This document shows, piece by piece, positions 1-64,000 of a stretch of DNA of 64,000 bases. The translations under genes and the position numbers were made by a program. The notes under the pieces are model-generated. The model saw only the letters and a list, made by a program, of their open reading frames with translations, had not been told where the DNA came from and did not search any database. The DNA is from an uncultured delta proteobacterium. GTDB lineage: Bacteria; Desulfobacterota; Binatia; Binatales; Binataceae. The stretch covers positions 9,650 through 73,649 of the forward strand of contig CAVQVD010000003.1 of the NCBI GenBank assembly GCA_963717045.1. Direction: 5' to 3'. The first letter of the stretch is position 1, and each line of letters begins with the position of its first letter.

Positions 1-2
1 AG

Positions 3-548
3 GCGCTCAAGCGGGCGGGGGTTTACGCGCTCGCCAACGAGAGCCATCGCCTGCGCGTCCGTGGCGAGTCGCTGGTGGTGGTTGGAATCGATGACCTGTG
101 GTCACGCCGCGCCGAGCCGTCGCGGGCGTTTGCGCAGGTGCTCCCAGGTGAATGCACGATAGTGCTCGCGCACAATCCGGACACCGCGCTCTATACGCGC
201 CATCTGAACCCCGGCGTGATGCTCTCGGGACATACGCACGGCGGCGTGGTGCGCTTGCCGTTTTACGGCTCGCCGCTCAAGCTGCTCCGCATCGGCAAGC
301 AATTTTACGCGGGGCTGAATCGCTATCGCGACTTCTACATCTATACCAATCGCGGCCTGGGCACGTATTGGCTGAGGATCAGAATCAACTGCCGGCCAGA
401 AGTTTCGCGCTTTCACCTGACGCCGCTTGACGCCGCTCCTGTCCGTCGTGCTCCCGATGAGCCGGACCAATTCTCCGCCGCGAGCGACGCGCATACCGCA
501 ACGTCGCGGCCGACGCGTCGGCGGGTGCGCCGCCGCCGAGCGTCGTAG
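3..548 (+). CDS. Metallophosphoesterase (YkuE/YaeI-like calcineurin-like family), 5'-truncated by the window edge
   Basis: Frame is open from base 3. Motifs VGIDD, LAHNPD, LSGHTHGG, YTNRGLG and RINCRPE match the C-terminal half of YkuE-like metallophosphoesterases. Arg-rich tail. Confidence 0.85.
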   Translation, partial: ALKRAGVYALANESHRLRVRGESLVVVGIDDLWSRRAEPSRAFAQVLPGECTIVLAHNPDTALYTRHLNPGVMLSGHTHGGVVRLPFYGSPLKLLRIGKQFYAGLNRYRDFYIYTNRGLGTYWLRIRINCRPEVSRFHLTPLDAAPVRRAPDEPDQFSAASDAHTATSRPTRRRVRRRRAS

Positions 549-672
549 CATCTCCAACTGGCGATCAGCCGCGTTTATGCGGCTGCGTTCTTCAAGGGAA
601 GACCTTTTCAAGGAAGATCAACGTGAGCATCCGGTCCGCGCTCATTTGACGATGTATTCGACGAGCATCTGA

Positions 673-1593
673 ATGGAACGCATCACCGTCGCGATCGCGG
701 GCGGCTCGGGCTTTATCGGCCGCGCGATCGTCCGGCAGCTCGGCGACAGGGCCCGTGTGCGCGTGCTCACGCGCAATCCCGACGCGGTGCGCGCACGTCT
801 GGGCGGGACCGGCGCCGAGTTCGTCCGCGCCGACGTGACCGACGCGGCCTCGCTCGAGGCGGCGATGGCCGGGGCGCAAGTCGCAATCAATGCGGCGCAG
901 TTCGATGGCTATCCAATCGAGAATCCGCGGCGCGGCCTGACTTTCGAGCGCGTCGATTATGGCGGCACGGTCGCGATGATCGCGGCTGCGCGCAAGGCCG
1001 GCGTCGGACGCATCATCTATATCAGCGGCGCGGCCGCCGATGAGCAGAGCCGCCAGCCCGGTTTTCGCGCCAAGGGACGAGCCGAAGGCGCGATTCGCGA
1101 ATCGAGCCAATCAGGTCTGGACTTTACGATCTTCCGCCCTTCGCTGGTCTATGGCGCGGACGATCGGGTGACCAACCTGCTCGCGCGCGCCATCAAATAT
1201 GCGCCGGTTTTCGCGATACCCGGCACCGGCAAGCAGGTGGTGCAACCGGTCGCGGTGCAAGACCTCGCCGCATGCGTCGCGATGGCAGTTGCGGGGCGTG
1301 GGCGCAACGGCACCTTCGCGATCGGCGGTCCGGAGCCGCTTAACTTCGACGAATTGATCCGGCTGATGATGGACTTGAGCGGCCATCACCGGCCAATCGT
1401 GCACATACCTGAGTGGCTGATGCGCGTAGCGGGAAGGCTGGGTGAGATGCTCCCGCGGCCGCTCTTCTCACGCGACGCGGTCGATTTCCTCACCGCTGAC
1501 AATCCTTGCGATAACGGTCCTCTGATTGCCGAGTTCGGAACTCGCCTTACGCCCGCGCGCGTCGGGATGTCGTACCTCAAACCGAAGGGGTGA
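673..1593 (+). CDS. NAD(P)-dependent epimerase/dehydratase, NDUFA9-like atypical SDR
   Basis: N-terminal GGSGFIG Rossmann motif, TIFRPSLVYG, QPVAVQD, IGGPE. Confidence 0.85.
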   Translation: MERITVAIAGGSGFIGRAIVRQLGDRARVRVLTRNPDAVRARLGGTGAEFVRADVTDAASLEAAMAGAQVAINAAQFDGYPIENPRRGLTFERVDYGGTVAMIAAARKAGVGRIIYISGAAADEQSRQPGFRAKGRAEGAIRESSQSGLDFTIFRPSLVYGADDRVTNLLARAIKYAPVFAIPGTGKQVVQPVAVQDLAACVAMAVAGRGRNGTFAIGGPEPLNFDELIRLMMDLSGHHRPIVHIPEWLMRVAGRLGEMLPRPLFSRDAVDFLTADNPCDNGPLIAEFGTRLTPARVGMSYLKPKG

Positions 1594-1627
1594 GCGACGC
1601 CGGTGCCGGGTTTAGTATCGACGAACC

Positions 1628-2038
1628 TCAGGGGATGATCTGAAAGTGACCCAGGCTGATCGGACGATACAACTCGAAATCGCTGCGATCGGTGGTGAAA
1701 ACGCGGCGCAGCTTTTCTCGCTCGGCGACGCGGACAAGTGCGGCATCAGCAAGGTCCATCGGCAAATCTCGGTATTTCCACATCAGTTCGCGCATCCGCG
1801 GCGCATCGCTTTCGGAAAGAGGCAGAAGGCGCATCGCGCCAGCTTCGATCGAACTCCAGAGCGCTCTTTGCGCCTCCGCGGAGGAGCGCAGCAAATACAT
1901 TGCCTCCGTGAATGCCGGCCACACCGTGGCGAGCGGGTCACGGAGCGACTCCAACGCCTTCCGGCATGAGGCGTGGTAAGGGTCGCCGCGGTCAATCAGA
2001 GCGACGAGCGGGCCTGCGTCGACCAGAACGAGAGAAAT
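1628..2038 (-). CDS. vapC: PIN-domain toxin (VapC family); probable ATT start
   Basis: The frame upstream of the listed TTG (1954) reads I-S-L-V-L-V-D-A-G-P-L-V-A-L-I-D-R-G-D-P-Y-H. PIN acidic residues in VDAG, TEA, DLADA, TTDRSDF. An in-frame TGA lies near 2095 with no ATG/GTG/TTG between it and the PIN N-terminus. Confidence 0.85.
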   Translation of the reverse strand: MSLVLVDAGPLVALIDRGDPYHASCRKALESLRDPLATVWPAFTEAMYLLRSSAEAQRALWSSIEAGAMRLLPLSESDAPRMRELMWKYRDLPMDLADAALVRVAEREKLRRVFTTDRSDFELYRPISLGHFQIIP

Positions 2039-2294
2039 TTCTCTTCGCGCGTAGCAGGTCGGAAAATTTCTGCCCGGTGTGTTCGGATAGGTTCATCCCC
2101 CCGCTGTCCCAGCATCCAATGACATCGGCCATCGCTTGCGCGGGCGGCAGCGTGTCGCGTTTGCCGCTCGCGCGCTTGCGCAAAGCGGCTAGTGCGTCAC
2201 GCACCACTTCCGACTTGGTCTGACCATGAACGCGTGCGAAACGGGTCAGAAAAGCTTCCGTCTCCGGGTCCACTCGAATGCTGATGCTAGCCAT
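1992..2294 (-). CDS. Ribbon-helix-helix (CopG/VapB-like) antitoxin
   Basis: SISIRVD beta strand followed by TKSEVVRDAL RHH helix. Lies immediately upstream of, and overlaps, the PIN gene. Confidence 0.8.
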   Translation of the reverse strand: MASISIRVDPETEAFLTRFARVHGQTKSEVVRDALAALRKRASGKRDTLPPAQAMADVIGCWDSGGMNLSEHTGQKFSDLLRAKRNFSRSGRRRPARRSD

Positions 2295-2300
2295 AAGGAT

Positions 2301-2321
2301 CGTAATACGCAATGTAACACA
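2301..2321. promoter_or_regulatory. Putative RHH antitoxin operator: two near-palindromic 9-mers, CGTAATACG and TGTAACACA
   Basis: Two related GTAAYAC-core boxes 7-27 bp upstream of the antitoxin ATG, the usual position for TA autorepression sites. Confidence 0.5.
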
Positions 2322-2365
2322 ACGGGGTCACCTGTTCACGTACCATTGCTATCAAAATGGCGGCG

Positions 2366-3298
2366 CTACCTAGCGGCGCGATGCCAGCCGGTGCCCTCGT
2401 GCCCGAAGCGGAACAGCTCCGGATGGAGTATCTCGGCGAGGATTTCCAGCGACTCGGCGATCCGCGGTCCCGGCCGGTTGAAGTACTGGCTGCCCTCCGC
2501 GACGAACACCCGGCCCTCGCGCACCGCGCGCATCGAGGTCCATCCGGGACGCGCGCCCAGCGCCGGTAGTTCCGCCACCGTGTGCCGCATGTTGAAGCCG
2601 CACGGTGCAACCAGGACGACATCCGGGTCGGCGGCGACCAGTGCGTCGAATTCCAGCCGTCCGGAATGCTCGCCGGCGCTGCCGAACAGGTTGCGTCCCC
2701 CCGCCATCTCGACCATCTCGGGCATCCAGTTGCCCGCCGACATCAGCGGGTCAAGCCATTCAATGCAGGCGAGCGTCGGACGGGTGGCGGCCCGGCGCGC
2801 GCGCGCCGCGACCGCGTCCATCCGGGCCATCAGGCGCCCCACCAGCTCGGCGCCGCGCGCGGGTTCGCCGAGGGCGCGAGCGACGCGCTCTATGTCGGCG
2901 AAGATGTCCGCGAGTCCGTAAGGCGCGAGCGAAACAATCTGCGGACGCGCGCCCAGCCAGCTTCCGACCGCATCTTCGACGTCGCGCTCGCTGACCGCGC
3001 ATACCTCGCACTGCGACTGGGTGACGATGACGTCAGGGGCAAGCTCGCGCAGCTTCTGCGCGTCAACGCGATAGACCGAGAGCGCCTCGCCCACGATGCG
3101 GCGGACCTCGCGATCGATCTCGCCGCTGGGTCGGTCGGGATTGAACTTGGGCTCGGTGAGAGCGGGCAGCCGCGAGACCGCGGCGGGATAGTCGCACTCG
3201 TGCGAGCGGCCGATCAATTGCGATTCGAAGCCGAGTGCGCAGACGATTTCGGTCGCGCTGGGAAGCAGGCTGACGATTCGATGCTCGCGTCGATCCAC
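2366..3298 (-). CDS. BtuF/TroA-like helical-backbone binding-fold protein (cobalamin-binding annotation family), no signal peptide
   Basis: RIVSLLPSATEIVCALG, GRSHECDYP, PDVIVTQ, YFNRPGPR. Confidence 0.8.
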   Translation of the reverse strand: MDRREHRIVSLLPSATEIVCALGFESQLIGRSHECDYPAAVSRLPALTEPKFNPDRPSGEIDREVRRIVGEALSVYRVDAQKLRELAPDVIVTQSQCEVCAVSERDVEDAVGSWLGARPQIVSLAPYGLADIFADIERVARALGEPARGAELVGRLMARMDAVAARARRAATRPTLACIEWLDPLMSAGNWMPEMVEMAGGRNLFGSAGEHSGRLEFDALVAADPDVVLVAPCGFNMRHTVAELPALGARPGWTSMRAVREGRVFVAEGSQYFNRPGPRIAESLEILAEILHPELFRFGHEGTGWHRAAR

Positions 3299-3465
3299 GC
3301 GGGGCTCCTTGGAGGCTTGGCGATAACGTCAGACTACTGCGCGCGTCGGCGGCTGTCATCACGACGCGAGAACTTCCGCTCCATTGGCGCGATCGGCGGA
3401 TGCTGCGCTATAGAACGGACACGAGGATCGGAAAAGCGGCGCGCCGCAAATGGGAGGATCGAACA

Positions 3466-4137
3466 ATGCTTCACGTACATTATTTCATCACCCGCAAACC
3501 CTCGATGGGCGATGCGGAGTTCCATCGCTACTGGCGAGAGACCCACGGGCCGATCGCGGCCAAAATCCCGCAGCTCCATCGCTACGTCCAAAGCCATCGC
3601 ATCCCCGCGTTCGGCGCCAACTCGCCCTACGACGGAGAGGCCGAGGTGCTAATCGACAGCCTCGAGGCGATGGCCGCGCTCAGGCGCAGTCCCGAATATC
3701 TTGACGGCGCATTGGCCGACGAACGCAAATTCATCGACCTCACCCGCGTCGAGTGGATGGTGACGCGCGACCACGTGGTCGCCGACGGGCCGACCGGCGG
3801 CACGCTGGTGAAGGGCGTATGGCAACTCGTGATCAAGCCGGGGATGGAGCTCGGGGAGTTCCGCAAGTACTGGCTCGAGGTGCACGGGCCGATGGCGCTC
3901 AAGCTGCCCGGGCTGCGCCGTTACGTCCAGTCGCATTTGATCGACGAGGCGTACCTCTATGCCGCGCCGCGCTTCGACGGCGTTGCGCAACTGTGGTTCG
4001 ACAGTCCCGCAGCGTTCGCCACGGCCTTCGCCTCTCCGGCGGGCAGGGACCTGATGGAGGATGGCGCCAAGTTTATCGACGGTCCCAGGATGACCTTTTT
4101 TATGGCGCAGGAGCATATCCAGATCGCGTCGCGCTAA
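3466..4137 (+). CDS. EthD-family protein with two tandem EthD domains
   Basis: Repeated motif EF(H/R)xYWxExHGP...K(I/L)PxLxRYVQSH...DGxA. GGAGG upstream of ATG 3466. Confidence 0.85.
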   Translation: MLHVHYFITRKPSMGDAEFHRYWRETHGPIAAKIPQLHRYVQSHRIPAFGANSPYDGEAEVLIDSLEAMAALRRSPEYLDGALADERKFIDLTRVEWMVTRDHVVADGPTGGTLVKGVWQLVIKPGMELGEFRKYWLEVHGPMALKLPGLRRYVQSHLIDEAYLYAAPRFDGVAQLWFDSPAAFATAFASPAGRDLMEDGAKFIDGPRMTFFMAQEHIQIASR

Positions 4138-4173
4138 AGTCGCCACGCGCTCGCAAGCTGATTTTTTGGAGGC

Positions 4174-4941
4174 ATGACGATGGCAGGGCTATTGGAAGGC
4201 AAAGTCGCACTCGTAACCGGCGCCGCAAGCGGGATTGGCCGCGCGACGGCGATTGCCGCCGCGCGTGAGGGCGCAAAGGTGCTGGTGGTGGATGCGGTTC
4301 CCGGCGGCGAGGACACGGTCAAGGCCATAAGGCAGGCCGGTGGCGAGGCCGCCTTCCACAAGTGCGACGTGACGCGCGCCGCCGAGGTCGCGGCAACGGT
4401 CGCGGCCGCGGTAAAAATGTTTGGCCGCCTGGACTGCGCGCACAACAACGCCGGCATCATCGGCAAGTCGCTGCACACGGCCGACGATACCGAGGAGAAC
4501 TTCGACCGCATTATAGCCGTTGATCTCAAGGGCGTATGGCTCTGCATGAAGTACGAAATCCTGCAGATGCTAAAGCAGGGCGTGCGCGGATCGATCGTCA
4601 ACACCGCCTCGGCCGCCGGGCTGGTCGGCTCGCACGGGCAACCGGCCTATACCGCGGCCAAACATGGCGTGATCGGACTGACCAAGGTGGCGGCGCTGGA
4701 GTACGCGCGCCACGACATCCGCGTCAACGCCGTCTGCCCTGGAGTGATCGACACCGCGATGGTGGCCGAGATGGTGACAGGCCATCCGCGCCTGCGCGAC
4801 CGCCTGATCGCAGTCGAGCCGATGAAAAGAATGGGCAAGCCGGAAGAAATCGGCGAGGCGGTAGTGTGGTTGATGTCCGATCACGCTTCGTTCGTCACCG
4901 GCGCGTCACTGCCAGTCGATGGCGCCATGACTGCACAATAG
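4174..4941 (+). CDS. Classical SDR oxidoreductase (FabG/glucose-1-dehydrogenase-like)
   Basis: TGAASGIG, NNAG, YTAAK, VNAVCPG, VDG. Confidence 0.92.
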   Translation: MTMAGLLEGKVALVTGAASGIGRATAIAAAREGAKVLVVDAVPGGEDTVKAIRQAGGEAAFHKCDVTRAAEVAATVAAAVKMFGRLDCAHNNAGIIGKSLHTADDTEENFDRIIAVDLKGVWLCMKYEILQMLKQGVRGSIVNTASAAGLVGSHGQPAYTAAKHGVIGLTKVAALEYARHDIRVNAVCPGVIDTAMVAEMVTGHPRLRDRLIAVEPMKRMGKPEEIGEAVVWLMSDHASFVTGASLPVDGAMTAQ

Positions 4942-5048
4942 GCGCAACTGGCGTAACTGAAATGGCTGCGCAAACGGAACGGCGGCAGCAATCGACCACA
5001 CAAGCGCGTGCGGAGTTTGAACGCCGACGGTGCTCCAGAGGATGAATC

Positions 5049-6248
5049 ATGCGCAATGAGAATCGTTTCATCGACAGCGACGCGCATGTCGTGGAACCGA
5101 ACGATCTATTCGAGAAGTATCTCGAGCCGAAGTTTCGTCCGTGGATTCCTGAGGCGTGGGCGAACTACGCTGGCAGTCCGCTCGGCTTCGGATTCAAGAT
5201 CGTAATCGAGACTCCGAACGGCGCTAGACAGGTTATGCCCTTCGGCAGCGACCCGATGAACGACGAGGCGCTGCAGCGCTGCGGCGGGGTAGCCTTTGAT
5301 CCGGGCGCTCGGGTCGCTCTGCCGGGCCATGACGAAGCCTACGCGGAATTCGCCCGCGAAGATTTTCCGGCGCGCATGTATCCGCTTGCGATGGACCGCG
5401 CGGGCATCGACTACATGGTTGTCTATCCGACGGTCGGATTGTTAAGTACGGCGGCGCCTGAACTCGCCCCCGACGCGGCCGCCGCGATTCGCCGCGCCTA
5501 CAACGACTGGTTGCACGATTTCTGTTCGCAGACCGGCGGACGGGTATTCGGCGCGGCCTCCGTGGATCTGCGCGATGCCGAGGCGGCCGCGCGCGAGGCG
5601 CGGCGCTGCGTCAAGGACTTTGGCTTCAAGGCAGTGCACGTCAATCCAGTGCCGGTCGGAAAGCATCGGCTGTACGACAGCTTTTACGAGCCGCTGTGGA
5701 ACGCGCTGGAAGACCTTGACGTCCCGCTCGCCGTGCATACCGGCGCCGGCGTGGCCGCCGACCAGATGCTCTACTATTACTTGCCGGGACTGCGCACCGC
5801 GCAGGTCACGGTGGCATTTACGATCGGCAACATGCTCGCCAGCACCGCGCTTATCATGGGCGGCGTCCTCGAACGGCATCCGCGGATGCGTGTGGTCCAT
5901 CTCGAGTCTGGCGCGGGATGGGTCCCGTTCTGGATGGACCGGCTGGCCGCCAGCGTGCAGGGCGGCTTGCGCGGGCTGGACATTCCCGGTCTCAAGCGCA
6001 GTCCGATCGACTACTTCCGCCGCCAGTGTTTCATCTCTGCCGATCCCGACGATCCTTTCATCAAGCAAACGATCGAGATGATCGGCGATGGAAATATCGT
6101 CACCGCTACGGATTTTGCGCATCCGGAGGGCCGGCGTTACGAATCGGCGGTGAAGGAAATGCTCGAACTTCCAGAGGTGCCGCTCGAGAGCAAGCGCAAG
6201 ATCATGTGGGACAACGCGCTCAGGCTTTATCCGATCGATCCGGCGTAG
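5049..6248 (+). CDS. Amidohydrolase family protein (Amidohydro_2)
   Basis: IDSDAHVVEP, AYNDW, LAVH, LESGAGW, ATDFAH, NALRLY. Confidence 0.9.
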   Translation: MRNENRFIDSDAHVVEPNDLFEKYLEPKFRPWIPEAWANYAGSPLGFGFKIVIETPNGARQVMPFGSDPMNDEALQRCGGVAFDPGARVALPGHDEAYAEFAREDFPARMYPLAMDRAGIDYMVVYPTVGLLSTAAPELAPDAAAAIRRAYNDWLHDFCSQTGGRVFGAASVDLRDAEAAAREARRCVKDFGFKAVHVNPVPVGKHRLYDSFYEPLWNALEDLDVPLAVHTGAGVAADQMLYYYLPGLRTAQVTVAFTIGNMLASTALIMGGVLERHPRMRVVHLESGAGWVPFWMDRLAASVQGGLRGLDIPGLKRSPIDYFRRQCFISADPDDPFIKQTIEMIGDGNIVTATDFAHPEGRRYESAVKEMLELPEVPLESKRKIMWDNALRLYPIDPA

Positions 6249-6277
6249 CGGCACGCGATAACCAGCGGGGAGTGCAA

Positions 6278-7030
6278 ATGAACCGGCTCAAGGGCAAGAA
6301 CACGATCATAACCGGAGCGGCGGGCGGTCAGGGACGCGTCGCCTGCCGGATGTTCGCCGAAGAGGGCGCGCGGATTCTGGCCAGCGACGTTAGCCCGGCC
6401 GTCGCGCAGGAGATAGAGGCGCTCGCGCCCGGTGCGATCACCTACGTCGCAGCCGACGTGACCAAGGCGGACGGAATCAGAACGATTATCGACGGCGCGC
6501 TGAAAGCATTCGGCGGCCGAATCGACGCGCTCTACAACAACCACGGCGTAATCCTGGGTAAGCCGTTTCTAGAGACCACGCCCGAGGAATGGGACCGTGT
6601 GCATGACGTAGATTTGAAGTCGGTCTATTTCCTCAGCCAGCGTGCAGTGCCGGCGATGCGCGGGGGCTCCTCGATCATCAATATCTCGTCGGTCGGCGGA
6701 CTGGTCGCGATGCAAAACATGTCGGCCTACTCGGCGGCCAAGGGCGGGGTGGCGATGCTGACCAAGGGTATGGCGCTCGATCTGAGCTCGCGCGGAATCC
6801 GGGTCAACGCGATCGCGCCAGGAGCGATCGACACGCCGATGCCGCATAACTTCGTAAAAGACCTGCCCGACAAGGAAGGCATCTGGGCGGCTATCGAAGA
6901 GCGTCACATGATGAAACGGTTCGGTCAGCCGCACGAGGTCGTCGCTCTGGCGATATTCCTCGCCAGCGACGAATCGAGCTTCATGACCGGAAGCGTGGTG
7001 GCGCTCGACGGCGGCTGGAGCGCTTTTTAG
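6278..7030 (+). CDS. SDR oxidoreductase
   Basis: TGAAGGQG, YSAAK, VNAIAPG, LDGG. Start moved to ATG 6278 with a GGAG RBS. Confidence 0.92.
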   Translation: MNRLKGKNTIITGAAGGQGRVACRMFAEEGARILASDVSPAVAQEIEALAPGAITYVAADVTKADGIRTIIDGALKAFGGRIDALYNNHGVILGKPFLETTPEEWDRVHDVDLKSVYFLSQRAVPAMRGGSSIINISSVGGLVAMQNMSAYSAAKGGVAMLTKGMALDLSSRGIRVNAIAPGAIDTPMPHNFVKDLPDKEGIWAAIEERHMMKRFGQPHEVVALAIFLASDESSFMTGSVVALDGGWSAF

Positions 7031-7037
7031 CCGTCCG

Positions 7038-7081
7038 CGCAAATTTCAAATCGATGTAAGACGCAAATTTTCAAATCGATG
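7038..7081. repeat. Direct repeat CGCAAATTT(T)CAAATCGATG x2, 24-bp period; the second copy supplies the monooxygenase ATG
   Basis: Copies read directly at 7038-7056 and 7062-7081. Confidence 0.75.
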
Positions 7082-8731
7082 GATGCATCGTCGAGTCACG
7101 ACACCGACGTTCTCATTGTAGGCGCGGGGCCAACCGGCCTGGTGCTGGCCCTGTGGCTGACCCGGCTGGAGGTTCGCGTAAGGATTATCGACAAGACTGC
7201 AGAGCCGGGAACGACGTCCCGCGCGCTCGCCGTGCAGGCGCGCACGCTCGAATTTTACCGGCAGATCGGGCTGGCCGACGCGGTCGTCGAAAGTGGCCGC
7301 AAAGTTCCCGCCATCAATCTCTGGGTCGCCGGCAAGAAAGCGGCTCGCGCCGTTTTCGGCGATATTGGCGCGGGCCTGAGTCCTTTCTCCTATCCGCTGA
7401 TTTTTCCGCAAGACGAACACGAGCGGCTGTTGGTCGATCGGCTGGCCGCGGCTGGCGTCGAAGTCGAGCGCCGGACGGAACTCCAGAGCTTTGAGGATGC
7501 GAGCGGCAGGGTACTCGCGCGGCTCAAGCGTCCGGATGAAACCTCGGAGGTCTGCGAAGCTGCCTACATTGCGGGATGTGACGGCGCGCATTCCACCGTG
7601 CGCGAGACAATGGACGTCGGTTTTCCGGGTGGAACGTACGCCCACCTTTTTTTCGTCGCCGACGTCGAAGCGCGCGGAGCGACGATGAACGGCGAGTTGC
7701 ACGTCGGCCTGGACACGACCGATTTTCTCGCCGTCTTCCCGCTTAAGGGCGAGGGACGGGCGCGGCTTATCGGCACAGTGCGCGAAGAAGCTGAACACCA
7801 GGAAGAGAATTTGTCATGGCGCGAGAGCATGTCGTGGAACGACGTGAGCAAGCGCGTGGTCCAGTGGATGCGCGTCGAAGTCGAGCGCGTGAACTGGTTC
7901 TCGACCTACCGCGTGCATCACCGAGTCGCCGATCGTTTCCGCAAAGGCAACGCGTTCCTGCTCGGCGACTCCGCGCACATCCACAGTCCGGTGGGTGGAC
8001 AGGGTATGAACACCGGCATCGGCGATGCGGTCAACCTCGCCTGGAAAATCGCGGCGGTCCTGCAGGGACGCGGCGACGCGTCGCTCCTCGAGAGCTATGA
8101 GCCGGAACGGATCGCGTTCGCGCGGCGCCTGGTCGCGACGACCGATCGGGCTTTCACCGGCGTGACGAGCCGCGGAGCGATCGCGCGGCGAGTGCGATTG
8201 GACATTGTGCCGCTATTGATCGCACCTCTGTTCAAGGTCGCGCCGATTCGACGCTTCATGTTTCGCACGATCTCACAGACTGCAGTGAATTACCGCGGAA
8301 GCAGCTTGAGCGAGGGCCGCGCGGGACCGGTTCACGGCGGTGACCGTTTGCCCTGGGTGAAGCTCAGCAACGTTAAAGACGACGACAATTTCAAGCCGCT
8401 GACTTCGCTGGACTGGCAAGTCCACATTTACGGCGATGCAGTACCTGCTATGCAAAGATTGTGTGAAGAACGAGCTTTACCGCTGCACGTTTTTTCATGG
8501 CGTCCGGAAATGGCTCGGACGGGTCTGCGGCGTAATGCCGCGTATCTCGTAAGACCGGATAGCTACGTCGCGCTGGCGGACCCTTTGGGCGGCGGCGGTA
8601 CGGTCGGGCCTTACCTCGACGCCCGCAAACTCGCCCCGATGAGGCAGCAGCGACTCACGGTAGAGCAGCGTCAGCGAATTGCGTCCGGCTCGCCAGAAGA
8701 CGCGTCTCAATCGGCGAGCGGGAAGCCATAG
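7079..8731 (+). CDS. FAD-dependent monooxygenase (FAD_binding_3, aromatic hydroxylase-like)
   Basis: GAGPTG, GCDGAHS, LLGDSAHIHSPVGGQGMNTG, LVRPD. Confidence 0.9.
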   Translation: MDASSSHDTDVLIVGAGPTGLVLALWLTRLEVRVRIIDKTAEPGTTSRALAVQARTLEFYRQIGLADAVVESGRKVPAINLWVAGKKAARAVFGDIGAGLSPFSYPLIFPQDEHERLLVDRLAAAGVEVERRTELQSFEDASGRVLARLKRPDETSEVCEAAYIAGCDGAHSTVRETMDVGFPGGTYAHLFFVADVEARGATMNGELHVGLDTTDFLAVFPLKGEGRARLIGTVREEAEHQEENLSWRESMSWNDVSKRVVQWMRVEVERVNWFSTYRVHHRVADRFRKGNAFLLGDSAHIHSPVGGQGMNTGIGDAVNLAWKIAAVLQGRGDASLLESYEPERIAFARRLVATTDRAFTGVTSRGAIARRVRLDIVPLLIAPLFKVAPIRRFMFRTISQTAVNYRGSSLSEGRAGPVHGGDRLPWVKLSNVKDDDNFKPLTSLDWQVHIYGDAVPAMQRLCEERALPLHVFSWRPEMARTGLRRNAAYLVRPDSYVALADPLGGGGTVGPYLDARKLAPMRQQRLTVEQRQRIASGSPEDASQSASGKP

Positions 8732-9826
8732 ACGCGGGCACAGTTCTCGCGCACCAGCTTTCGCCGGTCCGCCGCAGGGAGCGCGCCGAAATCGCGTGCC
8801 AGGACTTCCATCGTGTGCGGCCAAGTCGCGGCCTGGTGCGGATAGTCAGTCGACCACATGAAATTGTCCGCACCCAGGTAGCTATAAATTTTTAGTCCCA
8901 GCGGATCGTCGATGAAGGTGGCGAACACCTGGCGGCGGAAATACTCACTAGGCTTGAGCGACAGCACGGTCCCATAGCCCTGCTTGAAGCGGCGGTAATA
9001 CTTGTCGGCGCGCTCCAGCAGATGCGGGACCCAAGCGATGTCGTTTTCCGCCGAGACTATTCTTCAGCTCCGGAAAGCGCTCGAACACGCCGCCAAAGAT
9101 CATCGAACAGATCGAATGTTGCGCCTCCTGCGTGCGGATGACCATGCGCGCGTAAAGCTCGCCGATATCCGACTCGTCCTGCTGCGAGGTCTTGGTCCGT
9201 CCGGTCAGCGTATGCAGCGAGAGCGGCATCCGGAGTTCCTGCGCGGTCGCCCAGAAAGCATCATAGGAGCGCTGCGTATAAGGCCGATCCTCCGGCGGCG
9301 CGGCCCAGATAAGGGCGCCCTTAAGTCCCATCTTTGCCGCGCGCTCGAGTTCGCGGCGCGCACGATCTACGTCGAACAGAGAGATCATCGCGAGGCCGGC
9401 AAACTTGTCCGGCGCATAGCGGCAGAACTCCGCGAGCCAGTCGTTGTAGACGCGGAAACAGTCTTCCTGAAACTCGGGGTCTTCGATCCAGAACAGAACG
9501 AAACCCATCGTGGTGTAAAGCACCGCCGCTTCCACCCCGTCTAGTTCCATATCCTTGAGCCGCGCCGCCGGATCCCATCCGCCCGCCGGCGCGCTGTCGA
9601 GCCCGGCCTCGAGAAATTTTTTGTCGAACGTCTGGCCCGCGGCGAACGCGCCCGAGACGCGAAGCGGCGGCAACTTTTCGCACACGAAGAACAGGCCCTT
9701 GCGCCCGTCCGGGTCCTTGATGATTCGCGGCGCACGGTCGCGAAAGCGCTGGTTGAGTCCTTCAGTCCACAGGCCCGGCGGCTCGAGCATGTGCGCGTCG
9801 GCGTCAACTATCCTGAGTGCGTCCAT
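8707..9826 (-). pseudogene. Amidohydrolase (Amidohydro_2), frameshifted in this assembly (probable sequencing error)
   Basis: VDADAHMLEP at the start. Removing one A near 9061 gives FPELK-IVSAENDIAWVP...KPSEYFRRQ...STDYPH. Span is 1120 nt (3n+1). Confidence 0.85.
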
Positions 9827-9896
9827 TAGTAGCCTTCGTGTGGTGCGCCTTGAGGGTTGAGGTTTCGCGCCTTAGGATTCGCGCTGCGCGCGGGCG

Positions 9897-10439
9897 CTAC
9901 AATTCCAGTTCGATCACGCGGCGGTCGCGTTTTGCGAGGTCAAGGAACTCGATATACGGGCGTGCGCCGGGCGCCTTTTGAGTCCCGACTTCCTTCTCGA
10001 GGTCAGTGGTGCCTTCGCCGGGATTTTTGCGAGTGACATTGATGAACTGGCATTCCGCGCCGAGCGCGACCACGTTGTGCCAAGTACCTTTGTCGATGAA
10101 CGCGGCCTGGCCAGGTTCGATGATGAAGGCTGCGAGTTTCTCGTAAGCTACCTCGAAGCGCTCGTGACCCTGCTCGCGGTTGCGCGGCGCCGGCGCCACG
10201 ATCAAGGCCATCGACCCGCGAACCGGGATAAAGGTCTGGTTATACGAAAAATGAACCGCCATCTGCGATAGCCGCCGCGGACTCACAGGCCGCTTGAGCG
10301 TCAGGAGTTCGATCGCCACTCGCCCCTCGCCAGCGTCGACTTCCGGATACACCGGCTCGCGGTTTTCGAGCAACCGGCCGAAGGGCCGAAAGGCCTCGGC
10401 CGTGATCGGCTCGACCTTCACCTTGATAGTTTCTTCCAT
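9897..10439 (-). CDS. Ureidoglycolate lyase (AllA)-like cupin
   Basis: EPITAEAFRPFG, H..YNQTFIP, KGTWH cupin motifs. Confidence 0.75.
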   Translation of the reverse strand: MEETIKVKVEPITAEAFRPFGRLLENREPVYPEVDAGEGRVAIELLTLKRPVSPRRLSQMAVHFSYNQTFIPVRGSMALIVAPAPRNREQGHERFEVAYEKLAAFIIEPGQAAFIDKGTWHNVVALGAECQFINVTRKNPGEGTTDLEKEVGTQKAPGARPYIEFLDLAKRDRRVIELEL

Positions 10440-10577
10440 CGGATCTTGCCCTCCGCGACCGGTGCGCCGCGCGAGCGGCATCGGAACAAATCGCTCGGCC
10501 AGTGTGTCGATTCAGATGTCTAGCAACTCCAAATTAGTTTGACAACGAACGCCGCGCGGGCGCATACGTCGGAACTG

Positions 10578-11681
10578 ATGACCTCGGGCAATCCGATCGC
10601 GAGCAGCCCCAACCGTCTCAAGCTCGGCGTTTTCGGTCTCAACGTGAGCGGCGGCTGCGCGATGACCAGTGCGGCCGACACGCTAAAAATCGAATGGCAG
10701 GAGTCAGTCCGGATCGCTCGTGCGGCAGAGGCGGCGGGGATCGAAGCGCTGGTGCCGGTCGCGCGCTGGCGAGGTTTTGGCGGAGCGACCAACTTCAACC
10801 ATCGCAGCTTCGAGACGCTGACCTGGGCGGCCGGCCTGGCCGCGGCGACCGAGCGCATCGGGATCTTCGCCACCGTACACACGCCGACCGTGCATCCGGT
10901 GCGCGCGGCCAAGGAAATCGCGACCATCGATCACATTTCGGGCGGCCGCTTCGCGCTCAACATCGTGGCCGGATGGAACGAGCCCGAGATTCGGATGTTC
11001 GGGGTGTCGCAACGCGAGCACGATCAGCGCTACGCCTTCGCCGACGAATTCACGACCTTGCTGAAGCGCCTGTGGACCGAGAACGAATTCGATTTCTCGG
11101 GGAATTTCTTTACCGTGCCTGGTGCGTACTCCGAGCCCAAGCCGGTGCAGCGCCCGTGGCCCTTGATCATGAGCGCGGGCAATAGCCCGGCCGGCCGCGA
11201 CTTCGCCGCCCGCCATGCCGATCTGAATTTCGCGTTGGGCCCCGACCTGCCGACACTCGCAGCCACCTGCGCCGACATCAAGCGGCTCGCGCGTGAACGC
11301 TATGGGCGCGAGCTCAGCGTGTTCACAATGGGTTACGTGGTCTGTCGTGAGACCGAACGCGAGGCAATTCAGTATCGCGACTACTATGTCAAGGAAAAGG
11401 GCGACTTCGCCGCCGCACACAATCTGCTCGAGACTTTGATTCCGAATTCGCAAAGCGCACTCGGCGATCAGTACCGGGCGATGGTCGAAAACTTCATCGC
11501 CGGCTACTCCGCCATGCCGCTGGTCGGAACGCCCGAGCAGGTGGTCGAGGGAATGAGCGAGATGGCGCGCGCCGGGTTCGACGGCCTCACGCTTAGCTGG
11601 GTCGACTACGACGAGGGCATTGCGCAGTATCGCGACCTGCTTCGCCCGCTGCTCGTCCAGGCCGGCCTGCGGGTCGAGTAA
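10578..11681 (+). CDS. LLM-class flavin-dependent monooxygenase (RutA/SsuD-like)
   Basis: PVARWRGFGG, ATIDHISGGRFALNIVAGW, PKPVQRP, SAGNSPAG, VGTPEQV. Confidence 0.9.
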   Translation: MTSGNPIASSPNRLKLGVFGLNVSGGCAMTSAADTLKIEWQESVRIARAAEAAGIEALVPVARWRGFGGATNFNHRSFETLTWAAGLAAATERIGIFATVHTPTVHPVRAAKEIATIDHISGGRFALNIVAGWNEPEIRMFGVSQREHDQRYAFADEFTTLLKRLWTENEFDFSGNFFTVPGAYSEPKPVQRPWPLIMSAGNSPAGRDFAARHADLNFALGPDLPTLAATCADIKRLARERYGRELSVFTMGYVVCRETEREAIQYRDYYVKEKGDFAAAHNLLETLIPNSQSALGDQYRAMVENFIAGYSAMPLVGTPEQVVEGMSEMARAGFDGLTLSWVDYDEGIAQYRDLLRPLLVQAGLRVE

Positions 11682-11780
11682 GGTGATCCTCACGTGCTGA
11701 CGTGGAACTCACAAAGAGCGCTAGAAACTTAAGAGCTGCTGTACATCGTCAAACTATACATAGAGCATAATAAAAGTGCC

Positions 11781-11810
11781 TTGACACTAATTGCCTCTAC
11801 AGAGTAGCCT
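11781..11810 (+). promoter_or_regulatory. Putative sigma70 promoter for exeA (TTGACA-N18-TAGCCT)
   Basis: Perfect -35 hexamer within an AT-rich intergenic tract. The -10 is degenerate. Confidence 0.5.
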
Positions 11811-11950
11811 CTTAGCGGAGCGACTGCCGCGGCTTGACCGCGACGGGAAGGGCGCGGGAGCAGACTGATGATGCGGCCTCTGGACGCGCCAGCGTCGCCG
11901 GGGGGCCTGACACCCGGGCAGTTGCGCGAGAGGGGGGAGTGTGAAGGCCT

Positions 11951-12976
11951 ATGTACTACAGCCACTTCGGTCTCACCGGTCCGCCGTTTCAGCTCACTTC
12001 ATCGCCCGCCCAACTCTACATGAGCAAGGAGCATCGCGAGGCCTATGCCGCCCTGGAATGGGGCCTGCTGCATGAGCCAAGCGGCTTTACGGTCCTGATC
12101 GGCGAGGTCGGAACGGGCAAGACCACGCTGGCGCTGACGATTCTCACGCGCCATTACGAGAATGTACGCACCGTCTTTTTGACCAATCCCAAGCTGACCT
12201 TCGAGGAGATGGTGAAGGTCATCATGCAGCAGCTCGGGATCAAGACCCGGAGCAGAACCAAGCTGGCCGAACTCGAGGCGGTGAACGACTTCCTGTGCGC
12301 GCTTAAGCCGAGCGAGCGCGTCGTCGTAATTATGGACGAGGCGCAGGGGCTGAGCGACGAGACGATGGAGCAGCTCCGGCTACTGTCGAACAGCGGAAAA
12401 CCCGACGTAAAGCACCTTCACTTCGTGTTCATAGGACAACCCGAGTTGCTGCGCAGGCTGGCCGAGCCGTCGCTGCGCCAGCTCCAGCAGCGTATCGGCG
12501 CCAAGACTGTGCTGAAGCCGATGCAGCGCGACGAATGCCGCGAGTACATCGAGCAGCGGTTGCGTGTGGTAAACGGCACCGCCGGAAGAATTTTCAAGCC
12601 AGGAGCGCTCCGCCACCTTATTAGGCACAGCGGCGGGATTCCGCGCCGCATCAATGTGTTGTGTCACAACGCAATGCTGCTCGCGTACTCCGGCGGCGTC
12701 AGGATGGTCGATACGCGGATGGTCGAAGCGTCGGTGACCGAGTACGACAGCCTCTTCTCGAAGCTACGCTCGCCGGCATCCGGCGAAAGGGACGCGAGGG
12801 TCCGGCAATGGCTCGGGCGCGCGCTCGAAGCCGTCGCGCTCAGAATGTTGGTGCTGGCGCGCAGGCTCAATCCGCGCGAGATTCGCGCGTTCGAGGACGA
12901 GCCGGAGAAAGTCGCCGACCCGGACGACGACAGGGCTGCGCTCGAAAAGCCCGGCTCGGTGGCGCAGACTAGCTAG
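11951..12976 (+). CDS. ExeA/GspA-family AAA ATPase
   Basis: YYSHFGL..PPF, Walker A GEVGTGKT, Walker B IMDEAQ, IGQPEL, SGGIPRRINVLC. Confidence 0.9.
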   Translation: MYYSHFGLTGPPFQLTSSPAQLYMSKEHREAYAALEWGLLHEPSGFTVLIGEVGTGKTTLALTILTRHYENVRTVFLTNPKLTFEEMVKVIMQQLGIKTRSRTKLAELEAVNDFLCALKPSERVVVIMDEAQGLSDETMEQLRLLSNSGKPDVKHLHFVFIGQPELLRRLAEPSLRQLQQRIGAKTVLKPMQRDECREYIEQRLRVVNGTAGRIFKPGALRHLIRHSGGIPRRINVLCHNAMLLAYSGGVRMVDTRMVEASVTEYDSLFSKLRSPASGERDARVRQWLGRALEAVALRMLVLARRLNPREIRAFEDEPEKVADPDDDRAALEKPGSVAQTS

Positions 12977-13094
12977 TCTTCAGACGTTCGCTTAACCCGG
13001 TAATTGCGATTATCGACGCAACGATCAGGAGCGGGAGGACGATCACAAGGACCGTATCGAACTTTCCGCACGGCGCACATATATAAGGACACGG

Positions 13095-13595
13095 CTAGGT
13101 GAACATCGCCCCGAGCCCCTTGGGACGCACTAACTTGCCGGCCGGCTTCAGTTCCGTGGCGAGCCGTTCGAGCCGCTCCTTGAACGCCTTGAGATCCTCC
13201 GCCTGCCGGCGCTCGAACTCGGCGCGATCGAGCTTCATTTCCCCGCGCTCAAAGGTGTCACGCGCACGCTTGCGCGGATTCCAAAAACCCTCGAACACCT
13301 GGCGCATGCCCTTGGCGATGGTACTGTTTGGAACCCATGAGCCTTGGCACGACGGGCAATGGAAGACCACACCCGCGTGAAAGTTCCGATAAGGCACCAC
13401 GAAGCGCTTGTCGCAATCCTTGCAGATTAGCGGCACCTCCCACCCAAGCGGATCGAATTCGTCGATCGGTTGTGGCGGCAGCGGCTTGGATGGCAACGGC
13501 GAGGGCGCGCCCACCGCTGCGGGCGCGTCGGCGGCCGGCGCCGCAGGTGCTCCAGCCGGAGCGCCGTGCTTATTCTGTAGATCTTCAGGCGTCAT
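13095..13595 (-). CDS. Hypothetical protein with a Pro/Ala-rich N-terminus and a CxxC-x16-CxxC zinc ribbon
   Basis: ICKDC...FHCPSC followed by a charged helical C-terminus. Codon pattern looks coding. Confidence 0.7.
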   Translation of the reverse strand: MTPEDLQNKHGAPAGAPAAPAADAPAAVGAPSPLPSKPLPPQPIDEFDPLGWEVPLICKDCDKRFVVPYRNFHAGVVFHCPSCQGSWVPNSTIAKGMRQVFEGFWNPRKRARDTFERGEMKLDRAEFERRQAEDLKAFKERLERLATELKPAGKLVRPKGLGAMFT

Positions 13596-13789
13596 AGGGA
13601 CGTTGTGCGGGACGCGGACGGCGACTTGCCCATCGGCAATCCGTCTCGGCAATCTAGCAATGAGCCGATACTCCGGCAATTGCGCAGCAAGTGCGCGCCC
13701 CGCGGCGCGCACTTGCTGCTTTCAACCGCGCGTCGCTTTTGTCTATGCTTGGTTCGAGCGTTTGCCTGCGGAGGCTCGATAGTCTGCCG

Positions 13790-14980
13790 ATGGATCTCGA
13801 ATTCACACCGGAGGAAGAGCAATTCCGCCACAAGCTCCGGTTGTGGCTCGAAGAAAACGTGCCGTTGAGCGGGTTGCGCGGCGCTGACCCCAATGCCACG
13901 CGCGACAGCTCGGCGATCGAAAAGGCCCGCGCCTGGCAGCGCCGCCTCTACGACGTAGGCTATGTCGCGCTCGCCTGGCCGCGCGAGTATGGCGGCCAGG
14001 AGCTGGATCCCGTGCGCCAGTCGATCGTTAACGAAGAGATGGTGCGGGCGCGCGCACCCGGTCTGGTCGGCGGGATGGGAATCTCGATGCTCGGTCCGAC
14101 GCTGATCAGCTGGGGCAGCGACGAACAGAAGCGGCGCTATCTGCCGAAAATCCTGACCGCCGAGGAGATCTGGTGCCAGGGCTATTCGGAGCCCGGCTCG
14201 GGATCCGACTTAGCCGCACTGCGCACGCGCGCCGCGATTGTCGGCGACGAGTTCGTAATCAACGGACAGAAGGTCTGGACCTCAGGCGCGCATTACGCCG
14301 ACATGATGTTCTGCCTGGTGCGCACCGATCCCGAAGCGCCCAAGCATCGTGGCATTTCCTATGTCCTCATCGACATGCGGACGCCCGGCATCACGGTGCG
14401 TCCGCTAATCCAGATGACCGGAGCGCACAGTTTCAACGAGGTCTTCTTCGACAACGTGCGCGTGCCACGCGAGAATCTGGTCGGCAAGTTGAACGAGGGA
14501 TGGCTGGTCGCCAACGCGACACTCTTCCACGAGCGCAATATGCTGGGCTCGACCACCACCAGCCAGCAATTGATGGCGCGGCTGCTGGCGCTCGCGCGCA
14601 CGACTCATCGCAATGGCCGCCCGCTTAGCACCGACCCGGTCTTCCGCCAGCGCCTGGCCGATCTCGAGATCCGGGTCGCGGCGATGAAATATCACATGCT
14701 GCGCCAGCTCACAGACCAGGTGCGCGGGCGCAATCCGGGAATCGAGGCGATGGTCAACAAGCTTGCCGGCACCGAGCTCAACCACGACATCGGGACCGCG
14801 GCGATGGAGGCGTTGGGGGATCATGCGATGCTCGCGCGCGGCGAGCCAGAGGCGATGGACCGTGCATTCTGGCCTTACGAATGGATGTTCTCGCTGGGAC
14901 TGGTGATCGGCGGGGGAACCTCGCACATCCAGAAAAATATCATTGCCGAGCGTGGGCTCAAGATGCCCAAGTCGCGCTAG
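13790..14980 (+). CDS. Acyl-CoA dehydrogenase (FadE26/29-like subunit)
   Basis: WCQGYSEPGSGSDLA, NGQKVWTS, FNEVFFDNV, IGGGTSHIQKNIIAER. Confidence 0.92.
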   Translation: MDLEFTPEEEQFRHKLRLWLEENVPLSGLRGADPNATRDSSAIEKARAWQRRLYDVGYVALAWPREYGGQELDPVRQSIVNEEMVRARAPGLVGGMGISMLGPTLISWGSDEQKRRYLPKILTAEEIWCQGYSEPGSGSDLAALRTRAAIVGDEFVINGQKVWTSGAHYADMMFCLVRTDPEAPKHRGISYVLIDMRTPGITVRPLIQMTGAHSFNEVFFDNVRVPRENLVGKLNEGWLVANATLFHERNMLGSTTTSQQLMARLLALARTTHRNGRPLSTDPVFRQRLADLEIRVAAMKYHMLRQLTDQVRGRNPGIEAMVNKLAGTELNHDIGTAAMEALGDHAMLARGEPEAMDRAFWPYEWMFSLGLVIGGGTSHIQKNIIAERGLKMPKSR

Positions 14981-15048
14981 AACGCCGGCGAAAAGTTGCG
15001 CCGGAAACTTCGGCGCGATTGCAGATCTATTTGGGGGCGGAGCTTTGA

Positions 15049-16170
15049 ATGGACTTCGGGCTTAGCGACGAGCAGCGCCAATTGCGCGAGAGCGCCCGCG
15101 AATTTCTGAGCAACGAATGTTCGCCCGCATACATGCGCAAGACCATGGCCGACGAGGCGGGCGCGGCTCGCGAGCTGTACGCGGCCATCGCGGGCCTCGG
15201 ATGGAACGGGCTCCTCGTGCCCGAGCGTTACGGCGGCGCCGGGATGGGCATGCTCGACATGGGGGTGCTGCTCGCCGAGACCGGTTACGCCGCGATGCCC
15301 GGTCCGTTTTTGTTTTCCTCCACACTCGCCGCGAGTGCCCTGGTGCATGGCGGATCTGACGAAATCAAGGAGCGATGGCTTAACTCGCTCGCCACCGGCA
15401 CTGCGATCGGGACGGTTGCGATAACCGAGCGCAACGATTCGCTCAACCCGGTCGAGATGGCTACGAGCGCGCGGCGCGAGGGCTCAGGCTGGTTGCTCAA
15501 TGGGACCAAGATGTTCGTGCCTTACGCTCACACCGCCGGATTCATCGTGGTGGTGGCGCGCATCGGGTCGTCGCCCGCCGATGTCGGTCTGTTCGTGGTG
15601 CAGGCGGACGCCCCTGGCGTGCGCATCCGAATGCTGCGGGGACTCGACCTCACCCGTCGGCTGTGCGCTCTCGACCTCGACGCGGTGGTGGTACCGCGCA
15701 GCGCGGAATTGAGCGGCGGTATGGCGCTCTACTCGCGGCTGCTCGATATCGGCGCGCTCGCGATCGCCGCGGACTCGCTCGGCGGGATGGATCGCGCGCT
15801 TGCGATGGCGGTGGACTACTCCAAGGTGCGCGAGCAGTTCGGCAAGCCGATCGGATCGTTCCAGGCGCTCAAGCACGCGGCCGCCGAGATCGTTGCCGAA
15901 CTCGAGCCGGCCCGCGCACTACTGTGGTACGCAGCCTACGCCCAGGACGCCGGCGCAGATGACGCACCGCGAGCCGCCGCGATGGCCAAGGCGCTACTCT
16001 GCGCGATCTATACGCGGGGCACCGATCGCGCGGTGCTGATGCATGGCGGGATCGGCTTCACCTGGGACCACGACATCCATCTGTGGTTCAAACGTGCGCG
16101 CTTCAACGAATCGTTTCTCGGCTCCCCAGCTCACCATCGCGAACGCGTGGCGGCGCTCGGCGGATATTGA
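15049..16170 (+). CDS. Acyl-CoA dehydrogenase (FadE27/28-like partner subunit)
   Basis: REQFGKPIGSFQALKH, HGGIGFTWDHD. Lacks the SEPGSGSD motif. Confidence 0.9.
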   Translation: MDFGLSDEQRQLRESAREFLSNECSPAYMRKTMADEAGAARELYAAIAGLGWNGLLVPERYGGAGMGMLDMGVLLAETGYAAMPGPFLFSSTLAASALVHGGSDEIKERWLNSLATGTAIGTVAITERNDSLNPVEMATSARREGSGWLLNGTKMFVPYAHTAGFIVVVARIGSSPADVGLFVVQADAPGVRIRMLRGLDLTRRLCALDLDAVVVPRSAELSGGMALYSRLLDIGALAIAADSLGGMDRALAMAVDYSKVREQFGKPIGSFQALKHAAAEIVAELEPARALLWYAAYAQDAGADDAPRAAAMAKALLCAIYTRGTDRAVLMHGGIGFTWDHDIHLWFKRARFNESFLGSPAHHRERVAALGGY

Positions 16171-16189
16171 ACATCATCGGGTGCTTCGA

Positions 16190-17230
16190 GTGAAATTCGA
16201 CCTCTTCTACCAATTGCCGACAGCGGATTCGCAAAACCCCGCCGCGCGCTATCGCGAGCTGGTCGCCGAGGCGGTCGAAGCCGACCGCCTTGGGTTCGAC
16301 ACGTTGTGGCTGGCGGAGGTTCATTTTACGCCGCGCTTCTCGGTGATGCCGGCGCCGCTGCTCCAGCTCGCCGCGATCGCGGAGCGCACGACGCGGCTGC
16401 GCCTGGGGATAGCGGTCAACCTGCTCCCGCTTCATCATCCGGTGCGCCTGGCCGAGGAGATAGCGACGCTCGACGTGCTCTCGGGCGGCCGGGTCAACTT
16501 CGGCGCCGGGCGCGGCGCATTTCCCAGCAATTACCAGGGTTACGGCGTCGATATGGCGACCAGCCGCGAGCGCTTCCAGGAGATGCTCACGTTCATCAAG
16601 CGCGCGTGGACCGAGGATCGCCTGAACTTTCGCGGACGGTTCTACGAAGTCGAGGGTGTCGAAGTTATTCCTAAGCCCGTACAGCGTCCGCATCCGCCTT
16701 TTCGCCTCGCCGCCAACAGTCCCGACACGTTCGGCTTCGCCGGCGCCAACGCCTATCCAATTTTCGCCGGCGGCCCGGTGAATCCGATAAACGTGCTGCC
16801 GGAGCGGCTCGCGGTGTATCGCGGTGCGCTGGAGGCGGCAGGCAAGAAGTTGCCTGAGGATTGGCTGGCGGCGATGTTCCTGACATTCGTTGGCAAGGAC
16901 CAAGCCGCAGTGCGCGCGACCATCGGACCAAGTCTGGAAAATTACTTCCAAACCATCACGGATACGATCCGCCCCGAGAGCCTCGCGCAGCCCGACGACT
17001 TTCAGCGCGTGGTCGAGCGGATGCGCGCGATCACCTACGAGGAAGTGGATTCGCGGATGGCCGTGTTCGGCGAGCCGCAACGCTGCGTTGACCGGATCGC
17101 CGCGCTCAGGGAGCAATTCGGATTCACGCGTATGGTTTGTTGGTTCGAGACCGGCGGCCTGAGCGGACATCGCAATCTGATCGACGCGATGCGCCTGTTC
17201 GCCGAACGCGTGATGCCGCACTTCAATTGA
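16190..17230 (+). CDS. LLM-class flavin-dependent oxidoreductase
   Basis: WLAEVHF, HPVRLAEEIATLDVLSGGR, PKPVQRPHPP. GTG start at 16190. Confidence 0.9.
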   Translation: MKFDLFYQLPTADSQNPAARYRELVAEAVEADRLGFDTLWLAEVHFTPRFSVMPAPLLQLAAIAERTTRLRLGIAVNLLPLHHPVRLAEEIATLDVLSGGRVNFGAGRGAFPSNYQGYGVDMATSRERFQEMLTFIKRAWTEDRLNFRGRFYEVEGVEVIPKPVQRPHPPFRLAANSPDTFGFAGANAYPIFAGGPVNPINVLPERLAVYRGALEAAGKKLPEDWLAAMFLTFVGKDQAAVRATIGPSLENYFQTITDTIRPESLAQPDDFQRVVERMRAITYEEVDSRMAVFGEPQRCVDRIAALREQFGFTRMVCWFETGGLSGHRNLIDAMRLFAERVMPHFN

Positions 17231-17295
17231 AAACAATCAAAGAGGCGCCGCGAGCTTGACCGTGGCGTCGACCCTTGGAGCGCTGCGCCGGAATT

Positions 17296-19132
17296 TCAGC
17301 CGTGCTCGCGCCCCTCGCGTCTCGGGCGCCGGGCGTGCGAGCCGACGGCGCCCCTTGCGCTGTTGCCGAGTGAACGCAGGATATCGCTCTTGGTGACGAT
17401 ACCCTCGAGCGATTCGTCGGATGATTTGGCAGATGATTGGTCGTAAGATTCTGTGGCCGAGGTCACCAGCAGAATCTGTGGCGCGTTCTCGCGCGTCAGC
17501 AGGCGCAAGGCTTCGTCGAGATCGGTGTCCGGCGTGATTCGGCTCACTTCGGGATCGGCGATTTCTCTCACCCGCGTCTGCTCCCAGCGCTCCACCGGAA
17601 CTTTGCTCAAGGCCCACACCGGCATCGTGCCGATGGTGCACGCGCCATCGTAGACTGGAAAGATCGTGTAGCGGTGCTGGGCCGCGACGCTGTCAGCAAA
17701 TGCGCGCAGTGTCGCGGAAGCCTGCACTCCCACCACGTGGCGCTGCATTATCTCGGCGACGGTCATCCCGCTGAGCTCGCTGACGCGCGCCGTCTGATGC
17801 AGGCGCTGATCGCCCGAGGCCGAGGCCTCGCCCGAGACCGCATAGGCGATCGCTGCGCCGACCAGGGTCGGGATGATGTAGGAATGGCTACCGCTGGTCT
17901 CGGCTACGAACACCACTGCCGCCAGCGGAGTCTTGTATCCGGCCGCGATGAACGAGGCCATCCCGACCGCCGCGAACAGGTCGCCGCGCGGTGAATGTGC
18001 CACCAACTGGGCGAAGGCCTTGCCGATTGCGCCGCCGCTCAGAAACAACGGCACGAACATCGCGCTCACTCCGCCGCAGCCCAGTGAGAACAGCGTCGCA
18101 AGCAGCTTCATCATTGCGAACACAATTAACTCGCCTGAAGCGCGTGGATGGTTAAGAATCATGTCGACGGCTTCGTAGTTGGGACCGAGCGGAATGAGCT
18201 TGCCCGGATAAAGGGTGATGTAGAGGAGGCCGCAAATTCCGGTGAGCAGGCCACCGATCAGCAGCTTGACGGTATGTGGGGTTCGCAGGTTGATGAAAAA
18301 GTTGCGCGTGCGGCGGAAGCCATTGACGAAGTTCATCGCGATGAACCCGCAGATCACTCCCAGCAGCGCCGACCATAAGAGGTCGCTGTCAGAAAACGGG
18401 GCGGCGCCGCCGAATGCGAACAACGGCGCCGTACCCATGAAGGCGACCAGTACCGCATAGGAAACCACCGAAGCGATGAGCGAAGGTAACAGCGCCTCGT
18501 GCGCGAGATCGTCCTTGTACGGCATCTCGAGCGCAAATATGAGTCCGGTCAGCGGCGCGCGAAATACCGCCGCCATCCCGGCCGCGGCGCCGCTGATCAG
18601 CATGATCCGCCGATCGCGAGGCTCCAGCCTCAGCCCAAAGCGCTTGAGTTTCGTCCACAGCCACGAGCCGATCGCGCCGCCACCGTAGATGCTCGGCCCT
18701 TCGAGTGCCGCGCTGCCGCCGAAACCGACTGTGGTGACCGCAGCGAGCAGCTTGTACCAGAACGGACGCATGTCGATGTCGCCCTGATGTTCGTGGTACG
18801 ACTGGATAATCTCTTCGGTGGAATGGCGATCCGGATCGGGCGTCAGAAATTGCATGATGAGTCCGGTGAGCAGGAAACCGAAGAGCGTCACCGGAACGAT
18901 CGCATCGGGATGAGCGAGCAGGAACGGAAGTATTGCGGACCAAATGCCGCTTAGAATCAGCAGCGCGATGCCGGTAATTACCAAGCCCGACGCCACGCCG
19001 ATAAATGGTGCGACCAACAGCCACTTTTGAATGTCACGGGAGTAAGTGGCAGACAGATCCTCGCTGACCAGCGCCGAAAATTTACGGATCAGTGGATTGT
19101 CGAACCACTGAGAATTTTTCTATCGAGGCCAA
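17296..19132 (-). CDS. ClC-family chloride channel/antiporter with C-terminal CBS pair (one extra base just after the probable start)
   Basis: GGSAALEGP, GAAAGMAAVFRAPLTG..FALE, CBS domains. Protein-like sequence continues upstream of TTG 19017 (NSQWFDNPLIRKFSALVSEDL). A GAGGTG-N5-TTG start at 19132 comes into frame if one A is removed from the run at 19115-19119. Confidence 0.85.
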
Positions 19133-19534
19133 AGGCGCACCTCGCAAACTCCTGAGACGAGAATTCAGTAATGGTTGTGCCGAAGTGCAACATCTGTTGC
19201 GATATCGACTGCGGCTGTCTCGTGTGCGGTTCGAGACCGCTTTATCGCTTCGGGTTACCGAGCGACGTCTCTGACTATGTTTGTTCTTTATAGCTAACCG
19301 AAGGGCATCTATAACCAAGTTCGGCAACGATTCCGCTGGGATCCAGTTTCGCGGAAGACGCCAACGCGACAGGTCAAAATGAACGCGCCCTCGGCGAGCA
19401 ACGGACTATAGTACCCTCGCGATGGCACGGCAATTGTATCGAAACATTGTAACGCGGAGCGTCTCCGCGGCGTTGCGGCGCTGACTTACGTTACTTCCGC
19501 CGCGATTAATGTATAGTGCAGGGTGCGAGGCCGT

Positions 19535-19996
19535 ATGGATATGGAAACGAACGAACAAGCGCCGCCTGAGTTTGGCGTCCGGGTCTTCCTGGTCGAGGAC
19601 AATCCCGAACACTCCTTCATCGCGGTAACCGTAATTCGGCAGGTGCTTGGCGATGCGAGCGAAGTTATCGTGGCCGAAAATGCCGACGAAGCGGTCGAGC
19701 TGATACAACAGTTCACCGACACGGATCGGCCCGACCTGATGCTGGTCGATCTGCGATTGCCTGACAATGGCGGCTTCGCCGTGCTGTCGGCGGCGCGCGC
19801 TCATGAGCCGTGCGCGCACGTGCCGATGTTCGTGATCACAAGCTCGCTGTACGACCTCGACATTGCACAGAGCTATGAGCTCGGGGCTTCGGCGGTGCTG
19901 TGCAAGCCGCTCTCGCGCGCGATCCTCAAGGAGGAACTCGCGCGCATCGGCGTGATTCCCGGCAAACCGTCGGGATCGTCGGCGGCATCGTCTTAA
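19535..19996 (+). CDS. Single-domain response regulator (Rcp1-like receiver)
   Basis: LVEDN, phosphoacceptor VDLRLP, ITSS, SYELGA, CKP. Confidence 0.88.
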   Translation: MDMETNEQAPPEFGVRVFLVEDNPEHSFIAVTVIRQVLGDASEVIVAENADEAVELIQQFTDTDRPDLMLVDLRLPDNGGFAVLSAARAHEPCAHVPMFVITSSLYDLDIAQSYELGASAVLCKPLSRAILKEELARIGVIPGKPSGSSAASS

Positions 19997-20114
19997 AAGC
20001 TTTTTTCTTCCTAAAAGCCTTTCATCCGTTTCAAGCCGCTGCGCCTGACCCGTGGATCGCTCCACTGGGTCGTAGGCATCGGCGTGCCTCCGCAACTCAG
20101 CGTTCCCGGATCCC

Positions 20115-20168
20115 TTGACATAAAGTCGAAGCGGTAGTAATTAACCATAAGGTTATTTAACCTTATGG
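20115..20168 (+). promoter_or_regulatory. Promoter (-35 TTGACA at 20115) and ArsR-type operator CCATAAGGTTA-TT-TAACCTTATGG
   Basis: Perfect 11-2-11 inverted repeat at 20145-20168 overlapping the arsR ATG. Confidence 0.8.
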
Positions 20169-20536
20169 TTCATCAAACCTCAGCCGACCGCTTGAGCACC
20201 ACTTTCGCCGCCCTATCGGATCCTACACGGCGCGCGATCCTGGCGCGGCTCGCCGCCGGCCAGACCACAGTCACCGATCTCGCCGCGCCGTTTGAGATGA
20301 GCCTTCCCGCGATCTCCAAGCATCTGAAGGTCCTGGAGGGCGCCGGCCTGATCGCGCGCAGCCGCGATGCGCAGTGGCGGCCGTGCCGGCTCGAGGCGGG
20401 TCCGCTCAAGGACGCAGCCGCCTTTCTGGAACGCTATCGCCGTTTCTGGGAGCAGAGCCTCGATCGCCTGGAGGAGTACTTGCGCGAGCTGCAAACGACA
20501 ACCAAGGAGAAGAAGAAAAATGGCCGCAAGAAATAG
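20165..20536 (+). CDS. ArsR/SmtB-family transcriptional regulator
   Basis: FAALSDPTRRAILARL, SLPAISKHLKVLEGAGLI. Confidence 0.93.
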   Translation: MVHQTSADRLSTTFAALSDPTRRAILARLAAGQTTVTDLAAPFEMSLPAISKHLKVLEGAGLIARSRDAQWRPCRLEAGPLKDAAAFLERYRRFWEQSLDRLEEYLRELQTTTKEKKKNGRKK

Positions 20537-21020
20537 CGCCGCCACTGAATCGGCGGAGCGCGAACTCGTCATCACGCGGGTCCTTGATGCGCCGCGCGAC
20601 CTGGTGTTCAAGGCCTGGACCGAGCCCGAGCACCTGGCCCGCTGGTGGGGGCCGCAGGGCTTCACCTTGCCCTCCTGCCAGATGGACGTCCGTCCGGGCG
20701 GCGCGTTTCGGTTTTGCATGCGCTCGCCCGAAGGCGCCGACCATTGGCTGCGGGGTGTCTATCGAGAAATTGTCGAGCCGGAACGACTGGTCTGCACCTG
20801 GGCCTGGGAGGAAGCGGAGTTGCCACTGCCGTCGGATAGGGGCACCACCTACAAACCGGGTCATGAAACGCTGCTTACCGTGAGCTTCGCCGAGCATGGC
20901 GGAAAGACCAGGCTGACTCTGCATCAGGCGGTCTTCGACACGGTCACGGCGCGCGACGCGCATCAGAGCGGCTGGGCCAGCGGCCTCGATCGCCTCGCCG
21001 AATACGTGGCCTCGATCTGA
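20520..21020 (+). CDS. SRPBCC/AHSA1-domain protein
   Basis: LVITRVLDAPRDLVFKAWT, WWGP, DVRPGG, GW...LDRLAEY. Confidence 0.92.
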   Translation: MAARNSAATESAERELVITRVLDAPRDLVFKAWTEPEHLARWWGPQGFTLPSCQMDVRPGGAFRFCMRSPEGADHWLRGVYREIVEPERLVCTWAWEEAELPLPSDRGTTYKPGHETLLTVSFAEHGGKTRLTLHQAVFDTVTARDAHQSGWASGLDRLAEYVASI

Positions 21021-21064
21021 CGGAAATCGAAAGCGATTCATTTACGGCGGAAGGGAACTGCGCC

Positions 21065-21974
21065 ATGGAAGGTCCGCAGGAATACTACAAGCAGCATGGT
21101 CCGATGACCTCGATGGGCACGGGAGCGATAGAGCTCGACGCGCTGCCCAAAGACGTCGAATCGTTGTGCAAAGTCATACAGGGCGTGCTGATTCATCGCG
21201 ACCTGGCGGCAGTCGCCTATGATGTGACGTTTTCCGAACAGCGAAAGAGTGACGCGCATATACGTCCGATCCGCGATGTGCTCGCACGGATTCGTATGCT
21301 CGACGCTCGCCCACTGAGCGTCCCACGCGCACCGAGCGCTCGGATGGTCGGCGTCTGCCGTCATTTTTCGCTGATGCTATGTGCAATCCTTCGCGGCCAG
21401 GGAGTTCCCACTCGCACGCGATGCGGTTTTGATACTTACTTCACCCCGGGCAAGTTCGAAGACCATTGGCTATGCGAATACTGGAACGCCGGGCAGTCGC
21501 GCTGGATCTTAGTGGACGCGCAATTGGACGCAGTGCAGCGAAATCTGCTCCGTCCTGATTTCGATCCGCTCGACGTCTCCACGCGATCGCTTTCTCATTG
21601 CCGGCGAAGCATGGCGGATGTGTCGTACCGGCCGCAAAGAAGCGGATCGTTTCGGCTTGTCATTCATGCCTGGGCTTAGCGGGATGTGGTTCATCGCGGG
21701 CAACCTGCTGCGCGATCTCGCGTCGCTCAATCGTATGGAATTGCTGCCGTGGGACGTATGGGGCCTGATGCAAATGACCGACGCGGGTCTGCTCGAAGAG
21801 AAGGGGGCGCTGCTCGATCGGATCGCCGCCCTGACGCTCGCCGGAGACAGCGCGTTCGCCGAGGTCCGCGCGATCTATGAGGACGATCGCCTGCGCGTGC
21901 CGCCGGCGGTGTTCAACGCGCTGCGGAATGCGCCCGAAACGATCGAAGGTTCACCCTCCTACGAACGCTCGTGA
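21065..21974 (+). pseudogene. Transglutaminase-like domain protein, frameshifted in this assembly (probable sequencing error)
   Basis: Cys-His-Asp triad motifs GVCRHF, EDHW, LVDAQ. Removing T21578 gives PLDV-PRDRFLIAGEAW and joins the downstream ORF (ELLPWDVWG). Span is 910 nt (3n+1). Confidence 0.82.
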
Positions 21975-21982
21975 GGACTTAT

Positions 21983-22285
21983 ATGCGCAACAGTAGAGAT
22001 CATCTCGGCGCCCGCTTCGAGGTGTGGACCGGCGAATCGACCTGGTTCTGGCATGTGTTCAATCCACATAACAATGGCGGCGCCGTCGGGGTGGCCGCGA
22101 CCGAGGCCGACGCGATACGCGAGGCCTGCATGGCAATTGAAGAAAGATGCACGTCAAGCTGCGAAACAACGTCATCTGCGCGCCTTATTATTGATTTGTT
22201 TTTCGAGCCAATCATGGGGCGGCGAGCGCGTCGGATCTGGACCAGCAGTCTCGAGCGTCTCGCCGAATACGTGGCGACCGCCTAA
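21983..22285 (+). CDS. Small hypothetical protein ending in an SRPBCC-like C-terminal helix
   Basis: GAGGA upstream of ATG 21983. C-terminus WTSSLERLAEYVATA parallels the SRPBCC end WASGLDRLAEYVASI. Confidence 0.55.
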   Translation: MRNSRDHLGARFEVWTGESTWFWHVFNPHNNGGAVGVAATEADAIREACMAIEERCTSSCETTSSARLIIDLFFEPIMGRRARRIWTSSLERLAEYVATA

Positions 22286-22343
22286 GCGAAGCGTGTAGTT
22301 TTTTTGGATTTTTTTATCGGAAATCGACTACAGGAGCGACACG

Positions 22344-22754
22344 ATGCAATTGAATCCCTATCTCTACTTCAACGGTCAATGCGAGACGGCGTTCAAATTC
22401 TACGAGCGATGCCTCGGCGGAAAAATCGTGAGGATGCTCGCGCACGAGGGAACGCCGGCGGCGGAGCAGGTGCCACCCGAGTGGCATAAGAAAATCCTGC
22501 ACGCCCGCCTCGTTGTGGGTGACACAATATTGATGGGTTCCGACGCCCCGCCGGGGCGCCAACAGGAAATGAAAGGCTTCTCAGTAACTCTCGGGGTAGA
22601 CGATCCCGCAGAGGCGGAACGCATATTTCACGCGTTGGCGGAAAAGGGGACGGTGCACATGCCGATCGGGAAGACGTTCTGGGCCGAAAGGTTCGGCATG
22701 CTGGTGGATCAATTCGGCACACCGTGGATGATTAACTGCGAGCCGGCCGCCTGA
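22344..22754 (+). CDS. VOC family protein (PhnB/YjdN-like)
   Basis: LNPYLYFNG, LMGSD, FWAERFGMLVDQFGTPWMIN. AGGAG RBS. Confidence 0.92.
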   Translation: MQLNPYLYFNGQCETAFKFYERCLGGKIVRMLAHEGTPAAEQVPPEWHKKILHARLVVGDTILMGSDAPPGRQQEMKGFSVTLGVDDPAEAERIFHALAEKGTVHMPIGKTFWAERFGMLVDQFGTPWMINCEPAA

Positions 22755-22857
22755 CCTAGTTCATAAACGATGGCGATGACTTAAGCGGAAATCAACGCGG
22801 CGCGACTGGACAAGTTCATTTGTTTGAGTCGGATTTCTGCGAGGTCCGGAGGGCATC

Positions 22858-23985
22858 ATGACCACTGACGCGAAGCTCTCGCCCAAAGCTGGCGACGTGC
22901 TGCTGATGGTCGGAACCGTCAAGGGCGTGTTCATTTTACTGAGCGATCGGGGACGCGGCGGTTTCAAAATGTCCGGGCCCCATTTTCCCGGACAGTCGGT
23001 CTGGTCGGCGGCCTTCATCGGCAATGGTGCGTCGCGCAGCAATGGTACGCCGCGAATGATCGTCGGCAACAAGAGCAATCACTGGGGCGCGATGGTCAGT
23101 TGGTCCGACGACTTCGGCGCCACATGGAACGAACCGACCGAAGGCAATATCAAGTTTCCCAAGGGCAGCGGTGTATCGCTCAATGCGATCTGGGCGCTCG
23201 AGGCCGCGACCGCGCTGGGACCCGAAGTGGTGCTGGCCGGAGTCGATCCGGCGGCGATGTTTCGCTCGGATGATCGCGGAGAGACGTTTCGGCTGAACGA
23301 GCCGCTGTTCAATCATCCCGACCGCCCGAAATGGAATCCCGGTTTCGGCGGACTATGCCTGCACTCGCTCCTCGTTCATCCGCGGGATCCCAAGCGCATG
23401 TACGCCGCAATCTCGTCTGGAGGAATCTATCGCAGCGACGACGGCGGCGATTCCTGGAGTCCATGCGTCAACGGCCTGCGGGTGCATCCGGATGTTCCCG
23501 GCGCGACGCTGTGTCCGCACAAGCTGCGGTTCGATCCCGAGGACCCCTCGCGCATGTATCTGCAAAATCATCCTGGAGTCTATCGCACGGACAACGAAGC
23601 GCGTTCGTGGGTGACGATCGAAAATGGACTGCCGTCGGATTTCGGTTTTCCGATGGTGGCGCATCCGCGCCGCGGCGGAACGATCTATACGTTTCCGTTG
23701 ACGTCGGACGAATTCCGGGTGCCGCGCGATGGAGCGCCCAAAGTCTGGCGCTCGCGCGACGCCGGCACTTCGTGGGAGCCGCTCGGCAAGGGTCTTCCCG
23801 ATCGGAACGGATTCTTCACCGTGCTTCGCGACGCGTTCTCCGCGGACACGCTCGACCCCGCCGGCCTCTACTTCGGCACCCGCGGCGGTCAGCTTTACGG
23901 ATCGAACGACGAAGGCGAGAGCTGGCGCACACTAGCGGAATTCCTGCCGCCGATCCTGTGCGTCAAGACGGCGGTCGTGGCTTAG
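22858..23985 (+). CDS. BNR/Asp-box beta-propeller protein (sialidase/Ycf48-like fold), no signal peptide
   Basis: Asp boxes SDDFGATW, SDDRGETF, SDDGGDSW, SRDAGTSW, SNDEGESW. Also GGLCLH and SDFGFP. Confidence 0.88.
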   Translation: MTTDAKLSPKAGDVLLMVGTVKGVFILLSDRGRGGFKMSGPHFPGQSVWSAAFIGNGASRSNGTPRMIVGNKSNHWGAMVSWSDDFGATWNEPTEGNIKFPKGSGVSLNAIWALEAATALGPEVVLAGVDPAAMFRSDDRGETFRLNEPLFNHPDRPKWNPGFGGLCLHSLLVHPRDPKRMYAAISSGGIYRSDDGGDSWSPCVNGLRVHPDVPGATLCPHKLRFDPEDPSRMYLQNHPGVYRTDNEARSWVTIENGLPSDFGFPMVAHPRRGGTIYTFPLTSDEFRVPRDGAPKVWRSRDAGTSWEPLGKGLPDRNGFFTVLRDAFSADTLDPAGLYFGTRGGQLYGSNDEGESWRTLAEFLPPILCVKTAVVA

Positions 23986-23987
23986 CG

Positions 23988-24281
23988 ATGCGCATACATA
24001 TTCCGGCGGCGCTCCGCAGATGGACCGACGGCCGCGAAGTGATCGAACTGCCGCTTGCGGCCGCAACGCACATCACTGCCGCAGACGTTATCGAAGCTCT
24101 CGCGCGCGAGCATCCGGGTATCCGCGACCGCGTGCTCGACGAACAAGGCGAGCTGCGGCGCCACGTGAATATCTTCATCGATGGCGAAAACGCGCGCTTT
24201 GCGGGTGGGCTCGCGGCCCCGGTCGGTGCCGACTCAGAGATGTGGATCCATCCCGCGCTGTCGGGCGGCGCGCACGCCTGA
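23988..24281 (+). CDS. MoaD/ThiS-family ubiquitin-like protein with the GG motif masked by an Ala-His-Ala extension
   Basis: IHIPAALR...HPGIRDRVLDEQGELRRHVNIFIDGE...PALSGGAHA*. Starts 2 nt after the BNR stop. Confidence 0.88.
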   Translation: MRIHIPAALRRWTDGREVIELPLAAATHITAADVIEALAREHPGIRDRVLDEQGELRRHVNIFIDGENARFAGGLAAPVGADSEMWIHPALSGGAHA

Positions 24282-24381
24282 TTGCCGCTTGTCATGCGAC
24301 CGACTGCGTAATCCCGCAACTGCGTAATCCAGCCATCTGAATGATTGATGGCATTTTGGCCGGCTGCTCAGCCGATGGCGC

Positions 24382-25305
24382 TCAGAAAATCGCCACCGGA
24401 TTTACCGGCGACGCCGTCCCGCGCTCCAGTATGAGCGGAAGCATCGTGAACATGAACTCGTAACGCGCGCTGCGCCCGCAGGCGGCGCCCAGCGCGTCGA
24501 GGTCGGCGTTGTCGATAAGATGCACGCCCATCGCCACCAGCATCCCGACATGGATCGGAAAAATCAGTTCGTTGCCATAACCGGTCGGAAGCACGTCGCT
24601 CACTCCGTCGCACCCCAGGACCGCGATTCGCCGCTCGTGGAGCCACGGCAGGCAACTCGGATCGAGACCCGCCATCCCCTCGTTGCGGCTGTCCCACGCG
24701 CCGAGCTTTTTCTGCCGCGCCATCCGGCCCGTCCGGATCAGCAACACGTCGCCTTCATCGACGCGCACGCGATGCGCGCGTTCGGCGGCGTCGAGGTCCT
24801 CGGGAAAGACGCGCTCACCGAGTTCCATCCATTCGACATTCTTAAGCCGCGCGATGTCGAGCAGCACGCCGCGGCTGACGATGCCGTCGCGCGCCACGTC
24901 GATTCCGCACTTACGCGTGCCCCAGCGTCCGACCTCGCTCGAGCTGAAGCCGTTGTACATTTTGCGCTCCCAAAAGACGTGGCAGAGCGCGTCGAGATGA
25001 GTGAAGGCCATCCCGTGCGGCGCGATCGCAAAGTAGTCCAGCGCAGCAGCCAGTCCCGGCCCCGAGTAGAGCATCACGTGCGTGACCGGCGTCGGATTGT
25101 CTGGTCCCGACGTGGTCGCGAGCGGTAGCGCCATCGAGACTGTCTCGCCGCTTTGCACCAGGCGGCCCGCGGCCGCGCGCTTTTGCGGCGTGATGAAGTT
25201 GAGCGCGCCACGCTCGTCGTCCTTGCCCCAGCGGCCCCAGTTGCTGAGTTTCTCGAACAGACCCTTCACTTCGACAGCGCTGAGCCTGGGTGTGGTAGTG
25301 CCCAT
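24382..25305 (-). CDS. Cyclase family protein (kynurenine formamidase-like metal hydrolase)
   Basis: NWGRWGKDDERGALN, HGMAFTHLDALCH, GVLLD, LIRTG, SPVNPVA. Confidence 0.9.
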   Translation of the reverse strand: MGTTTPRLSAVEVKGLFEKLSNWGRWGKDDERGALNFITPQKRAAAGRLVQSGETVSMALPLATTSGPDNPTPVTHVMLYSGPGLAAALDYFAIAPHGMAFTHLDALCHVFWERKMYNGFSSSEVGRWGTRKCGIDVARDGIVSRGVLLDIARLKNVEWMELGERVFPEDLDAAERAHRVRVDEGDVLLIRTGRMARQKKLGAWDSRNEGMAGLDPSCLPWLHERRIAVLGCDGVSDVLPTGYGNELIFPIHVGMLVAMGVHLIDNADLDALGAACGRSARYEFMFTMLPLILERGTASPVNPVAIF

Positions 25306-25455
25306 CGTCTCTCTCCCGAATCGATTTGCGAGTATGTCAGCCCAATAGCACGCGCATGATGAAACCGCCTAGCAGGCACGCAAGATGATATGATTGTGGA
25401 TAACGGCCGACCAGGCAAAAGGCGCACGCCGGCACGCGCGGGAGTTTCACAAATT

Positions 25456-26997
25456 TTGACTAATAGAGATATCGACGCGGCGCGAACCTATCACGCGACG
25501 ACCAAACATTCGTACACCAGCGTGCGGACGGACGGGCATCATCTCGATTGGGACAACCGCCCGATGCCATACAAACTCTATCCCGAGGTGGCGGGACTCG
25601 CGCTGCCGCGCGATTTAAGCCTCGCGCGAATTCCGACGCTGGAAGCAATCGCGGGCGGAGAGCCGTGGAAGACGAGCGGCTACGACAGCGAGCTTACTCT
25701 CGAGGCGCTGACGCGGATCCTGTTCTGCGCCGACGGACTCACACGGCGCACCCGAGTTGGCGGCGAGGACTATCATTTTCGGGCCGCGCCGTCGGCGGGC
25801 GCGCTTTACCCGATCGAGATCTACGCCGCCGTGGCCGAAACGCACGAACTCGAGCAGGGGCTTTACCATTTCTCACCGGCCGACCTGCGCCTGCGCGGGC
25901 TTCGGCGCGGCGACTGGCGCGGAATGATCGCGCGCGCCGCGGCGGATCGCCCCTCGTTGCTACAGGCCCGCGCGGTGCTCGTGCTGAGCGCAATATTCTG
26001 GCGCAGTACGTGGAAGTATCGCGCTCGGGCCTACCGCTACTGTTTTTGGGACGCCGGTACGATGCTCGCCAATTTGCTTGCGGCCGCAGCAGCCGAGGGC
26101 CTTTCCACAGAGCTGGTCACCGCGTTTGCCGACCCGGAGATAGAGGCACTGCTCGGGATCGATGGTGAACGCGAGGGTGCGCTATGCCTGGTCGCGCTGG
26201 GAAGTGGCGCCCCCGCGCCCAGCGCCGAGCCGGAACTGCGGCCACTCGCCCTGGAAACGATTGCGCTCTCGCGCGAGGAGGTGAGCTATCCGGACCTGGT
26301 GCGGATGCATCAGGCGTCACGATTACACGATCCCGAGGAAGTGGCCGCCGTCGTGGCCGCCGGCATGCGTGTCGATTCGACGATGCCGCCGTTGTCGCCC
26401 ACGGCAATTTCGGTTAAGCCCGAGCTCCTGGATCCAAAAACCGCGGGCCTGAGCCTCGGTGAGACGATTCTAAGACGCGGATCGACGCGAGTATTCGCGC
26501 GCAAGCCAATCACCGCCGAGGAATTGGCGACGATCATGGCCGCTTCGAGCCACCACCCGAGAGCCGATTTCCCGCCGCTCAGCGACACCTACCTGATCGT
26601 GAACGCCGCCGACGGGATGGAGCCGGGGGCATACTATTACCGGCGGCAAAGCGGCGAGTTCGAGTTGCTCAAGGCCGGCAATTTCCGCCGCGAGGCCGGC
26701 TACCTTTGTCTCGAACAGCCGCTCGGCGCCGACTGTTCAGTACTGGTCTGTTACATGGCCAACCTCGAGCGCGGACTCGGCGCGCTTGGCAATCGCGCGT
26801 ACCGCGACGCCCATCTGGAAGCCGGATTGCACGGCGGCCGGGTTTACCTTGCGGCCTATGCGCTGGGACGCGGCGCGACCGGACTGACTTTTTACGACGA
26901 CGATACGACGGATTTTTTTTCGCCGCACGCGGCCGGTAAGAGCCCGCTCCTGATGGTGGCAATTGGCGTTCCGCGCTCGTCCGAGGACGAACCCTAA
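25456..26997 (+). CDS. SagB/ThcOx-family FMN-dependent dehydrogenase with two nitroreductase domains
   Basis: RAAPSAGALYPIEIY, WKYRARAYRY..WDAG, second domain RRGSTR...GATGLTFYDD. GGAG followed by TTG at 25456. Confidence 0.9.
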   Translation: MTNRDIDAARTYHATTKHSYTSVRTDGHHLDWDNRPMPYKLYPEVAGLALPRDLSLARIPTLEAIAGGEPWKTSGYDSELTLEALTRILFCADGLTRRTRVGGEDYHFRAAPSAGALYPIEIYAAVAETHELEQGLYHFSPADLRLRGLRRGDWRGMIARAAADRPSLLQARAVLVLSAIFWRSTWKYRARAYRYCFWDAGTMLANLLAAAAAEGLSTELVTAFADPEIEALLGIDGEREGALCLVALGSGAPAPSAEPELRPLALETIALSREEVSYPDLVRMHQASRLHDPEEVAAVVAAGMRVDSTMPPLSPTAISVKPELLDPKTAGLSLGETILRRGSTRVFARKPITAEELATIMAASSHHPRADFPPLSDTYLIVNAADGMEPGAYYYRRQSGEFELLKAGNFRREAGYLCLEQPLGADCSVLVCYMANLERGLGALGNRAYRDAHLEAGLHGGRVYLAAYALGRGATGLTFYDDDTTDFFSPHAAGKSPLLMVAIGVPRSSEDEP

Positions 26998-27035
26998 CTG
27001 TTAAGCCGCGCTACGCGCCTTCGGTGCAGGCCCTG

Positions 27036-27701
27036 TTACTTTCGCGGCGCGCGAGCGATCGTTGCGACCGCGGCTTCAACCGCCGCCGTCATCAACTCCA
27101 GTGTCATGCTCGGGGCCTGGCGATGCCGCACCGCCTGGCCTGCGGCGTAGGGCAGGTGAATGAACCCTGCCGCTACCTCGGGCCGCGCACGCAACGCATC
27201 AAGCATCGCGTACATCACGGCATTGCAGACGTACGCGCCTGCGCTTAGCGAGAGCGCCGCTGGAATTCCGCGGCGCTCGAGCGCACGCAAGATCGATCGC
27301 AACGGCAGGCGCGCGAAAATCGCGTCGGCGCCGCCCCGCACCACCGGAGTTCCCGCCAGGCCGCCGTCGCTCTCGCGTCCAGCGCGGCGCTCGGCGAGGT
27401 TGATTGCAACCTTCTCCAGCGAAATCGCAGGGCGCCCGCCCGCCTGCCCCAGGCCCAGTACGGCGGACGGCCGCGACCGCCGGATCGCCTCCGCGATTGC
27501 GCGCACCGCGCGCGGCGTGCTGACCGGCAGCCGTACCGCCTTCACTGCCAGGCCACCAATCTCGCGACCGTCCAGCCGCGCGGCGACTTCCCACGAGGGA
27601 TTGCTGCGCTCGCCGCCGAACGGCTCGAAGCCGCTCAGCAGCAACACGCCGCCCTCGCTGCTCGTTCCGGCGCGCCGTGCTTGCAGTCGAGCGCGCTTCA
27701 T
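27036..27701 (-). CDS. pcp: Pyroglutamyl-peptidase I
   Basis: SGFEPFGG..NPSW, LGLGQAGGR, ISLEKVAIN, SAGAYVCN, GFIHLP. ATGA-coupled to the rhodanese stop. Confidence 0.92.
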   Translation of the reverse strand: MKRARLQARRAGTSSEGGVLLLSGFEPFGGERSNPSWEVAARLDGREIGGLAVKAVRLPVSTPRAVRAIAEAIRRSRPSAVLGLGQAGGRPAISLEKVAINLAERRAGRESDGGLAGTPVVRGGADAIFARLPLRSILRALERRGIPAALSLSAGAYVCNAVMYAMLDALRARPEVAAGFIHLPYAAGQAVRHRQAPSMTLELMTAAVEAAVATIARAPRK

Positions 27702-28516
27702 TTGCGGCGCGGATGCTCGATCGGCAGGTCTTCGCGGTTTCCCCATTCGCCCCACGACCCGATGTAATTACGGACGCGTTCGAAGCCGGCGAGTTTGAGC
27801 GCGTAATATGCGTTGGCCGAGCGGTAGCCGCCCTGGCAATAGGCAATGATCTCGTTCTCAGGACGCAGTCCCAGCCGCTCGAAGGCGGCGCGCAACTCCG
27901 ATGGCTCCTTGAATGCGCCGTTTGCGGCCATATTGTTGACCCAGTCGAGATGCACTGCGCCGGGCAACGCTCCCGCACGCCGCGCACGCACGCGCTCGCC
28001 GAAATATTCCTCGTCGGTGCGGACATCGAAGATCCGTACATCTGCCCGGCCGAGTCGTTCGACCAGGTATTCGTTGGAGGCGGAAATCTCTTCGCGCGGC
28101 GTCGCCAGGAACGCGCTCGGCGTCACTGGCTCGACGACGGTGGTAAGTTCTGCACCCGCCAGTTTCAGGCCGCCGTCGAGAATGCGCACGCGCCGATGGC
28201 CCATGTACTCGGCGAGCCACGCCGTGCGCGTCGCGCGCATCCCTGAATCGTTTTCGTAGACGACCAGCGTCTCGTCGCCGGTGATACCGAGCGCCGAGAA
28301 AATCCATTCGAGCTGCGAGCGAACCTCGTGCATCCCACGCTCGCTGGTATCCGAGTAGTGGAACGGGAACGGATCGAAATGGCGCGCACCACTTAAATGG
28401 CCGGCGCGAAAGTCAGCCGCCGGCCGCGTGTCGATCGGCACCGCGCTTCCCGCTGTGCGCTGCTCGCCGAGCCAGCGCGCGTCAACCAGGATATCGTTCT
28501 GCTCGACAGCCATCAT
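27698..28516 (-). CDS. Tandem-domain rhodanese/sulfurtransferase (SseA-like)
   Basis: DVRTDEEY, GALPGA, active-site YCQGGYRS, YIGSWGEW. Confidence 0.92.
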   Translation of the reverse strand: MMAVEQNDILVDARWLGEQRTAGSAVPIDTRPAADFRAGHLSGARHFDPFPFHYSDTSERGMHEVRSQLEWIFSALGITGDETLVVYENDSGMRATRTAWLAEYMGHRRVRILDGGLKLAGAELTTVVEPVTPSAFLATPREEISASNEYLVERLGRADVRIFDVRTDEEYFGERVRARRAGALPGAVHLDWVNNMAANGAFKEPSELRAAFERLGLRPENEIIAYCQGGYRSANAYYALKLAGFERVRNYIGSWGEWGNREDLPIEHPRRK

Positions 28517-28555
28517 TTCCCTCTCATCGTGCTATTCATCGTTGTAGCGCGGGCA

Positions 28556-29653
28556 CTACGACGATTCGCTCTCTTTGGCCGGCGCCGCAGTGCCGACCGC
28601 CTCCGCGATCGAACTCAGACCGTCGCGTTGCAGCAATTCCAGCAGGCCTTCTTTGATCCTACGCACCACGTCCGGTCCCTCGTAAATCAGTCCCGTATAC
28701 AACTCGACCAGCGTCGCACCCGCGCAAATGAGGCCGTAGGCGTCCTCGGCGGTGAACACTCCGCCAACTCCGATTATCGGAATTCTGGCGCCGACGCGAC
28801 GGCGAATCTCCGCGACCATCGCGGCCGCCCGTTGTTTAAGCGGCGCTCCACTCAGGCCGCCCTCGTGCTCGGTCTGCACGCCCACCGCCGCTCGCGCAGT
28901 CGTCGTATTACAGGCGACCAGCCCGTCGACTCCGGCGGCGGCGACCGCCTCGCAGACCGATGCTAGCACCGGCGCGTTGAGATCGGGCGCGAGCTTGACC
29001 AGCACGGGCCTGCGCGGCGTGAGCTTGACGGCTTCGGCGAGAATCGGACGGAGCAGAGGCGCCAGGCGCGCCGGCGACTGCCAGTCGCGCAGTCCCGGCG
29101 TATTCGGCGAACTGACATTGATCACTATAAAATCGGCCATCGCACCCAGCCGCGCGACCAGCGTTGCATAGTCAGACGCCACGCGCTCCGGCGGCGTATC
29201 TTTGTTGGGACCCAGGTTTAGCCCGAGCCGAATTCTCAATTTTCGCCGGCGTAGGCGCTTAAGCCGGCGCGCCGCCGCGTCCATTCCGGCGCTCGGAAAG
29301 CCAAGCCGGTTCACCAGTGCGCGATGCTCGGGCAGGCGCCACAAGCGGGGTCGCGGATTGCCGGGCTGTGCGAGCGGCGTTATCGTACCCAGTTCGGCAA
29401 AGCCGAAACCCATTGTCTGCCATGCGGCGACTGCGCGAACGTCTTTATCCATACCGGCCGCGAGCCCAAGTGGATTGGAGAAGTGAAGTCCCCACGCAAT
29501 TGTGGCCAGCTCGGGCGCGTCAGGCGCAGGCTTGCCCAGGATCGCGAACGGCCCCAACATCGCGAGCGTCAGCCGATGTGCACGCTCGGCGTCCACATGA
29601 AAAAGCAATGGCCGCAGCACGCGACGGTAGAAGGTCTCGGCGGGCGGCACCAT
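28556..29653 (-). CDS. pyrD: Dihydroorotate dehydrogenase (quinone, class 2)
   Basis: NPLGLAAGMDK, QPGNPRPR, NVSSPNTPGLR, VKLAPD, GGLSG, IIGVGG. The real start is ATG 29653, not the ORF-track start. Confidence 0.95.
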   Translation of the reverse strand: MVPPAETFYRRVLRPLLFHVDAERAHRLTLAMLGPFAILGKPAPDAPELATIAWGLHFSNPLGLAAGMDKDVRAVAAWQTMGFGFAELGTITPLAQPGNPRPRLWRLPEHRALVNRLGFPSAGMDAAARRLKRLRRRKLRIRLGLNLGPNKDTPPERVASDYATLVARLGAMADFIVINVSSPNTPGLRDWQSPARLAPLLRPILAEAVKLTPRRPVLVKLAPDLNAPVLASVCEAVAAAGVDGLVACNTTTARAAVGVQTEHEGGLSGAPLKQRAAAMVAEIRRRVGARIPIIGVGGVFTAEDAYGLICAGATLVELYTGLIYEGPDVVRRIKEGLLELLQRDGLSSIAEAVGTAAPAKESESS

Positions 29654-29833
29654 GAGCGGGAATCTAGGAGGGTCAGCGCTCCCGCGCAACGGCAGGCAGC
29701 AGAGACTTTCTTGGGCGGGTCTTGGGGCAGCCGAACTGTCTGTTGACGGAGTGGATAATGACGCGCTGCGCTGATTACTTCGCTTCGCCGGTAAAATACA
29801 GTGGAAGCTCGATGATGGAGCGATGAAAGAGCG

Positions 29834-30673
29834 ATGACGGCTTCTAAAAATGGCCATGCAGAGATGCAGGTCAAGCTTATCGACTACGCGAGCGACCCGC
29901 TCGAGAAACTCTACGCGGCGTTTCGCACCTGCTACTCGTCGGATTCGCCAATCGAGGTGTGGGAAAAGATTCGGAGCGAGAAAATTAGCCATGAGCGGGT
30001 GCGCGAGTTCATCGGCGAGCGCCTCAAGACCGGCCACGCTTCACCGCTGGAGCAGATCGTGTTCTGGTTTGCGATCGCCGGCGTGTCGCGTTCGCTATCG
30101 CACCAGTTCGTTCGCCATCGTATCGGTATCAGCTTCGAGCAGCAGAGCCAGCGCTACGTCAAATTCAAACAGGACCGGCTGGCGTTCGTGATGCCCGATT
30201 CGTGGCGGCGCGCCGGGCTCGAAGAAGAGTTCGCCGGTCTGCTCGAGCGCACCTCGGAACTTTACGGGCGCGCGCTCAAGGCCGGGATTCCGGCCGAGGA
30301 CGCACGCTTTGTACTGCCCAACGCGGCGCCGACCAATTTCCACGTGATGGTGAATTTCGCCGAGATGCTGCATATCTGTGACCTGCGGCTGTGCGTACGG
30401 GCACAATGGGAAATCCGGCGGATGGTGGCCATGATGCGGGCCCAGATAAAGCACGTGCTGCCGGAGATTGCCGTTTTTCTGCAGCCAAAGTGCGGCGAGA
30501 ATCGGATGGGCTATTGCGACGAGTCGCTCGAGGATTGGCAGAAATGCCCGCTAGGACGCGTCCGTCCCCACAAATCCAGCCTCTTCGAACTGTACGAACG
30601 CCACGGCGCGCGCAAGGCCGAAGCGCTCGGCGAAGCGGAATTCCGCGCGGTCGAAGAAAAGGAACTTCTCTAG
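29834..30673 (+). CDS. thyX: FAD-dependent thymidylate synthase
   Basis: GHASPLE, ThyX motif HQFVRHR...QQSQRY, EDARFVLP, AQWEIR. Confidence 0.95.
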   Translation: MTASKNGHAEMQVKLIDYASDPLEKLYAAFRTCYSSDSPIEVWEKIRSEKISHERVREFIGERLKTGHASPLEQIVFWFAIAGVSRSLSHQFVRHRIGISFEQQSQRYVKFKQDRLAFVMPDSWRRAGLEEEFAGLLERTSELYGRALKAGIPAEDARFVLPNAAPTNFHVMVNFAEMLHICDLRLCVRAQWEIRRMVAMMRAQIKHVLPEIAVFLQPKCGENRMGYCDESLEDWQKCPLGRVRPHKSSLFELYERHGARKAEALGEAEFRAVEEKELL

Positions 30674-30780
30674 CCAAACCGTCCGCGGTCCGGACGACGC
30701 GCGCTCCCGGCTGAGCGAGCCGGTCCGCGCGACTGCGCGACGCTCATCTGGTGCGAATTTTTGTGGGACTTAATGCGCTG

Positions 30781-30833
30781 GGAAGTTTTGCCGCCGACTT
30801 ACCGGAATCTAGCCGGAATCTGGGCAAACTTCC
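30781..30833. repeat. Intergenic inverted repeat GGAAGTTTTGCC/GGCAAACTTCC enclosing the direct repeat CCGGAATCT x2
   Basis: Read directly between the convergent thyX and RRM genes. Confidence 0.5.
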
Positions 30834-31093
30834 GCGATGTCGGCGGAGCAGCATCCTGCGCCGTCCAACCGCTTACCGACCTAGGAATAGTTTGAAGTCT
30901 TCACCATCGTTCGATCGCGCTCCGGACGGAGCACATGGCGTTCAGCCGGATGGTTGAAGCAGTCAGTTTCCGCGTCCAGCCACCTGCGGCTTGGGCCAGA
31001 CGGAATCGGTCCCTCTATATGTACTGCGGCGGTGTGACGAAGGCAGCGCGGTAGCCATTCGCGCCGCCGGTGCGTCCACCTAAACGGGGGCGC

Positions 31094-31396
31094 TTAGCGT
31101 TCCCGTCCGACCCCGCCGCCACCGGGGCGCCGCTCGCGATCGTTACCGCTGCGAGCCTGCGCCTCGTTGACGCGAATTGGGCGTCCCTTGATATCCCTGC
31201 CGTTGAGCTTTTTGATCGCTGCCTCCGCGGCATCGTCCGAGGCCATCTCCACAAAACCGAAGCCGCGAGACCGATTGGTCGCGCGATCGATGATGACCTG
31301 CGAACTGTCTACCTTACCGGCCTCCGAAAACGCGTCTTGCAAGTCCTGGTCGGTAACAGTCCAAGCTAGATTCCCCACATACAATCTACGGCCCAT
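31094..31396 (-). CDS. RRM-domain RNA-binding protein
   Basis: RNP2 LYVGNL, RNP1 RGFGFVEM, VNEA, Gly/Arg-rich tail. AGGAG RBS. Confidence 0.95.
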   Translation of the reverse strand: MGRRLYVGNLAWTVTDQDLQDAFSEAGKVDSSQVIIDRATNRSRGFGFVEMASDDAAEAAIKKLNGRDIKGRPIRVNEAQARSGNDRERRPGGGGVGRER

Positions 31397-31427
31397 TCAG
31401 AACTCTCCTGCTCAACCTTGTCACCCT

Positions 31428-31520
31428 GACGGTCGGTGCGTCGCACCGTCCTGAGTTTGTTTCTCGCGGGCAGACACCCGCCGGGATTTTTCCCGATAGG
31501 CACTCCTATTTACTCAAAAC
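31428..31520 (-). promoter_or_regulatory. Structured 5' leader of the RRM gene: three abutting hairpins closed by a 9-bp stem
   Basis: Hairpins at 31496-31509, 31482-31495 and 31466-31481. Closing stem 31512-31520/31448-31456. An extended -10 (TGcTATAAA) lies at about 31560-31568 on the minus strand. Confidence 0.55.
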
Positions 31521-32099
31521 CTACTCTGCGGCGAAATTGCCTCCCAAAATAGCGTACTTTTTATAGCATCGAGGCGCGTTTATGCATAGCACGATGACAG
31601 CGCAGCAGATTAGTGCAATTTGCTGCTTTTTGATGCTTTACGGCTGTCGATTCCACAGCTAACGTGCGCCGTCTTAGCACTCGCTATCTTGCGCGATTCG
31701 AGAAACGCGTCTATCGAGCATCCTGGCCGAAAATGCGCACCTTGTGCAGGCACGTTGGTAACAACAAAACTCGAGCGTACTGCTGAAGGTATAAACCCAG
31801 TCCCGGTCACCGTATACCACCTGTCCTTGGGTGGAATAATTCGATGCCGCGTGACGTCTATAATAGAGGGCTGGCAGCTTTAGTAAGCCGAGTACCGTTG
31901 GCAAGCGGATATTCGAATAATTCGGCGGAAGTACCACGCATAACTCGCGCTGCTTGCTGAAACTGGTATAGCTATGAATTACTAAACTCTGTTAGTATGC
32001 CTGGATAATATCGGCAAGGTGCTTGTGGATCGGATGTCCGTTATGTAGCGTGATACCGCTTCGTCCACTGAAGCGCATTTGCTCAAGGGAGACTATTGG

Positions 32100-32516
32100 A
32101 TGCCACGAACGAAAGGCTCCGGATCGACTTCGTCCGCTATCCGCCAGGTTCAGCGTCAGGCTGGATCAGTGCTCGGGAAATTGCGCAAAGATATACGCAG
32201 CCTGGAGGTCGAGCTCGCCCGGCTCAAGCGTGATGAAGAATCGCTGGGTCGGCTGGCCGGAGGTCAACGCGCGATTGGCAGGGGTGTGCGCGGTCCGCGT
32301 GCTGCAAGTGGCGGCGGCGAGAGTAGCGCCAGCGGCGGCCGAATCAATTGGCGCAGCGTACTCGCGCAGTTGCCGAAGCAGTTCAAGGCTTCCAATGTTC
32401 GTCAGATCCGCGGACTCAAGGACAAGCGCCCCTCAGAGATTTTCGCCGCAATCACGCGCTGGATAGAGGCTGGGTTGGTTAAGCGCAAGACTCGCGGACT
32501 TTACGAGAAAGCTTAG
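32100..32516 (+). CDS. Small basic hypothetical protein: coiled coil, Gly/Arg linker, winged-helix-like C-terminus
   Basis: GGGAG RBS. Heptad LRKDIRSLEVELARLKRDEESL. C-terminal AITRWIEAGLVKRKTRGLY resembles a wHTH recognition helix plus wing. Confidence 0.75.
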   Translation: MPRTKGSGSTSSAIRQVQRQAGSVLGKLRKDIRSLEVELARLKRDEESLGRLAGGQRAIGRGVRGPRAASGGGESSASGGRINWRSVLAQLPKQFKASNVRQIRGLKDKRPSEIFAAITRWIEAGLVKRKTRGLYEKA

Positions 32517-32750
32517 CGCTCACGCTACATCGCCGCATCTCTACTGCACCGCGCGCGCATCAGAACCTCATCTGCGCGCGTCGGTTATTGCACGGCCGCG
32601 AACGCACTGAGATCATCCGTCACCGGGAGATACATACTCTCAGCGGCGGCCGAGCAAGTCCGGACGCGCGCGGAGAAAGCGAATATTCGCGCGATGTTCC
32701 GTTCCGTAGGACATTGTGTGCGACTGAGTTAACTGGCGCGGCCGTTCCGT

Positions 32751-33785
32751 ATGGCAGTTAAAACCATCGAGTGGCGCAGTGATACCGTCCGCATGATCGA
32801 CCAGCGCCTGCTGCCGGCGCGCGAGGTCATTCGCGTGTATCGCGACTGGCGCGGTGTCGCGGAGGCGATCCGCACGATGGTGATTCGCGGCGCGCCCGCC
32901 ATCGGCGTCGCGGCCGCGATGGGCGTGGCGTTGGGGATGCGCGGACTTAGTGGTGCGCGGGCACGCTCACGGTTCGCCCAGGTCGCCAAGGGACTTCGCG
33001 CGACGCGGCCCACCGCGGTTAACCTGGCATGGGCGGTAGAGCGGATGGGCCGCGTGGTCGAAGACGGTCGCGCGCTCGACGCGCCGCATCTTTTCCGCCG
33101 CCTGCGCGACGAGGCGCTGGCCATATACGATGAAGATCTCGCCGCCAACCGCGCGCTGGGCCGCTATGGTGCGGCACTCCTGGCCGACCCGGCAACCGTG
33201 CTTACCCATTGCAACGCCGGTGCCTTGGCGACTGCAGGCTATGGCACCGCGCTTGGCGTGGTGCGCGCTGCGCGCGAGGCGGGCAAGAAGATCGCCGTCA
33301 TCGCGGACGAGACACGGCCCTTCCTACAAGGCTCTCGGCTCACCGCATGGGAGTTGCACAAGGATCACATCCCGGTGACGGTTATTGCCGACAACATGGC
33401 GGCGAGCGTGCTCCGAAGCGGAAGCGTGAGTTGCGTAGTCGTCGGAACCGATCGCACGGCGGCCAACGGCGACGTCGCGAACAAAATCGGCACCTACCCG
33501 CTTGCCGTAATGGCTAAGCGTCACGGCGTGCCGTTTTACGTCGCGGCGCCACTGTCGTCGATCGATCTCGATTGCCCAACCGGCGCCGAGATTCCGATCG
33601 AGGAACGGTCCGCCAGTGAGATGACTCATCTCGGCGGCAAACAGATCACGCCCAAGGGCGTCAAAGTATTCAATCCAGCCTTCGACGTTACGCCGGCCGA
33701 GCTGGTAAGCGCGATCATCACCGAACGCGGAATCGCATACCCGCCTTACCTCGAGAGCCTGGCCGCGCTCAAGCGCCCGAGCTGA
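32751..33785 (+). CDS. mtnA: S-methyl-5-thioribose-1-phosphate isomerase
   Basis: IRGAPAIG, RPTAVNL, THCNAGALAT, ETRPFLQGSRLT, NGDVANKIGT, NPAFDVTP. Confidence 0.96.
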   Translation: MAVKTIEWRSDTVRMIDQRLLPAREVIRVYRDWRGVAEAIRTMVIRGAPAIGVAAAMGVALGMRGLSGARARSRFAQVAKGLRATRPTAVNLAWAVERMGRVVEDGRALDAPHLFRRLRDEALAIYDEDLAANRALGRYGAALLADPATVLTHCNAGALATAGYGTALGVVRAAREAGKKIAVIADETRPFLQGSRLTAWELHKDHIPVTVIADNMAASVLRSGSVSCVVVGTDRTAANGDVANKIGTYPLAVMAKRHGVPFYVAAPLSSIDLDCPTGAEIPIEERSASEMTHLGGKQITPKGVKVFNPAFDVTPAELVSAIITERGIAYPPYLESLAALKRPS

Positions 33786-33825
33786 TTTCGAGCCGACACG
33801 AGCGAGAGCTTCAAGACGATCGGGC

Positions 33826-34636
33826 TTAGCCACGGCGGCCGAGCGCCTGAGCAAGTCCGTCGCCGAGCAGGTTGAACCCCAATACCGAGGCGCCAATAGC
33901 CACGCCCGGCGCAGTAGTCAGATGCGGAGCCACCAGCAGAAAGGCACGCCCGCTGTCGAGCATGTTGCCCCAGCTCGGCGTGGGCGGCAGCGCTCCCAAG
34001 CCCAGGAATGAAAGCGCCGCCTCGGCGATGATGATTCCGCCAACCCCGAACGTCGCCTGCACCGCGAGCGGCCCGGCGAGGCCGGGCATTAGATGGCGCA
34101 GCAGCAGGCGGCGGGGCGACGCACCCAGTGCTCGCGCAGCCTCGACGTACTCGCGCTCGCGCAGCGAAAGCACTTCTCCACGGACCAGCCGCGCATAGCC
34201 AGTCCAGCCCATCGCAGCCAGCGCCACTACCAGGTCGATGAGACCGGGGCCAAGAATTGCGGCGAGCGCAATCGCGAGCAGAAAGCCCGGGAAAGGCCAG
34301 CACCACATCGACCAGCCGCATCACCACCGAATCGACGCGCCCGCCGGCCAGCGCCGCGGTGCCGCCAATGATGCTGCCTGCTAAGAGCGAGAGCGTCACG
34401 ACCGTCACCGAGACCACCAGCGAAAGGCGCGCGCCCCACAGCACCCGCGCGAGCATGTCGCGACCGAGTGCGTCGCATCCTAGCCAGTGGCCGCGGCTCG
34501 GCGCGGCGAGCACTTGCCTGAGATCGATCGCGAGCGGGTCGATACGCACCAAAAGAGGTCCGGCGGCGGCGGCCAATGCGAGTGTCGCGACGATCGCGCC
34601 GCCGGCGATCAGCGAAGTATTGCGCCGCACCGCCAT
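33826..34636 (-). pseudogene. Peptide/nickel ABC permease (DppC/OppC), frameshifted in this assembly (probable sequencing error)
   Basis: HWLGCDALGRD. Removing one base at 34286-34288 restores LAFPGFLLAIAL and the EAA loop YVEAARALG. Span is 811 nt (3n+1). Confidence 0.88.
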
Positions 34637-34697
34637 CGAGTCCAACGCCCTTCGCCCGCGGATTGCATATACGTCGCCTTCGGCATCGCGAATGCCA

Positions 34698-35624
34698 TCA
34701 GTCGCGCATCAAGCGAATCCTAGGATCGGCCATGCCGTAGGCCAGGTCGGTAGCCATATTCACCACTACGTAACTGAGCGCGAAAGTGAGCACGCAACCT
34801 TCGACCAGCGGGTAGTCGCGCGCGCTTATCGCGGCAATCAGCAATCGCCCCATTCCCGGCCACGAGAAGATCATCTCGGTAACGATCGCGCCGGTCAGCA
34901 ACGCGCCGGTTTCCAATCCGAGCAGCGTAATCAGCGGCGTCAGCGCGTTGCGCAGTCCATGACGCATCAACGCGGCGAACGCGCTTAACCCCTTACTCCG
35001 CGCAGTGCGGATATAGTCAGCCTCGCGCACCTTGACGAGACTCTGGCGCAGCATGCGCGCGAGGATCGCCGCCAACGCGGTTCCCAGCGTCACCGCCGGC
35101 AGCACCAGATGCCTCAGGCCGCCGCGTCCGGTCAGCGGAAACCATCCCAGGTCGAGCGAAAAGACGATCATCATCAGCGGCCCGAGGTAGAGATGAGGCA
35201 CTGAGATACCAAGGATCGCAAAGCCCATCGCGCCCAGGTCGGCAGCGCCGCCCGGATTCGCGCCGGCGACAAGGCCGAGCGGGAACGCGAGCACTATCGC
35301 TACCAACAGGCCGGCGCCCGCCAACTCCAGCGTCGCCGGGAAGCGCGCGGCGATTAGCCGCGTGACCGGCTCCTTCATCGAAATCGATTCGCCGAGGTCG
35401 CCGTGCGCGAGGCTCCACAGAAAACTCGCGTATTGCGCGGCGATTGGCCGATCAAGTCCGAGTCCGTGGCGCAGCCCGGCGACATCCGCAGGCCCCGCTG
35501 TGTCGCCAAGCATCGCTATCACCGGGTCGCCGGGAACCAGATGAATGAGCGCGAAGGTCAGTGTCGCGACGCCGAGCGCTACCGGAATGAGGGCCATCAG
35601 GCGACGGCCAAAGTAGCCCATCAT
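34698..35624 (-). CDS. Peptide/nickel ABC permease (DppB/OppB)
   Basis: LVPGDP, GDLGES, DYIRTARSKG, RHGLRNA, DPRIR. ATGA-coupled to the binding-protein stop. Confidence 0.93.
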   Translation of the reverse strand: MMGYFGRRLMALIPVALGVATLTFALIHLVPGDPVIAMLGDTAGPADVAGLRHGLGLDRPIAAQYASFLWSLAHGDLGESISMKEPVTRLIAARFPATLELAGAGLLVAIVLAFPLGLVAGANPGGAADLGAMGFAILGISVPHLYLGPLMMIVFSLDLGWFPLTGRGGLRHLVLPAVTLGTALAAILARMLRQSLVKVREADYIRTARSKGLSAFAALMRHGLRNALTPLITLLGLETGALLTGAIVTEMIFSWPGMGRLLIAAISARDYPLVEGCVLTFALSYVVVNMATDLAYGMADPRIRLMRD

Positions 35625-37225
35625 CTGCGACTTATCCCTGCCTGAGGCGTCAGCGATACGTGGGCGAGCGAGCGCAGGCTGCCATTGGGGAAAGGCGTAA
35701 AACCTTTTACGCGGCGATTCATCACTACCACGTTGTCCATCCACCATAGTGAGACGTATGGAAGATCGGTCGCGGCAATTCTCTGCACCTGCGAGTAGAT
35801 TTTGCGTCGCGCGAGGGGGTCGAGCGTCACCTCACCCTGCTCCAGCAACCGGTCCATCGCGGGGTTTGAGTAATCTCCACGGTTGGAGCCGCTGGGCGGC
35901 GTCATCTTCGAATCGAATATCATGAAGTATTGATGTGTGAGGTCGGTCGCGATCCAATCGAGAGAGGTCAAATCGAAATTGCCCTTCCGGATGTCCGCGT
36001 AAAAAGTCGCGAACTCGTTGGTGCGGATGTCCATCGTGATTCCGATCCGGCGCAACATCGCCTGGATCGCTTCGCCCAGCCGCCGTCCCTCAGGCGTAGT
36101 CTTGTAAATCAAATTCAGGTTGCGCGTCCCCGTTGGGCCGATTGAATAGCCGGCCTCGTCGAGCAGAGCGGAGGCCTTGAACGGGTCGTATGGATAACGC
36201 GGCACGCCTTCGTCATAGGCCCAATTCTCCGGGGCGAGCATTCCGCTCGCGACGCGGCCGGTGCCTTTGTATAGCGATCCGATGATCGCTTCACGGTTGA
36301 TCGCATAGGCAATCGCCTGGCGCACGCGAAGGTCGCGCAGATGCGGATCGCGGAAGTTGAATGCCAGATAATAATATTCACTGCCCGGCGATTGACTGAT
36401 TACGAGGTCGGGCCGCATTCCGAGATAACCGAGCAAGTCCGGTTGAATATTGTTTTCGGCGAGATCGCAGATGCCCTCAGCCAGCTCCAGCGCGCGAACC
36501 GTCGGATCAGGCACCACCTTGAAGACAATCCCGGGTATGTCGCCCGGCGCGTGCGGGCGGGCCGGATTGCGCGTCAGTACCAGGGTCTCATCGCGCGAGA
36601 AGCTGGCAATCTCGAAAGAGCCGCTGGCCGCCGGCCATCTCGCGGCGCCCTGGCCCGGCAGTGGCGTGCCCGCGGGAACCACGCCCATCGTCGCCATCTC
36701 GAGCGCCGGGGCATACGGTCCCCTGGTCGTCATCACGACGGTCGCATCGTCAGGCGTGGCTATCGCGGCGAGCTGTCGCAGGCCAATACGCTTGGGCGAG
36801 ACGCTGGCAGGATCGAGAATCGAATCGTATGTATATTTGACGTCGCGAGCGGTGAGCGGCCGACCGTCGCTGAAACGCAGGCCCCGGCGCAGATGGAAGA
36901 CCAAGCTGGTGGGCGTTGGCCGTTCGAAGCGCTCGGCGAGATCGCCAAAGAACTGTCCATGCGCATCGACTCTGACCAGCGCATCGAAAACCAGTTCGCC
37001 AGTGCGCGAGGAAATCGCATCGGTCGCAAACCGCGGATCGAGAGCGATGGGCGAGGTTTCGAGGTCAACCTGAAGATAGTCCGACGGAACGGCGGGCGCT
37101 GCGCGACGGTGGCCGCGAATTGTCCAGACGAACGCAGCGGCGACCAGCACGACCACCACGGCCGCCCGGCCAAGAGCGGAAATCGCACCCGGCCATTGCG
37201 CCTGCCTGCTCGTCGTCTCGCTCAT
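35621..37225 (-). CDS. ABC transporter substrate-binding protein, family 5 (DppA/OppA-like)
   Basis: LDPR, FHLRRGLRFSDG..LTARDV, VRQAIAYAINR, YSNP. Hydrophobic N-terminal anchor. Confidence 0.92.
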   Translation of the reverse strand: MSETTSRQAQWPGAISALGRAAVVVVLVAAAFVWTIRGHRRAAPAVPSDYLQVDLETSPIALDPRFATDAISSRTGELVFDALVRVDAHGQFFGDLAERFERPTPTSLVFHLRRGLRFSDGRPLTARDVKYTYDSILDPASVSPKRIGLRQLAAIATPDDATVVMTTRGPYAPALEMATMGVVPAGTPLPGQGAARWPAASGSFEIASFSRDETLVLTRNPARPHAPGDIPGIVFKVVPDPTVRALELAEGICDLAENNIQPDLLGYLGMRPDLVISQSPGSEYYYLAFNFRDPHLRDLRVRQAIAYAINREAIIGSLYKGTGRVASGMLAPENWAYDEGVPRYPYDPFKASALLDEAGYSIGPTGTRNLNLIYKTTPEGRRLGEAIQAMLRRIGITMDIRTNEFATFYADIRKGNFDLTSLDWIATDLTHQYFMIFDSKMTPPSGSNRGDYSNPAMDRLLEQGEVTLDPLARRKIYSQVQRIAATDLPYVSLWWMDNVVVMNRRVKGFTPFPNGSLRSLAHVSLTPQAGISRR

Positions 37226-37291
37226 CTGGGTGCGCCGCAAATAATAGCATATGCGCGACATGCATCAGCCGGCGACATGGAGGATACCGGT

Positions 37292-37816
37292 ATGGACCAG
37301 GGATGGCGCTCCAAAATCGTGTTGCGTAAAGGTGACCTCACCGAAGCTCCGGTCGACGCAATCGTCAACGCGGCAAATAACGATCTGATTCTGGGCGGCG
37401 GCGTCGCCGGCGCGATCCGCGCAAAGGGCGGCCCGTCGATCCAGGCCGAATGCGACAAGCTCGGTCCGATCCCGATCGGCCAGGCCGCGATAACCGGCGC
37501 GGGGAAGCTCAAGGCGCAATACGTCATTCACGCGGCCTCGATGCGGCTTGGTGGTCGCACGAGCGAGAAGGCGTTGCGCGACTCGACGCGCAATTCGCTG
37601 AAGCGCGCGGCTGAACAGGGCGTTAAGTCGATCGCTTTCCCTGCGATCGGCACCGGGATCGCGGGCTTTCCGCTCGAGCGATGCGCCGTGGTGATGTTCG
37701 AGGAGATTCGCGACCATCTGCGCGGCGCGACGCCGGTCGAACGCGCGGAAATGGTTCTGTTCGACAATCACGCGCTGAGCGTTTTTCAGGATGCGCTAGA
37801 GAAGATGGTGGACTAG
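37292..37816 (+). CDS. Macrodomain protein (YmdB/MacroD-like ADP-ribose hydrolase)
   Basis: GDLT, DAIVNAAN, GGGVAGAI, VIHA, AFPAIGTGIAG. GGAGG RBS before ATG 37292. Confidence 0.93.
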   Translation: MDQGWRSKIVLRKGDLTEAPVDAIVNAANNDLILGGGVAGAIRAKGGPSIQAECDKLGPIPIGQAAITGAGKLKAQYVIHAASMRLGGRTSEKALRDSTRNSLKRAAEQGVKSIAFPAIGTGIAGFPLERCAVVMFEEIRDHLRGATPVERAEMVLFDNHALSVFQDALEKMVD

Positions 37817-37826
37817 AAACTCTCAT

Positions 37827-39422
37827 CTAATGAGCGGCGGAGGGGCCACTAGCACGCCGCGCTTTGCGCAACACCAGGAAGCCGGGGACCATCAGTGCCA
37901 TCACCACCGCCAGGATCCGATAGATGTCGTTGAAGGAGAGGATCGCGGCTTGCGCCTGGATAGCGTTGTAGAGCATTCCGAACGACTGATGCTGACCGCT
38001 TATCATTTGCGGCAGGTACTGAAAGGACGGCGCCCCCGGCATGCGCGGCGCGCTCTCACTGAGTTTCCAGGCGTCGAAGATCGAAAGATGATCGGCCAGA
38101 CGCGACTGATGAACCTGCTCGTGGTCAACCAGCATCGTGGTCATGTAGGCGATTCCGATCGCGGCGCCGGTATTACGCATCATATTGTAGAGACTAGCGG
38201 CGTATCCGATCTTTTCGCGCGCCACGACGGAGAGCGAGGTCGCCGAGAGCGTCGGAAAGATCATTCCCATCCCCAGGCCCATCGCGACGCTCGGGAGGAC
38301 CACGACCCACAGGCTAACCTGGAGATTCCAGCCTGACATCGTCCAGAGGCCGATCGTCATCAGGACGAACCCCACTCCGACCAGCGCGCGAGTATCAACA
38401 CCCCGTCGCGCAATCTGCCCCACCACCACCATCGACAACATCGTCGCGAGGCCGCGCGGCGCCAGCACCAGCCCGGCCTTCCACGCCGTGTAGCCCATAA
38501 ACTCCTGCAGGAATATCGGCATCAGCAGGCCGGTCCCATAGAGCACCGAGCTCATCGCGACAATCAGCACCAGCCCGACGCTGAAAACCTTTATTTTGAG
38601 GATCCGCAGATCGAGGATCGGATCGGGGATGCGCAACTCGTTGACCGTGAGAACGATCAGCGCTGCCGCGCTCAGCAGGCTGGTCCATACCACCCAAGGT
38701 GCGGCGAACCAATCGGCGCGCTGGCCGCGATCGAGCACGATTTGCATCGCGCCCAATCCCACCACCAGGCAGGCAATGCCCACGTAGTCGACTTTGGCGC
38801 CGCGCGCGCGATGCTCGCGCAGAAAAACGGGATCGTGTACGAACGCCGAAACCATCAGGAAGGCGATAATCCCGATCGGCACGTTGATATAGAAGTTCCA
38901 GCGCCAGTTCCAGTTGTCGGTGATCCAGCCGCCCAAGGTCGGGCCCATGATCGGTGCGACCATCAGGCCCACGCCCCACGTCGCCATCGCGAGCTGCTGC
39001 TCGGCCGGCGGAAACGTTTCCATGAGGATGGCCTGCGACGACGGCACCATCGCGGCCCCCGCCGCACCCTGGATCAGTCGAAAGACCACCATCTGGTCGA
39101 GCGATCCCGCCGCGCCGCAGAGCGCCGAGGCGACCACGAAGACCGATACCGAGATCATGAAGTAGCGTTTGCGGCCGAAGCGCGACGAGATCCATCCGGT
39201 CATCGGTATCATGATGCCGTTGGCGACCAGATAGCTGGTCAACACCCAGGCGATCTCATCGACGCTAGCCGAGAAGCTGCCCTGCATGTGCGGCAGGGAG
39301 ACGTTGACGATCGAGGTGTCGAGCACCTCGAGCGTGGTGCCGAGCATCACGGCCAGCGCCACCAGCCACTTGTGCGAAGGCGTTACGGGCTGCGCCGCGC
39401 TGATCGATGCTGCTGCTTCCAT
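37827..39422 (-). CDS. DHA2 (EmrB/QacA) MFS efflux permease, copy 2
   Basis: EVLDTSIVNVSLP, WVLTSY, RFGRKR, GPTLGGWITD, WRWNFYINVP. Confidence 0.94.
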   Translation of the reverse strand: MEAAASISAAQPVTPSHKWLVALAVMLGTTLEVLDTSIVNVSLPHMQGSFSASVDEIAWVLTSYLVANGIMIPMTGWISSRFGRKRYFMISVSVFVVASALCGAAGSLDQMVVFRLIQGAAGAAMVPSSQAILMETFPPAEQQLAMATWGVGLMVAPIMGPTLGGWITDNWNWRWNFYINVPIGIIAFLMVSAFVHDPVFLREHRARGAKVDYVGIACLVVGLGAMQIVLDRGQRADWFAAPWVVWTSLLSAAALIVLTVNELRIPDPILDLRILKIKVFSVGLVLIVAMSSVLYGTGLLMPIFLQEFMGYTAWKAGLVLAPRGLATMLSMVVVGQIARRGVDTRALVGVGFVLMTIGLWTMSGWNLQVSLWVVVLPSVAMGLGMGMIFPTLSATSLSVVAREKIGYAASLYNMMRNTGAAIGIAYMTTMLVDHEQVHQSRLADHLSIFDAWKLSESAPRMPGAPSFQYLPQMISGQHQSFGMLYNAIQAQAAILSFNDIYRILAVVMALMVPGFLVLRKARRASGPSAAH

Positions 39423-39432
39423 TCCGGAGGCG

Positions 39433-41043
39433 CTATTCAGCGTGCGCAGCTATGCTCCGAATCTGGGCACGGATGCGCGCGCGCCAGAGCCCGAAAAACA
39501 TCGGCACCATCGCGAGCATCAATACCGCCAGAATGCGGTACAGGTCGTCGAACGACAAAATTGCGGCTTGCGACGTCACCATTCCGTACATTCTGCCGAG
39601 GCCCTGTTTCTGGCCCGTCACCAACTGCCCCATGAAATGAAACGGAGGACTGCCCGGCATAAGCAAGCCGCGCTGGCTCAGGCGCCAAGCGTCGAACACC
39701 GACAGATGTTCGACCAACCTCGACTGATGCACCTGCTCATAGTTTACCAGCATGTTGGTGAGATACGAGATACCCATCGCGGCTCCGGTGTTGCGCATCA
39801 GATTGAACAGGCTGGCCGCATCGCCCATCCGCTCGCGCGGCACGCCCGCAAAGCCTGCTGCCGCAAGAACCGGGAACAGCATCCCGAGGCCACCGCCGAG
39901 CACTACGTTGTCGAGAGCGATCACCTGCGTGCTGACATCGAGGCTCCACTGCGCCATCCACCACAGCCCCAGCGACGCGAGCAGAAAGCCCAGCCCGATC
40001 ATCGGACGCGTATCGACCCGCAGCCGTGCCAATTGCCCCACCGCGAACATCGATAACATCGCAGCCACCGCTCGCGGGACCATCAGCAATCCAGCCCGCC
40101 ACGCCGTGTAGCCCATCAGTTCCTGCAGAAAAATCGGCGTAAGCAACCCGGTGCCCCACAGGGTCGCACTCATCACCACCATCAGGAGAACCGTCAGCGA
40201 GAAGACCCGGTCCTTGAGGATCCGCAGATCGATGATCGGCTGCGGGAAGCGCAGTTCGTTGAACACCAGGGTCAGCAGCGCGAGCGCCGAGCACGCGGTC
40301 GCCATAACCACCCAGTTCGAGGCGAACCAGTCGGCGCGCTGGCCGCGATCAAGCACGATTTGCGCGAGTCCCAGGCCCACCACCAGGCACGCGATGCCGG
40401 TGTAGTCGACGCGCCCGCCGCTCGATCGGCGCTGGCGCAGGTAAGGCGGATCGTGCACGAACGCATACACCATCAGCAGCGCAATAATCCCGATGGGTAT
40501 GTTGATGTAGAAGTTCCAGCGCCAGTTCCAGTTGTCGGTGATCCATCCGCCCAGCGTCGGTCCGAGAATGGGCGCAATCATCAGGCCCACGCCCCACGTC
40601 GCCATCGCCATCTGCTGTTCTTCGGGCGCAAAGCTCTCCATCAAAATGGCTTGCGAGGACGGGATCATGGCCGCGCCCGCCGCGCCTTGCGCGAGGCGGA
40701 ACAGTACCATCTGCCCGAGCGAACCCGCCGCGCCGCAGGCCGCTGAGGCGGCCACGAAGGTCGCCACCGAGGTCATGAAATAGCGCTTGCGGCCGAAGCG
40801 CGAGGAAATCCATCCGGTCATCGGAATCATGATGCCGTTGGCGACCAGGTAGCTGGTAACCACCCAGGCGATTTCGTCGACGCTGGCCGAGAAGCTGCCC
40901 TGCATGTGTGGCAGGGAAACGTTGACGATCGAGGTGTCGAGCACCTCGACCGCGGTACCCAGCATCACTGCGAGCGCGATTAGCCACTTGTGCGCGGCGG
41001 CAGGACGCTCGTCAGCGGCGGGAAGCGGAGTTACGCTTGCCAC
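39433..41043 (-). CDS. DHA2 (EmrB/QacA) MFS efflux permease, copy 1
   Basis: Same motifs as the adjacent copy, with long near-identical stretches. GTG start. Confidence 0.94.
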   Translation of the reverse strand: MASVTPLPAADERPAAAHKWLIALAVMLGTAVEVLDTSIVNVSLPHMQGSFSASVDEIAWVVTSYLVANGIMIPMTGWISSRFGRKRYFMTSVATFVAASAACGAAGSLGQMVLFRLAQGAAGAAMIPSSQAILMESFAPEEQQMAMATWGVGLMIAPILGPTLGGWITDNWNWRWNFYINIPIGIIALLMVYAFVHDPPYLRQRRSSGGRVDYTGIACLVVGLGLAQIVLDRGQRADWFASNWVVMATACSALALLTLVFNELRFPQPIIDLRILKDRVFSLTVLLMVVMSATLWGTGLLTPIFLQELMGYTAWRAGLLMVPRAVAAMLSMFAVGQLARLRVDTRPMIGLGFLLASLGLWWMAQWSLDVSTQVIALDNVVLGGGLGMLFPVLAAAGFAGVPRERMGDAASLFNLMRNTGAAMGISYLTNMLVNYEQVHQSRLVEHLSVFDAWRLSQRGLLMPGSPPFHFMGQLVTGQKQGLGRMYGMVTSQAAILSFDDLYRILAVLMLAMVPMFFGLWRARIRAQIRSIAAHAE

Positions 41044-41300
41044 GCAACCCTACCCGGCCGCGAGCCACTTCACGATGGCCGCGTCATACGCAAGCGAGAT
41101 CGCGCCGCTGCTCGTCTCCCCCATTGACGGTCCACCCTCCCCTAGAGGGGCCACAACTATGCTCCAGCGCTCGCCGCTTGAAAAGGCGGCGGAGCGGATC
41201 GCGCACTTTGCATAATCTCGCATGCAAAGCCGCACCGGCTGTGAAGTGATGTGGCTCCGCGATGCTGACAATCGTTCGCGCACCGCATACCCTTTTTATT

Positions 41301-42881
41301 ATGCGTCTGGCCGCGATCGACGTCGGTTCGAATTCGGTGCACATGGTCATTGCGGACGTTCGGCGCGACGGGCATTTCGAGGTCATCGATCGCGTCAAGG
41401 AGATGGTGCGGCTGGGACGGAACATGTTCACCAGTGGCAAGCTCGCGCGCGAGCCGATGGACCTGGCAGTGCGCGCGCTCAAAAATTTCGCCCGCCTGGC
41501 CAAGGTCCGCCGAGTCGATCGAATTCGCGCAGTCGCTACCAGCGCCGTGCGCGAGGCGCAAAATCGCGAAGCCTTCATCGCACGCATCCGGCGCGAGACC
41601 GGCCTCAAAGTCGAAATCATTTCGGGCGCCGAAGAAGCGCAGTTTATTTTCAACGCCGCCCGCCACGCACTCGGACTCGAGGGTGGCCCCTACCTGCTGA
41701 TAGACATCGGCGGCGGAAGCGTCGAGCTGGTGCTGGTGCGCGACGGCGAGGCGCTATGGATGGCGAGTCTGCCGCTGGGCGTCGCGCGGCTCACCGAGCG
41801 CTTCCTCACTTCGGATCCGCCCGATCCGGCCGCCGTGCGCAGGCTCGAAGAACATCTGCAGCGCAAGCTCGACGCGCTGATGCGCAAGGCACGCCGCGCC
41901 GGCGTAGTGCGTGCGATCGGCACCTCGGGAACTATCAATGCTCTGGTCGCGATGGCGCGGGTGGCGCGCGACGGCGAGCAGGATCGGCTTCACGGCCTGA
42001 ACATCCCGGCGACCGACGTCACCTGGCTACGCAACCGCCTCCTCAAACTCTCCGCCGATGAGCGCGCCGAACTGCCCGGCGCGGATCCCAAGCGCGCCGA
42101 CCTGATGCCAGCCGCAGTCGTCCTGACAGACTTTATCCTGGAGCATGCGGGCGCCCCGGAGCTGGTCGCCTGCACCTGGGCGCTACGCGAGGGCATCCTG
42201 CTGAGCATGGTCAACGGGAGCGCGGGGAGCGCACGAGGGCGCGGCGCGATCGAGGCCCGTCGGCGCTCGGTCAGCGCACTGGCGCGGCGCTTCGGTGCGC
42301 TCAACGGACATGGCCCGCAGGTAGCGCGCCTGGCGCTCAAAATTTTCGACGCCGCGGCACCGGCGCTCAAAGCCGGACCGCAAGCGCGCGAGCTGCTCGA
42401 GCATGCCGCTCTGCTGCACGACATCGGCCGTGTCATCGACCACGATCGCCACAACCGTCATACCTACTATTTGGTCAAGAACGCCGAGTTGCTGGGTTTC
42501 GACCCGCTCGAGATCGAGATCATCGCGCAGGCGGCGCGCGGCCATCGCAAGCCCTCGGCCCGGCTCGACTCGCCGGAGTTTCGTGCGCTGAGTCCGGCAA
42601 AACGCCATTTGGTTCGTTCGATCGCGGCGATCTTGCGGCTCGCCGATGCGCTGGACCGCAGTCACTTCAGTGTGGTTAAAGATATACGTATCAGACGTTC
42701 TCCAGATCGTTTCACCATCACAGTCGATGCTGCCGGTGGACAGGCAGACCTTGAGTTATGGACTTGCGAGAGAAGATCGGACTTGCTGTCGAGGCTGCTG
42801 AGCCGTCAAGTAACGGTCAGGCGCCGGGCCACGCGGCCGACAGTCAGGCCGGGGCGGGCGCTGGCTCGGCTCGGACGTTAA
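41301..42881 (+). CDS. ppx: Exopolyphosphatase Ppx/GppA with C-terminal HD domain
   Basis: AIDVGSNS, ATSAVREA, ISGAEEA, DIGGGS, GTSGT, ALREG, LLHDIG, LRLADALD. Confidence 0.93.
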   Translation: MRLAAIDVGSNSVHMVIADVRRDGHFEVIDRVKEMVRLGRNMFTSGKLAREPMDLAVRALKNFARLAKVRRVDRIRAVATSAVREAQNREAFIARIRRETGLKVEIISGAEEAQFIFNAARHALGLEGGPYLLIDIGGGSVELVLVRDGEALWMASLPLGVARLTERFLTSDPPDPAAVRRLEEHLQRKLDALMRKARRAGVVRAIGTSGTINALVAMARVARDGEQDRLHGLNIPATDVTWLRNRLLKLSADERAELPGADPKRADLMPAAVVLTDFILEHAGAPELVACTWALREGILLSMVNGSAGSARGRGAIEARRRSVSALARRFGALNGHGPQVARLALKIFDAAAPALKAGPQARELLEHAALLHDIGRVIDHDRHNRHTYYLVKNAELLGFDPLEIEIIAQAARGHRKPSARLDSPEFRALSPAKRHLVRSIAAILRLADALDRSHFSVVKDIRIRRSPDRFTITVDAAGGQADLELWTCERRSDLLSRLLSRQVTVRRRATRPTVRPGRALARLGR

Positions 42882-43591
42882 AGGGCCATCGGCGCACCCT
42901 GCTAAGTTCGCCCCATCCGTATCCTGGCCGGCTGATAGCGGTCGAGGGGGTAGACGGTTCGGGCAAGTCCACGCAGGTGAAACTTCTGGAGCGCTGGCTG
43001 CGCGCGCGCGGCTACCCGGTGCACTTCACCGAGTGGAACTCTTCGCGCCTGGTGCGCAACTCGATGCGCCGCGGCAAACGGCGCAACCTGCTCACGCCGA
43101 GTACCTTCAGCCTGCTGCACGCGGTGGACTTTGCCGACCGGTTCATCTACCAGATTCTGCCGCCGCTGCGCGCCGGAATGATCGTGCTGGCTGATCGCTA
43201 CGTATACACCGCCTTCGCGCGCGATGTCGCTCGCGGCGTGGATCCTGACTGGGTGCGCGGAGTCTACCGCTTTGCGCCACGACCAGACCTCACATTTTTC
43301 TTTCGCGTCCCCATCGACGTCTCGCTCGAGCGTCTGCTGGCCGGCCGCGCCAAGCTAAAATATTACGAGGCCGGGATGGACCTGGGATTATCGACCGACC
43401 TCGCTGAGAGTTTCCGTCTTTTCCAGGGCCGCGTGCTGGAAATCTACGATCAGCTATCCCAGGAGTTCGGTCTGCGTGTCATCGACGCCAGCCATGACAT
43501 CGCCGGCCAGCAGAAAGTCGTGCGCCGGATGACCGGAGAAGTTCTGCGCGAATACGACCGTCAGCGCGCCAACAACCATCATGCCAACTGA
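42758..43591 (+). CDS. Thymidylate-kinase-fold P-loop protein 1 (intact GKST)
   Basis: IAVEGVDGSGKST and LADRY. The canonical Tmk REP motif is replaced by TEWNSS. The start overlaps ppx by 124 bp and is uncertain. Confidence 0.85.
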   Translation: MDLREKIGLAVEAAEPSSNGQAPGHAADSQAGAGAGSARTLKGHRRTLLSSPHPYPGRLIAVEGVDGSGKSTQVKLLERWLRARGYPVHFTEWNSSRLVRNSMRRGKRRNLLTPSTFSLLHAVDFADRFIYQILPPLRAGMIVLADRYVYTAFARDVARGVDPDWVRGVYRFAPRPDLTFFFRVPIDVSLERLLAGRAKLKYYEAGMDLGLSTDLAESFRLFQGRVLEIYDQLSQEFGLRVIDASHDIAGQQKVVRRMTGEVLREYDRQRANNHHAN

Positions 43592-44360
43592 GCCAGCACA
43601 CGCTAAGCGCTGGCACGGCCACGGCCTGCCCTACCTCGAAGAGAAGCCGCTGCCCGGCCATCTAATCGTGATCGAGGGGACGGACGGAGTGGGCCGCTCC
43701 ACCCAAATCGAACTGCTGCGCGGGTGGCTCGAGTTAGAAGGCTATGCGGTGAGCAACACCGGATGGACCCGCTCGCCGTTGCTCTCGGAAACCATCGCGG
43801 AGGCGAAGGCCGGTCACCAGCTCACCCCGATAACCTTCAGTTTGCTCTACGCGGCCGATTTTGCCGACCGGCTCGAACACGAAATTATCCCCGCGCTGCA
43901 AGCGGGCTTCGTGGTCATCGCGGACCGTTACATGTACACCGCGTTCGCGCGCAACGCCGTGATGGGCGCCGACCCAGAGTGGACTAACGAGGTGTTCGGG
44001 ATGGCGCTGGTGCCAGATTTGGTGTTGTACCTGGAAATCGATGTCGACACGCTGGTGCCGCGCGTAGTCCGCGGCAAAGGCATGGACTATTGGGAGTCGG
44101 GCCTGCATCTCGCGCTCTCCAGCGACATTTTCGACTCTTTCCAGAACTACCAGCGGCGCATCATCGCCGAATACAATCGCCTCGCTCACGAGTTCGGCTT
44201 CATAACCATTGACGCTCGCCAGTCGATCAACAAAATCCAGACCGAGCTGCGCGCTCATGTTGCCGAATATCTGCGGCGCTCGCAGCTTGGCTTCCAGGCC
44301 TCGGCAGACGACTCGCCCTCCCCATCTCCGCCGCCGTCTCCCCAAGCGCGCAAAAGTTAA
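43581..44360 (+). CDS. Thymidylate-kinase-fold P-loop protein 2 (Walker A Lys replaced by Arg, GRST)
   Basis: VIEGTDGVGRST and IADRY. Paralog of the upstream gene (shared TFSLL.A.DFADR and ADRY.YTAFAR). 11-bp overlap. Confidence 0.85.
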   Translation: MPTEPAHAKRWHGHGLPYLEEKPLPGHLIVIEGTDGVGRSTQIELLRGWLELEGYAVSNTGWTRSPLLSETIAEAKAGHQLTPITFSLLYAADFADRLEHEIIPALQAGFVVIADRYMYTAFARNAVMGADPEWTNEVFGMALVPDLVLYLEIDVDTLVPRVVRGKGMDYWESGLHLALSSDIFDSFQNYQRRIIAEYNRLAHEFGFITIDARQSINKIQTELRAHVAEYLRRSQLGFQASADDSPSPSPPPSPQARKS

Positions 44361-44406
44361 ACGCTGAGGTGTTCCAAGCGAAAAGCATAAAGCGAGGTCT
44401 TAGGTG

Positions 44407-45402
44407 ATGACCGCTGTCAGTCATTCAGCGCGAGCGCGCACCGCCGCGCCATCGTCGAGCGACCCCGCCATCAAAGCGGCCTCTGCGGCGATTCATGCCC
44501 AGTTGCGCGTGATGACCGCCGAGCACGCTAGCGCCGTGTCCGGTGACGTCGAAGCGATCCATCGGCTGCGCGTGTCAACGCGGCGCTTGCGCGCGGGCTT
44601 ACGAATGCTCAGGGAGGTCGAAGCGGGCGGCGACGACGCGGAAAACGTCACGGATGAACTGGGATGGCTCTGCCGCGCGATCGGTGCGGTGCGCGATCTC
44701 GATGTGCTAACGCAACTGCTCGAGGAACGGGCGGCGCACCTGGAAGCCGATTTCATCAGCGCGCTCACCTCGCTCTCGAACACCATTCGCCAGCAGCGCG
44801 CGGTCGAGCAGGAACGCCTTGTGGCGGCGCTCGAATCCGAGCAGTACCGCTGTCTCGTCCAACGCCTGGGCGCGGTCGCGCCCGAGCCCTCTGCCAACAG
44901 CGCTACGTTGGGGGCGGTGGCAGCGCGGATGGTGCGTCCGCAATTGCGCACGATGCTGCGTGCGGGCGCCGGACTCGACGAAGCCGCGCCGCCCGAGACT
45001 CTGCATCGTCTGCGTGTGCGCGTGAAAAAGGTGCGTTACACGCTCGAGGCGATGCGCGCGGTCGGCGGCAAACCGGCGTGCAGGATGCTGCGCCGTCTCG
45101 AGCGCGTGCAGGATAGCATCGGCATGTACCACGATTCAGCGACTGCGGCAGCGTGGCTGCGAGCATGGGCTGCCGAATCGCACGACACGCCGGCCGCGAA
45201 CATGATAGCAGTGGGCGCGCTGATCCATTCCTTCGAGCGCCGCACCCGGCGCTTGCGCGCGCGCAGCCTCAAGGCCTGGCGTCGCGCGCAGATGGAGCAA
45301 TTCGCCCGGGCCGTGCTGGACGAACTCAAGGATGCGGCCGCAAAGACGGGGCGCGCCGCCAAGCCACCGCTCGCCTTGGTCCCGATGGTCCGCGCGTCAT
45401 GA
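44407..45402 (+). CDS. CHAD-domain (polyphosphate-binding) protein
   Basis: IHRLRVSTRRLRA, IGAVRDLDV, LHRLRVRVKKVRY.LE, QDSIGMYHD. Confidence 0.92.
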   Translation: MTAVSHSARARTAAPSSSDPAIKAASAAIHAQLRVMTAEHASAVSGDVEAIHRLRVSTRRLRAGLRMLREVEAGGDDAENVTDELGWLCRAIGAVRDLDVLTQLLEERAAHLEADFISALTSLSNTIRQQRAVEQERLVAALESEQYRCLVQRLGAVAPEPSANSATLGAVAARMVRPQLRTMLRAGAGLDEAAPPETLHRLRVRVKKVRYTLEAMRAVGGKPACRMLRRLERVQDSIGMYHDSATAAAWLRAWAAESHDTPAANMIAVGALIHSFERRTRRLRARSLKAWRRAQMEQFARAVLDELKDAAAKTGRAAKPPLALVPMVRAS

Positions 45403-45902
45403 CGCTTTACATTGTGCGCCACGGAACGGCCGAGAACGAACCTCCGCCCGGCGGCGACGACGGCGCGCGCCGGCTGACCGCCCGCGGGCGCGAGAAAGTG
45501 CGCGAGGCAGCGGCTGGAATGCGAGCGTTGGGCCTCAAATTCGACGCCATTCTCGCGAGCCCACTGCCGCGCGCTGCCGAGACCGCAGAGCTGGTCGCCG
45601 CCACTTACGCCGGCGGTCCGACGCCCGAAGTCCTCGCCGCACTGTCGACCGGTGTGACGCCCGCCGAGACCATCGCGGCGCTCAAGCCTTACGAGCGCCA
45701 CGAGCATCTGATGATCGTCGGGCACGAGCCGGGGCTGAGCGGGATAGCCTCGTTGTTGCTGACCGGCTCGGCCAACAGCGTCAGCCTCGAGTTCAAGAAG
45801 TCGGGGATGATCGCGCTCGAATTGCACGACGGGCTTGCGCGCGGCGGCGCGCAACTGCTCTGGATGCTTACGCCACGTCACTTGCGCCGGCTGCGCAAGT
45901 AG
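45399..45902 (+). CDS. sixA: Phosphohistidine phosphatase SixA
   Basis: YIVRHG, RRLT..G, SPLPRA.ETA, VGHEP. ATGA-coupled to the CHAD gene. Confidence 0.92.
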   Translation: MTLYIVRHGTAENEPPPGGDDGARRLTARGREKVREAAAGMRALGLKFDAILASPLPRAAETAELVAATYAGGPTPEVLAALSTGVTPAETIAALKPYERHEHLMIVGHEPGLSGIASLLLTGSANSVSLEFKKSGMIALELHDGLARGGAQLLWMLTPRHLRRLRK

Positions 45903-45927
45903 CGGTTCCTTCGCGGGGCCGAAGCAA

Positions 45928-48768
45928 CTAACTATCTGAGTTGATATAGAATGTTTGAGGCGCGGGGCGATAAACGCGCGCGAGCCAGAGCGGCCGCCGA
46001 AGTCCGCCAGGACCCGGCGCCGCGCGTGTCATCTCGAGCCATCGCCGATACACCTCGTGCGACTTGCGGGTGTCGACAAAGATATCGCCGTAGCGATCCC
46101 GCGGCTCCGCTTTGGTTACCGTCACCTTTTGATGCCAGCAGTGCTGGCCGCTTATCGGGTCAGGTTGCACCGGAAAGATCAGGTTCTGATGTACTCCGGC
46201 GTCCTGCCACCAGATGCGGCTCGAATCCGGATCGGCGCTCTTAAATGGCAGCACGCCATGCACCTGGCGCATCATCCATGTGCCTTCTTCCTTATGGCTC
46301 AGCTCGACCACTCCGCTCGACCATCGCTCTCCGCCGCCGTCCTCGTTGAGGCGCCAGCGGCCGAGATGATGCGAGCAGGCGATCACACCTGGCCGAATCG
46401 ATTCGGTAACCCATACCTTGTCGATGAAATAGCCAATCTCGGTCGCGACCTTCAGCAGTCCGCCCGTGTCGACGCCGAAGCGTCGCGCATCCTGGGGATT
46501 CAGCCACAGAGGGTTGCGATTGGATATTTCGTATAGCCACTTGGCATTGCCGGAGCGCGTATGTACCAGCGTCGGGAGGCGGAAGGTCGGCAGCAGCAGC
46601 ATCTCACCACGTTCGCGATCGATATTGCTCCAGTGGACGTGGCTTCTGATGTAGGTTGGAACTGAGTACTCGGGCCATTTCCAGTCCTTGAGCGTCTTCG
46701 AATAGAACTCGAGCTTGCGCGAGGGCGTGGGAAAACCAGCGCAAACGCGGCCGTCGATTTCGACTCCGAGCGCAGCCCCGCCGCGCGTGACCACCTGGCT
46801 TGTCGGATCGATCGTGGCGTCCTTCAGATCGGCCGCCGGGATCGGTTTCTCATGAGCACGGTAGGAACCTTCGTCGATAAGGAAGGCACCGTACTTGCGC
46901 ATGTAGGCAAGCGGTGCGAGCCCCTCCCTCGCTGCCGCTGCAGGGAGGCCCGGAACACTGTTCTCGAAAATCCAGCGATAAAAATCCTCGACCGTTAGTT
47001 TTTCGCCCGCGCGATACGGCGACTCGAAGTACTTGCGGATGCCGAGCGCGCCGTCGGGATCGATTCTCCATGACAGCTCGATCCAGAACTCGTCCTCTTC
47101 CCAGACCTCGCCCAGACCGGCCTCGCGATGGGCTTCGTAAGTGAAGTTGAAGCGCTTGCCGGCGCGCTCCAGCGCGACGCGCGCGACCGGCTGCCGAAAG
47201 CCGATCCAGCGTGCGGCGTGAGTCTCCTGGCTCAGCAGGTCATGGCGCTCCGGCCCATGACCCATCGGCAATACGTAATCGGCGAATTGAGCGGTCTCGC
47301 TCCAGATCGGTGTCAGGCAGGCGTGACGCTCGATCTTGCTTTCGTCGGTTAGTGCCTCGATCCAGGTCATCCCGTCGGGATTGGTCCAGACGGGATTGTA
47401 GACGCGGGTGAAGTAGGCGCTTAATTTGCCGCGGCCCTCTTTCAGAAAATGCGGCAACAGGAAACTCATCTCGAAAAACGCGAGCGGGAACTCGCGCGGC
47501 CACATCAGCTCGTTCCACATTTTCGACGGTGGCGGCATCAGTGGCGGCGCCGGCACGAACTTATTGGCGGAGTTGGGAGCGGTACCGCCGGGCGCGTCGA
47601 CTGCGCCCATCAGCACGACCAGAAATTCAAGCGCGCGCGCCACTTGCCATCCGCCCAGGTTGCCCGCCGCCGCATTGCGCCAGACATGGGTCGCCAGCGC
47701 CGGCCCGGCTCGTCCTATCTCGCGCGCGACCTCGACGATCACCGTGGCCGATGCGCCCGACTCGCGCTCGGCAAACTCGGGCGTGTATTCCGCATAAACC
47801 TCGCCGAGGACTTCGACGAACGTGTCGAAGGTCTGCAGACGCTCCGGATGCTCCTCGCGCAGAAACTCCTCCCAGTTGACCCAGCGGCGCAAGAACTCGC
47901 GGTCGTACAACCGCTCGTGCAGGATCACGTGGCACATCGCCAGCAGCACCGCCGCCTCGCTGCCCGGCCAGGTCGAGAGCCACCAGTCGGCCTTGGTCGC
48001 GGTATTCGAGAGCCGCGTGTCGATTACGCAGACCCTGGCCCCGCGCTGCTTGGCCTCGATAATTCGTTGCGCGTGCGGATTGAAGTAATGGCCGGCCTCC
48101 AGGTGTGAGCTCAGCAGCAGGATGAATCTGGCGTTGGCGTGGTCGGGCGACGGCCGATCGGCGCCGTGCCAGAACGCGTAGCCGGTGCGTGCGCCAGCCG
48201 AGCATACGTTGGTGTGGCTATTGTGTCCGTCGATTCCCCAGGCGTGCAGAATGCGTTGATTGTAAATCAGCTCATGGCCGGGGCGACCGACGTGGTAGAG
48301 AATTTCGTTGCGACGCCCTTCGACCAGTGCGCGACGGATTCGTCCGGCGAGATCGTCGAGCGCCTCGTCCCAGGTCACGCGTTCCCATTTGCCCTCGCCA
48401 CGTCCTCCCGCACGGCGCATCGGATAGAGGATGCGCTCGGGATCGGTGACCTGGTTGATTGTAGCGGGCCCTTTGGCGCAGTTGCGGCCGCGGCTTCCCG
48501 GATGCATCGGGTTGCCTTCGAATTTGCGAATCGTGAAGTCGCGCTTGTCGACGTATCCTAGCAAGCCGCATCCGGCCTCGCAGTTGAAGCAGACGGTCGG
48601 GACCAGCGTGTAGTGCTTCTCGACCTTGCGCGGCCATGCGGCTGGGTCGTACTCGGCCCAGTCTTCCCATCGCTCGGCCGGCGGAAAAGCGCCGAGTCCG
48701 CCGACCGGCGCTTCGAGTTCGATCGCCGCCGGATTGAGCGGCCGCAAGTCGTCGTCTGCCGATGCCAT
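45928..48768 (-). CDS. Molybdo-bisPGD oxidoreductase catalytic subunit (Psr/Phs/Ttr-like DMSO reductase family), no Tat signal
   Basis: FS0 motif CFNCEAGC...NCAKG, ERILYPMRR, HTNVCS (likely Cys Mo ligand), SETAQFADYVLP, TPSRKLEF. Confidence 0.9.
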   Translation of the reverse strand: MASADDDLRPLNPAAIELEAPVGGLGAFPPAERWEDWAEYDPAAWPRKVEKHYTLVPTVCFNCEAGCGLLGYVDKRDFTIRKFEGNPMHPGSRGRNCAKGPATINQVTDPERILYPMRRAGGRGEGKWERVTWDEALDDLAGRIRRALVEGRRNEILYHVGRPGHELIYNQRILHAWGIDGHNSHTNVCSAGARTGYAFWHGADRPSPDHANARFILLLSSHLEAGHYFNPHAQRIIEAKQRGARVCVIDTRLSNTATKADWWLSTWPGSEAAVLLAMCHVILHERLYDREFLRRWVNWEEFLREEHPERLQTFDTFVEVLGEVYAEYTPEFAERESGASATVIVEVAREIGRAGPALATHVWRNAAAGNLGGWQVARALEFLVVLMGAVDAPGGTAPNSANKFVPAPPLMPPPSKMWNELMWPREFPLAFFEMSFLLPHFLKEGRGKLSAYFTRVYNPVWTNPDGMTWIEALTDESKIERHACLTPIWSETAQFADYVLPMGHGPERHDLLSQETHAARWIGFRQPVARVALERAGKRFNFTYEAHREAGLGEVWEEDEFWIELSWRIDPDGALGIRKYFESPYRAGEKLTVEDFYRWIFENSVPGLPAAAAREGLAPLAYMRKYGAFLIDEGSYRAHEKPIPAADLKDATIDPTSQVVTRGGAALGVEIDGRVCAGFPTPSRKLEFYSKTLKDWKWPEYSVPTYIRSHVHWSNIDRERGEMLLLPTFRLPTLVHTRSGNAKWLYEISNRNPLWLNPQDARRFGVDTGGLLKVATEIGYFIDKVWVTESIRPGVIACSHHLGRWRLNEDGGGERWSSGVVELSHKEEGTWMMRQVHGVLPFKSADPDSSRIWWQDAGVHQNLIFPVQPDPISGQHCWHQKVTVTKAEPRDRYGDIFVDTRKSHEVYRRWLEMTRAAPGPGGLRRPLWLARVYRPAPQTFYINSDS

Positions 48769-48796
48769 ATCCGATTCGTCTCGCCGCTTCGTGGAG

Positions 48797-50326
48797 CTAA
48801 CTGAGGGGCACCGCCTGGCCGGCCTCTATCCAGATATTTTCAAAGTTCCACAATCCGGCGAGCGCGAGCAGCGCGGCGCCCGCCGCCGGGGCGTCGCCGC
48901 CCATGCGCAAAGCCGCACCGAGCAGAATCAGCGGAACGATCGTCCCAATCATAACCGTGCCGATCCAGAAGCCAACGCGGAGTTCACCGCGCAAGATAAG
49001 ATCGGCCGCGCGTCGGAAATCCTCACTCATCGCGGGCAGCGTCAGCTCGACAAGTGTCATCACCAGACCGACCGTCAGCGCGGCGAACAGGATTTGCGCG
49101 ATGGCCGGGAACGTCGCGGGGCCGAGGCCAAGCGCCAGCGCGACGACGATCAGCATCGCCGCACCACCTATCAGCGCTTGCACGAACAGATGCCAGAAAA
49201 AAACCGGACTCTGCCACAGATCGCGTCCCCTGGCCTGCGCAAAAAGAAAAGCGGAGTAGCAAGCGGAGGCGACCGCGAAAACCGCCGTCGCGGCGGCCAG
49301 CGCCGCAGGAACCGAACCGATGAAGAAGCCGCACGCGAGCCACGCAGCCGCGAGCGCGCCGTAAATCATCAAGATGTACGTGCCCCATACCAGCCACGAG
49401 CGAAAGTTGGGCTTGGTGATCAAATAGTAGAAACGCCACGGTTGCTTGAGGTCTGCGATCAGCAGCACCACCGTTATGCCGAGAAAGAACAGCGCGAGAA
49501 CCGGGCTCGCGATGTAAACCAGGGTGTCGTCGCCGCCGCTCGGAGTAGCGAGCAGCAGCGCCGCGACCATCAGCACGCCCGCCGCTATCGATTTGGTCCA
49601 CAAATAGGCGGCCGGAATTGCACCCCACGGAGCCGCGTGCGAAACGTCGTAGACGATCCGCGCCGAGCCGGGCGCCGCGGCGCCAGGCTCGGCGGCGGTG
49701 TCAGGGCGCTCATCGTCTAACGGATTGTCGTCGGCCCACATCGAGCCATGCTCCGGCCGCATCATCGTCGGTTGCAGCAGGTCGCCTTCGATACCGACAT
49801 AGAAGAGCTTGGGCTGTGTGCCTTTGTGCGGCTTGCGGCTCGTCACCTTTTGCGTTGCGATGATGCGACTGACGCGGCTTTGCGGATCGTCAAGGTCGCC
49901 GGTCATGATTGCCTGCGTGGGACATACGACCACGCAGGCCGGCTCGAGATTGACCTCGACGCGATGCGCGCAGAAGTTGCACTTGGCGGCGGTGCTGGTC
50001 GCGGGATCGATATAGAGCGCGTCGTAGGGACAGGCCTGCATGCACGATTTACATCCGATGCAGCGGCTGCTGTCGAAATCGACAATGCCATTGTCGCGCT
50101 TGAACAACGCGCTGGTGGGGCAAATCTCGACGCACGGCGCCTGGTCGCAATGATTGCAGCGCATCACGCCGAAGTGGCGGCTGCTGTCGGGGAAGGCGCC
50201 CTTTTCGATGTACTTGACCCAGGTGCGGAAGACTCCGACCGGGACCTTGTGCTCATCCTTGCAGGCAACGGTGCATGCATGGCATCCGATGCATCGGTCC
50301 TGGTCGATAACGAAGCCGTAACGCAC
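48797..50326 (-). CDS. Fusion of a four-cluster 4Fe-4S subunit (DmsB/PsrB) and an NrfD/PsrC membrane anchor
   Basis: CIGCHAC..AC, CNHC..PC..CP, CIGCKSC..ACP, CNFC..PAC..CP, then a multi-TM NrfD region (ADLKQPWRF, SWLVWG). Confidence 0.92.
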   Translation of the reverse strand: MRYGFVIDQDRCIGCHACTVACKDEHKVPVGVFRTWVKYIEKGAFPDSSRHFGVMRCNHCDQAPCVEICPTSALFKRDNGIVDFDSSRCIGCKSCMQACPYDALYIDPATSTAAKCNFCAHRVEVNLEPACVVVCPTQAIMTGDLDDPQSRVSRIIATQKVTSRKPHKGTQPKLFYVGIEGDLLQPTMMRPEHGSMWADDNPLDDERPDTAAEPGAAAPGSARIVYDVSHAAPWGAIPAAYLWTKSIAAGVLMVAALLLATPSGGDDTLVYIASPVLALFFLGITVVLLIADLKQPWRFYYLITKPNFRSWLVWGTYILMIYGALAAAWLACGFFIGSVPAALAAATAVFAVASACYSAFLFAQARGRDLWQSPVFFWHLFVQALIGGAAMLIVVALALGLGPATFPAIAQILFAALTVGLVMTLVELTLPAMSEDFRRAADLILRGELRVGFWIGTVMIGTIVPLILLGAALRMGGDAPAAGAALLALAGLWNFENIWIEAGQAVPLS

Positions 50327-50482
50327 GCGCGAGTCCCCTCATGGCCCTGCCTCGTGCAGGGCCCGCAATCGTTACTTAGACCAACTATAGATTTTCGACG
50401 GCCGCGAATCCTGGCACGAATCCGCCGCGCTCCGGCTATAGAATCACTGAAACATCTAAGCGTGCGGCCCGCTTACGCGCGT

Positions 50483-51793
50483 TCACGCCTCCCAGAACGG
50501 CACCTCAGTGATAAGTGTCAGACCGCGATTGGTATGCGAGCGCGCGGACACGGTGCCGCCATTGGTCTCGGTCAGAGCACGCGCGATATACAGCTTCCAT
50601 CCCGAAGAGCCCATACCCTGGCGGTCCTGGATCGGCCGCTCGAAAAGCCGCGAGAACTGCTCATGGCTGAGCTGCGGGCCGGTATCCTGAACCTCGATTA
50701 TAACTTTGCCGCCGCTCAGGAAGGTGCGCAGCACTACTTCTCCGCTCTCGGTCCGCTGGATGCCGTTGCTGATCAGATTGGCGACGATGCGCTCGAGATG
50801 CAGCGGATCGAGGCTGCCGCGCGGCATTCCGCCCAGCTCGGTGCGCATCCGCAGGCCCTTGAGCCGCGCTTCGCGGCCGTAAACGTCGGCGACTTCTTGC
50901 ACGATGACGTTGGCATCGATGACTCGCGGATGGGGCTGGAGGTTGTCCTCCTCGAGCAGGTACATATCGAGCACGTTCTTGACCAGCAGATCCATTGCGC
51001 GCGACGTCGAGCCGACGCGGGCCAATAAATGGGTGGTCTCCTTTTCGCTGAGCTCGTCCTCCTCGAGTAAGGTGACCAACCCGACCAACGTGGCCAGCGG
51101 ATTGCGTATGTCATGGGTCATCGTGCCGATCTGACGCTCGCGAAACTTGGCCGCCGCCGCCAACTGCTCCATCTGGGCGCGCAGCTTGCCCCGATAACGG
51201 TCGAGAAACACCGCCGTAAACCATGACAATACCAGCGCAGCGGCAAAGCCCAGCCAACGCAAGACCGTGTAGCGGTCATTCGACGGCACCGCCAGTTGAG
51301 CCGCGCCGAACATCGCCAGGCATCCCAGGTTCAGCATCCCCTGCCAGCCCGGACCCCACATCACAAAAGCCGCGGTCGCGAATGGGCACAGGATGATCGC
51401 AATAAAGGCCAGTTCAGGATTGAGATCGAGCGCAGCGATCCTGATGAACAGACCGAGGATGGTGACGCAAGTAGTCAGCGTCCAGACCTTCCAGTAGCGG
51501 CGAAAAACGCTAAGCCACGTAAGTCCGAAAAATAACGTGATGATCGCAAACGCGGCGTAATGGTATTGGGTCAGCCCGTGTTGGCCGACCAGCAGCACCA
51601 CGATGGCGCCATAGGCGAACATGAAGAAGATCGCGATCGGACCCGCGACCTTCAGCGTGCTAATTGCCTCGGCGTCGTGATCTATCTCGAGCAGAACGCG
51701 GCGGTCAGCGGCTACCGGACGCCGCGGACTCAGTACTATTCCCGGCTGCTCCGCGATGGTTTCTTTGATCTGAACGACCTGCGCTGTTGCCAT
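50483..51793 (-). CDS. Membrane sensor histidine kinase with degenerate G boxes
   Basis: About 6 TM segments, H box THDIRNPL, N box NLISNG, G1 QDTGPQ, G2 SSGWKL. Confidence 0.85.
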   Translation of the reverse strand: MATAQVVQIKETIAEQPGIVLSPRRPVAADRRVLLEIDHDAEAISTLKVAGPIAIFFMFAYGAIVVLLVGQHGLTQYHYAAFAIITLFFGLTWLSVFRRYWKVWTLTTCVTILGLFIRIAALDLNPELAFIAIILCPFATAAFVMWGPGWQGMLNLGCLAMFGAAQLAVPSNDRYTVLRWLGFAAALVLSWFTAVFLDRYRGKLRAQMEQLAAAAKFRERQIGTMTHDIRNPLATLVGLVTLLEEDELSEKETTHLLARVGSTSRAMDLLVKNVLDMYLLEEDNLQPHPRVIDANVIVQEVADVYGREARLKGLRMRTELGGMPRGSLDPLHLERIVANLISNGIQRTESGEVVLRTFLSGGKVIIEVQDTGPQLSHEQFSRLFERPIQDRQGMGSSGWKLYIARALTETNGGTVSARSHTNRGLTLITEVPFWEA

Positions 51794-51811
51794 AACCCCC
51801 CCCGGGGATGC

Positions 51812-53029
51812 TCAGGCTCTAGATTTGCCGATGGCGCGGCTTGCTTCAAGCGCTTCGGCCATCATTTCCAAGCCAAAATTAACTTCCCCAACCGTCATAT
51901 TTAGAGGCGGCGCCAGCCTCACTACCCTCTCGGCATTCAGCGTCCAGTTGATAATTATACCGCGTCCAAGCGATTCGCGCACAAAACTCTGGGCGATTTC
52001 CGAATCTTTAAACTCTAATCCTATAAGTGCTCCGATAACGCGGACTGCCGCAACCTCCGGTCCCGCGAATTCGCGCAGACCTTGCGCCAGTTTTTCGCCA
52101 AGCACATCCGCCTGCTCCCAGAGCCGCTCGCTGACAACGACTTCGAGCGCCGCGAGTCCCGCCGCACATGACAGCGGATGGCCGCCAAAGGTCGTGATGT
52201 GCCCGAGAGGCGGGTTGCGAGCCAGCTCCCCAATAAGACTTTCGGAGCCGCAAAACGCGCCGAGCGGCAGGCCGCCGCCCAACGCCTTGGCCATCACCAC
52301 CAGGTCGGGGACGACTGCGACGTGCTCCATTGCAAACAGCCGCCCCGTCCGACCCATACCGGTCAGCACCTCGTCGTAAATCAGTATAGCTCCTGCCCGG
52401 TCGCATCGCTCGCGCAGCGCCCGCATAAATGCAGGCGTAGGGATACGCACGCCGCCCTCAGCCTGTACAGGTTCGACTACTACGGCCGCGACGGTTGAAT
52501 CGATCGCCTCCAGCGCGGCGAGGTCGCCGTACGGCAAATGACTAACCGGACCCGGCAGCGGTTCGAATGGCGCGCGAAAGGCAGGATTCCCCATCAACGC
52601 GAGGGCGGCCATCGTGTCGCCGTGATAGGCGCCGTCGAAAGCGACGAAGCGTGCGCGCCGGGTATGCTTGCGCGCCGTCTTCAGCGCACCCTCGACTGCC
52701 TCGGCGCCGCTATTCGTGAAATAGACGCACTCCAAGGGAGCGGGCAACAGTTGCGCCAGACGTTCGGCGAACCGCACCTGGGTTTCGATCACGTATTCGC
52801 CGTAAACCATCACGTGGAGATGGCGGCGGGCCTGCGCGGCGATCGCGTCGAGCACGGCAGGATGGCCATGCCCGAGAGCGGAAACTCCGATGCCAGCGAT
52901 CAAATCGAGATAACGGCGCCCGTCGGCCGTGTACAGCCACGAACCTTCGGCACGCACAACCTCAAGACCCATCGGAGCCGGAGACGTCTGAGCAACGTGG
53001 CGCAAAAATCCATCTCGTAATGCGCTCAT
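51812..53029 (-). CDS. Class III PLP aminotransferase (ArgD/omega-transaminase-like)
   Basis: LGHGHP, NSGAEAVE, AYHG, EPVQAEGG, DEVLTGMGRTG, PLP lysine in MAKALGGG, TTFGGHP. ATGA-coupled to the luxC-like gene. Confidence 0.92.
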   Translation of the reverse strand: MSALRDGFLRHVAQTSPAPMGLEVVRAEGSWLYTADGRRYLDLIAGIGVSALGHGHPAVLDAIAAQARRHLHVMVYGEYVIETQVRFAERLAQLLPAPLECVYFTNSGAEAVEGALKTARKHTRRARFVAFDGAYHGDTMAALALMGNPAFRAPFEPLPGPVSHLPYGDLAALEAIDSTVAAVVVEPVQAEGGVRIPTPAFMRALRERCDRAGAILIYDEVLTGMGRTGRLFAMEHVAVVPDLVVMAKALGGGLPLGAFCGSESLIGELARNPPLGHITTFGGHPLSCAAGLAALEVVVSERLWEQADVLGEKLAQGLREFAGPEVAAVRVIGALIGLEFKDSEIAQSFVRESLGRGIIINWTLNAERVVRLAPPLNMTVGEVNFGLEMMAEALEASRAIGKSRA

Positions 53030-54381
53030 GGAGCCGCCGCGCGCAAAAGTTTGAGCATCGCGCCGTTTCCGTGAGGCCACTCCAGTGGTGGCGATTGCAT
53101 CCGCCCCGGCTCGCAAACGTACGTCACGCCGAGCGCTCGCAAATCGGCCTCCAGCCGCCGGCGCACGGCGGGCGGTGCGGCTAGTGCGAACGCCTCGAGT
53201 CGTCCGGCCGCCGAACGCAGGCGCCCGCCAAGTTCGTCCCCGCTTGAGAGCGCGCTCACGAACACGGTGCGATAGCCCGGCGAGACGCAAAAACTCGCCG
53301 CGCGATCATAGATGACCGTCCACGCCATGCCAGAGCAAACCATGCCAGAGGAAAGATCGAGTCGGTCGCTCTCCCACAGTGCGACCTCGACATCGCCGTC
53401 CCGGTCCTCCGGGTGCTGCGCGAACGCGCGCCATCGCGCGCCCTCGCGCAGAGCCCAGATAGCCGCGGCGGCGCCCAGCGGAAGGCGCGTCGGCGCCGGC
53501 AGCCAATACGCCAAGCGCTCCAGCGCGCGGGCGAGGCGCGCGGCGAAGCCGCGTGCTTCGCCCGCGTCGCCCACGACGAACACGTGATGGGGCGAGAGAC
53601 ATCCGCGCTGCTCGAACAGCGTAACGTCGCGGGCGAGTCCGTCCGCCGCCGCATCGGCGGCCGACGGACTCGCCGCGGTCACGACCAGCGCGCCGCTCAG
53701 CCGGCTGCCGAAGCCGGCCAGCGGCAGGGCGCCGGGTGTCCCCGCGGACGCGGCGATTGCTGCGAGGGAGGCGTCGTCGCCGTAAGCGACGACGCCTCCC
53801 TCGCAGCCGACCCACAACTCGCGCATCGCTGCGTCATCGGCGCGGCCGAAATTAAGCACTGCCGTGCGGGCGGCCACGCCCACGTCGATGTCGGCTAGCG
53901 TCCGCATAAAATTGGCGAAGAATAGCGGCTCACCGCTCGCACTCTTTATTAATAGCCCCGCGCCGGCCAGGAGCGCCGCGCAAATTTCATGAATACCGGC
54001 GCCCGGCACGTTGCCCGGCATCAGGAATCCAAAGAGACGATTCGTGGCGGGAAGTTGCGATGCGAGTGACCGCAGCGACGCCGTCGTAACAGGTTCGAGC
54101 AGGGCGTCGAGCGATTCATCGAGCAACGCCGCCGACATTCCCGAAGTCGAAGCAATACCCGCGACGGTCTCGCGGCGTGGCGCGAAGTCCCGCCTGCGCC
54201 AATCTTCAGCGTTATAGCCAAGCGCCGTCGCAACGCGGTCCGGAGTGCAGCTCGCAGCAGCGCGCACACGCGCGATCGCTTGCCTGGTTGCAATTGCAGC
54301 GGAAATAAATACGGGAGGGTCAGGATCACACTCTCCGGCGGCAGAGCCTGCCGAAATAGCCGGATTTGTAGCGCGATTCAT
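53026..54381 (-). CDS. LuxC-like acyl-CoA/acyl-protein reductase
   Basis: PGNVP, IKSAS, VAYG, FGSRLS, DVTLFEQRGCLSPH (catalytic Cys position), PGRMQSP..WPHG. Confidence 0.82.
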   Translation of the reverse strand: MNRATNPAISAGSAAGECDPDPPVFISAAIATRQAIARVRAAASCTPDRVATALGYNAEDWRRRDFAPRRETVAGIASTSGMSAALLDESLDALLEPVTTASLRSLASQLPATNRLFGFLMPGNVPGAGIHEICAALLAGAGLLIKSASGEPLFFANFMRTLADIDVGVAARTAVLNFGRADDAAMRELWVGCEGGVVAYGDDASLAAIAASAGTPGALPLAGFGSRLSGALVVTAASPSAADAAADGLARDVTLFEQRGCLSPHHVFVVGDAGEARGFAARLARALERLAYWLPAPTRLPLGAAAAIWALREGARWRAFAQHPEDRDGDVEVALWESDRLDLSSGMVCSGMAWTVIYDRAASFCVSPGYRTVFVSALSSGDELGGRLRSAAGRLEAFALAAPPAVRRRLEADLRALGVTYVCEPGRMQSPPLEWPHGNGAMLKLLRAAAP

Positions 54382-54420
54382 AATTTGCAGACTGGCGTCG
54401 CCTCGATAGCTCGTCAGCTT

Positions 54421-55536
54421 TTAAGCATCGCTCATCTTTTTGCGGCGGCAAACTGCTCGATCGCCGAGTGCGCAACCGCGCGCTTCGCCGTCCGCAGCGC
54501 GGCCGAGCACTCTGACGGCCCCGTTGTGTATGACTCCCAGGTCACCAGTCAGAATCGCCGACACGGAGCCCACGTTAGCCAGATCGAAGAATCGCAATAG
54601 TCCCGGATTGCCATCCTCGACGCGACTCAGGGTGGCAGGATCAACCGCCGCGACGCCGAGCCACGGCGGCCCCAGCTTGCGGCGTTCCTCAGCCTGATCG
54701 CTACTAGGCGAGTTGCGCGAATTAAACGACGTGACATCGTATAGTTGCGAGCACATCTCGGTCATTCCGTATTCGTTGATGGCCAATGCCGGTTGGATCC
54801 CGAGAACAGCCTGCGCGTGCTCGACGACCTGGCTGGGTCGAAGCGGAATACTCTGGCCCTTAGCGCCTCCGGTATCCATTAGACGCGAGCCCCGTGCGAG
54901 GGAAAGCCGCGAACGCTGCGTCCGCAATTCATCGAATAACGCGCCCAATGCCGCCGTGGTTCCCATGATGCAGACCGGCTCGCCGCGGCGCTCGGCGGAG
55001 CGCAGAAAATTCAGCGCTGGTGCGATTTCTATCCCTCTGCGGTCGGCCACGCACAGTGCGTCGCCTACGCCAAACTCCTCTATCGCCCAGCTTATCATCT
55101 GCCCCAGCGACGACTCAGGCATCCTGTCGGCGGTCGGATGAAGGCTGAGCATCTCCATCCCCGCTCCGTCGGGAAATAGCATCCTTTTCAGATGACCCAG
55201 CGCCGCGGCGCGGTAGATGTCGAGACGCGGGACGCGATGGCGCCCACGCTCGTCCCGCCCCGCGCTCGTCCCGCTGGTCATAAAAACGCGCGCTTGCGCA
55301 GACTCTGAACGTGTAACCGCATCACTCAGTTCGGCGTACTTGAACGCGGCAGTGCTCAATGCGGGGATCTGGTCAAGTGAGTCTACGTCACGCCGACTAA
55401 CTCCCCGGCTGAGGCAGTACTCGCGATAAGCGGCAACCGTATCGAACTGATGGCGAAAAACCTTTAGCGCAAGAGCGTCGAAGCGCGCCTGCTCGGGTGT
55501 ACGGATAAAAGCGAGGACCTCGTCGTAAATTGTCAT
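54421..55536 (-). CDS. LuxE-like acyl-protein synthetase
   Basis: FMTSGTS, DTGGAKG, NEYGMTE, DLANVGS...TGDLG, LGRA..EARGC (C-terminal Cys). A possible extra G near 54465 would move the stop to 54432. Confidence 0.85.
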   Translation of the reverse strand: MTIYDEVLAFIRTPEQARFDALALKVFRHQFDTVAAYREYCLSRGVSRRDVDSLDQIPALSTAAFKYAELSDAVTRSESAQARVFMTSGTSAGRDERGRHRVPRLDIYRAAALGHLKRMLFPDGAGMEMLSLHPTADRMPESSLGQMISWAIEEFGVGDALCVADRRGIEIAPALNFLRSAERRGEPVCIMGTTAALGALFDELRTQRSRLSLARGSRLMDTGGAKGQSIPLRPSQVVEHAQAVLGIQPALAINEYGMTEMCSQLYDVTSFNSRNSPSSDQAEERRKLGPPWLGVAAVDPATLSRVEDGNPGLLRFFDLANVGSVSAILTGDLGVIHNGAVRVLGRAADGEARGCALGDRAVCRRKKMSDA

Positions 55537-55687
55537 AAGGAATAGTGCGGCGGCGGACTTGTAGGCAAAGTAGGCAAATGATGGCACCTTGGAGCATCGG
55601 TATTCAATCGCAATCTCTAATCTGCTAGTAGAGTGCGTGGTGGAGTGGATATGGTGGTGTGGCCTCAGCAGTTATTACGGGACTTAG

Positions 55688-56071
55688 ATGAAAAAATTTA
55701 TCGCGGGTGTGGTGGTAGGCTTTGTGCTGAGCTGCGCGGGCGTTTTCGCCGCGCCTAGTTTCGATCACAACGGTTCGTACTGGAATCAGCTTAATCCTTC
55801 GGCCAAGAGCGGTTACGTCAACGGCTACAGTGACGCGATGCAGGTCAGTGTTGGCAAGCTCAATGTGTTGACGACAGCCGCCGACCTCTTCCATTGGAAG
55901 GGCGCCGACAGAATCATCCATCAGTTGTCGCACGAACTGGCGATGTCGGAGTTGAGGCCGTCGGAGGCGGTAAAGCGCCTGGACACGCTTTACGCCAATC
56001 GCAACTACTCCGAACTCGACCTCGGCACAGCGCTGCAGGTGCTCGCGATTGACAGCACCGACCAGCGCTAA
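55688..56071 (+). CDS. Small exported hypothetical protein
   Basis: MKK plus hydrophobic signal ending VFA. Helical body with a W..L...K..YV.G..D pattern. Confidence 0.75.
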   Translation: MKKFIAGVVVGFVLSCAGVFAAPSFDHNGSYWNQLNPSAKSGYVNGYSDAMQVSVGKLNVLTTAADLFHWKGADRIIHQLSHELAMSELRPSEAVKRLDTLYANRNYSELDLGTALQVLAIDSTDQR

Positions 56072-56249
56072 CTGGCCGCGACTCAGAAAAAGTAGGTCCC
56101 GAGCTCTGAAGTCTGGCGGCGGCTTAGCCGGCGCCACCTCTTATTCTCCATTCTCATACAAGCCGTCAATCGACTATGGCGCGGCTATGGCGATTGTGCG
56201 CCCATGATGTTACTTCGGTTCCATCGAGAGGCGCACACCGGACGGCTTG

Positions 56250-56858
56250 ATGGAAAAAGAGCTCAAGTTCTACTTCGCCTACACTAGCCCGGTTTCCTAT
56301 CTCGCCAAGGATCCCGCCTACGCGCTCGAGCGCTCGCACGAAGTTCGGGTGCGCTACATTCCTTACGGCGTGGACATACGACGCGTCTATGGCGACGTAC
56401 CCACGCGCGGCGAGCGGGACCGGCGAAAGCTACACTATCTCTACTACGACGCCCGGCGGATGGCGCGCGAGCGCGGCTCGGTAATCTATCCGCCCAAAAA
56501 GATTTTCAGCGCGCGGCGCGCATTCTATGGCGGCTTCTGCGCCGAAGACCAGGGTCTGTTCCGTCCCTACTCGGACCGGGTCTATCAGCGTTTCTGGAAA
56601 AACGAACTCGAAATCGAAAATCCCGAAGTGCTGGCCGCGATCCTCGAGGAGGTCGGAGCCGATACTGCTACTTTCCGCCGATGGATCGACGATGAAGAGA
56701 GCGAGGCCAAGCCGCGGCTCAAGCGAGGCTTCGCCGAAGCGGCCGCGGACCATGTCTTCGGCGTGCCGACCTTCGTATTCGACGGCGAGGTTTTCTGGGG
56801 CTACGACCGGATGCCGTGGCTGATCAGGAAATTGGACACCATGGGCCTCCGCCGCTGA
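56250..56858 (+). CDS. DsbA-family 2-hydroxychromene-2-carboxylate isomerase / kappa-GST-like protein
   Basis: [26 protein letters not shown]. Confidence 0.88.
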
Positions 56859-56957
56859 ACAGGGCCGTTCGATCTTTGCGATGCAATTGCATCCCAGGCG
56901 GGATAGAAACCGTGCGGCTGTAGGTCGCTTTCATCGCGTCGAGCCCTGGCCGCTGCC

Positions 56958-58404
56958 CTACAACTCGGGGCTGGCTTGCAGGAAGCTCTCGCCCATCAGC
57001 CAGGCGTCGATCGCGCGGGCGCATTCGCGTCCTTCCCAGATCGCCCACACCACCAGCGATTGTCCGCGCCGCGTGTCGCCCGCGGCGAATACTCCCGGCA
57101 CGCTCGACATGTAGTTCTCAGCACAGCACGTTGCTGCGCGGGTCGAGCTTCAGACCCAGTTGCGAGATGATCCCATCAGGCTCCGGTCCCAGAAATCCAA
57201 GCGCCAGCAGCACCAACTCGCACTCGATGATGAAATTGCTGCCCGGCACTTCCTCCATCGCCATGCGGCCGTTGTCCTGCTTCCACTGAAGCTTGATTCC
57301 TTCGAGCGCCTTCAGCGCGCCATTTTCCCCAATGAAGCGTTTGGTGTTGATGCTCCAGTCGCGCACCACACCTTCCTCGTGCGAAGTCGAAGTGCGCAGG
57401 ATCATCGGCCAGTCCGGCCACGGCATCGCCACCGTGCGCTGCGCGGGCGGCATCGGCAGCAACTCGTATTGGTAAACCGCGCTCGCGCCCTGGCGATTGG
57501 AAGTACCGAGGCAATCCGATCCGGTGTCGCCGCCACCCAGGATCACCACCTTCTTATCCTTGGCGCTGATCGAGATCGCGGGATCGATCGTGTCGCCGGC
57601 GTTGCGCCGGTTCTGCTGCGGCAGAAAGTCCATCGCGAAGTGCACGCCCTTCAGTTCGCGGCCCGGGATCGGAAGATCGCGCGGCTTGGTCGCGCCCATA
57701 GTCAGCGCGATCGCGTCGTACTTCGAGCGCATCTCGTCGGCATGGATGTCGATTCCGACGCGGCAATCGGTGACGATCGTCACGCCCTCGGCCTGCATCT
57801 GCTCGACCCGCCGGTTGACGAAGCGTTTCTCGAGTTTGAAATCCGGAATCCCGTACATCAGCAAACCGCCGACGCGGTCGGAGCGCTCGTAGAGCGTAAC
57901 GTCATGGCCGGCGCGCGCGAGCTGCTGCGCACAAGCCAGGCCCGACGGCCCCGATCCAACGACCGCGACCCGCTTGCCGGTTTTACGCGCAGGCGGCAGC
58001 GGCGTAACCCATCCTTCGGCCCACGCGTGGTCGATGATGTTCTTCTCGATCTGCTTGATCGTGACCGGATCGTTGTTGATGTTGAGGACGCACGCCTCTT
58101 CGCACGGCGCCGGGCATACGCGGCCGGTGAACTCGGGAAAATTGTTGGTCGAATGCAGACGGTCGATCGCTTCTTCCCAGCGTCCGCGATAAATCAGGTC
58201 GTTCCAGTCCGGGATGATGTTGCCGAGCGGGCAGCCCTTGTGGCAGAAGGGGATCCCGCAATCCATGCAGCGCGCTCCCTGCGCCCGCAGTTTATCTTCC
58301 GGCAGCTTGAGATCGTACTCGCGCCAGTCTTGCAATCGCTCGGCCACCGGGCGGCGTTCCGGGGTCTCGCGCTTGATCTCCATGAATCCCGTTATCTTCC
58401 CCAT
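56958..58404 (-). pseudogene. gltD: Glutamate synthase small subunit, frameshifted near the 3' end in this assembly (probable sequencing error)
   Basis: RCMDCGIPFC..CP, GRVCPAPCE, GSGPSG, GGGDTG. Removing base 57120 gives [31 protein letters not shown] and a stop at 56958. Span is 1447 nt (3n+1). Confidence 0.93.
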
Positions 58405-58594
58405 CTTTTCACCGATACTTTTTCAACAACACATCGCCCTGCCGCTTTTTTTTCCTACAGGCCGCCCCGCCACTCCTCGCGCCTTTTTTCACCAATACGC
58501 CCCGCCGTCGCGCATACTTCGCGACTCCGTCTTCGCCATGTCGAACACACTCGGAAAGGTCTTTCCCGAAGTTGCGTTCGCGACGACCGCCCGC

Positions 58595-61500
58595 CTACAC
58601 CGCGGCCAGACGCGCCATGTCGGAATTCATGCTCAGATGCTGGCGCTCGAGCACCGCGCGGTACTCGGTGGGCATCACCCTGACGAATTTGGCGGCGTAA
58701 TTATCCCAGTCGCTGAGTACGCGCTCGGCGAGCTTGCTCCCGGTGTACTGATGATGGCGCACGATCAACGCGTGGACGCGCTTTATTTCTTCGTCGTTGA
58801 CAAACGGCCCCAGCTCGACCATCCCGGTGTTGCATCGCGTATTGAAAGTGCCGTCGTCGTCAAGCACGTAGGCGACTCCGCCGCTCATTCCGGCGGCAAA
58901 ATTACGCCCCGTGCGGCCCAGCACGACAACCGTGCCGCGGGTCATGTACTCGCAGCCGTGGTCGCCGACGCCTTCGACGACCGCCGTCGCGCCACTGTTG
59001 CGCACTGCGAAACGCTCGCCAGCCACACCCGAGAAAAATGCTTCTCCGCCGGTTGCGCCATACAACGCAACGTTGCCGATGATGATGTTCTTCTCGGCCT
59101 CGAAGGTCGCCTCCCGCGGCGGCCGTACGGTCATGAAGCCGCCCGAGAGCCCCTTGCCACAGTAATCGTTGGCCTCGCCCTCCAGATAGAGCGCCACCCC
59201 CGAGGCCAACCACGCGCCAAAGCTTTGCCCGGCCGAGCCTCTCAGGTGAACCTGGATCGTGTAGGGTGGCAGTCCGTCCTCGCCGAAACGGCGCGACACT
59301 TCGGAAGAGAGGATCGTGCCGACGGTGCGGTTCACGTTACGGATCGGCAGATGAATCTCGACCGGCTTGCGATGCTCGAGCGCGTCGGCGCACAGCTCCA
59401 GGAGCTGCTGATCGAGCGCATGCTCGATTCCATGGTCCTGTTTCTCGACGCAATGCAGCGGCTCGTCAGGGCCGACCGGCGGGCGATGCAGGATGCGGCT
59501 CAAATCGATGTTGCGCGCCTTCCAGTGTTGGATCGCCTCATTGCCGTCCAGACATTCGACGTGTCCGACCATCTCGGCCACGCTGCGGAAACCGAGCTGC
59601 GCCATGTACTCGCGCATCTCCTCCGCAATGAACATCATCAGGTTGACCACGTGCTCGGGTTTTCCCTCGAACTTCTTGCGCAGCTCGGGATCTTGGGTGG
59701 CGACACCCACCGGACAGGTATTGAGATGGCACACGCGCATCATGATGCACCCGGATGCCACCAGCGCAGCGCTGGCGAAACCGTACTCTTCGGCGCCGAG
59801 CAGCGCCGCGATCGTCACGTCGCGTCCGGTCTTGAGCTGACCGTCGGTCTCGACGTGGATGCGACCGCGCAGCCCGGTCATCACCAGGGTCTGCTGGGTC
59901 TCGGCGAGGCCGAGCTCCCATGGCACGCCGGCATGCTTGATCGAAGTGAGCGGTGAGGCGCCGGTGCCGCCGTCATGGCCGCTTATCAGCACCACGTCGG
60001 CCTTGGCCTTGGCGACGCCGGCCGCAATCGTGCCGACGCCGACCTCGGCCACCAGCTTGACGCTGACCCGCGCCCGCCGGTTGGAGTTCTTCAGATCGTG
60101 GATTAGCTGCGCGAGATCCTCGATCGAATAGATATCGTGATGGGGCGGCGGCGAGATCAAGCCGACCCCGGGAGTGGAGTAGCGAATCTTCGCGATAAAG
60201 TCGTCTACCTTGTGGCCGGGAAGCTGACCGCCCTCGCCGGGCTTGGCGCCCTGCGCCATTTTGATTTGCAGCTCGTCGGCATTGACCAGGTACCAACTGG
60301 TCACACCGAAGCGAGCCGAGGCGACCTGCTTGATCGCGCTGCGCCTCCAGTCGCCGTTGGCGTCTCGCACGAAGCGCGCCGGGTCCTCGCCGCCCTCGCC
60401 GGTGTTGGATTTGCCGCCGATCCGGTTCATCGCGATCGCCAGGTTCTCGTGCGCCTCCTTGCCGATCGATCCGAACGACATCGCGCCAGTCTTGAAGCGC
60501 TTGACGATCGCGGAGGCCGGCTCGACTTCCTCGATCGGCACCGGAGGACGGTCAGATTTGAACTTCAGCAGGCTCCGCAACGTGGCGAGGCTGCGGCTGT
60601 GATCGTCGACCAGCCGCGTGTACTCCTTGAACATCTTGTAATTGCCCGCGCGCACCGCATGCTGGAGCTTGGCGATGCTGTTGGGGTTGTACATGTGATG
60701 CTCGCCGCGCCGGCGCCATTGGTATTGGCCGCCCGCCTCGAGTTCGTGATCGAGGTTGGGCATGATCTCGAACGCGCGCCGATGGCGATTGGCGGTCTCG
60801 CGCGCGATGGCCTCGAGTCCCACTCCGCCCACGCGCGACGCGGTCCAGGTGAAGTAGCGATCGACCACCTCCTGGTTGAGTCCAATTGCCTCGAAAATCT
60901 GCGCTCCGCGGTAGCTCTGCACGGTCGAGATTCCCATCTTGGAGGCGACCTTGATCAGGCTCTTCACCACGGATTTGTTAAAGTGCTCGACCGCACTCTC
61001 CTCGTCGACCTCTTTCAGGATGCCCTCGTCGATCATCCCGGCCATCGTGGCGTACGCGAGGTACGGATTGACCGCGCCCGCGCCATAGCCGACCAGCAGG
61101 CAGAAGTGCTGCGCCTCGCGCGGCTCGCCCGACTCGACCACCAGCCCGATGCGCGTGCGGCTGCCTTCGCGAATCAGATGATGATGCACGGCGCCGGTTG
61201 CGAGCAGGCTGGGAATCGGAGCGTGTTCGCGGTCCACGCCGCGGTCCGAGAGCACGATTATCGTCGCGCCGCCGGCGATTGCTTCGGAAGCGCCGCGGCA
61301 CAGCCGCTCGAGCGCGTCGCGCAGCCCGGCCTCGCCGTCGGCGACGCGATACAGTGCCGATAGCGTGACCGTGCGCAGGCCCGGCGCATTGAGCCGTTTG
61401 ATTTTTTCCAGCTCGACGTTGGTCAGCACCGGACGCCACAGCTTCAGCTGGCGGCAGTGCGTCGGCGTCTCCTCGAACAGGTTCTGTTCGGAGCCGATGG

Positions 61501-63151
61501 TAGTGATTGCCGAGGTGACCATCTCTTCCCGAATCGGATCGATCGGCGGATTGGTCACCTGGGCGAAAAGCTGTTTGAAGTAGTTGAACAGCAGCGGCGA
61601 TTTATCCGATAAGACCGCCAGTGGCGTATCGGTGCCCATCGAACCGACTGGCTCCTGCCCATTGGCAGCCATCGGCGCCAAAATCATCTTCAGCTCTTCG
61701 ATCGTATAGCCGAAAGCCTGTTGCTGCCAAAGCAGATCCTCGGCCTCGAAGCTGGAGACAGGCGGCGCATTCGGCGGATCGGGCAGCAGGTTGAGATCGG
61801 CCAGGTTTTCGTCGAGCCATTCCCGATACGGCTGGCGCGCCGCGATCGTCGCCTTGATCTCCTCGTCCTCGACGATGCGGCCCTCGACGGTGTCGATGAA
61901 AAACATGCGGCCCGGTTGCAGACGGCCTTTTCGCTCGACCTGCTCGGGCGGGATGTTAAGCACGCCTGCTTCGGAAGCCATCACCACCATCCCGTCCTTG
62001 GTCACCAGGTAGCGCGAGGGGCGCAGCCCGTTGCGGTCGAGCACCGCGCCAATTCGCCGCCCGTCGGTGAACGCGATAGAGGCCGGGCCGTCCCACGGTT
62101 CCATCAGGCTGGAGTGGTATTCGTAAAATGCGCGCTTGCCCGCGCTCATCATCTCGTCGTTTTGCCAAGCCTCCGGAATCATCATCATCACGGCGTGCGG
62201 CAACGAGCGCCCGGTACGCACCAGCAACTCCAAACAATTGTCGAACACGGCCGAGTCGCTGCCGGTGGGCTCGATAATCGGCAGCAGTTTTTGCAGGTCG
62301 TCGCCGAAGAGCGGCGAAGCGAATTGTCCCTGCCGCGCGGCCATCCAGTTGATATTGCCGCGTAGTGTGTTGATCTCACCGTTGTGGCAAAGGAAACGGT
62401 AGGGATGGGCACGATCCCAGCTCGGGAAGGTGTTGGTTGAAAACCGCTGATGGACCATCGCGAGCGCGGTTTTGATTTCGGGGTCGCCGAGGTCGGGATA
62501 GAACTGCGGAATCTGATTCGAGATGAGCTGGCCCTTATATACGATGGTCGCGGCCGAGAGGCTGCAGAAGTAGAACAACTCGCCGTCCTCGAGTCCAAGC
62601 GCGGCGCCGGCGCTGGTGATGTGTTTGCGAATGACGTAGAGCTTGCGTTCGAGCGCCTCGGCGTCGGTGATCTCCGCGCCGCGTCCGATAAAAACCTGCC
62701 GCACCGACGGCAGTCCGCGCCGCGCGATGTCGCCGCAGGCGCTCTCGACCACTGGCACCGTGCGCCATCCGAGCAGCCGCTGCCCCTCCTCACGCACCAC
62801 GCGCTCGACTATCGCCTCGGCCGCCTTGCGCCGCTCGGGATCGAGCGGCAAAAAAACCTGCCCGACTCCGTACTCACCCGGCGCCGGCAGCGCGAAGCCG
62901 AGCAGGCTCGCCTCGCGAACGAAAAATTCGTGCGGAATCTGCATCAACACGCCGGCCCCGTCACCGGTCCGTGGGTCGCATCCGCAAGCTCCCCGATGGG
63001 TCAGGTTGTCGAGGACCTCGAGCCCCTTCTGCAGAATATCGTGCGAGCGCACGCCCTTGATGTTGACCACGAAACCAACTCCGCAAGCGTCGTGCTCGTG
63101 CGCTGGATCGTAGAGGCCCTGGCGCGGGGGGATGCTGCGGTATTGATGCAT
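58595..63151 (-). CDS. gltB: Glutamate synthase large subunit
   Basis: EHDACGVG (N-terminal Cys), [42 protein letters not shown]. Confidence 0.98.
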
Positions 63152-63153
63152 TG

Positions 63154-63711
63154 CTATGTCCTTTTGGAATCGCCCAACCCGTTTCTGACCGCGCCGTGGC
63201 GATGACGCCGTCCATTACCGGGCTCCCCCGGCCCTTCGGCAGCGACGGTTATCTGCGTGCGTTCCGTATGCGTCGACAACACCACCATCGTTTCCGTCCT
63301 GGTCACGCCTTCGATGAGGCGGATGGTGCGGATGAGCTCTTCAAGCGTCGAGGTATTGGCGGTCTTTACCTTGAGCAGCACTGTGTGCTCGCCGGTGATG
63401 TGATGGCACTCGAGCACGTCGTCGAGCAGTTCGATAGTTTCCTCGAACAGGTTGACGGTCCTCGGATGAGCGATTGAGACTCCGATAAAAGCCGCCACGT
63501 CCTTGCCCAATCGTTTGGCGTCGACCGCGGCGTGGTACCCTACGATTATTCCGCCGTCTTCGAGTTTCTTGACCCGCTCGATGACCGACGGCGCCGACAA
63601 CCCCACCTGCTCGCCCAGCTTGACGTGCGAAATTCTGCCGTGTTCCTGCAAAATCGACAGGATTTGTAGGTCTATAGCGTCAAGCTCGGGAGCTTCCCCG
63701 CCTGATTTCAT
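63154..63711 (-). CDS. Lrp/AsnC-family transcriptional regulator
   Basis: [40 protein letters not shown]. Ends 2 nt before gltB. Confidence 0.93.
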
Positions 63712-63737
63712 AAGGAAAACCTCGCTGCGAAGGCTTG

Positions 63738-63766
63738 AAGTTAATCAGAATGACAATTTCTGTCAA
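63738..63766 (-). promoter_or_regulatory. Sigma70 promoter of lrp-gltBD (TTGACA-N17-TAACTT) overlapped by the palindrome TGACA-N5-TGTCA
   Basis: Minus-strand -35 at 63766-63761 and -10 at 63743-63738, 17-bp spacer. Palindrome at 63751-63765. Confidence 0.75.
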
Positions 63767-64000
63767 GGGTTCTTAAGTTAAAGTGGTGATTCTGTCATAT
63801 TTCCGAAGGATTGACATCGAGAGACTTAAAAATACCGGCGGTGGTAAGATTTTCTTCTGGGCGTTTCTTCTCGTTTTACCAAAGCGCTGTTGAGAAAGCG
63901 CAAGCCAAAAGAAAGCGCAGGCCGAACAACATAGATGTAGAATTATAGTTGGATCGGAAGCGCACGGTACGATAAATGCTTATTATCAACATCAAAGATG

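What the first reader, a model, noticed from the sequence alone, without database searches (positions are those of the whole stretch)
41301..45902. Polyphosphate operon with a tandem thymidylate-kinase-fold pair where a polyP kinase would be expected (ppx-tmkA-tmkB-CHAD-sixA)
Seen: five co-oriented genes, mostly overlapping (124-bp, 11-bp and ATGA junctions, one ~46-bp gap). Both TMK-fold paralogs keep the DRY motif but lack the canonical Tmk REP motif (TEWNSS, TGWTRS). One has Walker A GKST, the other GRST. No ppk1 or ppk2 is in the operon. Established: Ppx degrades polyP, CHAD domains bind polyP, ppx/CHAD/sixA often cluster with ppk genes, and PPK2 is a P-loop kinase structurally related to thymidylate kinase. 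Inference: the pair is not dTMP kinase but a possibly heteromeric polyP kinase or polyP:nucleotide phosphotransferase, i.e. a candidate additional PPK class.
Basis: partly seen in the sequence, partly recalled or inferred. Interest (0 to 1): 0.85.

Follow-up and report, generated by a model that had tools for sequence, protein, structure and literature searches.

The report
Bacterial PPK3 polyphosphate kinase operon

Summary
It was published as the PPK3 family (Hofmann et al., J Biol Chem 2026, PMC12995831; bioRxiv 2024). That paper describes the same five genes in Sulfolobus acidocaldarius and predicts bacterial operons of this kind.

- **Membership:** both proteins best match PDB 2plr/5h70, the S. 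tokodaii cPPK3 homolog (199 and 150 bits). Canonical TMKs score 62 bits or less.
- **Tree:** tmkA falls in the cPPK3 clade (support 100). tmkB falls among rPPK3-type partners.
- **Other kinases:** the genome has a separate canonical tmk, and also PPK1 and PPK2 genes.
- **Linkage:** in 80 related loci the A-then-B pair is adjacent in 77, and ppx lies within 6 kb in 62.
- **No anti-correlation:** 41 of 50 PPK3-bearing genomes also have PPK1 and/or PPK2.
- **Nuance:** the B subunit keeps the DRY arginine but has Walker-A Lys→Arg in 85 of 88 cases.

Verdict: a new member of a known kind, of low to moderate interest.

The parts
41301..42881 (+). ppx: exopolyphosphatase (Ppx/GppA N-terminal domains, domain III and HD). 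An alternative upstream ATG lies at 41262.
   Evidence: Pfam PF02541 1.5e-66, PF21447 1.2e-26, PF01966 4.5e-09. TIGR03706 scores 291 bits, just under its 307-bit cut-off.
42758..43591 (+). tmkA: cPPK3-type catalytic subunit. It has Walker A GSGKST, TEWNSS, ADRY and a basic patch RRGKRR. A ~50-residue N-terminal extension overlaps the end of ppx by 124 nt.
   Evidence: - Best PDB match is 2plr/5h70 (STK_15430), E 9.6e-58, 199 bits; the best canonical TMK scores 62 bits.
- It sits in the A clade with the Sulfolobaceae-type cPPK3 rows, SH-aLRT 100.
- All 89 of 89 A-type proteins keep the Walker Lys and the DRX Arg.
- Net charge of the domain is +13.
43581..44360 (+). tmkB: rPPK3-type partner subunit. 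It has Walker A GVGRST (Lys→Arg) and TGWTRS, keeps ADRY, has lost the basic patch (AEAKAGH), and carries an acidic/Pro-rich C-terminal tail.
   Evidence: - 42% identical to tmkA.
- Best PDB match is 2plr, 150 bits.
- It lies in the B grade of the tree.
- 85 of 88 B-type proteins have Arg at the Walker Lys position.
- Net charge is -9.
44404..45402 (+). CHAD-domain protein (polyP-granule-associated family). The start is GTG 44404 or ATG 44407.
   Evidence: Pfam PF05235 4.9e-48, model positions 1-228 of 228. Start codons read.
45399..45902 (+). sixA: SixA-type histidine phosphatase. Its start overlaps the CHAD stop (ATGA).
   Evidence: TIGR00249 84.7 bits, above the 74.5 cut-off. PF00300 3.7e-10. 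Junction read.

Best explanation
The operon is a bacterial polyphosphate module built around a PPK3-type kinase. The closest named homologs come from Candidatus Binataceae.

tmkA is the catalytic subunit (cPPK3). It is a TMK-fold P-loop kinase that has lost the dTMP site and gained a basic cleft for polyP. It transfers phosphate reversibly between ATP/ADP and polyP.

tmkB is the partner subunit (rPPK3). It is a paralog with a degenerate P-loop (Lys→Arg) and no basic cleft. It probably does not catalyse transfer itself, but binds tmkA and activates it by oligomerisation.

By analogy with SaPPK3, the enzyme should favour polyP + ADP → ATP and should make polyP only at a high ATP/ADP ratio. Ppx (hydrolysis), the CHAD protein (granule binding) and SixA are co-encoded and presumably act on the same polyP pool.

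**Shown here:** homology, clade membership, conserved pairing and linkage, and the motif states.

**Inferred from the archaeal ortholog:** the activity, its direction, the subunit roles and the stoichiometry.
For: 1. **Closest solved structure.** Both proteins best match PDB 2plr/5h70 (199 and 150 bits). Canonical TMKs score 62 and 48.5 bits or less. The paper names that chain, STK_15430, as the cPPK3 homolog.
2. **Same locus as the crystallised protein.** Locus L094 encodes that chain (467 bits, full length). Its gene order is sixA-ppx-A-B, as in six further loci, L091-L097. This matches saci_2017-2020.
3. **Tree of 91 rows (quick IQ-TREE).** The 13 canonical TMKs split from the 78 A/B rows with SH-aLRT 100. 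The 39 A rows form one clade with support 100. That clade includes tmkA and the seven Sulfolobaceae-type A rows.
4. **Conserved pairing.** The pair is conserved as A then B. It is adjacent in 77 of 80 loci from many phyla and present in 22 of 24 same-family genomes.
5. **Linkage within ±6 kb.** ppx is found in 62/80 loci, sixA in 43/80, CHAD in 41/80, any of the three in 64/80, and all three in 31/80.
6. **Separate canonical tmk.** The genome has one at C15, 162.7 bits. Nine other PPK3-bearing genomes checked also have one.
7. **Subunit asymmetry as the paper describes it.**
   - All A-type proteins keep the Walker Lys and DRX Arg (89/89).
   - Positions R100, R104, R108, R109 and K201 are basic in at least 81% of A-type and at most 20% of B-type proteins.
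   - Median net charge is +5 for A and -3 for B.
8. **Natural fusions.** Single-chain A-B fusions exist in 7 protein clusters: P0064, P0069, P0071, P0073, P0086, P0117 and P0123. P0123's cluster has 5 members, including an Alicyclobacillus isolate record.
9. **Complex prediction: weak support.**
   - The score is 0.52 and the best of 3 controls is 0.03.
   - The mark was reached by 58 of 80 solved complexes and 2 of 110 mismatched pairs. At 0.60 or under it was reached by only 7 of those 80 and by both mismatches.
   - The runs agree in at least 98% of contacts, and the partner's pLDDT is at least 82.
   - My own alignments were used. TMK homodimers are solved, so the pass may come from likeness to those.
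10. **Weak hint of expression.**
    - Contigs from soil libraries labelled RNA, from three studies (X15, X17, X19), lie on the operon at 95% identity or more.
    - One bridges tmkB-CHAD (44206-44819) and one bridges CHAD-sixA (44852-45864).
    - DNA carry-over is not excluded, and a contig across two genes does not show a single transcript.
Against: - No biochemistry exists for any bacterial member that I could find. The function is transferred from an archaeal ortholog only 42-44% identical to tmkA and 23-30% identical to tmkB.
- The paper explains rPPK3 inactivity by loss of the DRX arginine. tmkB keeps that arginine, as do 81 of 88 B-type proteins. The 'dead regulatory subunit' role is therefore less secure in bacteria.
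- The genome also encodes PPK1 and PPK2, so PPK3 is not needed to explain polyP synthesis here, and its specific role is open. In this assembly ppk1 carries a 1-nt deletion relative to two congeners.
- tmkB scores above NCBIfam's dTMP-kinase equivalog cut-off (88.1 against 83.25).
- The B rows do not form a clade in the rooted tree. They form a grade around A, and the Sulfolobaceae B rows sit on a long branch. Orthology of tmkB with Saci_2020 therefore rests mainly on conserved position.
Confidence: 0.85

Rival explanations
1. Both subunits are catalytically active. tmkB keeps the DRY arginine, the lid arginine and most active-site positions, and uses Arg in place of the P-loop Lys. The bacterial heteromer would then have two kinds of active site, for instance different nucleotide acceptors such as AMP and ADP, rather than one catalytic and one regulatory subunit.
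For: - 81 of 88 B-type proteins keep the DRX Arg. Only the seven Sulfolobaceae-type ones have Gly there.
- D115, R116, Y117, R124 and R161 of tmkB lie in invariant or nearly invariant columns among the 67 B-type rows.
- The Arg at the Walker position is itself conserved in 85/88 rather than drifting.
Against: - Replacing the Walker-A Lys with Arg is a classic inactivating change in P-loop enzymes (established knowledge, not tested here).
- B-type proteins lack the basic residues that are conserved in A-type proteins and proposed to bind polyP (paper).
- B-type proteins have 13 invariant columns against 36 in A-type, over the same 67 loci.
- Saci_2020 alone was inactive.
Confidence: 0.1
2. The two genes are nucleotide kinases, dTMP kinase paralogs or kinases for another (d)NMP, that merely sit next to polyP genes.
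For: - Pfam PF02223 matches both proteins.
- tmkB passes the TIGR00041 dTMP-kinase cut-off (88.1 against 83.25), and tmkA nearly does (80.0).
- Public records name the close homologs 'dTMP kinase' or 'thymidylate kinase'.
Against: - The genome has a far better canonical tmk (162.7 bits against about 80).
- The canonical motif at the TEWNSS/TGWTRS position is absent.
- The pair sits in a clade split from canonical TMKs with support 100.
- The orthologous Saci_2019 and Saci_2020 showed no dTMP kinase activity, whereas Saci_0893 did (paper section read).
- Linkage to ppx, CHAD or sixA is seen in 64 of 80 loci.
Confidence: 0.04

Closest known systems
SaPPK3 of Sulfolobus acidocaldarius (Saci_2019 cPPK3 + Saci_2020 rPPK3); Hofmann et al., J Biol Chem 2026, PMC12995831
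   Same: - It is a pair of adjacent TMK-fold paralogs directly downstream of ppx, in one operon with sixA and a CHAD gene.
- The first subunit has an intact P-loop, the DRX Arg and basic residues.
- The second has lost the basic residues.
- A canonical dTMP kinase lies elsewhere in the genome.
   Different: - Gene order here is ppx-c-r-CHAD-sixA; there it is sixA-ppx-c-r-CHAD.
- tmkB keeps the DRX Arg and has Walker Lys→Arg. The Sulfolobaceae-type partners have DRX Arg→Gly, with either Lys (3) or Arg (4) in the P-loop.
- The host is a mesophilic soil bacterium that also carries PPK1 and PPK2 genes.
- tmkA has a ~50-residue N-terminal extension.
STK_15430 of Sulfurisphaera tokodaii (PDB 2plr, 4nzy, 4rzx, 5h70), deposited as 'probable thymidylate kinase'
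   Same: It is the best structural relative of both window proteins. tmkA aligns over residues 57-263 at E 9.6e-58, sharing TEWNSS, LLTP.TFSL, DRY.YTA.ARD and the lid.
   Different: It was solved alone, so no heteromer structure exists. It is an archaeal thermophile protein.
Canonical dTMP kinase (TIGR00041; EC 2.7.4.9)
   Same: It shares the fold, the Pfam family, the P-loop, the DRY motif and the lid.
   Different: It lies in a separate clade (support 100). The dTMP-site motif is not kept. The genome has its own canonical copy.
Two-domain class II PPK2 (e.g. P. aeruginosa PA3455), as compared in the paper's discussion
   Same: It works alike: one inactive P-loop-kinase module supports oligomerisation of an active one, and polyP-driven nucleotide phosphorylation is favoured.
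   Different: It is a different family. Neither window protein matches Pfam PPK2 at E ≤ 0.01. It is a single fused chain rather than two genes, although fused A-B PPK3 forms do exist.

Membership tests
PPK3 (TMK-superfamily heteromeric polyP kinase) | Both proteins fall in the clade of TMK paralogs that holds Saci_2019/STK_15430, separate from canonical dTMP kinases. | tested here: met
   Tree of 91 rows: canonical versus A+B split has SH-aLRT 100, and the A clade (39 rows, including tmkA and the 2plr-encoding L094 ORF) has support 100.
PPK3 (TMK-superfamily heteromeric polyP kinase) | Two adjacent genes, cPPK3 followed by rPPK3. | tested here: met
   There is an 11-nt overlap in the window. 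A then B is adjacent in 77 of 80 related loci and in L091-L098.
PPK3 (TMK-superfamily heteromeric polyP kinase) | A neighbourhood of polyP genes (PPX, SixA, CHAD). | tested here: met
   All three are in the same operon. Across the related loci, ppx is present in 62/80, sixA in 43/80 and CHAD in 41/80.
PPK3 (TMK-superfamily heteromeric polyP kinase) | A canonical dTMP kinase is encoded elsewhere in the genome. | tested here: met
   G000:C15:296594-297175, PF02223 162.7 bits.
PPK3 (TMK-superfamily heteromeric polyP kinase) | cPPK3 has an intact P-loop Lys, the DRX Arg, and conserved basic cleft residues that rPPK3 lacks. | tested here: met
   GSGKST and ADRY in tmkA. 89/89 A-type proteins keep both. 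Five positions are basic in A-type only.
PPK3 (TMK-superfamily heteromeric polyP kinase) | rPPK3 has the DRX arginine replaced (the paper's stated reason for its inactivity). | tested here: not met
   tmkB has ADRY. Only 7 of 88 B-type proteins, all Sulfolobaceae-type, have Gly there. The Nitrososphaeraceae pairs, which the paper counts as PPK3, also keep the Arg (L098). I therefore read this as a lineage trait, not a family-defining one. The general B-type mark is Walker Lys→Arg (85/88).
PPK3 (TMK-superfamily heteromeric polyP kinase) | The subunits form a heteromer (α2β2 in SaPPK3). | tested here: inconclusive
   A 1:1 complex prediction gave weak support: 0.52 against a best control of 0.03. 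Natural A-B fusions point the same way. The stoichiometry was not tested.
PPK3 (TMK-superfamily heteromeric polyP kinase) | Reversible ATP:polyP phosphotransfer and no dTMP kinase activity. | not testable with these tools
   This needs enzyme assays.
Canonical dTMP kinase (TIGR00041) | The score reaches the equivalog cut-off, and the dTMP-site motif is present. | tested here: not met
   tmkA scores 80.0, below 83.25. tmkB scores 88.1, above it. Both lack the motif that the genome's canonical copy has at that position: TEWNSS and TGWTRS against THEPGG. Both lie outside the canonical clade.
PPK2 (PF03976) | A match to the PPK2 profile. | tested here: not met
   There is no PF03976 match at E ≤ 0.01 for either protein. 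The only trace is a 14.7-bit P-loop match of tmkA to TIGR03708.

The most novel reading that the evidence does not exclude
In bacteria and Nitrososphaeraceae the PPK3 partner subunit is not a dead scaffold. It keeps the DRY arginine and the lid arginine, and it carries a conserved Arg in place of the P-loop Lys. It may therefore still bind nucleotide and act as the ATP/ADP sensor, or as a second and different active site, that sets the direction of the enzyme. In hosts that also own PPK1 and PPK2, PPK3 would then be a regulated polyP-to-ATP valve rather than the cell's polyP synthase. The mechanism proposed from Sulfolobus (loss of the DRX Arg) would be a lineage-specific special case.
Probability: 0.2. 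Interest if true: 0.5.

Novelty: new member of a known kind. Interest (0 to 1): 0.25.

Why it matters
The practical points are these.

1. **Annotation.** Public records name close homologs of tmkA 'dTMP kinase' or 'thymidylate kinase'. tmkB even passes NCBIfam's dTMP-kinase cut-off. Polyphosphate kinase capacity is therefore under-called in soil bacteria.
2. **Distribution.** The paper's abstract and discussion speak of 'a few' scattered bacteria. One capped scan returned 80 paired loci whose record titles name Acidobacteriota, Nitrospirota, Verrucomicrobiota, Planctomycetota, Chloroflexota, Bacteroidota, Binatia and others. Closed supplements may already list these.
3. **Co-occurrence.** In these bacteria PPK3 mostly co-occurs with PPK1 and/or PPK2 (41 of 50 genomes). 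It is an added function, not a replacement.
4. **The rPPK3 signature.** The general sequence mark of the partner subunit is Walker-A Lys→Arg, not loss of the DRX Arg. This bears on how the regulatory subunit works.

Tried and rejected
- **Promoter and terminator scan, 40900-46100.** It found 1 promoter-like and 5 terminator-like sites. The shuffled means are 0.9 and 4.1, so this is no more than chance. None lies in the ppx upstream region. It says nothing about the transcription unit.
- **RNA contigs.** Parts of the operon without cover in the four RNA-labelled runs (for example 41171-41510 in all four) carry no meaning. Contigs cannot show the starts, ends, strand or level of an RNA.
  - In the same bacterial family PPK3 is present in 22/24, PPK1 in 23/24 and PPK2 in 19/24 genomes.
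  - Among the genomes of loci L011-L060 (50 of my 80, taken in rank order), PPK1 is present in 27/50, PPK2 in 37/50 and neither in 9/50.
  - These are mostly metagenome-assembled genomes of unstated completeness, so 'neither' is an upper bound.
- **B-type monophyly.** I expected tmkB and the Sulfolobaceae rPPK3 to form one clade. The rooted quick tree gives a B grade with A nested inside it, and warns that long branches meet. I did not run the AU test, so a single origin of B is neither shown nor excluded.
- **A later tmkA start that would avoid the 124-nt overlap.** No in-frame ATG/GTG/TTG exists between 42764 and the P-loop. The extension aligns from residue 1 only within the genus.
- **ppk1 in the own assembly.** It reads in two frames because of a 1-nt deletion relative to G001 and G006, in a short C run. 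One PPK2 copy on C8 is also split. I cannot tell assembly error from true pseudogene. The PPK2 on C7 is intact (285-aa frame, 250.7 bits).
- **Structure prediction and fold search.** Not run. The full-length sequence match to a solved structure made them unnecessary.
- **Literature.**
  - PMC12995831: I read the abstract and outline, sections 4, 7, 8 and 9, and passages by term.
  - Its supplements (Figs S15-S19, S24, Data S1) are closed. They may already show the Walker-A change, the bacterial taxa and the PPK1/PPK2 profile.
  - The bioRxiv version, 10.1101/2024.08.28.610084, was seen only in search listings.
  - 'No bacterial PPK3 biochemistry in print' rests on the listings of those two searches alone.
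  - 'PPK3' in biocatalysis papers of that listing was not opened. From recall, it is a PPK2-family enzyme of Ruegeria.

Full report
**1. Observation.**

The region holds five co-oriented ORFs on the + strand.
- Pfam assigns Ppx-GppA plus domain III/HD to 41301-42881. It assigns Thymidylate_kin to 42758-43591 and to 43581-44360, CHAD to 44404-45402, and His_Phos_1 to 45399-45902.
- NCBIfam adds SixA above its cut-off (84.7 against 74.5 bits). It puts tmkA just under the dTMP-kinase equivalog cut-off (80.0 against 83.25) and tmkB just over it (88.1).

- ppx and tmkA overlap by 124 nt. No in-frame ATG/GTG/TTG exists after 42764, so the overlap cannot be avoided with a standard start.
- tmkA and tmkB overlap by 11 nt.
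- A 43- or 46-nt gap precedes CHAD.
- CHAD and sixA overlap at ATGA.

The motifs are also as stated: GSGKST, TEWNSS and ADRY in tmkA; GVGRST, TGWTRS and ADRY in tmkB. The two proteins are 42% identical.

**2. What it is.**

A literature search found that this arrangement has been solved experimentally. Hofmann et al., J Biol Chem 2026 (PMC12995831; a bioRxiv version dates from 2024), report the following:
- In Sulfolobus acidocaldarius the two 'thymidylate kinases' next to ppx form a heteromeric, reversible polyphosphate kinase, SaPPK3.
- Saci_2019 is the catalytic subunit (cPPK3) and Saci_2020 is the regulatory subunit (rPPK3).
- Neither has dTMP kinase activity. A third gene, Saci_0893, is the real dTMP kinase.
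- The operon also holds sixA and a CHAD gene.
- Homologous pairs occur in bacteria, next to PPX, SixA and CHAD.

**3. Membership, tested here.**

- **Structure match.** Both window proteins have their best solved relative in PDB 2plr/5h70: tmkA E 9.6e-58 and 199 bits, tmkB 6.4e-43 and 150 bits. Canonical TMKs reach only 62 and 48.5 bits. The paper names that chain, STK_15430, as a cPPK3 homolog.
- **Archaeal loci.** I sampled 301 genomes of the phylum of a Nitrososphaeraceae locus. Of these, 23 had a match at E ≤ 1e-25, and I fetched eight loci. Seven read sixA-ppx-A-B. The A ORF of L094 is the 2plr chain itself (467 bits, residues 2-214 on 1-213).
- **Tree.** In a 91-row tree the 13 canonical TMKs, including this genome's own, split from the 78 A/B rows with SH-aLRT 100. 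All 39 A rows form a clade with support 100. That clade includes tmkA and the seven Sulfolobaceae-type A proteins.
- **Caveat on tmkB.** tmkB lies among the B rows. These form a grade rather than a clade, and the program warns of long-branch effects for the Sulfolobaceae B rows. Orthology of tmkB to Saci_2020 therefore rests mainly on its conserved position after A.

**4. Pairing and linkage.**

- A capped scan of one genome per species gave at least 600 pattern matches, of which 467 were tblastn relatives. The best 80 were kept.
- The record titles of those 80 name Binatia, Nitrospira, Acidobacteriota, Verrucomicrobiota, Planctomycetota, Chloroflexota, Bacteroidota, Dormiibacterota, Nitrososphaera, a Thermoplasmata archaeon and others.
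- I searched them with profiles built from the window's own proteins. A then B is adjacent in 77 of 80. L025 is cut by its contig end. L060 and L080 have B, a CHAD-ppx frame, then A.
- Within ±6 kb, ppx is found in 62, sixA in 43, CHAD in 41, any of the three in 64, and all three in 31. PPK2 is found in 7 and PPK1 in 2.
- Among relatives of the window's genome, 22 of 24 same-family genomes carry the tandem pair.

**5.

- The genome has a separate canonical tmk on contig C15 (162.7 bits against about 80 for the pair).
- Nine other PPK3 genomes checked also have one. In a tenth (G347) the best match scores only 73.5 bits.
- The pairs are linked to polyP genes (point 4).
- The expected anti-correlation with ppk1/ppk2 is not there.
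  - The own genome has PPK1 on C22, an intact PPK2 on C7, and PPK2 pieces on C8 and C10.
  - In the same family PPK1 is present in 23/24 and PPK2 in 19/24 genomes.
  - In the genomes of loci L011-L060, PPK1 is present in 27/50, PPK2 in 37/50 and neither in 9/50.
- The paper states that the majority of PPK3 holders encode neither. I report this as a difference of sample, not a contradiction.

**6. Subunit roles.**

- All 89 A-type proteins keep the Walker-A Lys and the DRX Arg.
- Of 88 B-type proteins, 85 have Arg at the Walker Lys position. The three that keep Lys are Sulfolobaceae-type.
- Only the seven Sulfolobaceae-type B proteins have lost the DRX Arg (to Gly); 81 keep it.
- The paper's stated cause of rPPK3 inactivity therefore applies to that lineage. 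The general mark of the partner subunit, tmkB included, is Lys→Arg in the P-loop.
- Five positions (R100, R104, R108, R109 and K201 of tmkA) are basic in at least 81% of A and at most 20% of B. Median net charge is +5 against -3, and +13 against -9 in the window. This fits the paper's basic polyP cleft in cPPK3 only.
- Over the same 67 loci, A has 36 invariant columns and B has 13.

**7. Do they bind?**

- A 1:1 complex prediction gave weak support.
  - The score is 0.52 and the best of 3 controls is 0.03.
  - The runs agree in at least 98% of contacts, and the partner's pLDDT is at least 82.
  - The mark was reached by 58 of 80 solved complexes and 2 of 110 mismatched pairs. At 0.60 or under it was reached by only 7 of those 80 and by both mismatches.
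- My own alignments were used, and solved TMK homodimers may lend likeness.
- Independent of that, seven protein clusters are single chains with an A-type half followed by a B-type half. One is seen in five members, including an Alicyclobacillus isolate record.

**8. Expression.**

- Soil libraries labelled RNA, from three studies, hold contigs at least 95% identical to parts of the operon. Two of them bridge tmkB-CHAD and CHAD-sixA.
- This is only a hint. DNA carry-over is possible, and contigs do not define transcripts.

**9. Verdict.**

- The finding is a bacterial member of the published PPK3 family, probably from Candidatus Binataceae to judge from the names of the closest public homologs.
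The claim of a new PPK class is not, because the class is in print.
- What may go beyond the paper's main text:
  - the breadth in bacterial phyla;
  - the co-occurrence with PPK1/PPK2;
  - the Walker-A signature of the partner subunit;
  - the fused forms.
- Each of these may already be in supplements I could not open.

Noticed in passing
Proteins P0064, P0069, P0071, P0073, P0086, P0117, P0123: Single-chain fusions of an A-type (cPPK3-like) half and a B-type (rPPK3-like) half, 407-469 aa long. P0064 and P0071 show GSGKS in the first half and GVGRS in the second. P0123's cluster has 5 members, including an Alicyclobacillus isolate record. The paper mentions only one possible fusion.
   Followed up: partly
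Proteins P0140 (696 aa) and P0154 (650 aa): Two TMK-like domains are followed by Ppx/GppA domain III plus an HD domain in one chain. The kinase pair is fused to the C-terminal part of an exopolyphosphatase.
   Followed up: partly
Proteins P0187, P0201, P0206, P0215: - PPK3-like domains with a Walker Lys and DR[WY] sit inside large multidomain proteins.
- P0187 reads SPX - kinase - DUF2252 and comes from a EukProt transcriptome of the protist Ancoracysta twista.
- P0201 and P0206 read MFS transporter - kinase - APH/DUF2252.
- P0215 reads inorganic pyrophosphatase (InPase) - kinase.
- SPX is the eukaryotic phosphate-sensing domain (recalled). A PPK3-like kinase under SPX control in eukaryotes would be worth its own study.
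   Followed up: partly
G000:C22:97486-98024 (locus L009, around position 1501): The genome's ppk1 reads in two frames because of a 1-nt deletion in a short C run, relative to congeners G001 and G006, whose frames are open for about 765 aa. It may be an assembly error or a real pseudogene. One PPK2 copy on C8 is split in the same way.
   Followed up: partly
window 42758-42881: tmkA's ~50-residue N-terminal extension overlaps the last 124 nt of ppx in another frame. The extension aligns from residue 1 only in same-genus genomes. In more distant relatives the match starts at residues 23-56.
   Followed up: partly
G347 (genome of L079): This Acidobacteriota genome has two separate PPK3-type pairs (C1:222302-223578 and C1:1764012-1765126). 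It has no PF02223 match above 74 bits, so a canonical tmk is not evident with this profile.
   Followed up: no
window 37827-41043 (- strand) and 45928-50326 (- strand): Two tandem paralogous ~530-aa membrane-protein genes lie upstream and diverge from ppx. By eye they look like MFS drug-exporter-type transporters. Downstream, a 946-aa and a 509-aa ORF converge on sixA. By eye these look like a molybdopterin oxidoreductase and an iron-sulfur/membrane subunit. None was scanned against any library.
   Followed up: no
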